This document shows, one piece after another, positions 1 through 30,834 of a stretch of DNA of 30,834 bases. The translations under genes were made by a program, and so were the position numbers. Origin of the DNA: a virus. Lineage: Duplodnaviria > Caudoviricetes. The notes beneath the pieces were generated by a model that made no database searches, was not told where the DNA came from, and saw nothing but the letters and a program-made list of their open reading frames with translations. The stretch spans positions 1-30,834 of IMG/VR virus record IMGVR_UViG_3300022178_005310; one strand, written 5' to 3'. Within the stretch, counting starts at the first letter, position 1, and every line of letters starts with the position of its first letter.

Positions 1-97
1 CACTACCATTAACTAAATCTGATAATTCAAGCGTATTTACATTAACCCATCTTTTTTCTTCTATTCTTTCACTATCACATATATCGCATGTTATCAT
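1..97 (-). CDS. Partial small Zn-ribbon-like protein (MITCDICDSERIEEKRWVNVNT...), runs off window start
   Basis: Manual translation; ATG at 97-95 overlaps the end of ORF 75-317; CxxC motif; open to window edge. Confidence 0.55.
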   Translation of the reverse strand, partial: MITCDICDSERIEEKRWVNVNTLELSDLVNGS

Positions 98-317
98 AAA
101 TCTCTATCTTTAACGATTCTTTTTCAAAATCCTCATTTATTACAAAGAACTTGACAACAGTGCCGGGATCACAAGCTACATCAAAATTTGAGGATATCAA
201 CCTTGCCATTTTCGTTGGCGTGTTCCTCTCAGTCTTATTGTACTCCTTTTCCATTAATGCAATAGCATCAAATAACTCTTCGTCCCTTAAGGACTTCATC
301 TTATACAGTGATATCAT
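75..317 (-). CDS. Hypothetical protein
   Basis: 80 aa ORF with 4-nt ATGA overlap with the helicase stop. Confidence 0.6.
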   Translation of the reverse strand: MISLYKMKSLRDEELFDAIALMEKEYNKTERNTPTKMARLISSNFDVACDPGTVVKFFVINEDFEKESLKIEIYDNMRYM

Positions 318-1555
318 ACGACTCTTATATATTTTTTGTCAAAACTATCCATTGAATTCTTGAAATAAGACATATCTTGTGTTCCATTTAGCACAATAAT
401 GTGCATCTCTGGAAACTCATGTCTTAAGCATCTTCCCAACATCTGATAAAACGAACCAATTGAGCTGTCTAATTGTGTAATTATGCCGCGCTCTATATTT
501 GTCAGATTAACTGACTCACGCAACATATTTACAGCAAATAATTCATTACATGTTCCATCATTGAAACAGTCTATAAGGTCTTGATTCTTTCCTTTTTCAT
601 TCTTTGAATGTACAGCACTATCAGATCCAACATTTTTAGCCTGTTTAATTGATCCTGTAAAACATATAAATCTAACTTTATCCTTTCTAAATTCTTTCAC
701 AAGCTCTTTAACGCGATCAGTCTTGACATCTGCAATGAATTTCTTACGAACAGACCCTAGATTAAGGAATTTGTTTCTACATCCATTACGGACAGGATAT
801 GAAACTGTCAAAGACTCTGAAATATCTTTATAGTAGGCCATTTGTTTGGTAATAATATTATAATATTGCTGCTCACTTCCTTGCACGACAATTCCTACCT
901 CTTTAGGGTATTTTTTTAGAGTCATGAACAATTCTTTATGAGTACAATACTTTGTTATTTTACCTTTTGGCTTTCTATATTGAAAATCCCATATCTTTCC
1001 ATCTACTTCTTTCTTAAGTTCAATTCTATGAACAACCAGTTCTGGCTCCGGCAATAATTTCAAATCAATAGCCTTTTTTAGAGGTATTGAATAGAAATGA
1101 ACATTAGTACACAATCTTTTGATCGCATCTTTTCTCTCTTCCGGAATAGTAGCAGATAAGAAGATAAGCTTAGTATTTCGACTTAACATTGGCATCATAT
1201 TCTTAATCCTAGCAGGAGTAAGAGCATGACATTCATCTAATATCACATAATCAGCTTTCTTCTTATGCTTCTTTAATGAGGCATACAACAAAATGGTAGT
1301 ATGATCCAGAATCTTGGCAACCTTGTGTTTCTTTAAGTCTTCACGCCAATTCTTAGTGTGAGTACTTTCTTTACAAACTAGGTAACCTTTTGCTTTTGGA
1401 TTTTTCTTAAGAATTTCCTGAACAATCTTAGCCGCAGCCAAAGTTTTTCCACATCCTGTAGACCACTCAAGAACTAAATGTTGATGAATGTTTGACAGCT
1501 TAACTGCGTTAGATTGTATTTTAGATCTATTCTGGTTTTGGACCAAAACCTCCAT
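314..1555 (-). CDS. Superfamily 2 (DExH) helicase
   Basis: Motif I STGCGKT, motif II ILDECH, motif III LSAT, motif VI QMLGRCLR. Confidence 0.9.
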   Translation of the reverse strand: MEVLVQNQNRSKIQSNAVKLSNIHQHLVLEWSTGCGKTLAAAKIVQEILKKNPKAKGYLVCKESTHTKNWREDLKKHKVAKILDHTTILLYASLKKHKKKADYVILDECHALTPARIKNMMPMLSRNTKLIFLSATIPEERKDAIKRLCTNVHFYSIPLKKAIDLKLLPEPELVVHRIELKKEVDGKIWDFQYRKPKGKITKYCTHKELFMTLKKYPKEVGIVVQGSEQQYYNIITKQMAYYKDISESLTVSYPVRNGCRNKFLNLGSVRKKFIADVKTDRVKELVKEFRKDKVRFICFTGSIKQAKNVGSDSAVHSKNEKGKNQDLIDCFNDGTCNELFAVNMLRESVNLTNIERGIITQLDSSIGSFYQMLGRCLRHEFPEMHIIVLNGTQDMSYFKNSMDSFDKKYIRVV

Positions 1556-2009
1556 TTTGTGTCGCTTTGTAGATTTGATCTATTATCTTCTCAAAATCTT
1601 CAGGATTCATTTCATCTAATTTAGACACATCAAGACTCATAACTTGTGCTTCTGGGAATTTCTCAGACAAAGTCTTCTTGATTTTATCTATTTGAGACTC
1701 ATCATCCTCTGTAACTTTCCCGGTAAGCTTATCAGAAAATGCTTGCATTTCTGGCTCGTTATATTTCATTGACTCTGAAGCTGTAATCATTGATCTAGAA
1801 AAATTCTCATCACTTTTTGCGCATTCAATTAACATTCTTGGCAGCATATCTAACGAAGCATTAATTGATCCCTCTTTCATTATGAAACCATTCTTAGTAT
1901 TCACTGCGCGTAGGAATACAATATTATCTGTTTCTCCTTGAGAATCAACGTATTTGTGAATAGCTTTTGCAGCATCATCAATTGTAATTTTTTTTCTAAA
2001 TATTCCCAT
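1527..2009 (-). CDS. Hypothetical protein
   Basis: 160 aa ORF in tightly packed leftward operon. Confidence 0.75.
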   Translation of the reverse strand: MGIFRKKITIDDAAKAIHKYVDSQGETDNIVFLRAVNTKNGFIMKEGSINASLDMLPRMLIECAKSDENFSRSMITASESMKYNEPEMQAFSDKLTGKVTEDDESQIDKIKKTLSEKFPEAQVMSLDVSKLDEMNPEDFEKIIDQIYKATQNGGFGPKPE

Positions 2010-2387
2010 TTATTCTTTTTTTAAATGATTATTAAGGAAAGACAAGTTTAATTTAGGGTACTCATCAGTATTAGAGAATCTACTGATAAACTCAGTAATA
2101 TTATCTATACCTACGATCTCATCTTTAGCTATATTCACAAGCTCTTTATCAGCTCTCTTTACAAGAGCATCAACTAACTTGTGCATTCCGGCTTTAACTT
2201 TATCATCATCAATTTTATCACTTGCTGAATTAAATTTGTTATGAGTCTCCTCAAGAAATTGCTCTCTCCTATCTACAATCTCTTTTACTTTTTTATATTG
2301 ATTCTTACATAAGGTCAGTACGGCCTCAAACTCCTCAACACTAACCGCGTTGGGAAGATCTTTAAATGCTATTTCTTCTGGCTTCAT
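2010..2387 (-). CDS. Hypothetical helical protein
   Basis: 125 aa ORF abutting next gene. Confidence 0.75.
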   Translation of the reverse strand: MKPEEIAFKDLPNAVSVEEFEAVLTLCKNQYKKVKEIVDRREQFLEETHNKFNSASDKIDDDKVKAGMHKLVDALVKRADKELVNIAKDEIVGIDNITEFISRFSNTDEYPKLNLSFLNNHLKKE

Positions 2388-2643
2388 TTGCTAATATTTG
2401 TCTATAGATTAATTCGTTTTCAAGAATAGGCAATTTCTGGATTCTTTCCTGTCCAAATTCGCCTCGTTTAAGTTTATTGATGCAGTTCTTTATGTAATTA
2501 CTGTCCATATAAACCATATAGTTAGCAATTCCTTTAGAACTAACCCACTCAATGCTATGTCTTAACTCAATATGCATCTTCATGGCTTTGTCATCAATAT
2601 TCATAAAGAACTTTTTTCTCTTCAAAAATGGTTCTTCAGTCAT
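2362..2643 (-). CDS. Hypothetical protein
   Basis: 93 aa ORF overlapping both neighbours. Confidence 0.7.
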   Translation of the reverse strand: MTEEPFLKRKKFFMNIDDKAMKMHIELRHSIEWVSSKGIANYMVYMDSNYIKNCINKLKRGEFGQERIQKLPILENELIYRQILANEARRNSI

Positions 2644-2924
2644 TTTCCAGTCTTTTTGAATGTCAACTTTTCTCTCTGGAGTTTAATATGATTTTCTTTT
2701 ACATCAAGAACTCTATGTTCTACAGCAACTTTATCTCTTTGTATTTCTTGATGATTAGCAAGCATAGCTCCTTGAGCAACAGCTTTAATTGCTTTGCCAG
2801 ATAATTTTGATATGACAGTAGCTTTTTGTTCATTCAATTTGCCGGCTCTTAAGTCTAATACATCCTGGGCCAAGCCGGTAGCAAGTCCATTCATAACTTT
2901 CATGTGATTGTTAATTGGTATCAT
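2640..2924 (-). CDS. Hypothetical helical/coiled-coil protein
   Basis: 94 aa ORF coupled to the upstream Zn-finger gene. Confidence 0.7.
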   Translation of the reverse strand: MIPINNHMKVMNGLATGLAQDVLDLRAGKLNEQKATVISKLSGKAIKAVAQGAMLANHQEIQRDKVAVEHRVLDVKENHIKLQREKLTFKKTGK

Positions 2925-3435
2925 TTTGTTTTTGTTTTTTAAGTTCGCGATGCAACGATATTTGCTGCCTCTTTAAATCTATTATGTATTCTGGAATTGA
3001 TCCCATTTCAGTTTTGAATAAATGACTTGTAATATATGAATCTCCAAGATTTTCCTTGTGTTTCTCGAATATTACTTTAGTTCTTTTTCTTGCAAGTTCT
3101 AAATTGTTCTTTCTCCATTTTCTTTGGCCTCTTAAAGATGCTTTTTCTTTACATTTAGGACATGAACGAGAATTAATACTATCTTCATACTTTGTTTTTT
3201 TACCACAAATAACACAGTAGTAAATATTAAAAGTATCTCTAATTAATTTTTTTGCAGAAACTTGAGCTCCATTTATTTTGTAATGAGTTTCATTAGAGTT
3301 TTTTTTAGTCCAACCTTTTACTAATTTTCCTTTTTTGTAAATTATACTTTTAGTCTTAAAGTAATGCACTCTAACAACTCCTTTTTCATTTATAGAATAT
3401 TGTTTATCTGTTCCTTCAATAAATTTTGATTTCAT
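2911..3435 (-). CDS. Basic protein with NUMOD4-like N-terminus and CxxC..CxxC Zn finger (putative DNA-binding)
   Basis: KFIEGTDKQYSINEKGVVR resembles the NUMOD4 start; CVIC...CPKC; start moved to ATG 3435 (MKSKF); no HNH catalytic motif seen. Confidence 0.65.
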   Translation of the reverse strand: MKSKFIEGTDKQYSINEKGVVRVHYFKTKSIIYKKGKLVKGWTKKNSNETHYKINGAQVSAKKLIRDTFNIYYCVICGKKTKYEDSINSRSCPKCKEKASLRGQRKWRKNNLELARKRTKVIFEKHKENLGDSYITSHLFKTEMGSIPEYIIDLKRQQISLHRELKKQKQNDTN

Positions 3436-3453
3436 CTGATTAGATTTTAAATT

Positions 3454-3698
3454 AATATCCCGGCAGCCCACCAATGAGATCTACACCACCTGTTTCGACT
3501 AATAGTACCTATCGACTGTACTCTACCGGGATATTTGTGGAATCGAACCACTTTCTTCTTCAATATTTTAAAACCCCCAAGTGCAGACAGGCCCAACACT
3601 CATTAGCCTACATTTGCTTTTATCACACTGTATGGGCTTCTGCTGTCTCCAGTTCTGCCACCAAGTTCTATTGTGTATTCGCCTACTCGGGGAGTTTG
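3454..3698 (-). ncRNA. Candidate structured RNA elements in intergenic gap
   Basis: 13-bp stem 3454-3466/3523-3535 (G.U wobble on minus strand); T-arm-like GTGG-TTCGATT-CCAC at 3551-3537; further long-range stem about 3570-3698. Confidence 0.4.
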
Positions 3699-4130
3699 CT
3701 ATGATAACTTCTTAGCTTCTGACTTTTCAAGCTCCATAAACATGAAGCTGTCAAGCGTGCTATCTGTTAATAATATATGAGCATCATGCAAAGGCATATC
3801 TGAATAGTGAGCATAAAACTCACCCTCATTAGAAAATACTCTCTCATGATCTTCAGGTAGATCTAATAATTGCTTTGGAAGACTATACTTCTTTCCGCAA
3901 TTGCTCCTAAAAATGGCAGCTCCACCACATTGTTTCACTTTAGCGGGATCACTGTCCTTTCCAATATATTGTTTATCATTGTGGCAAGGGAGCCAAAATG
4001 GCCCTCTTGCTTGCCCAAGATATACAAATGGGTGGCTACCACCTGGAGCAGGCTTCTCATTGTCGTTGATACGTCCAAATGGACATCCTCCACAAGGTCC
4101 TTTCATACTTTTTTCTGCAAAACTACCCAT
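3699..4130 (-). CDS. Cys/His metal-binding protein (CxxCPF...CH...CxG; DUF6283-like pattern)
   Basis: PCGGCPF, WLPCH, QCGGAAIF motifs. Confidence 0.7.
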   Translation of the reverse strand: MGSFAEKSMKGPCGGCPFGRINDNEKPAPGGSHPFVYLGQARGPFWLPCHNDKQYIGKDSDPAKVKQCGGAAIFRSNCGKKYSLPKQLLDLPEDHERVFSNEGEFYAHYSDMPLHDAHILLTDSTLDSFMFMELEKSEAKKLS

Positions 4131-4560
4131 TAGACAAAGATTTTATTTCTTGTTCTTTTTCGATAGTCCTTAAAAATTTATCAATTGTATTTTGCTCAAA
4201 ATATTTGAGGTCTTTAATTGAAAATTTCTTAAGCTTTTCAACGATACTTTGCACCATATCGCCATTAATGTACCATGACATGCTCGGGATCTGTTCCATT
4301 GGCAGTTCAAAGTACTTAACAGCGGTATTGTAATTATGCAAATCAATAGGATTTATTACATTGAATGTACTATGATGGTAAATGCATAAATCATGAGGAA
4401 CTCCTATGACAACCTTTATATCTTTCCACCTGTACCCATAATCATAGGCAAGCTTACAAAATACCTTCCTGGCATATACGTATGCTCTCTTCCTAGTATC
4501 TGCAGAGATATCAAATCCATACAGTTCATCAAGAAGATCTTTCAATTCTTGTAATTTCAT
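4123..4560 (-). CDS. DnaA C-terminal-domain-like HTH DNA-binding protein
   Basis: TRKRAYVYARKVFCKLAYDYGYRWKDIKVVIGVPHDLCIY matches the DnaA domain IV pattern RxxxxVxARxxxxxL...IG...HxxxI. Confidence 0.65.
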   Translation of the reverse strand: MKLQELKDLLDELYGFDISADTRKRAYVYARKVFCKLAYDYGYRWKDIKVVIGVPHDLCIYHHSTFNVINPIDLHNYNTAVKYFELPMEQIPSMSWYINGDMVQSIVEKLKKFSIKDLKYFEQNTIDKFLRTIEKEQEIKSLSNG

Positions 4561-4703
4561 ATTAATTTGTATTTTAGTGTTAATTATTCGATTAAAATAT
4601 TTTTAGTTAATAAGGGCCGTACTGAAGTATTCTCCAGCATAAACCCTTTACTCTCATCAATTTCTTATATAGAGATGAGAAGTCCATAGTATTGTTATAG
4701 CGT

Positions 4704-4760
4704 AATATAAAAAGGATACTAAAGTTCTATTTCCTGAGCGAGCTTGCGAGCGAAGGCTTG
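4704..4760. promoter_or_regulatory. Conserved intergenic element copy 1 (31-nt box + G.A-mismatch hairpin)
   Basis: AATATAAAAAGGATACTAAAGTTCTATTTCC running into hairpin CCT-GA-GC-GA-GC-TT-GC-GA-GC-GA-AGG; related copies at 10680 and 12551. Confidence 0.6.
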
Positions 4761-4844
4761 TCTTGCTTAATTTTTGATAAAACTACGCTTTTAGAAGCTA
4801 AATATTTGTTTACTATTATTTTCATTGTTGTTATTATTAATTTA

Positions 4845-5395
4845 GCACCCTCTTTCTTATTAGCTATCACTGTAGTCGTGATATGAACCAGCCGATATGG
4901 TTACTAATAAGAGTAGGGTCACATAGTATGTAGTTTATCATCTACTAATACTTTTTTTATTGTGGTTGATACTTCCACGATATATTATTTTACTACTTGC
5001 TGAGAACTCATTTGTGTTGTAGTGACTGGGGTATTTCCCTTTATATCTCTAAAATTACTTTTCTGCCAGCTTTCCTTTCTCAAGGGAACAACACATCTCG
5101 GATTACTCCGTTAATTTTGTATTTTCTCATCACGCACAGTAGGACAGCAAGCTGATTACCTAGTGAAATTAACATCCTGTCAATTCAGGATCAGTATCTT
5201 TCTGTGAATATTTTACCTTAATGGTTGACTTTAGAGCCATTAATTCCCGCATTTTATTCACAAAGGGTCAATGCTTAGCCTTATTATTAAAAACTCTTTC
5301 CCCAATTCAGCTATGGGATATTATCATTGCGTATATCCGGCAGTGAACCCATCACAAAAAGTTGATGGAGCAATGGCCAGAAATATGATAATTCA
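4845..5395 (-). ncRNA. Candidate large structured ncRNA (about 550 nt)
   Basis: No credible ORF; many nested stems; GNRA tetraloops (GUAA, GAGA) read only on the minus strand. Confidence 0.55.
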
Positions 5396-5412
5396 AATTA
5401 TTAATATCCATC

Positions 5413-5541
5413 TCATATAAATGATATTATTGCTGAGCACACAAACACTAATCCTAATAAGACTATAATGTATGCCCAGAAGGTTAGGTATGGCTCATTA
5501 TGCGTCAAACCATATTTAATTGATTCAAATATATCTCTCAT
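5413..5541 (-). CDS. Small membrane protein (42 aa; MRDIFESIKYGLTHNEPYLTFWAYIIVLLGLVFVCSAIISFI)
   Basis: Manual translation; ATGA overlap with 5538-5723; hydrophobic C-terminal helix. Confidence 0.55.
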   Translation of the reverse strand: MRDIFESIKYGLTHNEPYLTFWAYIIVLLGLVFVCSAIISFI

Positions 5542-5723
5542 AATCTAAAAATTGATTTAGCTTTATTAAATCCAATATAAAGCAGGAAAAAACCTGCAAG
5601 TTTACTTGCTATCAGTTCTCCAAGAGAAAATCCTGCAATCTGAACTATCATAAGGAAGAATCCTAATATGATATAAAATAACATTGCTACGAAATTTAGC
5701 TTTTGTTTAGTTTCTAGTTTCAT
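5538..5723 (-). CDS. Small membrane protein (2 TM)
   Basis: 61 aa, two hydrophobic segments. Confidence 0.65.
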   Translation of the reverse strand: MKLETKQKLNFVAMLFYIILGFFLMIVQIAGFSLGELIASKLAGFFLLYIGFNKAKSIFRL

Positions 5724-5867
5724 TGTTCTTAATTTGATTAATACTCTTGGCGGATGAAGTATCTGTCTTCTCCATCTCTTACGCCCATCCAGTTTTCTCC
5801 CATTTCTGAGACAGCATTTGGATCTCTCTGCGCCATAAAATTGATAGTATGTTGCATGATGATTAGT

Positions 5868-6044
5868 TTACTCATTTCCTGCGTATTTACTAGTTAGTAG
5901 CGACATGAATCCAAAGACTAATACCACTATAAATATTTCTTCTAAATCTCCTCCTTTAGTTAGAACTCTATAGAGTAACGTTGAGGTGCTTATTAATGTA
6001 GCAAACAAAAATCCTACATGTAATATCTTACGAATTGATTTCAT
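5868..6044 (-). CDS. Small membrane protein (58 aa; MKSIRKILHVGFLFATL...)
   Basis: Manual translation; two hydrophobic segments; A-rich leader. Confidence 0.55.
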   Translation of the reverse strand: MKSIRKILHVGFLFATLISTSTLLYRVLTKGGDLEEIFIVVLVFGFMSLLTSKYAGNE

Positions 6045-6183
6045 GATATAGTTGTTTTTTACGAGAGGCGGTAGGATTACTAATGCCTACATAGCTTTTA
6101 CACTTTCGACTGCTACATTTGTCTTTCCTCTCTATTTTTTGCCTCATTTTTACGTGTTGAGGCTTCACAGAATTTAATTACTT

Positions 6184-6256
6184 ATGCGTCTAGCAACTCG
6201 AGATGCCAATCTCTTTCCCTAATTGGGTAAGCGTCTTACCTTAAGACCACACGCAT
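6184..6256 (-). ncRNA. Degenerate tRNA-like element (73 nt), no assignable anticodon
   Basis: Minus strand: acceptor ATGCGT/ACGCAT, D arm GTCT-TAAGGTA-AGAC, T-like arm TGGCA-TCTCGAGT-TGCTA; abnormal anticodon arm. Confidence 0.45.
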
Positions 6257-6263
6257 ATAGTTT

Positions 6264-6521
6264 TTAAAACATTTTTCTTTTCTCTTCCTTTATATCCGGA
6301 ATTAAATAATTTTCTGGGAACAGCATGTTATCATGATCAAGTTGATAATGCAAATCTTTAGATTGGCTATCCCATTTTAACCCGGTAACTATTCTTGAGC
6401 TAAATGTATCTATACCATGATCATCATCATACTTATGATGTATTCTAACTACATCATTGATTTTGAATTGAGCATTATTAATTCTTTTTCTTTTCTCTTT
6501 TCTTCTCTGTTCTGAATTCAT
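6264..6521 (-). CDS. Small beta-barrel (SH3/KOW-like) hypothetical protein
   Basis: FKINDVVRIH...IVTGLKW...YQLD...FPENYL pattern; start moved to ATG 6521. Confidence 0.65.
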   Translation of the reverse strand: MNSEQRRKEKRKRINNAQFKINDVVRIHHKYDDDHGIDTFSSRIVTGLKWDSQSKDLHYQLDHDNMLFPENYLIPDIKEEKRKMF

Positions 6522-6534
6522 ATAATTATTAAAT

Positions 6535-6801
6535 TTAATCATTGAAGAAGTTAATTTCACAATCATCAATTGGAAGATGATATTCTTTGCAAGTACAGCA
6601 ATAATGTGCTTCTTTGCAGAAATCTTTATACTTTAGCTTGTTATAATATCTGAGAAGCCAAGCCTTATTTCTTTTATCATCTTCTGTTAATCTATGATTT
6701 ATTTTTACTCGAATATACAGAGAATATATTAATAATAACACTGCAATTAAAATGTATCCAATTATCATGGCTATGATATTAATTAAATCTATTGCGTTCA
6801 T
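6535..6801 (-). CDS. Membrane-anchored protein with C-terminal Cys cluster
   Basis: N-terminal TM helix; CKEAHYCCTC. Confidence 0.6.
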   Translation of the reverse strand: MNAIDLINIIAMIIGYILIAVLLLIYSLYIRVKINHRLTEDDKRNKAWLLRYYNKLKYKDFCKEAHYCCTCKEYHLPIDDCEINFFND

Positions 6802-6812
6802 ATACTCGTGTT

Positions 6813-7073
6813 TTAGGTTAATTTTCTTTTTGATTTTTTATCATGTTCTAATGGACTAAGTCTCCAAATAGATTTTCTTCCTATGCAAACTGAATAATTT
6901 TTTCCATTTCTTATTTGAGGATCTCGGTGCTTTTGAGCTTCACTGCATCCAAGAGTATTGTTTTTGAATACGCAGCCAGTGCAAAGCATTCTTCCTTCGG
7001 AATCTAGGGTTACATCTCCTTCTTTGTTGATTACATACTCACCATCTATAAACCTTATTATATCATCATTCAT
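6813..7073 (-). CDS. Small Cys-containing hypothetical protein
   Basis: CTGCVF...C...C; start moved to ATG 7073. Confidence 0.6.
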   Translation of the reverse strand: MNDDIIRFIDGEYVINKEGDVTLDSEGRMLCTGCVFKNNTLGCSEAQKHRDPQIRNGKNYSVCIGRKSIWRLSPLEHDKKSKRKLT

Positions 7074-7220
7074 TATAAATGAAATCAAAACTAAAGCATA
7101 GAAATCTTATAGTGAAGTCTTTGCTCCATGCTTTATATCCTAAATCTGATCCCCAAATTTCAATACTTAAGGGTAAGGTCCAATGACCTAATGTTCTGTA
7201 AACTTCTAAACTATATTTCA

Positions 7221-7649
7221 TTATCTATATTCTTTTAAAAAATTATACGCCTTGTTATACTTAGCTAAACGGTCATGATCTTTCTGAGTAAGTCCTTTTA
7301 ATCGTGTGATTTTGGAATTATGTTCCAAATCTCTCATTTTAACTTCAATAGCTAAGTCAGATATTACCATTTTATTTATAGCTTCATGATAATCTTTACC
7401 ACGCATATCAAGCAATTCAAGAGCAACTAGAACTTCTTTTGGAAATCCTTCCATTTCAAGACCTTTTATAGTCCAAGAAGTATCTTCTATTACGTCATGC
7501 AATATTGCTGTGATCATATATAGTTCTTCTAGATGTTGTACTTTATGCATAATCCATAAAGGATGAAGTATGTATGGTGCCCCGGACTTATCTATTTGCT
7601 TAGCATGGGCACTAGCCGCTATTTTGATTGCTTTAGCGAGTAGGTTCAT
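7221..7649 (-). CDS. HD-domain protein, small alarmone ((p)ppGpp) hydrolase / Mesh1-like
   Basis: AHAKQIDKSGAPYILHPL, AILHDVIEDT, VKMRDLEHN match the RelA/SpoT hydrolase domain. Confidence 0.8.
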   Translation of the reverse strand: MNLLAKAIKIAASAHAKQIDKSGAPYILHPLWIMHKVQHLEELYMITAILHDVIEDTSWTIKGLEMEGFPKEVLVALELLDMRGKDYHEAINKMVISDLAIEVKMRDLEHNSKITRLKGLTQKDHDRLAKYNKAYNFLKEYR

Positions 7650-7800
7650 TTCTATATCTGTTTTTTTCTGTGTATAAGTTATAATTATTATGTACTATTT
7701 CACATTGATTATGCAAGTGTATTTCTATTTTACCATTTGGATATTCAGTAATCTCATTTATGAGTCCTGAAAACTTCCAAAGCATTCTAAGTCTTTTCAT
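7633..7800 (-). CDS. Hypothetical protein (55 aa; MKRLRMLWKFSG...)
   Basis: Manual translation; overlaps start of the HD gene. Confidence 0.45.
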   Translation of the reverse strand: MKRLRMLWKFSGLINEITEYPNGKIEIHLHNQCEIVHNNYNLYTEKNRYRNEPTR

Positions 7801-8119
7801 TTTGTTTGATTTTAATTAGTATTTAAGAGGACGGTGAGAGGGGTTATACTTTACTGATGTGGTTAATCAGTTTTATTTCTAACCTCTTTAAGTCTGGCAA
7901 AAAAGCAGTTTAGATATCATATTAATACTTTCCGCTTCCACCTAATCACGATATTACGCTCTCCCCGTCCATCCTAATTATTTTAAACCAAGCTAAGGGG
8001 AGAGCGGAAACTCTCCTGTATGGTTAACAGAATTGACCTTTTTCCAAAGGCGCTCCATCTCTCTCCTTAGCATTGGACTATTGAAGAAAAGTACTTATTA
8101 TCCATTCTTCAATAATATT

Positions 8120-9094
8120 TTAGAAATCAGCATCAAAGCTCATTCCCTCATCATTTTTACTATTTACTCCAGCTTTCTGATACTCAGACACTCTTTTTTC
8201 AAAGAAGTTTGTCTTACCTTGCAATGATATCATATCCATGAAATCAAAAGGGTTAGTAGCATTATAAATCTTATCACATTCAAGCTCTACTAGAAGCCTG
8301 TCAGTGACGAATTCTAAATACTGAGTCATTAGATTAGCATTCATCCCAATAAGGCTCACAGGAAGTGACTCAGTAATGAACTCCCGCTCTATATTGAGAG
8401 CATCTGTGAGTATCTGAGTGATTCTTTCCTTTGGAACCTTGTTGATGAGATGTTTGTTGTGTAAGTGCACTGCATAATCACAGTGCATTCCTTCGTCACG
8501 AGAAATAAGTTCATTGGAGAATGTTAATCCAGGCATTAAACCACGCTTCTTTAGCCAAAAGATACTGCAGAATGCACCGGAAAAGAATATTCCTTCAACA
8601 GCAGCAAATGCAATCAGTCTTTCAGCAAAACTTGGCGAGTCTATCCAATTAAGGGCCCAATCAGCTTTCTTTTTGATAGCTGGGAAATGTTCTAATGCTT
8701 TGAATAGCTTATCCTTCTCAACTTCATCCTTAACGTATGTATCTATTAACAATGAGTATGTCTCACTGTGAATGTTCTCCATCATTATTTGGAATCCATA
8801 AAAGAATTTAGCTTCAGCATATTGTACTTCACTTACGAAGTTTTCCGCCAGGTTCTCGTTTACTATCCCGTCAGAGGCAGCAAAGAAAGCTAGTATTTGT
8901 TTAACAAAGTAACGCTCATCATCATTTAGCTTATTATTCCAGTCATCCAAGTCATCGCTTAAATCTATCTCTTCAGCAGTCCAAAAAGATGCTTCAGCAA
9001 GCTTGTACCATTTCCATAGATCATGATGTTTAATTGGGAATATGACAAATCTATTGTCATGTTCTTGTAAAATTGGTTCTATTTCTTTGCTCAT
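8120..9094 (-). CDS. nrdB: Class Ia ribonucleotide reductase beta subunit
   Basis: [25 protein letters not shown] (radical Tyr), [17 protein letters not shown]-terminal DADF. Confidence 0.95.
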
Positions 9095-9444
9095 AGTTAA
9101 TGTATAGGTGTTAAATTATTATTTTGTTATTGTGTATATCACAATGTTGTTATGCTTTATAACAACAAAACAAAGTAATTTATATTTGAAAAATAAGGAG
9201 AAGTCTAACCTCACTATTCTTAATTGTTATTGTACTCTTTTTAGTTTGCACAAACTCCATGGTAATCACCATGTTGTAAATGACTTTGTAATGCATTTGT
9301 ATTTATTAATTTAGTTTGTGAATTTTGTCCACTTGAATTATGACAAAAAACTGTTTTGTTAGATATAAAAACTATATTTCCATTTTCAAAATGGGGTAGA
9401 TGTGTGAGCTCTCATTAAATGAGAACTCTACACCTCCGGTTATG

Positions 9445-9999
9445 TTATTTAATTTTACTTGAATCCAATAAGAATTTAAGTCTTTCATCTCCTGTGTTTA
9501 TCAGGCGAGCTAGTCTCTCCAATTCGATTTTAGGGTAAGCATTCATTACTGCATCATACAGTTTATCAATTCCTGGATATATAACGCTTGGTCCTGTTTG
9601 AGGATTAAGCTGATTCTTTCCTTCGTAACTAGCAATTGAAGAAGATACAGTTATAGGCTTTACTGTGTTTTTAAGTTTTCTATAATAATGAACTCTTAAT
9701 GCCATTTCAGTTCTGTCCATTACCTTTGCTGCGTTACGAAATGCAAATGTCATATTACCAGGTGATTGTTTTACAAACAATATTAATCGTTTGCTCTCTA
9801 CCTCTGTAAATGGTATTACACTACTTGCTTTTCTTTTTGAAGGAATTGTAATAGCATAATATCTATTTCTAATAGTATTTATGTTTTTGCCTAGAACATT
9901 GCTTGCTCTTCTAAGCCCAAATGATAACTTTCTTTCATTTGCAATACTATTCATTATTACTTTGTCGTCTTGTGATGTGAATGTGCTTTTTCTTGACAT
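9445..9999 (-). CDS. Tandem Myb/HTH-like DNA-binding protein
   Basis: Two repeats FTxxxxK...(L/M)xxxxxxxRxxYY (FTSQDDK..IRNRYY; FTEVESK..LRVHYY). Confidence 0.65.
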   Translation of the reverse strand: MSRKSTFTSQDDKVIMNSIANERKLSFGLRRASNVLGKNINTIRNRYYAITIPSKRKASSVIPFTEVESKRLILFVKQSPGNMTFAFRNAAKVMDRTEMALRVHYYRKLKNTVKPITVSSSIASYEGKNQLNPQTGPSVIYPGIDKLYDAVMNAYPKIELERLARLINTGDERLKFLLDSSKIK

Positions 10000-10016
10000 G
10001 TGATTAGGTTTTAATG

Positions 10017-10256
10017 TTAATTAATTTGTCTTTTGTTATACGTCTTTCTTACAACCACTCTCTTGTGATTGATCCACGCTTCATCTATTAGGAAGTATGT
10101 TTTTGCTGAATCGAAGTTATTGATTTCAGTTACTAATCCAGAACCTATTGTGTTATGTTGTACTGTAGTTAGTAGTTGGTATTCTATCCTGTCACCAATA
10201 TTTATTATACTTGGATCTGATAGTTTCTTAAATATTTCATCATTGAATATCTTCAT
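10017..10256 (-). CDS. Small beta-barrel-like hypothetical protein
   Basis: INIGDRIEY...GLVTEI...YFLID pattern. Confidence 0.65.
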   Translation of the reverse strand: MKIFNDEIFKKLSDPSIINIGDRIEYQLLTTVQHNTIGSGLVTEINNFDSAKTYFLIDEAWINHKRVVVRKTYNKRQIN

Positions 10257-10281
10257 GTTTTAGCTATGTTATATTAGTATT

Positions 10282-10530
10282 TTAAATGTCTTTTAGGGTT
10301 CTGCGTGGTATCACATCTAACTTATGTAGTATTGAGTATGACATGTAAGGATTGTTGTCAATGTAGTATATGATTACATTCTGCCTAAATGCAAGTCTTT
10401 GTATCTTTGAAGTTAGTATTACAGGTCCATTCATACTTGATACACCTGGTTTGAATGTTACAACATTACCTGGTTGATAAGGAGCATCACGTAACATTTG
10501 ATCAATTATATTCTTCTCTGTGATATGCAT
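10282..10530 (-). CDS. Small beta-barrel-like hypothetical protein
   Basis: YQPGNVVTF...KIQRL...IYYID pattern; ends IPRRTLKDI. Confidence 0.65.
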   Translation of the reverse strand: MHITEKNIIDQMLRDAPYQPGNVVTFKPGVSSMNGPVILTSKIQRLAFRQNVIIYYIDNNPYMSYSILHKLDVIPRRTLKDI

Positions 10531-10679
10531 TTTGTTACGTTTTAGCTATTAATATTATATGTGTGTGAAATTTAATTCTTGGGAATATGCTTTGAAAGTG
10601 GGGTGGATGGATTATCCCCTCCATAACTATTCACTTAAACACTTATCAATCCTTAACAACCCACTGCTATTTATGGCAG

Positions 10680-10737
10680 AATGTAAAAAGGATGCTGGAG
10701 TGTTATTTCCGAAGCGAGCGCAGTGAGCGGAGGCTTG
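10680..10737. promoter_or_regulatory. Conserved intergenic element copy 2
   Basis: AATGTAAAAAGGATGCTGGAGTGTTATTTCC (25/31 identical to copy 1) running into CC-GAA-GC-GA-GC-GCA-GT-GA-GC-GGA-GG hairpin. Confidence 0.6.
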
Positions 10738-10806
10738 CCTCATTGACAAACCACCTATAATACACTGACAAATCAAATAATCACACAATGTCTTTATTGA
10801 ACAAAT

Positions 10807-10877
10807 GCATATTCATTAGTGTTGCCTACTGGTTAGTGTATATTCGTTAGTGTTGTGATGTATATTTGTTAGTGTTG
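10807..10877. repeat. Three 18-nt direct repeats GYATATTYRTTAGTGTTG
   Basis: Copies at 10807, 10838, 10860; partial GTTAGTGT at 10832. Confidence 0.7.
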
Positions 10878-11020
10878 TATTGGGTTTCAATGGGCATGAG
10901 TGACCCGTATTGAAGTGTTATTTAACTATTTGACCGATAGGGAAAATTAATTAAAACCAAGGCATTAGCCTTGACAATAGGAGCTTGAGTAATAAGACGA
11001 GCCATAGGCGAGCAAATGGG

Positions 11021-11048
11021 AAAAGAAAATGCCCCAATTAAGGGGCAC
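11021..11048 (-). terminator. Intrinsic terminator after 11054-11518
   Basis: Minus strand GTGCCCC-TTAATT-GGGGCAT followed by TTTCTTTT. Confidence 0.8.
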
Positions 11049-11053
11049 TTATC

Positions 11054-11518
11054 TTACTCTGGAGCCTCTTCAGTGGCTGGTACTTCAACTTGAGCACTCT
11101 CTTTTAAGAAAATGTCGGATTGATTAACATCCTCTGAAAAGAAACTGTTCCTGTAAACAGGCTTACCTTGATAGGTAATTTCCTCTTTAGTTCGAGGATT
11201 AATCTTGGCGTCTTGAGCAAAGCCATCTTTCTTGATGTAAGGTATTAGAGTTTCCTCAATGACAATTTTACCCTCGATTGGGAATTCTCTGCCATCTTGC
11301 AATTCAGAGCCAAGAAATTCTAAAGCATCTGCCTCAAGAGTAATAAATGCAGTTCTGGTAGAAACTCTACCAAGAGCTGACAATCCACTAAGAGTTTTCG
11401 ACTGAACCATTACAACACCAACTTCGCGTTGTTCTCCAGTTGATTTGTCTGTGATTGTTCTCATACGAACAACTTCTCCTGTGTTTTTGTCTGCAACTAC
11501 TTTTACTGAATTTCTCAT
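11054..11518 (-). CDS. Hypothetical beta-rich protein with acidic tail (possible ssDNA-binding protein)
   Basis: 154 aa; own terminator; C-terminus EVPATEEAPE; SSB function is inference. Confidence 0.75.
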   Translation of the reverse strand: MRNSVKVVADKNTGEVVRMRTITDKSTGEQREVGVVMVQSKTLSGLSALGRVSTRTAFITLEADALEFLGSELQDGREFPIEGKIVIEETLIPYIKKDGFAQDAKINPRTKEEITYQGKPVYRNSFFSEDVNQSDIFLKESAQVEVPATEEAPE

Positions 11519-11629
11519 AATGTAATAAGGTATTAATGTGATTATAATGTGTGTGCCCGTTGGTAAAGGTGGTGCACTATACCTTTTTGCATTATAGCAA
11601 GGTTTAATAAGAGTTTTAAATTTGTCTTA

Positions 11630-11652
11630 CTGAGTGAGCGTAGCGAACGAAG
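11630..11652. promoter_or_regulatory. G.A-mismatch hairpin, variant copy
   Basis: CT-GA-GT-GA-GC-GTA-GC-GA-AC-GA-AG; compensatory GT/AC pair versus GC/GC in copy 1. Confidence 0.55.
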
Positions 11653-11688
11653 CTACAATGATTGTAACTCCGTTGCATGCCCAACTAA

Positions 11689-11856
11689 CTAACCCAACTT
11701 GTTTATTTCTTTATTGTGATGGTAGCTAACAAAGGCTAGTATCATGCTCATTGTTGCTGTAAGCAACACAATCCCGTCAAATTTTCCTCTTATGTAGCAG
11801 ATGATAGCAAGGCCCAAGAGGATGAGCCAAGCCAAACTGATTAAGAAACTTTTCAT
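11689..11856 (-). CDS. Small membrane protein (55 aa; MKSFLISLAWLILLGLAIICY...)
   Basis: Manual translation; two hydrophobic segments. Confidence 0.55.
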   Translation of the reverse strand: MKSFLISLAWLILLGLAIICYIRGKFDGIVLLTATMSMILAFVSYHHNKEINKLG

Positions 11857-12090
11857 GATAAATGAATTTGTTCCTCTTTCTCAACTTTAGGTGTTGAGAT
11901 TGAACCTTTGAACTTTGTGATAGCCTGTTGTACAGACATTGCCAACACTTGTTGACCATTAATTACGAATAGTAACATAACGTTTAATGTGTTAAGGGTT
12001 AATAAAATGCACACTTCACTACCATAGTGTGCTTACATCATTTACGTAGTACCACAAAGGGCTGATGACAATCAATTAAGATACCAAGAT

Positions 12091-12378
12091 TTACTTTCTG
12101 AATTGTGCAGAAAACTGTTTGTTGTGCACGTAGACTGGTATCAAAGTTTTGATAATAGTTCTGTAACCATCATCAATAGTAAATATGTCCCCGTCATTGG
12201 CTAGAGGAGAATAATAAAATTTTACTGCAATATTATCAAAGATGACAATACCATAGATGCTATTGCAATTGGCAATAGAATTGTGTAAGGATGCTGGTGC
12301 GTCAAAACAAGTTTCACCATTACATTTTTCTTGCTCCCCGAATTGTTCGCAAGAGCATTCAATAATTTCAATTTTCAT
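12091..12378 (-). CDS. Hypothetical Cys-containing protein
   Basis: 95 aa ORF with AT-rich leader. Confidence 0.6.
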   Translation of the reverse strand: MKIEIIECSCEQFGEQEKCNGETCFDAPASLHNSIANCNSIYGIVIFDNIAVKFYYSPLANDGDIFTIDDGYRTIIKTLIPVYVHNKQFSAQFRK

Positions 12379-12550
12379 AAGGATAGGTTTAGAAAGTTAA
12401 TTATAATAATCACCAATTGCAAGGCTCTTAGTTAGGCTACTCCTAACGTACATGAGCACCTTGCAATTTTGTTTACGTTGTTTTGTAAACTGGTGGCATA
12501 ACATCCTGCTAACGCTCCGGCATGATATGACTGAGATTCTTACATCCCAA

Positions 12551-12590
12551 AATATAATAAGGATATAGAAGTGCTATTTCCCGAAGGGCT
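12551..12590. promoter_or_regulatory. Conserved intergenic element copy 3
   Basis: AATATAATAAGGATATAGAAGTGCTATTTCC (26/31 to copy 1) with minimal CCC-GAA-GGG hairpin. Confidence 0.6.
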
Positions 12591-13322
12591 GTAGACAACA
12601 GCGAGTGTAATTGATAATGAGTAGCTTAGTTGCTACTTACTTCAATTAAGACTGGCTGTTGTTTGAATGATAACTACAGTGTGCTAGCCATAAGCGCTAG
12701 CTAGGTTCAAGCATTAAATAATTTAGACAATGTTGGTTCTGAAGCAAGGGTAGCAAGGTTCTAATCCTTGAGTAACTTCAGTTACATTACAGCGTCAACT
12801 CTGTAAGCCCTAAGCATTCTAGTCTGATAGTTGCATTCAATCAACGGCGCTGATAAATTACTGCATACATCTCATCCTCCAATTGGACATCCTTCCTGAT
12901 AAATAACCATTTGCATTGTCTATAGTTAAGGGATACACCCACTCATTGTAATTGGGCTTTCACTCCCAACTCATTCTCTTTGCACAGCCTCTGACCGGTC
13001 GATAATGTATAAGCTGTAGAGGCTTATACTGCATGAGAATCTTCACAGCTAATGCCATGATGATACAATGAGTGATGGATAGCACAAAAGTGCCACCCTA
13101 TCTCCCAAAATTTAAAAAGGGTAGGGGATGAAGTTGTATTTATCCCACGCACGACTATATGTTCTCAAAAAAAAAAAAAAAAAAAATAAAAATATTTTCC
13201 ACAGCAATAGTTAGATAATATTTTCATCTTTCTACCCCGTTCATGTTTACTGAACATAGAGATTGACTGAAAATATCTCAATTCGCGATATGCAATATAA
13301 CTCATTCATTATATACCTCTAC

Positions 13323-13353
13323 TTGCTTTAATGCAAGAAATTTAATAAATTAG
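13323..13353 (+). promoter_or_regulatory. Bacteroidota sigma-A-like promoter
   Basis: TTG-N20-TAAATTAG upstream of the first rightward gene. Confidence 0.55.
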
Positions 13354-13377
13354 CATTATGCAAAAAAAAATACATAG

Positions 13378-13587
13378 ATGAGAACATATAAAGATGTTTT
13401 AAAAGAAAAAGGTTTTGAATGGGATGAGAACCAGGAGTTGTGGAAAAAGAACAAAGGATTTGGCAGAAAGTTAACTGTTGATCTAATGTTCAGGAATTTA
13501 TTTATAGTAACTAGCGCGGGAAAGAAAATACAAGACAACTTTGTGGCGTCACTAAAAGAATTTGAATCAATAATGGAAAAGATATAA
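13378..13587 (+). CDS. Hypothetical protein
   Basis: 69 aa; first rightward gene. Confidence 0.65.
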   Translation: MRTYKDVLKEKGFEWDENQELWKKNKGFGRKLTVDLMFRNLFIVTSAGKKIQDNFVASLKEFESIMEKI

Positions 13588-13721
13588 TGGCAAGTAAAGG
13601 AAGATTTGCAAAACCACCGGAATGGTGGAAACATTTAAGAAAGCAGAAGAGAACCTTCTGGAAAGAAGAAAGAGCCAAAGGTAAAGCATGGCTACGTAAG
13701 AATACTGAAGAAGATAAGTGA
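13587..13721 (+). CDS. Small basic Trp-rich protein (44 aa; MASKGRFAKPPEWWKHLRKQKRTFWKEERAKGKAWLRKNTEEDK)
   Basis: Manual translation; TAATG coupling to upstream stop. Confidence 0.65.
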   Translation: MASKGRFAKPPEWWKHLRKQKRTFWKEERAKGKAWLRKNTEEDK

Positions 13722-13755
13722 TTAAGCTTATAACACTACATTATAAGCTTTGTAG

Positions 13756-14232
13756 TTAATACTTGTACCAGATCCTTCTGGCAATAGCTACACCTAAAGT
13801 ACATTCTATTACTACCTCTCCTAAGAATACTGAGATATTAGTACAGAGACTTAACACGAATAAGGCTGATCCAATACCTGCTGCCATGATAGCAATAGCC
13901 CTCTTCTTTGGATGCGCGTACCAGATTACATTTCCTACAGCAAGTATTGCCATAGCTCCGGTCATTATATTATGAAGTAGAGGATACGCGTACATGTCAA
14001 AACCAACAATACCTAAAACAAATAAAGAAACTAAAAAGCTCCAGAATCTTCTTTCAGTATAAGCATCAAGTATAAACGTGGAAAAGATTGAGAGGTGCAT
14101 GAGCCAATACCAGTAATTATTCGGCTCAAGCGCAAAAGCAGATTGTGATTGAAGAGATTGGTTACCTGTGAACCATAGTAGTGCAGCGAAGAGTACAGTT
14201 AAAACTAGAACTGCAGTTTTAAGAATTTTCAT
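13756..14232 (-). CDS. Multi-pass membrane protein
   Basis: 158 aa, about 5-6 hydrophobic helices; promoter-like TTTG-N20-TATCTTTA at 14296-14265. Confidence 0.75.
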   Translation of the reverse strand: MKILKTAVLVLTVLFAALLWFTGNQSLQSQSAFALEPNNYWYWLMHLSIFSTFILDAYTERRFWSFLVSLFVLGIVGFDMYAYPLLHNIMTGAMAILAVGNVIWYAHPKKRAIAIMAAGIGSALFVLSLCTNISVFLGEVVIECTLGVAIARRIWYKY

Positions 14233-14385
14233 TTGTCATGTGGTAGATTAAGTTAAACATGTGATAAAGATAGTTTAAAACTTTAGAAAAGTCAAATATC
14301 ATTATATCAGATTATTATGATTATACACTTTAGTGTATAATGTTAATAAAATTTACCAAATTATACCCGTATCCGTATATTTTTT

Positions 14386-14417
14386 TTTGGAAAATCACCC
14401 AGGTATGTATATCTTTG
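14386..14417 (+). promoter_or_regulatory. Bacteroidota sigma-A consensus promoter
   Basis: TTTG(14386)-N20-TATCTTTG(14410-14417); ATG at 14421. Confidence 0.7.
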
Positions 14418-14420
14418 GGT

Positions 14421-14795
14421 ATGAGTGATAAATATTTTGAACAAATGGATTTAGATGAAGAACAGAAGAGTATTTTTAAAAATGTACATCATCACACTGG
14501 AGTAGATGTAAGGTTGCATTATTTTGATCAAAACAGTATTAAGCCTTGGAACTCGAGTAATGACAATACAGTCCTTGCGAATGAAATACAGAATCTTAGA
14601 ATGCAGAATGAATTACAAAAGCAGAAGATAGAGCTTCTTAGATCTGAAGTGACAATGATGAAAGAAAGACTTGATAATTATTTGAAATATGAAAGAAGAA
14701 GGATGGGGACAACCGAAGTTGGGGATAGGAATAATACAGCAGATGGAGCAGAGCAAACAGACACCCTGCAGCACATTAGACATAAATGCGTTTGA
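14421..14795 (+). CDS. Small coiled-coil protein with KYERRRM tag
   Basis: Start moved to 14421 (MSDKYF) just after the promoter. Confidence 0.7.
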   Translation: MSDKYFEQMDLDEEQKSIFKNVHHHTGVDVRLHYFDQNSIKPWNSSNDNTVLANEIQNLRMQNELQKQKIELLRSEVTMMKERLDNYLKYERRRMGTTEVGDRNNTADGAEQTDTLQHIRHKCV

Positions 14796-14892
14796 TAGTG
14801 TCCTTAGACAGTTATCAGTTTTGAAGACAAAATTAAAAAATGTAATAGAAGAAGAAGATGTCAGAAAATATCCAAGACGAAGGCTTTCTTAG
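14689..14892 (+). CDS. Small protein, MCP-like fragment + KYPRRRL tag
   Basis: 67 aa; GIGIIQQMEQS...LRQLS segment; tag at C-terminus. Confidence 0.65.
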   Translation: MKEEGWGQPKLGIGIIQQMEQSKQTPCSTLDINAFDSVLRQLSVLKTKLKNVIEEEDVRKYPRRRLS

Positions 14893-15040
14893 ACGCAAGT
14901 CTCAGACAACTGAATCAGCAATTGAAAGCAGTTTTGGCGCTCCTAGAACTTATCATACATTCTTTGAGAATGATGTGGACCACAAGCGAAAAGCTAAACA
15001 ACTTAGAGATGAAAGAAAGAAAAAAAGGAGTAGCAACTAA
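14858..15040 (+). CDS. Small basic protein, possible portal-like fragment
   Basis: 60 aa; fills the operon between tagged ORFs. Confidence 0.55.
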   Translation: MSENIQDEGFLRRKSQTTESAIESSFGAPRTYHTFFENDVDHKRKAKQLRDERKKKRSSN

Positions 15041-15242
15041 TCATATATTTGAAGAAGCAGGAATATCCCTGGAGATTCAAAAGCATTTCAATTTGATAAA
15101 GCCACAGATTGATATATTGTACGGAACTGATCAAAACTTTATCTTGGGAGTTGATCCTTACTTTACAACAACACAAGAAAAGAAATATGAACGACGCAAG
15201 CTTAGCAGCATACATGGCAATGGTAGCAAAAGCCAAAACTGA
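15009..15242 (+). CDS. Small protein, terminase-nuclease-like motif + KYERRKL tag
   Basis: Start moved to ATG 15009 (MKERKK); QNFILGVDPY. Confidence 0.6.
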   Translation: MKERKKGVATNHIFEEAGISLEIQKHFNLIKPQIDILYGTDQNFILGVDPYFTTTQEKKYERRKLSSIHGNGSKSQN

Positions 15243-15396
15243 AGGCAAAGAATTGATAATAACAAAAAGTAGAAGAGCTGGATCAACAATGGGCATGAAT
15301 CAAATGAAAAAGCTATGGCTTCAAGAGCAAGAGGAAGAATACAATAAGACTCTTGAGCAAGAGAAGCATCCACGAAGAAAACTTAAGACATCATAA
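15187..15396 (+). CDS. Small protein, terminase Walker-A-like segment + KHPRRKL tag
   Basis: Start moved to ATG 15187 (MNDASL); AKTEGKELIITKSRRAGST. Confidence 0.7.
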   Translation: MNDASLAAYMAMVAKAKTEGKELIITKSRRAGSTMGMNQMKKLWLQEQEEEYNKTLEQEKHPRRKLKTS

Positions 15397-15469
15397 CTTG
15401 ATGACATCACTATTAGACATTCACTTTCCAATTTCGTATCTTACCAATTAATCGTTTAAAAAAAATATC

Positions 15470-15682
15470 ATGGCAAAACTAAAGAAGTATCTAACTACTG
15501 TTTTAGAGTTCACTACTGGTCTAGACTTTTATGGTTTAGGCTTACTTGCATCCGGAGTTGCAGTGTGGGCATTATTCGGATGGTCCCTTATAGGGTCAGG
15601 ACTTATTGGAGCCTTTGTCTTCAAGAATTTCAAAGCCATAGTTGATCATGTTAAAACGTTAATAAAAAGAAAGGAGGTGTAA
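15470..15682 (+). CDS. Small membrane protein (2 TM)
   Basis: 70 aa hydrophobic hairpin, basic tail. Confidence 0.7.
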   Translation: MAKLKKYLTTVLEFTTGLDFYGLGLLASGVAVWALFGWSLIGSGLIGAFVFKNFKAIVDHVKTLIKRKEV

Positions 15683-15708
15683 ATATCTAATAGTCAGAAG
15701 ACTATATA

Positions 15709-15738
15709 AGTCCTGTACTCTAGTGCAGGATTTTTTTT
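15709..15738 (+). terminator. Intrinsic terminator
   Basis: TCCTGTAC-TCTA-GTGCAGGA followed by T8. Confidence 0.8.
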
Positions 15739-15767
15739 GCTTACATCAATTTTAATTAGTAAATTAG
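15736..15767 (+). promoter_or_regulatory. Bacteroidota sigma-A-like promoter
   Basis: TTTG-N20-TAAATTAG. Confidence 0.55.
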
Positions 15768-15787
15768 ACTTTAAATAAACGCAGATT

Positions 15788-16039
15788 ATGATAGTTTTTA
15801 TACAAATAACGCTAGTACTGTTCCTGATAGCATTCCCATTACTTCACAACGTAGCAAAAGCAAGAATAGATTTCTCATTAGGAATATCATTTATGTTTGG
15901 GGTATCTTACGAGAGAAGTGACCTTTTGGTAGATGGAATTCTTTTTGAGAGGCATCATGTACTTTTTGCTTTTGGACCAATATATGTTGACAGTACATGG
16001 TTAAACAAAATAGGACCCTATGTTGAAAAGGAAGAGTAA
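15788..16039 (+). CDS. Membrane-anchored or secreted small protein
   Basis: 83 aa, N-terminal hydrophobic helix. Confidence 0.65.
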   Translation: MIVFIQITLVLFLIAFPLLHNVAKARIDFSLGISFMFGVSYERSDLLVDGILFERHHVLFAFGPIYVDSTWLNKIGPYVEKEE

Positions 16040-16271
16040 AAAAGAAAACTCAAGTAAATATGAGCTGCTAACTGAAGAACAATTAATAAAGCTATTATCT
16101 ACTTCAGGAGTTCATATAAAAGATCCTTCAAGACAAGTAACTATTTTGACTGGTACTACAGGCGCAAATTATTTTAATAAAGCTATGACAGAAATGTTGA
16201 AAGCAGAAACTGAATTATTAAGAGCTGAGATTGAAGATACGCCTAAGCACGAAAGAAGAAAGTTAGATTAA
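16020..16271 (+). CDS. Small protein, MCP-like fragment + KHERRKL tag
   Basis: 83 aa; RQVTILTGTTGANYFNKAM. Confidence 0.7.
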   Translation: MLKRKSKKENSSKYELLTEEQLIKLLSTSGVHIKDPSRQVTILTGTTGANYFNKAMTEMLKAETELLRAEIEDTPKHERRKLD

Positions 16272-16504
16272 TGGAAATAAAAATAGTTATTGTCAGATCA
16301 TTTGATCCAGAAGAAATGAAGAATGAATTGCATAAAGAAGTTCCATTACTTGCAAGGAGTAAAAAAAGCTTCAAGATAGATGCTGCTATGTCTCAGCGTG
16401 TAACATTTAAGTCAAAGTACGGGCAAAGCCTCCAGGGTTATCTTATAGAGATCTTGAAACCACAAAAACCAATACACCAAAGAAGAAGGCTACCTAATCA
16501 GTAG
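16271..16504 (+). CDS. Small protein, possible MCP-like fragment + IHQRRRL tag
   Basis: 77 aa; TAATG-coupled; IKIVIVRSFDPEEMKNELH. Confidence 0.7.
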   Translation: MEIKIVIVRSFDPEEMKNELHKEVPLLARSKKSFKIDAAMSQRVTFKSKYGQSLQGYLIEILKPQKPIHQRRRLPNQ

Positions 16505-16512
16505 CCTTTTTT
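16486..16512 (+). terminator. Intrinsic terminator at convergent junction
   Basis: AAGGCTAC-CTAATCA-GTAGCCTT followed by TTTT. Confidence 0.7.
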
Positions 16513-16610
16513 ATGAATTTAACTTTTGGTTCGTCATATAATGGATCTCGCTCAATAATTATTGTCACTCCATTTTTAGTTTGGATTCTACTCCAACTCT
16601 TGTGCTCCAT
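16494..16610 (-). CDS. 38-aa protein absent from the ORF track (MEHKSWSRIQTKNGVTIIIERDPLYDEPKVKFIKKATD), MCP-like fragment
   Basis: Manual translation; overlaps end of 16588-16797. Confidence 0.6.
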   Translation of the reverse strand: MEHKSWSRIQTKNGVTIIIERDPLYDEPKVKFIKKATD

Positions 16611-16797
16611 TCCCGGATGCACTTTTTTTCTTTTCAGGTCCATCTCCTATATTAGTTATTTCCACTCTGTAGCTCTCTGTTGGTATCTTTGGGTATTGAG
16701 CATTCTTTTTCCACTGAGCTATCTTTCTAGCCATCATTGGCCATGTGTACTCCCCTTCAGGCTTGTAATTGGGATCAGGCTTTTTTCTTCGGAGCAT
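16588..16797 (-). CDS. Small protein with MCP-like fragments
   Basis: 69 aa; EYTWPMM and PTESYRVEITNIG. Confidence 0.65.
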   Translation of the reverse strand: MLRRKKPDPNYKPEGEYTWPMMARKIAQWKKNAQYPKIPTESYRVEITNIGDGPEKKKSASGNGAQELE

Positions 16798-17017
16798 GAC
16801 AGCAAAGCTTTATGGATTCCATTTTAAAATCATTAATATCTTTATTTGTCACCGGTAAAGTAAACTTATGTACTACTAAAGCTTCATCACTATTATCTTC
16901 TAACTTAAATGTTACTGAGTTCTCAGCTTTATTGTATTGATAACCAGCAACATAGCCACACGGGTAACTACCTAGTCCATAATTAAGTTTTTTGAATTCT
17001 TTTTCTAAATCATCCAT
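16775..17017 (-). CDS. Small protein with possible MCP C-terminal-like fragment
   Basis: 80 aa; GYVAG...SDEALVVHKF. Confidence 0.65.
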   Translation of the reverse strand: MDDLEKEFKKLNYGLGSYPCGYVAGYQYNKAENSVTFKLEDNSDEALVVHKFTLPVTNKDINDFKMESIKLCCHAPKKKA

Positions 17018-17104
17018 AGTTTCTATGTAAATTGTTCGTTGAACAATTTACAACAAAAAAATTGGAATTCCTAGAAACTATCACATTATTTTGATACATG
17101 ATTT

Positions 17105-17136
17105 TTTGGAATATACGAAAGGTTGTCTTATATTTG
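17105..17136 (+). promoter_or_regulatory. Bacteroidota sigma-A consensus promoter
   Basis: TTTG(17105)-N20-TATATTTG(17129-17136). Confidence 0.7.
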
Positions 17137-17139
17137 CTT

Positions 17140-17519
17140 CATATAGATTGCACAGTGTTTTAATCAAGTACAATCTGCAGCTAATTGATCCACAAATATC
17201 AATAGGGTACAGAAACTTGAGGAGGTTAAAGTGTAATTGCTTGGATACAAGGAAACCTTTTACATATACGCTTAAGATTGGACTGGATATGGGACAAGTA
17301 GACCCTTCTGAATTAACAGACGTTATCAGCCCTTGGTACTCTAATGAGATGCACTGTCTTAAGGAAGTTGTAAAGAAAACTGCTCCTGGGCTTATCCTCA
17401 CCGGAAAGTCAAAGGGATTTTTGTATCTTTTAACAAAAGAAAAATTAAAGTTGTTTTATACATTGTCAGTAGATTATTATAATATCCTGTTACATTTATT
17501 TGTAGCAGGATTTTTTTTT
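17140..17519 (+). ncRNA. Candidate ncRNA (about 380 nt) bounded by promoter and terminator
   Basis: Promoter 17105-17136, terminator 17484-17519, several stems, no ORF of 60 aa or more contained within. Confidence 0.5.
17484..17519 (+). terminator. Intrinsic terminator
   Basis: ATCCTGTTACA-TTTATT-TGTAGCAGGAT followed by T8. Confidence 0.8.
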
Positions 17520-17567
17520 GTCGAAACTTTTCCATAGATTTGGTTGAAGTTTTTAAACATAAGAATA

Positions 17568-17912
17568 ATGACAGAAAATGCTGAAGATTTAATAGAAGGA
17601 GTAAAAAACCAATCTGCAGTTGATGCAGCAGCAAAAAGAATGATGAGCATACCTCCATCAAAAAGAAGAGTTCTCGAAATGACAGATGAATTGCTTTTGA
17701 AAAACTATGCATTGATTGCACACAGAGCAAGCTCTTTATCCTCATCTCAAAGAAAGATTGTTGAGGTAAGGATAGCTTATGGTGTAAGAGAGGGTCGGAT
17801 CAAAATGGAAGATGTTACAGCTCAAGTGAATGAGCTTACTAATTACATAGAAAAGCAATTAATAACAACAGAAAATGGTACCAATAATGACGATAGCACT
17901 ACTAAACAATGA
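17568..17912 (+). CDS. Hypothetical protein
   Basis: Start moved to ATG 17568 (MTENAE). Confidence 0.7.
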   Translation: MTENAEDLIEGVKNQSAVDAAAKRMMSIPPSKRRVLEMTDELLLKNYALIAHRASSLSSSQRKIVEVRIAYGVREGRIKMEDVTAQVNELTNYIEKQLITTENGTNNDDSTTKQ

Positions 17913-18126
17913 TAATCTTCTTAAGAAAGTTGGTGGATGTATAAAGAAGTGCAGACAGCAAAAACTAGAACTACTAACTCTGCTCACACCTCCTGGAATA
18001 TACATGGAGGTTTGTGAGGCCCTGAAGAATCATCATAAGGTAGATAGAGTAAGGTTTGGATCACAAACAATATTCGTAGTAGAGGAGATGAAGATTGAGG
18101 TTAGAAAAATTGATGGATATGTCTAA
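17875..18126 (+). CDS. Hypothetical protein
   Basis: 83 aa, overlapping operon. Confidence 0.6.
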   Translation: MVPIMTIALLNNDNLLKKVGGCIKKCRQQKLELLTLLTPPGIYMEVCEALKNHHKVDRVRFGSQTIFVVEEMKIEVRKIDGYV

Positions 18127-18436
18127 AGAGAAGATTACTTTGAATTCTATCCCGGTATATAGAACTGTAGAAGATGATGACTCGATAAAATATGTTCTCT
18201 TTGAAGATAATGAACATTACTCATCAGTTCTTTATATAGCGGCAGGAAGCACAAGGAAAGAAGAGTACTCAATAGTATTGCAACAGATAAGGGAGTTGAT
18301 AATGCCAAAAGATCCTGACATAAAAGAATTTGGAGTAAACGTAACAATACAAGAATATGAGCAAAGCAAGAGAGATAAGCAATGGTTACAAAAACCTGTT
18401 GCTAAGCAAGCTAGGTCTTTCGTCCACAAAGGATGA
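18119..18436 (+). CDS. Hypothetical protein
   Basis: Start moved to ATG 18119 (MSKEKI). Confidence 0.6.
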   Translation: MSKEKITLNSIPVYRTVEDDDSIKYVLFEDNEHYSSVLYIAAGSTRKEEYSIVLQQIRELIMPKDPDIKEFGVNVTIQEYEQSKRDKQWLQKPVAKQARSFVHKG

Positions 18437-18578
18437 AGAAGTCTTCAAAGCTAGAAGAAAAATTTGTAATGTGTGCCCATCACGGGACACATTATTGGAT
18501 AGGTGCAGATTATGCGGATGTCCGTTAGCTGCAAAAACAAGATCATTAACAACAGAATGTCCAGATAAGTTATGGTAA
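18357..18578 (+). CDS. Small Cys-rich Zn-finger protein
   Basis: RRKICNVCP...CRLCGCPLAAKTRS...CP..W. Confidence 0.75.
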   Translation: MSKAREISNGYKNLLLSKLGLSSTKDEEVFKARRKICNVCPSRDTLLDRCRLCGCPLAAKTRSLTTECPDKLW

Positions 18579-18856
18579 AAAAGATAAAGTTTAAAAAAAT
18601 TAAATTACTTAGTATCGTTCCTATTGCTAAAAATAAGATTAAAATGGAGTTTAGTGAGCCCTGGTTCTTTAAAGGAGAATTAATTTTTGGAACAAAAGAA
18701 GGCACTTGTCTCAAGATAGTAGAATCTGTAAATGAAAAAGGATCTTACGTGTGTTCACTTATATCATTAGGAGATAATATAAATGTTGGGGATGAGTTTT
18801 ACTCACAAGTAGTATCAGTAGAAGATTTTAATGAATTATTTAAAGATTTTATATAA
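18572..18856 (+). CDS. Small beta-rich protein, possible MCP insertion-domain-like fragment
   Basis: 94 aa abutting groEL; FSEPWFFKGELIFG. Confidence 0.7.
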   Translation: MVKKIKFKKIKLLSIVPIAKNKIKMEFSEPWFFKGELIFGTKEGTCLKIVESVNEKGSYVCSLISLGDNINVGDEFYSQVVSVEDFNELFKDFI

Positions 18857-20434
18857 ATGGTAGAAAGCAAATATAGTGATGAAGTAAGAGATGGTTTAAT
18901 GGCTGGAGTAGATAAACTCGCCAATGCCGTAAAAGTAACGCTAGGTCCAAAAGGACGTAATGTTATTATAGAGCAACAGTATCCATTGGATCCTAAAGTC
19001 ACAAAAGATGGCGTGACAGTTGCAAAAGAGTTTGAGCTTTCAGATCCTATTCAGAACATGGGTGCTACCCTGGTCAAAAGGATAGCAGAAGCTTCAAATA
19101 CATTAGCCGGTGATGGAACTACAACAGCAACTGTGCTGGCCCAAGCCATATTACGCGAAGGCATTAAGTTGGTAAAGGCAGGTTATAACCCACTAGACAT
19201 TAAGAATGGAATAGATAAAGCTACTGAGGCAATAGTTGCTAAGCTTGACAAGATGAAGATTGAGATACAGACTGGATCCGTGGCTATAAAGAATGTGGCT
19301 AGCATTTCTGCAAACAATGACTGGGAGCTTGGTGAGATAATTGCCAAAGCCTTTAACAGTGTGGGAGCAGATGGAGCCGTATCTGTAGAGGAGGGTAGAG
19401 GATTTACTACTACTGTAGATTTAGTTGATGGATTACAGTTTGATCGTGGTCTGCTATCAACTTTTTTCTCTACTAACCCGGAGAAAGTTGAGATGAATAT
19501 GCGTGATCCATACATACTAATTGTGGATGGAAAAATTACTACAGCAGAAGAAGTCATGCATTGGTTAGAGCCAGTTGCAAAGTCTGGACGACCACTATTA
19601 GTAATTGCAGAAGATGTGACAGGACAGGCGCTCTCAACGCTTGTAATGAATAAGACTCGTGGTGGATTATCACTGGCAGCAGTAAAAGCCCCTGGTTTTG
19701 GAAAGTATAGAAAAGAAGTTCTTCATGACATAGCGGCTATAGTCGGGGCAGAAGTAGTAAAGGTTGAGGATCTACTAACGGATGAAGGATATAAGTTAGG
19801 AACAGCCGAACTAGTAAGTTCCACACATCTCACTACAATTATTATGGGTGGAAACAAAAATGAAGAGGAGGCAGTGTTAAGGAAAAGCCAAATTGATCAG
19901 AAAATAAAATCCGAAAAGCTTACTCAGTACGAGATAGACAAACTTGAGGAAAGGAAAGCAAAACTATCCGGAGGAGTGGCAGTAATAAACGTAGGCGCGA
20001 AGAGTGAAGTTGACATGAAGGAAAAAAAAGACAGAGTTGACGACGCCAAGGAAGCTGTGATATCAGCACTTGAGGAAGGAATAGTTCCTGGAGGAGGCAT
20101 AGCCTTATTGATGTGTAGAGATCTTAAGATTAAAGTGAATCCTAATAGCCACGAAGGACTAGGTGTTTCTTTAATGATGCAAGCAATACAATCTCCTTTC
20201 AGAACAATATGTGAAAATGCAGGAGTTTCAGCAGATGTAAAGATGGCTGAGATAAGAAAGATGGACCCAGGCTATGGATACGATGCAAAAAATGATCAAT
20301 TCGTAAAAATGATAGAGGCAGGAATAATGGATCCCAAAAAAGTTACAAGGGTTGCATTAGAGAGTGCTGCATCAGTAATTGGTACAATATTAACAACTGA
20401 ATGCGCTCTTATAAGAGATAGGGAAGCAAATTAA
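18857..20434 (+). CDS. groEL: Phage-encoded chaperonin GroEL
   Basis: AVKVTLGPKGRNV, VTKDGVTVAK, AGDGTTTATVLA, FDRG, AVKAPGFG, EEGIVPGGG, DPKKVTRVALE; no GGM tail. Confidence 0.97.
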   Translation: MVESKYSDEVRDGLMAGVDKLANAVKVTLGPKGRNVIIEQQYPLDPKVTKDGVTVAKEFELSDPIQNMGATLVKRIAEASNTLAGDGTTTATVLAQAILREGIKLVKAGYNPLDIKNGIDKATEAIVAKLDKMKIEIQTGSVAIKNVASISANNDWELGEIIAKAFNSVGADGAVSVEEGRGFTTTVDLVDGLQFDRGLLSTFFSTNPEKVEMNMRDPYILIVDGKITTAEEVMHWLEPVAKSGRPLLVIAEDVTGQALSTLVMNKTRGGLSLAAVKAPGFGKYRKEVLHDIAAIVGAEVVKVEDLLTDEGYKLGTAELVSSTHLTTIIMGGNKNEEEAVLRKSQIDQKIKSEKLTQYEIDKLEERKAKLSGGVAVINVGAKSEVDMKEKKDRVDDAKEAVISALEEGIVPGGGIALLMCRDLKIKVNPNSHEGLGVSLMMQAIQSPFRTICENAGVSADVKMAEIRKMDPGYGYDAKNDQFVKMIEAGIMDPKKVTRVALESAASVIGTILTTECALIRDREAN

Positions 20435-20455
20435 CAGGCCTAAAATTAGGAAACG

Positions 20456-20821
20456 ATGAGCAGAACAGCTAAATTAGCTAAAGAAATAGAAAGGAGAGAG
20501 TGGTATAATAACCATTCTCCCTTTCCAATCTATGACACAGAGATTATAAACGATTTAAAAAAATTATTAATGGTTACTAAAAAAGACAATTACAACAGGG
20601 TCCCCGTCACCTACTGTAAGACTTGTTTAAGTCTTCATATAAAAGACGTTACATTTCCAAGATCAGATATTAGCGAACCGGAAGAAACGCAGAAGCCTGA
20701 TGCTATTGTTGGGTATTGTGTTGAATGCGGTAACAACGATATGGCAGATGTACAGATATCAGAATGGGAAGAGCTTTACGAAGAGAAATACGGAGAGCCA
20801 TTCATGCAAAAAAAAGATTAA
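20456..20821 (+). CDS. Zn-finger protein
   Basis: PVTYCKTCLSLHI...YCVECG...EWEELYEEKYG. Confidence 0.75.
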   Translation: MSRTAKLAKEIERREWYNNHSPFPIYDTEIINDLKKLLMVTKKDNYNRVPVTYCKTCLSLHIKDVTFPRSDISEPEETQKPDAIVGYCVECGNNDMADVQISEWEELYEEKYGEPFMQKKD

Positions 20822-21100
20822 ATGATTGACATTAGTATTCTGCAGGATTGGCCAAATAAGAATAAAAATAGATGTAGATACGTTTATTTTGATCATCTTA
20901 TAAAACCTCTTGAAGAGAAAGCAACTTTTTTTCACAATGCAGTTAATGCAGCTAATGCAATTGAAAAGTTCTTTTATCTTAAGACTTTGATAGTAGGAAA
21001 CGAAAAAGACGGATACAGTCTAAAAGTCACGATATACAAGATTACAAATGAAAAATATAAATATCAAGAGAATACACACAAGCAAAAAACAGATCTTTAG
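20822..21100 (+). CDS. Hypothetical protein
   Basis: 92 aa, abutting neighbours. Confidence 0.6.
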   Translation: MIDISILQDWPNKNKNRCRYVYFDHLIKPLEEKATFFHNAVNAANAIEKFFYLKTLIVGNEKDGYSLKVTIYKITNEKYKYQENTHKQKTDL

Positions 21101-21431
21101 ATACTGGCTTGAGTTCTTAAAGCCTTATCATAAGCTTAGGCAAAAAGAAATTGAGGCTCTTGGGTTAATGCTCTACTATAGATACGAGTTATCTAGGGAG
21201 GTTCTTAATATTGACCTTGTGGACAAACTCTTATTTTCAACAGATACAAGGAAACAGATCAGAGCTGATCTTGGGGATATGGATGCAAAAGTATTCAATA
21301 ATCTTTTGACAGCGCTGAGAAAGAAAGGAGTACTCCAAAAGAATAATATAATCAACCCGGGGCTTATTCCTAACATGTCAGAAGATGGATTCAAATTAGT
21401 ATTTAATTTTGAAATAAATCATAAACTATAA
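21048..21431 (+). CDS. Winged-HTH DNA-binding protein
   Basis: RKQIRADLGDMDAKVFNNLLTALRKKGVL...INP wHTH pattern. Confidence 0.7.
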   Translation: MKNINIKRIHTSKKQIFRYWLEFLKPYHKLRQKEIEALGLMLYYRYELSREVLNIDLVDKLLFSTDTRKQIRADLGDMDAKVFNNLLTALRKKGVLQKNNIINPGLIPNMSEDGFKLVFNFEINHKL

Positions 21432-21434
21432 TCA

Positions 21435-21707
21435 TTGAATAAAGCAGACAAATTAAAAGCACTTGAATTAGCTCATAAATATAATCTTGACTTAGCTGAT
21501 GTTGAGCTTATGATCAAGGAACCTTATGAATTTATTCGAGAAAAAACTAAAGAGTTGACATTTGAAGATGACCTTACTAAAGAGGAATTTAATAAAATGA
21601 AGACTAACTTCAACATACCTTCAATAGGTAAGCTATACGCTAGCCACTACCTATATAATAAAATTCAGGAAAATAAAAAAAAAAAGAAAAATTTGTATAA
21701 GAAATAG
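21435..21707 (+). CDS. HU/IHF-like small DNA-binding protein
   Basis: ELAHKYNLDLADVELMI...NFNIPSIGKLY; TTG start. Confidence 0.6.
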   Translation: MNKADKLKALELAHKYNLDLADVELMIKEPYEFIREKTKELTFEDDLTKEEFNKMKTNFNIPSIGKLYASHYLYNKIQENKKKKKNLYKK

Positions 21708-21757
21708 CAAAGAGTTATTTTTACAAAATATAATTATTAATTTTAAAATTGAAGTAA

Positions 21758-21955
21758 ATGCAAGCAATTATTAATGCAATCAACAAAGCTACAAAAGCTG
21801 GAGTTTATAATCTTAATGAAGTGCTAAATATAGCAAAACAGTTAGAACAACTAGGGGAAATAGTTCAGCAGCATCAATCTCAGCAAGAAGCTGTAAAGAG
21901 TATGAATAAAAATGCAGTTATGGCTGCAGATCTTGAATCAAAATCTAATAAGTAA
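21758..21955 (+). CDS. Hypothetical helical protein
   Basis: 65 aa, TAATG-coupled to next gene. Confidence 0.65.
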   Translation: MQAIINAINKATKAGVYNLNEVLNIAKQLEQLGEIVQQHQSQQEAVKSMNKNAVMAADLESKSNK

Positions 21956-22536
21956 TGAAAGAGGGAGCTATAACTAAACAGGTTAAAGCTTTGGAAGAAT
22001 CTCAGGCTAAGGAAGAAGGTATTAAAAACTTCTTTCAGGTCCGTGACAAAAGAAAGCGCAAGACTGGAGGACTCGTAAACGATGTTTCTGAAACCCTTGG
22101 CAATGAAGCTAAAGAAAAGGAAAGATTGTATAAAAAATCTTTAAAAGAAAAGATTCTACCGGATCATATAATACCAATGTTTAATACATTGTTTTTAACG
22201 GCCAGAAGAAATAAAGTGAAAACTGATAGTGGGCTTTATTTGCCTACAGCATCTTTTGGTGGTGAAGGAGCCACTGATTTAGAACTAGATTTCTCTGATA
22301 CACAGAAGGTTCTTGCGGTTGGGCCGCAGGTTCAACAGGCAATGCCTGGAATGGAAGTTAAACTTAACATGGAAAACTTTAAAAGGAAACTAGAAAGTAC
22401 AGTTGCTCAAAAAGTGAATAAAGAATTTGAATTCTTTTTACCATTAGAAGTCATTAACGGAATAGAATATATTAGAATAACAGAAAGAGATATCTCGTAC
22501 ATTTCAAATAGTATGGGCGTAAAAAAAGAAGAATAA
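21955..22536 (+). CDS. GroES-like co-chaperonin with N-terminal extension
   Basis: IIPMFNTLFL...KTDSGLYLP...KVLAVGPQV...PGMEVKL...EYIRITERDI follow GroES motif order. Confidence 0.75.
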   Translation: MKEGAITKQVKALEESQAKEEGIKNFFQVRDKRKRKTGGLVNDVSETLGNEAKEKERLYKKSLKEKILPDHIIPMFNTLFLTARRNKVKTDSGLYLPTASFGGEGATDLELDFSDTQKVLAVGPQVQQAMPGMEVKLNMENFKRKLESTVAQKVNKEFEFFLPLEVINGIEYIRITERDISYISNSMGVKKEE

Positions 22537-22537
22537 A

Positions 22538-22849
22538 ATGGATTTTAAAGAAATAGAAGAAAAATTAAAAGGAGTGCCTCAATCAGCAAATGTTAGATTA
22601 GCTAGAAAGAGAATTTCAGATCTTAAGCCAGTATTAGCTTATGCTCTCGAAGAAATCAAAGCTTCAGAAGTTGAAGAAAGAGGAGAGATTGTAACAGAGG
22701 TTCTCACTACGGAAGAGTTGTTGGCTGCAAAAAATATAGAGGTTGATGCAGAGAAAGTTGTAAATAATGAAGAGTTTTTAGATAATGAAAAAAATGATTT
22801 AATAAATATTCCTCATAGTCCAGGACCACTACCAGAAGCTAAAGAATAA
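22538..22849 (+). CDS. Acidic hypothetical protein
   Basis: 103 aa ORF. Confidence 0.7.
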   Translation: MDFKEIEEKLKGVPQSANVRLARKRISDLKPVLAYALEEIKASEVEERGEIVTEVLTTEELLAAKNIEVDAEKVVNNEEFLDNEKNDLINIPHSPGPLPEAKE

Positions 22850-22870
22850 AAATAACATACATTCATGATG

Positions 22871-22911
22871 ATAGCCTAACTTGACAGTTGGGCTATTTTG
22901 TTATATATTTG
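22871..22911 (+). promoter_or_regulatory. Hairpin/terminator overlapping a sigma-A-like promoter upstream of the packaging genes
   Basis: ATAGCCTAACT-TGAC-AGTTGGGCTAT then TTTG; TTG(22881)-N20-TATATTTG(22904-22911). Confidence 0.6.
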
Positions 22912-22993
22912 TTTTTACAGAGAAGATTAAGGTCAACACTAAGTAGCTACCGCAAGTTGTAAACAAGAGTAGTCTTAGAAAATTTGGAGAGGA

Positions 22994-23548
22994 ATGAATC
23001 TATTTGAAATTGTAAATAACAATGTGGAGTTTAGTCCACAAGCTTTAGCCATTAAAGTCTTTAAGACTATATGGGAGAAGGATAAGAAAAAGGATAAGTT
23101 TAGAGCTATACAAGAATTGTCATTTGTTTATTATATGTCTGATGAAAGAAGTGACTATATGTACCTTTTAGATGAAGATGAAAGACAATCTCAAGTTTGT
23201 AAAGATCTGGATCTTCCGGATGATTGGGTACGCGAGCAATACATTAATGATGCTATCGCATATTATGTCCGTGCTAGTATCACTACTAGTACTATACTTC
23301 TTGCTAGTACTAGGAATGTTATACAAAAGATTTCAAAGTTTCTTGACAATGTTGACATGAATGAAAGAGACTTAAGGACTAACAAGCCTATCCATGACAT
23401 CAATAAGATTACAGCGTCAGTGGATAAAATACCAAAGCTTGTAAAGGCTTTGAACGAGATAGAAAAAGAAATTATAAAAGAGAAAGAACTTAAAGCTCAA
23501 TCCGGTAATAAGGAGATTGGTATTTTCGATGATAACCAGGGTATATAA
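22994..23548 (+). CDS. Probable terminase small subunit
   Basis: 184 aa helical protein TAATG-coupled to TerL; function inferred from position. Confidence 0.65.
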   Translation: MNLFEIVNNNVEFSPQALAIKVFKTIWEKDKKKDKFRAIQELSFVYYMSDERSDYMYLLDEDERQSQVCKDLDLPDDWVREQYINDAIAYYVRASITTSTILLASTRNVIQKISKFLDNVDMNERDLRTNKPIHDINKITASVDKIPKLVKALNEIEKEIIKEKELKAQSGNKEIGIFDDNQGI

Positions 23549-25881
23549 TGAGAAAGTTCAATAATATACAAACGGAGCTAACTGAAGAGTTGCTTGGCAA
23601 AATGAAAAGGGAGGAAAGAAATGACCTACTTGATGATATTGATGCAATCATGTTCATTCAGAATCTAGCCTCACCAACCAGGAAAAGAGTGAAAGATCTT
23701 GACAGATGGAACAATCCGTTACTCCCTCTTTTTTCTACTGACCCGACTATGCATGTTAGGAAATTAGATCCTAAAGGGAGAATTGCTGTTGATTTAACTA
23801 ATCCACATATCTTAGAGGATATGGATTATTTTAGACCTGCTGCAATGCATTTTGAAAAAAACAATAAATACACTAAGCATTTTCCAAATAAGAATCCAAA
23901 CTCAGAATATTATAAGTTCTGGGAGGAAGAAGCGAGAAGATGTAGAGAAGGATACATTAGACATTCAGATGGAGAATGGATTCCTGGAACTTATTATTAT
24001 CAATTAAACTACGCTCCATTATTGAGAGCTGAAGTTATAAAAGGAACAAAGCAGGCTGATAGGGTGGAAAATTTTCCATACGTATATGATGCTGATTATT
24101 GGTTCTTTCATTACTGTGAAATTGCAAGGGCCCATGGTATGCATGGCGCCAACCTGAAAAGAAGGGGTTGTGGATACTCAGTAAAAGCATCCTCAATGTT
24201 AGCTAAGAATTTTGTTCTTGGTGATACAATGAAGGCGAGACATAAAGTAAAATCATTTGCAATAGCTAATGAGAAGGAATACCTAACTAAGGATGGTATC
24301 CTGAATAAATTTGTTGCCAACATTGATTTTGTTGCAACGCACACTCCATTCCCCAGAGTGAGATCACTTAAGGATTCCTTGAATGATATGCATTGGAGAA
24401 TGGGCCGTAAAGATACCAAGACGGGAACTGAAATTGGTATATTAAACGAGGTGATGGGTGTGACACTCAAAAATGATCCTCAGAAAGCAAGGGGTAAAAG
24501 GGGTGCGTTAGTACTCTGGGAAGAAGCTGGTAAATTCGATGACTTCCTTACGGCTTGGGGTATTGCCAGACCATCAGTTGAAGAATCTGGATATGCATTT
24601 GGATTTATGATGGCGGGTGGTACAGGTGGTGTTGAAGGAGCTGCATTCCAAGGATTGGAAGAAATATTCTACAATTCATCAGGTCATAATATTTACTCAA
24701 TGCCAAATGTGTTCGACAGGAATACTAATGGTCGTGGTCAGAGCGCATTCTTTTTTGGAACGTACTTGAACTATAAAGGTAAGTTTGACGAGAATGGTAA
24801 TAGCGATGTTATTGGAGCTCTTATTGAGATCAACAAAGAAAGATCAAAAGTTAAGTATGGAGCTGCAGACCCAAATGCAATCATACAGAAAAAAGCTGAA
24901 GAGCCAATTACTCCTCAAGAAGCAATTATGCGTACAGAAGGTACAGCATTTCCAGTTGCGGATCTTAGAGACTATCTCGAAGATATTATGCCTGGAATAA
25001 ATCAATTTGTTGACGCGCACTGGGTTGGTAACTTAGTTTATGGTGAAAATGGTTTTATAAAATGGAGCAATAATGACAAGCTATTGCCAATAAGGGAATA
25101 CCCTTTTACAGTTAAAGGTCAGAACTCAGACGGAGGTATTGAGATTTTTGAAATGCCAAAAAAGAATAGGGATGGCGTTGTTTTTAGAAATAGATACATA
25201 GGCGGGATTGACCCGATTGATAATGATTATACTCAGGGAGGATCCTTGGCAAGTATATTCATTTTTGATTTGTGGACAGATAAGATTGTTGCAGAATATA
25301 CAGGTCGGCCAGTACTGGCAGATGACTTTTATGAAATATCTTTAAGGCTCACAGAATTCTATAATGCGCAATCAAATTACGAGAATAACCTTAAGGGCCT
25401 CTTCTCTTACTTCTCCAATAAGAACGCATTGCATTTATTGGCAGATAGCCCAGAGATTTTAAGAGATATGGAAATAGTTAAGACAGCTCTCTACGGAAAT
25501 AGATCCAAAGGTACTAGAACAACTAAAGAGGTCATTAAGTTAGGTAAAACTTTGCAAAGACAATGGATGCTTTCGGAATTTGAAAAAGAAGAATATGATG
25601 AGGCAACTGGAGTTATGAACACTATAAAGATGCCAAATCTAAGAAGGATCCGAAGTATTGGATACATCAAAGAATGTTTAGCATGGAATCCTGATATCAA
25701 CACGGATAGGGTTTCAGCAATGGATATGGTTATGATTCTTAGAGAAGATAGAGCTAAATTAATAGATAAATACGAAGATGACTCTAAGGTTAATTCTGTA
25801 GAGTATTTTCATGATGATCCGTTCCTGGATCAAAACTGGCAGAAAGCAGTTCAGAAAATGGAGAAAAAATCATTTGAATAA
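23548..25881 (+). CDS. terL: Terminase large subunit (crAss-like)
   Basis: Walker A-like LKRRGCGYS, Walker B LVLWEEAG, GGTGG coupling motif, nuclease YIGGIDP, AEYTGRP, YENN, NTDRVSA. Confidence 0.93.
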   Translation: MRKFNNIQTELTEELLGKMKREERNDLLDDIDAIMFIQNLASPTRKRVKDLDRWNNPLLPLFSTDPTMHVRKLDPKGRIAVDLTNPHILEDMDYFRPAAMHFEKNNKYTKHFPNKNPNSEYYKFWEEEARRCREGYIRHSDGEWIPGTYYYQLNYAPLLRAEVIKGTKQADRVENFPYVYDADYWFFHYCEIARAHGMHGANLKRRGCGYSVKASSMLAKNFVLGDTMKARHKVKSFAIANEKEYLTKDGILNKFVANIDFVATHTPFPRVRSLKDSLNDMHWRMGRKDTKTGTEIGILNEVMGVTLKNDPQKARGKRGALVLWEEAGKFDDFLTAWGIARPSVEESGYAFGFMMAGGTGGVEGAAFQGLEEIFYNSSGHNIYSMPNVFDRNTNGRGQSAFFFGTYLNYKGKFDENGNSDVIGALIEINKERSKVKYGAADPNAIIQKKAEEPITPQEAIMRTEGTAFPVADLRDYLEDIMPGINQFVDAHWVGNLVYGENGFIKWSNNDKLLPIREYPFTVKGQNSDGGIEIFEMPKKNRDGVVFRNRYIGGIDPIDNDYTQGGSLASIFIFDLWTDKIVAEYTGRPVLADDFYEISLRLTEFYNAQSNYENNLKGLFSYFSNKNALHLLADSPEILRDMEIVKTALYGNRSKGTRTTKEVIKLGKTLQRQWMLSEFEKEEYDEATGVMNTIKMPNLRRIRSIGYIKECLAWNPDINTDRVSAMDMVMILREDRAKLIDKYEDDSKVNSVEYFHDDPFLDQNWQKAVQKMEKKSFE

Positions 25882-25951
25882 ACATTATAGCCATAAGGCT
25901 TATATAGAAAAACAAGCAAAAAGAACTAACTTTATAAAGTAATTACAGAAT

Positions 25952-28363
25952 ATGTCAATAAGCACAACTGGATCTAAAAAGACTTTTCCTAAGCAAAAGA
26001 AGTCGTTCAAAGCTAAAGGAAAACAATGGAGGCAAGATCATTTAGATTGGGCTGACCAGAATAGCTACCTAAATAACGGTATAATAAGAAGGAAGCTTAA
26101 GAATAGAAGGATCAACTTAAATCTATATAACGGTAAGGCAGACATCAACGATATGAAGTTGATCCTGAATCCTGGCGGTATGGAGCAGTTTTATGTTCCT
26201 GACAATATTCAACACTATCCAATAATTACTCCAAGAGTCAACGTTCTAGTTGGTGAGGAAAAGAGAAGGAAATTTGACTGGACTGTCAAAATCAGTAATC
26301 CGGATACAATTTCGCAGATTAAGAAAGACAAGAAAGCCCTAGTTGATGCAAAACTACAGGAGTTCTTGAGCTCTACTCTTTCTGATGAAGAACTTGAAAA
26401 AGAAATACAAGCATACGGTGACTACATAAATTTTGATTACCAAGATATGCGAGAGAAGAGAGCTAATCTCTTAATGCGTCACTACATCCAGAAACTTGAA
26501 ATGAAAGTTCTTTTTCAGCAAGGATTCAAAGATGCACTTATCATGGGTGAAGAGATTTACATTTTTGATATTGTAAATAGTGAAGTTACTTTTGAAAAAT
26601 TAAACCCTCTTAATGTGCACACGCTGCGCGGAGGATACACAAATAAAATTGAGGATTCTGATGTTATCGTAATTGATGAGTATTGGAGTCCAGGTAGAAT
26701 ACAGGATCATTTCTACAACGACTTGAAAGAAGCAGATGTAGTAAAGCTGGACAGTGGAGTATTTAAAGGAAGCACAACTGACCTTGACGGTGAGAATGTA
26801 GCTATTGATGACGCCGGTGGATTAGAGATGCTGAATAGAGAAAGCATCAACGCATTCATTGATTCAACAGGGCTTTATGATTCTGCACATGCTGCAGGAA
26901 GAAATCATTATACTGACGTTAATGGAAATATTCGTGTATTGAGAATGTTCTGGAAATCCATGAAGTGTGTTTACAAAGTGACATACTTCGATGAACTTGG
27001 CAAACAGCAAGTAAAATTCAGATCAGAAGATTACGTACTTGATAAAGCTAAAGGAGAAACTGGCACTAAGCATTGGGTTAGTCAGTGGTGGAAAGGCGCT
27101 AAAATTGGCCAAGACATTTATCTTCAGATAAAACCAAGAGAAATACAATATAACAAAATTAATCAACCATCTTTCAATTCTTGTGGGGTTGTTGGTCAAA
27201 TATATAATACCACAGAACAGGAAGCTGTATCTATGGTAGATAGATCTAAACCATTCCAGTATCTATATGACATATCCTGGTACAGGGTCAACGAGGCTTT
27301 GTCTAAATACCTTGGTTCTATAGTTGAACTTGATTTAGCGAAAGTTCCTACTGGATGGTCCATAACTAAATGGTTATACTTTGCGCGTAAATCTGGAATA
27401 TCCGTAGTGGATAGTTTTAAAGAGGGTCAAAAAGGTATGGCTAAAGGTAAATTAGCTGGAGCAGTGGGCAATACTACTGGTAGAGTGTTAGAGCAAAGAG
27501 TTGGAGATTTCATTCAGGTCCACATAGATATGATGGAATTTGCAAAAGCTCAAATGGATGAGATAACTGGCGTATCAAGACAAAGATTAGGGCAAGTTGA
27601 GAATAGGGAAACTGTCGGAGGTGTCGAACGCGCTGTATCACAATCCAACCACATCACTGAAGAATTGTTTACTCTTCATGATTATTGCAAGAAAAGATGT
27701 TTCCAGATACTTTTGGAAACTGCTAAGATTGCGTTGAAAGGAAATGAAGTTAAGTTTTCTTACATAGATGATGATATGACTCGTCAGATTATGGAGATTA
27801 ATGGAGATGAGTTTGCTGAAGAAGAGTACGGATTAGAAATAAGCAATGATGATGCAATCAATGAGATGCAACAAAAACTTGACGGTATGGTTCAAATGGG
27901 TCTTCAGAATCAAATGTTGTCATTCTCTACAGCTATGAAAATTTATAATTCTCCATCTTTACGAGAAGTTCAAAGACTTATTGAAAAAGACGAACAGAGA
28001 ATGAGAGAATCTCAAGCTAAATCTTCTGAAGATGAAATGAAACAACGTCAAGCTGAAGCTCAAAGACTTGCTGAAAAAGAGCAGTTAGAGCAAAATATTG
28101 ATATTGAAAAATTCAATAAAGAAGACGAGACTAAAAGATACATTGCTGAGCTTAAGGCTGAGACTGAAAGAATTAATAAGGAAATGAATGAAAGTGCTGA
28201 ATACTCAAATGTTGATGATAAAGACTTTGAAAAGTTTAAGGCAGAACTTGGTATAAAAGAAAAAGGATTATCTCAAGACATGAAAAAACATAATGATATC
28301 ATGTTAAGAAAAGACAAAGAAATTGCTATAAAAAATAAAACGGCTTTAAAGCCTCAACCATAA
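25952..28363 (+). CDS. Portal protein (crAss-like)
   Basis: 803 aa directly after TerL; IQHYPIITPRVNVLVGEE, SKPFQYLYD, ITGVSRQRLGQ, long C-terminal coiled coil. Confidence 0.9.
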   Translation: MSISTTGSKKTFPKQKKSFKAKGKQWRQDHLDWADQNSYLNNGIIRRKLKNRRINLNLYNGKADINDMKLILNPGGMEQFYVPDNIQHYPIITPRVNVLVGEEKRRKFDWTVKISNPDTISQIKKDKKALVDAKLQEFLSSTLSDEELEKEIQAYGDYINFDYQDMREKRANLLMRHYIQKLEMKVLFQQGFKDALIMGEEIYIFDIVNSEVTFEKLNPLNVHTLRGGYTNKIEDSDVIVIDEYWSPGRIQDHFYNDLKEADVVKLDSGVFKGSTTDLDGENVAIDDAGGLEMLNRESINAFIDSTGLYDSAHAAGRNHYTDVNGNIRVLRMFWKSMKCVYKVTYFDELGKQQVKFRSEDYVLDKAKGETGTKHWVSQWWKGAKIGQDIYLQIKPREIQYNKINQPSFNSCGVVGQIYNTTEQEAVSMVDRSKPFQYLYDISWYRVNEALSKYLGSIVELDLAKVPTGWSITKWLYFARKSGISVVDSFKEGQKGMAKGKLAGAVGNTTGRVLEQRVGDFIQVHIDMMEFAKAQMDEITGVSRQRLGQVENRETVGGVERAVSQSNHITEELFTLHDYCKKRCFQILLETAKIALKGNEVKFSYIDDDMTRQIMEINGDEFAEEEYGLEISNDDAINEMQQKLDGMVQMGLQNQMLSFSTAMKIYNSPSLREVQRLIEKDEQRMRESQAKSSEDEMKQRQAEAQRLAEKEQLEQNIDIEKFNKEDETKRYIAELKAETERINKEMNESAEYSNVDDKDFEKFKAELGIKEKGLSQDMKKHNDIMLRKDKEIAIKNKTALKPQP

Positions 28364-28375
28364 AAAAAATAAATA

Positions 28376-28765
28376 ATGGGATTAAATCAAAATCAAAAAT
28401 CTGGACAATTAAAAGACATGCCGCATACACAGCCTTCCGGCACTGTATTTTTTGATGTAGAAAATCAAGACATCTACATATACAACATGGCTAATATTCC
28501 AGTAAAAGTTGGAGCAGTAATTATTGAAAACGTTGTTTTATCTGTTGATGATTGGACTTTAGTTGGTGATTTCTATGAATACGACTATGAAAACTTATTG
28601 ATACGAGAAACAAGCTTATTAAAAGTAATACCTTACAAAGAAACAATGGATGTAGTAAAGTCTTCTGACATTATGCCTATGGTGGTTTCTGCTGAAGGAA
28701 CTGTAAAAATTTACGCAGCTAATCAACCTTTATCTGATATTAACGTAGCAATAGAAATAGTATGA
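28376..28765 (+). CDS. Hypothetical beta-rich (likely virion) protein
   Basis: 129 aa after portal. Confidence 0.7.
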   Translation: MGLNQNQKSGQLKDMPHTQPSGTVFFDVENQDIYIYNMANIPVKVGAVIIENVVLSVDDWTLVGDFYEYDYENLLIRETSLLKVIPYKETMDVVKSSDIMPMVVSAEGTVKIYAANQPLSDINVAIEIV

Positions 28766-30543
28766 TAGGAAGATTCAATATTGGGTGGGGTTATTTTACT
28801 GAATTAATAGGTTTAGACGAACGTTTTATCTTTACGGTCAAAACAGACAATGCAGGAACTTCTTTAGATACACAGTTTACTATTCCGACAAGTACTACAG
28901 GAATAACAGAGCCTTTTTTATACGATATTGAGACAAGTGACGGTCAGACAATAACAGGGGTTACGGGAAACCATACTATAACATTTCCCACAGCGGGAAC
29001 TTATGACGTAAAGATAAGCGGTTCATTTCCTTATATTCGTTTTAATAATGAAGGGGATAATTTAAAACTTTTAGATATAAAGAATTTTGGCATTTATGCT
29101 TTAGGCAGTAAAAGTCAAGATAGGGCTTTTAATGGTTGTTCTAATTTGGTTATAAATGCAACTGATATAGGACATTTTGAGAATGTTACTAATTTTTATG
29201 TAGCATGGGAAGGTTGCACATCACTAACCACATTCCCATTAATAGACACAAGTAGCGGTAATAATTTTGGTTTTGCTTGGCAAGGTTGCACATCACTAAC
29301 CACATTCCCATTACTAGATACAAGTAGTGTAGGGAATTTTGTTTTTACTTGGTTCAATTGCACATCACTAACCACATTTCCATTACTAGATACAAGTAGT
29401 TGTACTAATTTTGGTCATACTTGGAGGAATTGCACATCTCTTACATCATTTCCCGCTAATGCATTTGATACTAACATAGCATCAAATTATACAAGTGCTT
29501 TTAATTCAACAAACTTAACTACTCAATCAATAGACGATATATTAGTTAGCCTAGATACAAGCGGAGTTTTAAACGGTACATTTACACAAAGCGGAGGGGA
29601 AGGTCCTAGTTATATCGGTTCAATAGCAATAAATAATTTAACGGCTAAAGGTTGGACAATAACAACAACAACACCTGTCACTTCGGAGGAATTTGTATTT
29701 ACCGTCAAAACAGATAACGCAGGAACTTCTGGTACTAATCAATTTACTATTCCAACAAATACGACAGGAATAACAGAACCTTTTTTATACGATATTGAGA
29801 CAAGTGATGGTCAGACAATAACAGGAGTTACAGGTGATACTACTATAACATTTCCCACAGCGGGAACTTATGACGTAAAGATTAGCGGTTCATTTCCTTA
29901 TATATATTTTAATAATGCAGGGGATAAATTAAAACTTTTAGAAATAAAGAATTTTGGAATTTATGCTTTAGATAGTACAAGTCAGCTTAGTGCCTTTTGG
30001 GGATGTTCTAATTTAATTATAAGTGCAACGGATATAGGGCATTTTGAAAATGTTACTGATTTTCAATCTGCTTGGAACAGATGCTCAAGTCTAACATCAT
30101 TTCCATTAATAGATACAAGTAGTGGATTGGTTTTTACTCAAACTTGGCAAAGTTGCACAAACCTAATCTCATTACCTTTAATTGACACAAGTAATGGATT
30201 GTTTTTTTCTTATACTTGGCGTGCTTGCTCAAGCCTAACCACATTCCCATTACTAGATACAAGTAACGGTACTAATTTTTTTAAAGCTTGGGAATTTTGC
30301 TCAAGCCTAACATCATTTCCATCTAATGCATTCGATATAAATATAGCTAGTAATTATATAGATGCTTTTTTATCAACAAACCTAACCACGCAATCAATAG
30401 ACGATATACTTGTTAGCCTAGACACAAGCGGAGTGCTTAACGGAACATTTGCACAAAGCGGAGGGCAGGCACCATCAGCAACAGGACAAACAGCAATCAC
30501 TAACCTAGTCGGAAAAGGCTGGACAATAACAACAACAACTTAA
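28762..30543 (+). CDS. BspA/DUF285-like repeat surface protein, two tandem 283-aa units
   Basis: Ig/PKD-like HTITFPTAGTYDVKISG module then 22-aa repeats (W..CTSLTTFPLLDTSS..NF). Confidence 0.8.
   Translation: MIGRFNIGWGYFTELIGLDERFIFTVKTDNAGTSLDTQFTIPTSTTGITEPFLYDIETSDGQTITGVTGNHTITFPTAGTYDVKISGSFPYIRFNNEGDNLKLLDIKNFGIYALGSKSQDRAFNGCSNLVINATDIGHFENVTNFYVAWEGCTSLTTFPLIDTSSGNNFGFAWQGCTSLTTFPLLDTSSVGNFVFTWFNCTSLTTFPLLDTSSCTNFGHTWRNCTSLTSFPANAFDTNIASNYTSAFNSTNLTTQSIDDILVSLDTSGVLNGTFTQSGGEGPSYIGSIAINNLTAKGWTITTTTPVTSEEFVFTVKTDNAGTSGTNQFTIPTNTTGITEPFLYDIETSDGQTITGVTGDTTITFPTAGTYDVKISGSFPYIYFNNAGDKLKLLEIKNFGIYALDSTSQLSAFWGCSNLIISATDIGHFENVTDFQSAWNRCSSLTSFPLIDTSSGLVFTQTWQSCTNLISLPLIDTSNGLFFSYTWRACSSLTTFPLLDTSNGTNFFKAWEFCSSLTSFPSNAFDINIASNYIDAFLSTNLTTQSIDDILVSLDTSGVLNGTFAQSGGQAPSATGQTAITNLVGKGWTITTTT
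28825..30540 (+). repeat. Intragenic tandem duplication, 2 x 849 nt
   Basis: 28825-29673 and 29692-30540, equal length and colinear. Confidence 0.9.
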
Positions 30544-30544
30544 T

Positions 30545-30757
30545 ATGATACAAGAAATTAAAAATCCAGAACAAACAACCTATTTCATTTGTAGGGAAGA
30601 TGACACCTTTACAATTACATCTTATGGAAGTGTAGAGCCGCACCAAATAATGAAAACAGGGCAACCGATAATGGATACCTATTTAGATAAATTGGAATGG
30701 GAATCCATTCTATTAAAAGCGGGTATAGAACTTGAAGAAAATGTAGAAAATGTTTGA
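30545..30757 (+). CDS. Small acidic hypothetical protein
   Basis: 70 aa directly after the repeat protein. Confidence 0.7.
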   Translation: MIQEIKNPEQTTYFICREDDTFTITSYGSVEPHQIMKTGQPIMDTYLDKLEWESILLKAGIELEENVENV

Positions 30758-30834
30758 TTTTATTAAGCCTTATATACCAGAGATTATTACTTTTTTGGCA
30801 GGTGCTGGAGAGTAGAGTTATGGATGTTATAGAT

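What the first reader, a model, noticed from the sequence alone, without database searches (positions are those of the whole stretch)
14421..17017. Candidate new system: array of mini-genes built from fragments of terminase, capsid and possibly portal, many fused to a common tag
About ten 38-124 aa ORFs, with their own promoters and terminators, each seem to carry a different 10-45 aa piece of a core morphogenesis protein. These are the TerL Walker A region (15187), the TerL nuclease motif (15009), possibly portal (14858), and several MCP segments (14421, 14689, 16020, 16271, 16494, 16588, 16775). Six carry the same peptide tag. TerL and portal matches are visible against genes in this window; MCP matches rest on my recollection of the crAss-like MCP consensus. 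The pieces are out of order, on both strands, partly redundant and in intact coupled ORFs, which argues against one decayed gene. Established: terminase, portal and MCP are triggers of bacterial pattern-recognition defences (Avs/AVAST STAND NTPases sense terminase and portal; CapRel-SJ46 senses MCP). Inference: a modular bait-plus-tag library that titrates or destroys host sensors, or dominant-negative peptides that poison assembly of competing crAss-like phages. I know of no description of such an array.
Basis: partly seen in the sequence, partly recalled or inferred. Interest (0 to 1): 0.92.

Follow-up and report, generated by a model that had tools for sequence, protein, structure and literature searches.

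The report
Tagged capsid-piece mini-genes in crassvirus
An aquatic crAss-like phage and many of its relatives keep clusters of tiny genes carrying short, diverged copies of the most conserved pieces of the capsid and portal proteins (and probably the DNA-packaging enzyme), many with a shared basic peptide tag, and these likely act as decoys against the bacterial immune sensors that detect such proteins, though no function has been tested.

Summary
Mostly real. The window is a fragment of an aquatic Steigviridae-like crassvirus, probably infecting Flavobacteriaceae. 15009 is mainly a portal piece, not a terminase nuclease piece. 15187 resembles the TerL Walker A region (weakly). 14421, 14858, 16271 and 16775 show no fragment. 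The six-gene tag K-[YHI]-x-R-R-K-L is real, behaves as a protein-level motif and is enriched (38/193 versus 6/324 ORFs); a mirror N-terminal motif also occurs. Relatives hold variable arrays of the same design. Of 29 conserved phage proteins only MCP and portal are copied above background. The pieces keep deeply conserved residues beyond a neutral-decay null (odds ratio 4.1 versus 1.3). Against a fixed system: fast change, two broken copies in close strains, arrays absent in some relatives, and tags on non-fragment genes. Best reading: decoys against host pattern-recognition sensors, with a basic handle (0.45), untested. Ten literature searches found no description. This scan has noted the same design on other DNA (huge phages with other tags; marine crAss-like phages).

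The parts
14410..14417 (+). Bacteroidota-type -7 promoter box (TAnnTTTG consensus, recalled), 3 nt before the 14421 start; likely promoter of unit 1
   Evidence: the same box lies directly before the 14689 ortholog in L161
14421..14795 (+). 124-aa tagged mini-protein (helical-looking segment, tag at 14685-14705); no structural-protein fragment shown
   Evidence: pN/pS 0.44 before the tag and a stop in the tail after it in run X8
14689..14892 (+). 67-aa mini-protein: MCP 281-320 piece (14716-14835) plus tag (14866-14886)
   Evidence: family hhalign P=95.9%; syntenic ortholog in L161, dN/dS 0.19; premature TAG at codon 41 in run X8
14858..15040 (+). 60-aa ORF ending in a degenerate basic tail; likely coding, portal resemblance not supported
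   Evidence: 6 synonymous versus 3 non-synonymous listed changes, pN/pS 0.13; no hit
15009..15242 (+). 77-aa mini-protein: Walker-B-like stretch (15042-15062, weak), portal ~77-110 piece (15063-15158), tag (15183-15203)
   Evidence: orthologs P0005 and L161; dN/dS 0.32 versus L161, pN/pS 1.7 versus X8
15187..15396 (+). 69-aa mini-protein: TerL Walker A-region-like piece (15211-15288) plus tag (15364-15384)
   Evidence: PHROG 6681 E=0.0016; orthologs P0002-P0004 keep the motif and tag with linker insertions; dN/dS 0.30 versus L161
15470..15682 (+). 70-aa hydrophobic ORF with homologs in relatives, followed by a terminator at 15708-15740; no fragment, no tag
15788..16039 (+). 83-aa hydrophobic ORF heading unit 2; no fragment, no tag
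16020..16271 (+). 83-aa chimeric mini-protein: N-terminal basic motif, MCP C-terminal strand piece (~465-494, weak), MCP 321-344 piece (16125-16196), tag (16245-16265)
   Evidence: Pfam Crass_capsid and PHROG 11589 top hits; dN/dS 0.40 versus L137 and 0.50 versus L161
16271..16504 (+). 77-aa tagged mini-protein (tag 16472-16492); MCP resemblance not supported
   Evidence: orthologs in L137 and L005; dN/dS 1.96 versus L137 on 9 changes
16482..16512 (.). Bidirectional terminator-like hairpin between the convergent units; its 5' arm overlaps the 16271 tag codons
   Evidence: z=-5.5 (+) and -3.9 (-)
16494..16643 (-). 49-aa mini-protein: N-terminal basic motif plus MCP 384-405 piece (16518-16583)
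   Evidence: Pfam Crass_capsid top hit; family of 6, hhalign P=82%; dN/dS 0.14 versus L137
16588..16797 (-). 69-aa mini-protein: N-terminal basic motif plus MCP 414-431 piece (16633-16686, weak)
   Evidence: p=0.018; 0/200; in L137 a 66-nt deletion and an in-frame TAG break it (deletion also in X8)
16775..17017 (-). 80-aa conserved folded protein (helix, three strands, helix) heading unit 3; not an MCP piece, no tag
   Evidence: 10-member family; model pLDDT 85.8; best viral fold match a 79-aa Stenotrophomonas phage IME15 protein, TM 0.70
18572..18856 (+).
   Evidence: 19.1-19.3 bits, 0/200 shuffles; family hhalign P=90%

Best explanation
The region is a strain-variable array of small genes that carry diverged excerpts of the capsid and portal (and probably terminase) proteins together with a shared basic handle, and these likely act as decoys that would occupy or divert host sensors of those proteins. 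Shown: the excerpts, their restriction to MCP and portal among 29 proteins, preferential retention of family-wide conserved residues, the handle, and long-term purifying selection with rapid turnover. Inferred: early expression from host-type promoters; binding to sensors without activating them; the handle as a protease or docking signal that would remove the decoy (and any bound sensor) or clear it before the phage's own assembly.
For: Specificity: among 194 array ORFs, profiles of 29 conserved phage proteins gave MCP 13 hits, portal 7, four others 1 each, 23 none; controls 3 hits in all. Enrichment over shuffles in 1312 ORFs: MCP 21 versus 0/3/0 (reversed 0), portal 9 versus 1/0/1 (reversed 0). 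The pieces are 24-47% identical to own-clade MCP and about as close to other Steigviridae; they match 137/263 deeply conserved versus 43/186 clade-only columns; seven representatives give odds ratio 4.1 against a neutral-decay-plus-detection null of 1.29 (0 of 2000 draws reach it). Most MCP pieces fall at 281-345 and 377-447, which I infer to be the A-domain (and HK97 topology); Avs7, 8 and 10 all bind the A-domain (PMC13581612, passages). dN/dS 0.19-0.50 over dS above 1.1 with frames and gene order intact. A terminase sensor (Avs3a, E=5.5e-231) is present in 1 of 5 Flavobacteriaceae genomes checked. Precedent for a trigger mimic that blocks a sensor: DSAD1 (PMC10973363, abstract).
Against: Avs sensors bury large folded surfaces and are described as recognising core folds (PMC13581612, PMC13601566, passages); 15-45-residue pieces may neither fold nor bind, and a mimic could trigger defence, as T4 vs.8 does with Avs2. 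Two pieces are broken in close strains (14689 in X8, 16588 in L137) and short-range ratios are near 2 for 14689, 15009 and 16271 on few changes, not separable from neutrality. 12 of 34 loci with enough flank show neither fragment nor tag. The tag also sits on non-fragment genes. The null assumes a present-day own-clade donor; an old or foreign donor would raise the odds ratio without selection. TerL pieces did not exceed controls in the bulk scans.
Confidence: 0.45

Rival explanations
1. The pieces would act as dominant-negative peptides that enter and poison capsid or portal assembly of co-infecting crassviruses, and the handle would route poisoned intermediates to a protease or membrane.
For: The pieces are from oligomer-forming proteins and are no closer to own-clade MCP than to other Steigviridae. 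Interference with structural assembly is a known strategy (Tai, PMC11364771, abstract; PLE inhibitor of packaging, PMC11417361, search listing only).
Against: The retained residues are those shared with the phage's own MCP, so self-poisoning is expected; no immunity partner was identified. No tail, scaffold or auxiliary capsid protein is copied above background.
Confidence: 0.2
2. The array is a nursery of recombination debris: pieces of highly expressed late genes are copied behind a promoter, pick up the tag by overlap with A-rich start regions, and decay.
For: Broken copies in close strains; short-range pN/pS of about 2 for three genes; 14421 and 14858 are absent from L161; 6 of 61 tags hide the next gene's start codon.
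Against: Only MCP and portal are copied; dN/dS 0.19-0.50 at long range and 0.03 for a portal mini in L149/L193; conserved-residue bias beyond the null; tag codons follow background usage, 32 of 35 motif occurrences lie in an ORF frame, and 27 of 61 tags have no nearby downstream start.
Confidence: 0.12
3. The minis would modulate the phage's own assembly or shield nascent MCP and portal from host proteases and chaperones, as substrate decoys working with the adjacent phage GroEL.
For: 18572 lies directly before groEL in the conserved block; the basic-then-hydrophobic terminal motif resembles a ClpX C-terminal degron class typified by MuA (recalled, not tested).
Against: Relatives with the same core (G001, TerL 78% identical to G002) lack the tags and show no fragment; the set of pieces differs strain by strain, which fits an arms race better than a housekeeping role.
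Confidence: 0.13

Closest known systems
DSAD1 of SPbeta-like phages (anti-DSR2; PMC10973363, abstract read)
   Same: Small phage accessory protein that mimics a structural trigger (tail tube protein) and occupies the sensor without activating it.
   Different: One protein against one sensor, mimic by structure; here an array of sequence excerpts from several triggers with a shared terminal handle, and no sensor binding shown.
T4 vs.8, Ksap1, Ksap2 (non-terminase Avs2 ligands; PMC13601566, passages read)
   Same: Stand-alone phage genes resembling part of TerL, restricted to some lineages; vs.8 keeps Walker A and B.
   Different: Folded ATPase-like domains that activate Avs2; here 15-45-residue excerpts, mostly of MCP and portal, in tagged arrays.
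Crassvirus major capsid protein gp32 and portal gp20 (Pfam PF23898; PHROG 11589, 6547; PDB 7QOF; PMC10172136, passages read)
   Same: Source families of the excerpts.
   Different: The minis cover at most about a tenth of the protein, at 25-45% identity, far below the Pfam cut-off, and cannot form a shell.
Assembly-interference proteins of satellites and prophages (Tai, PMC11364771, abstract read; PLE packaging inhibitor, PMC11417361, listing only)
   Same: Small accessory proteins aimed at virion morphogenesis.
   Different: Encoded by satellites or prophages against other phages; no homology to the minis was shown, and no inhibition was tested here.

Membership tests
Crassvirus MCP / portal / TerL (full structural genes) | Full-length HK97, portal or ATPase-nuclease protein above the family cut-off | tested here: not met
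   Pfam Crass_capsid 10.8-13.2 bits against cut-off 27; ORFs are 49-124 aa
Crassvirus MCP / portal / TerL (full structural genes) | Local homology to the family | tested here: met
   MCP for 5 ORFs, portal for 15009; TerL for 15187 only weakly
Decayed pseudogene of a structural gene | Collinear pieces, frame breaks, neutral evolution | tested here: not met
   Pieces out of order on both strands in open, coupled frames; dN/dS 0.19-0.50 versus L161; conserved-residue bias. Two single copies are broken in close strains
DSAD1-type sensor decoys | Mimics a phage protein that triggers a defence sensor | tested here: met
   MCP, portal and terminase are Avs and CapRel triggers; excerpts shown
DSAD1-type sensor decoys | Binds the sensor and blocks activation | not testable with these tools
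   Host and sensor unknown; needs co-expression or pull-down
DSAD1-type sensor decoys | Homology to a described anti-defence protein | tested here: not met
   No named anti-defence family in PHROGs or Pfam; 0 of 11 minis hit PADLOC
vs.8/Ksap-like Avs2 ligands | One chain with a terminase-like ATPase fold (Walker A and B) | tested here: not met
   Walker A-like and Walker B-like stretches are in separate 69- and 77-aa ORFs
Tai / satellite assembly inhibitors | Blocks assembly of another phage | not testable with these tools
   Needs infection assays
Clp/Lon terminal degrons | Short terminal motif shared by unrelated proteins, selected at protein level | tested here: met
   28 of 68 tags start 5-7 residues from the end; codon use equals background
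Clp/Lon terminal degrons | Confers protease-dependent turnover | not testable with these tools
   Needs reporter fusions in protease mutants

The most novel reading that the evidence does not exclude
Crassviruses maintain an evolving library of 'epitope plus handle' mini-proteins: each copies a conserved patch of an immune-trigger protein, catches the matching host sensor and delivers it, through the basic terminal motif, to a protease or sink, a natural phage counterpart of targeted degraders. The window's four non-I-domain MCP pieces are nearly non-overlapping (281-320, 321-344, 384-405, 414-431) and might co-assemble into a split A-domain decoy. The copied patches would map what Bacteroidota immune systems recognise.
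Probability: 0.2. Interest if true: 0.95.

Novelty: categorically new. Interest (0 to 1): 0.8.

Why it matters
Bacterial sensors target capsid, portal and terminase because phages cannot easily change them; how phages evade such sensors is largely open. A gene class that excerpts exactly those proteins and adds a common handle gives a short, cheap-to-synthesise test set for that question and predicts which patches host sensors bind. The same design with unrelated tags in huge phages (earlier scan notes, unchecked) would make it a convergent strategy. Even if the decoy reading fails, a handle on about a tenth of a phage's small proteins needs a reader that is not yet known.

Tried and rejected
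Pairwise alignment of 20 ORFs to the window's TerL and portal: none at p<0.01. MCP origin of 14421, 16271, 16775 and portal origin of 14858: no support; 16775 is a separately folded family. TerL nuclease motif in 15009: not kept in orthologs. DNA repeats as the basis of the tag or of module shuffling: no convincing family. Tag as a by-product of A-rich start regions: rejected as the main cause. Tag as a portal excerpt: the portal motif near residue 100 is a top long-protein match (10.4 bits) in 3 genomes, but other long proteins score alike and the profile match is p=0.47; left as a lead. TAG recoding: 3 of 25 window genes end in TAG, so table 11 was kept. L209 match to 15187: lies in a protein that reads as a peptidoglycan peptidase, found by an exact 8-residue seed; treated as chance, though it shows the N-terminal helix match is not unique to TerL. 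P0006-P0008: repeat artefacts. Homolog search for 14689 found no candidate. Atlas searches of 16775 and 14858: no usable hit. No RNA holder listed. Sigma-70 promoter scan uninformative (29 versus 19 +/- 4). Complex prediction for co-assembly of four pieces was not available. The wide PDB fold search for 16775 did not finish. The MCP model is low confidence (pLDDT 55), used only for element order. No universal phage-encoded partner for the tag stood out.
Full report
Context. The 30,834-nt window is the whole held record. It encodes TerL (23548), portal (25952) and GroEL (18857). TerL is 41-44% identical to Steigviridae such as crAss001 and IAS and 74-89% identical to many uncultured aquatic phages. 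The RNR small subunit is 83-89% identical to the best 80 bacterial matches, nearly all labelled Flavobacteriaceae or Bacteroidota (7 of 64 parts scanned), so the host is probably Flavobacteriaceae (inference). Holders are freshwater and seawater DNA runs. MCP is not in the window; I took it from relatives.

Observation. All ORFs are present. None of 20 ORFs matches the window's own TerL or portal pairwise, so profiles were needed. Against 200 shuffles each, 5 of 13 ORFs tested match MCP (14689, 16020, 16494, 16588, 18572; all 0/200, 16588 at only 2.2 bits), 15009 matches portal (1/200) and 15187 matches TerL (2/200). With 39 tests the last two are modest on their own. 15009 gains support from two orthologs (profile P=78% to portal 77-125), and 15187 from PHROG 6681 being top hit for it and four orthologs, though profile-profile scores stay low. 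Pfam Crass_capsid is the top hit for 16020, 16494 and 18572. 14421, 14858, 16271 and 16775 show no fragment. 16020 appears chimeric, with two MCP pieces.

Organisation. Unit 1 (14421-15396) has five ORFs overlapping by 32-107 nt behind one Bacteroidota-type box at 14410; unit 2 (15788-16504) and unit 3 (17017-16494, minus strand) converge on a bidirectional hairpin. The promoter consensus is recalled. In L161 the same box sits directly before the 14689 ortholog, and 14421 and 14858 are missing, so whole modules come and go.

Relatives. I analysed the window and 47 loci chosen from about 150 fetched, leaving out most duplicates and short contigs; some remaining loci are close kin, so counts are not independent. 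In 1312 unique short ORFs, hits of 5 bits or more were MCP 21 (three shuffles 0, 3, 0; reversed 0), portal 9 (1, 0, 1; 0), TerL 0 (1, 0, 1; 0) and GroEL 5, the four listed being contig-end truncations. Arrays occupy the same position but differ in content. Of 34 loci with at least 2 kb of flank, 11 have fragment and tag, 3 fragment only, 8 tag only, 12 neither. Of 29 conserved-protein profiles run on 194 array ORFs, MCP gave 13 hits, portal 7, four others one each and 23 none, TerL included; controls gave 3 hits in all. Walker B-like and nuclease-like motifs recur by eye in relatives but were not significant (p=0.019 at best).

The handle. K-[YHI]-x-R-R-K-L lies in the last 30 residues of 38 of 193 array ORFs against 6 of 324 others; shuffles give at most 6. 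Positions not used for selection are also conserved (K in 42 of 68; H, Y or I in 48 of 68). Codon use equals background, 32 of 35 occurrences are in an ORF frame, and 27 of 61 have no downstream start nearby, though 6 hide the next start codon. A mirror N-terminal motif (Leu then three mostly basic residues) marks 24 of 193 array ORFs against 2 of 189, including 16020, 16494 and 16588. In complete genome G002, 10 of 92 small genes end in the tag, 6 outside the array; G001, G006 and G008 have 1 of 55, 0 of 62 and 0 of 61. The handle is therefore a wider, lineage-patchy feature, not exclusive to fragments.

Selection. Against L161 (dS 1.1-2.8) five orthologs give dN/dS 0.19-0.50 with frames and order kept; ten other relative pairs give 0.03-0.45; TerL and GroEL give 0.03 and 0.09 (high dS values are imprecise). 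At short range the picture is mixed: 0.14-0.40 for 16494, 16775 and 16020, but about 2 for 16271, 14689 and 15009 on 9-19 changes. The X8 figures use only the differences the tool listed. 14689 has a premature stop in X8, and 16588 is broken in L137. Nineteen pieces are 24-47% identical to own-clade MCP, 24-43% to other Steigviridae-level MCPs and 16-41% to distant families, and match 137 of 263 deeply conserved against 43 of 186 clade-only columns. Simulated neutral decay with the same detection filter gives odds ratio 1.29 (99th percentile 2.4) against 4.1 observed for seven representatives. An older or foreign donor would inflate this, so it supports but does not prove selection for mimicry.

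Structure. The I-domain is residues 79-180 in crAss001 (PMC10172136, passages); 18572 copies part of it. The other pieces lie after the long helix at 236-259 in a low-confidence model that matches 7QOF; by HK97 topology (my knowledge) they are A-domain. Simulated detectability was 0.16-0.35 along the whole MCP, yet the 19 segments cover only 97-149, 281-345 and 377-447, apart from two stray columns; only about five independent families stand behind this.

Mechanism. Established: Avs families sense MCP, portal and terminase; Avs7, 8 and 10 bind the MCP A-domain and appear to target monomers (PMC13581612, passages); CapRel binds the P- and A-domains (PMC9712102, passages); Upx is predicted to bind unfolded terminase strands (PMC13601566, passages), which makes short baits more plausible for some sensors; DSAD1 inhibits by mimicking a trigger (PMC10973363, abstract). 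An Avs3a was found in 1 of 5 Flavobacteriaceae genomes. Inferred: early minis pre-occupy such sensors, and the basic handle engages a protease or docking partner. Against: fold-based recognition, risk of triggering, broken copies, non-fragment tagged genes, and no expression or binding data. I put decoy at 0.45, anti-competitor poison at 0.2, self-assembly or protease shielding at 0.13, debris at 0.12.

Novelty. Ten full-text searches (two of them were for background papers) found no description of tagged structural-fragment arrays. Passages of a November 2026 review of phage countermeasures (PMC13728456; 12 of 42 places) and of a preprint on accessory genes (10.1101/2023.04.06.535777) showed none either. 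The library lacks most subscription papers, and no supplements were read. Earlier scan notes report the same design in huge phages with other tags and single fragment genes in marine crAss-like phages; none matched this DNA or this tag by name. They are unchecked leads. I class the design as categorically new relative to the literature I could search, with function untested; interest 0.8.

Noticed in passing
window 17026-17052 (upstream of 16775, minus strand); L161 7423-7478; L005 2011-2066: Perfect 12-bp inverted repeat with a 3-nt loop, with paired arm changes in two relatives (z -3.5 to -4.5); likely an operator or RNA hairpin between divergent units.
   Followed up: partly
window 18572-18856: Strongest MCP fragment gene (I-domain piece) lies outside the finding, directly before groEL; similar genes in L144, L173, L187.
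   Followed up: yes
L005 2543-2785, L032 143-388, L149 7784-7990, L160 180-428, L190, L193, L196: Well-conserved family of portal 453-490 piece plus tag (hhalign P=97.8%; dN/dS 0.03-0.23), absent from the window; best candidate for a first experiment.
   Followed up: partly
G002 61944, 62436, 58759, 91134, 91457, 91780; window 6813-7073: Small non-fragment genes on the other genome arm also end in the tag, and many begin with the N-terminal basic motif.
   Followed up: partly
window 16775-17017: Conserved 80-aa helix-three strands-helix protein resembling small phage proteins in BFVD (TM 0.70); found in one subgroup of arrays; possible partner.
   Followed up: partly
window 14685-14705 and 15183-15203: The tag's Tyr-Glu codons contain the start codon of the next gene in another frame, so the tag doubles as a coupling junction; a possible route for module chaining.
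   Followed up: partly
window 25952-28363, near residue 100: The portal's own basic-aromatic motif scores 10.4 bits on the tag profile in three genomes; within the chance range.
   Followed up: partly
window 12595-12662 and 12415-12468; 10806-10878: Long imperfect inverted repeats and three 20-nt direct repeats in the ORF-poor stretch where GC skew flips; possible origin or regulatory region.
   Followed up: no
window 18857-20434 and 21955-22536: Phage-encoded GroEL, and a downstream gene that reads as GroES-like, in the conserved block before TerL.
   Followed up: no
window 28762-30543: 593-aa protein after the portal built from two large repeats with internal short repeats; differs among relatives.
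   Followed up: no
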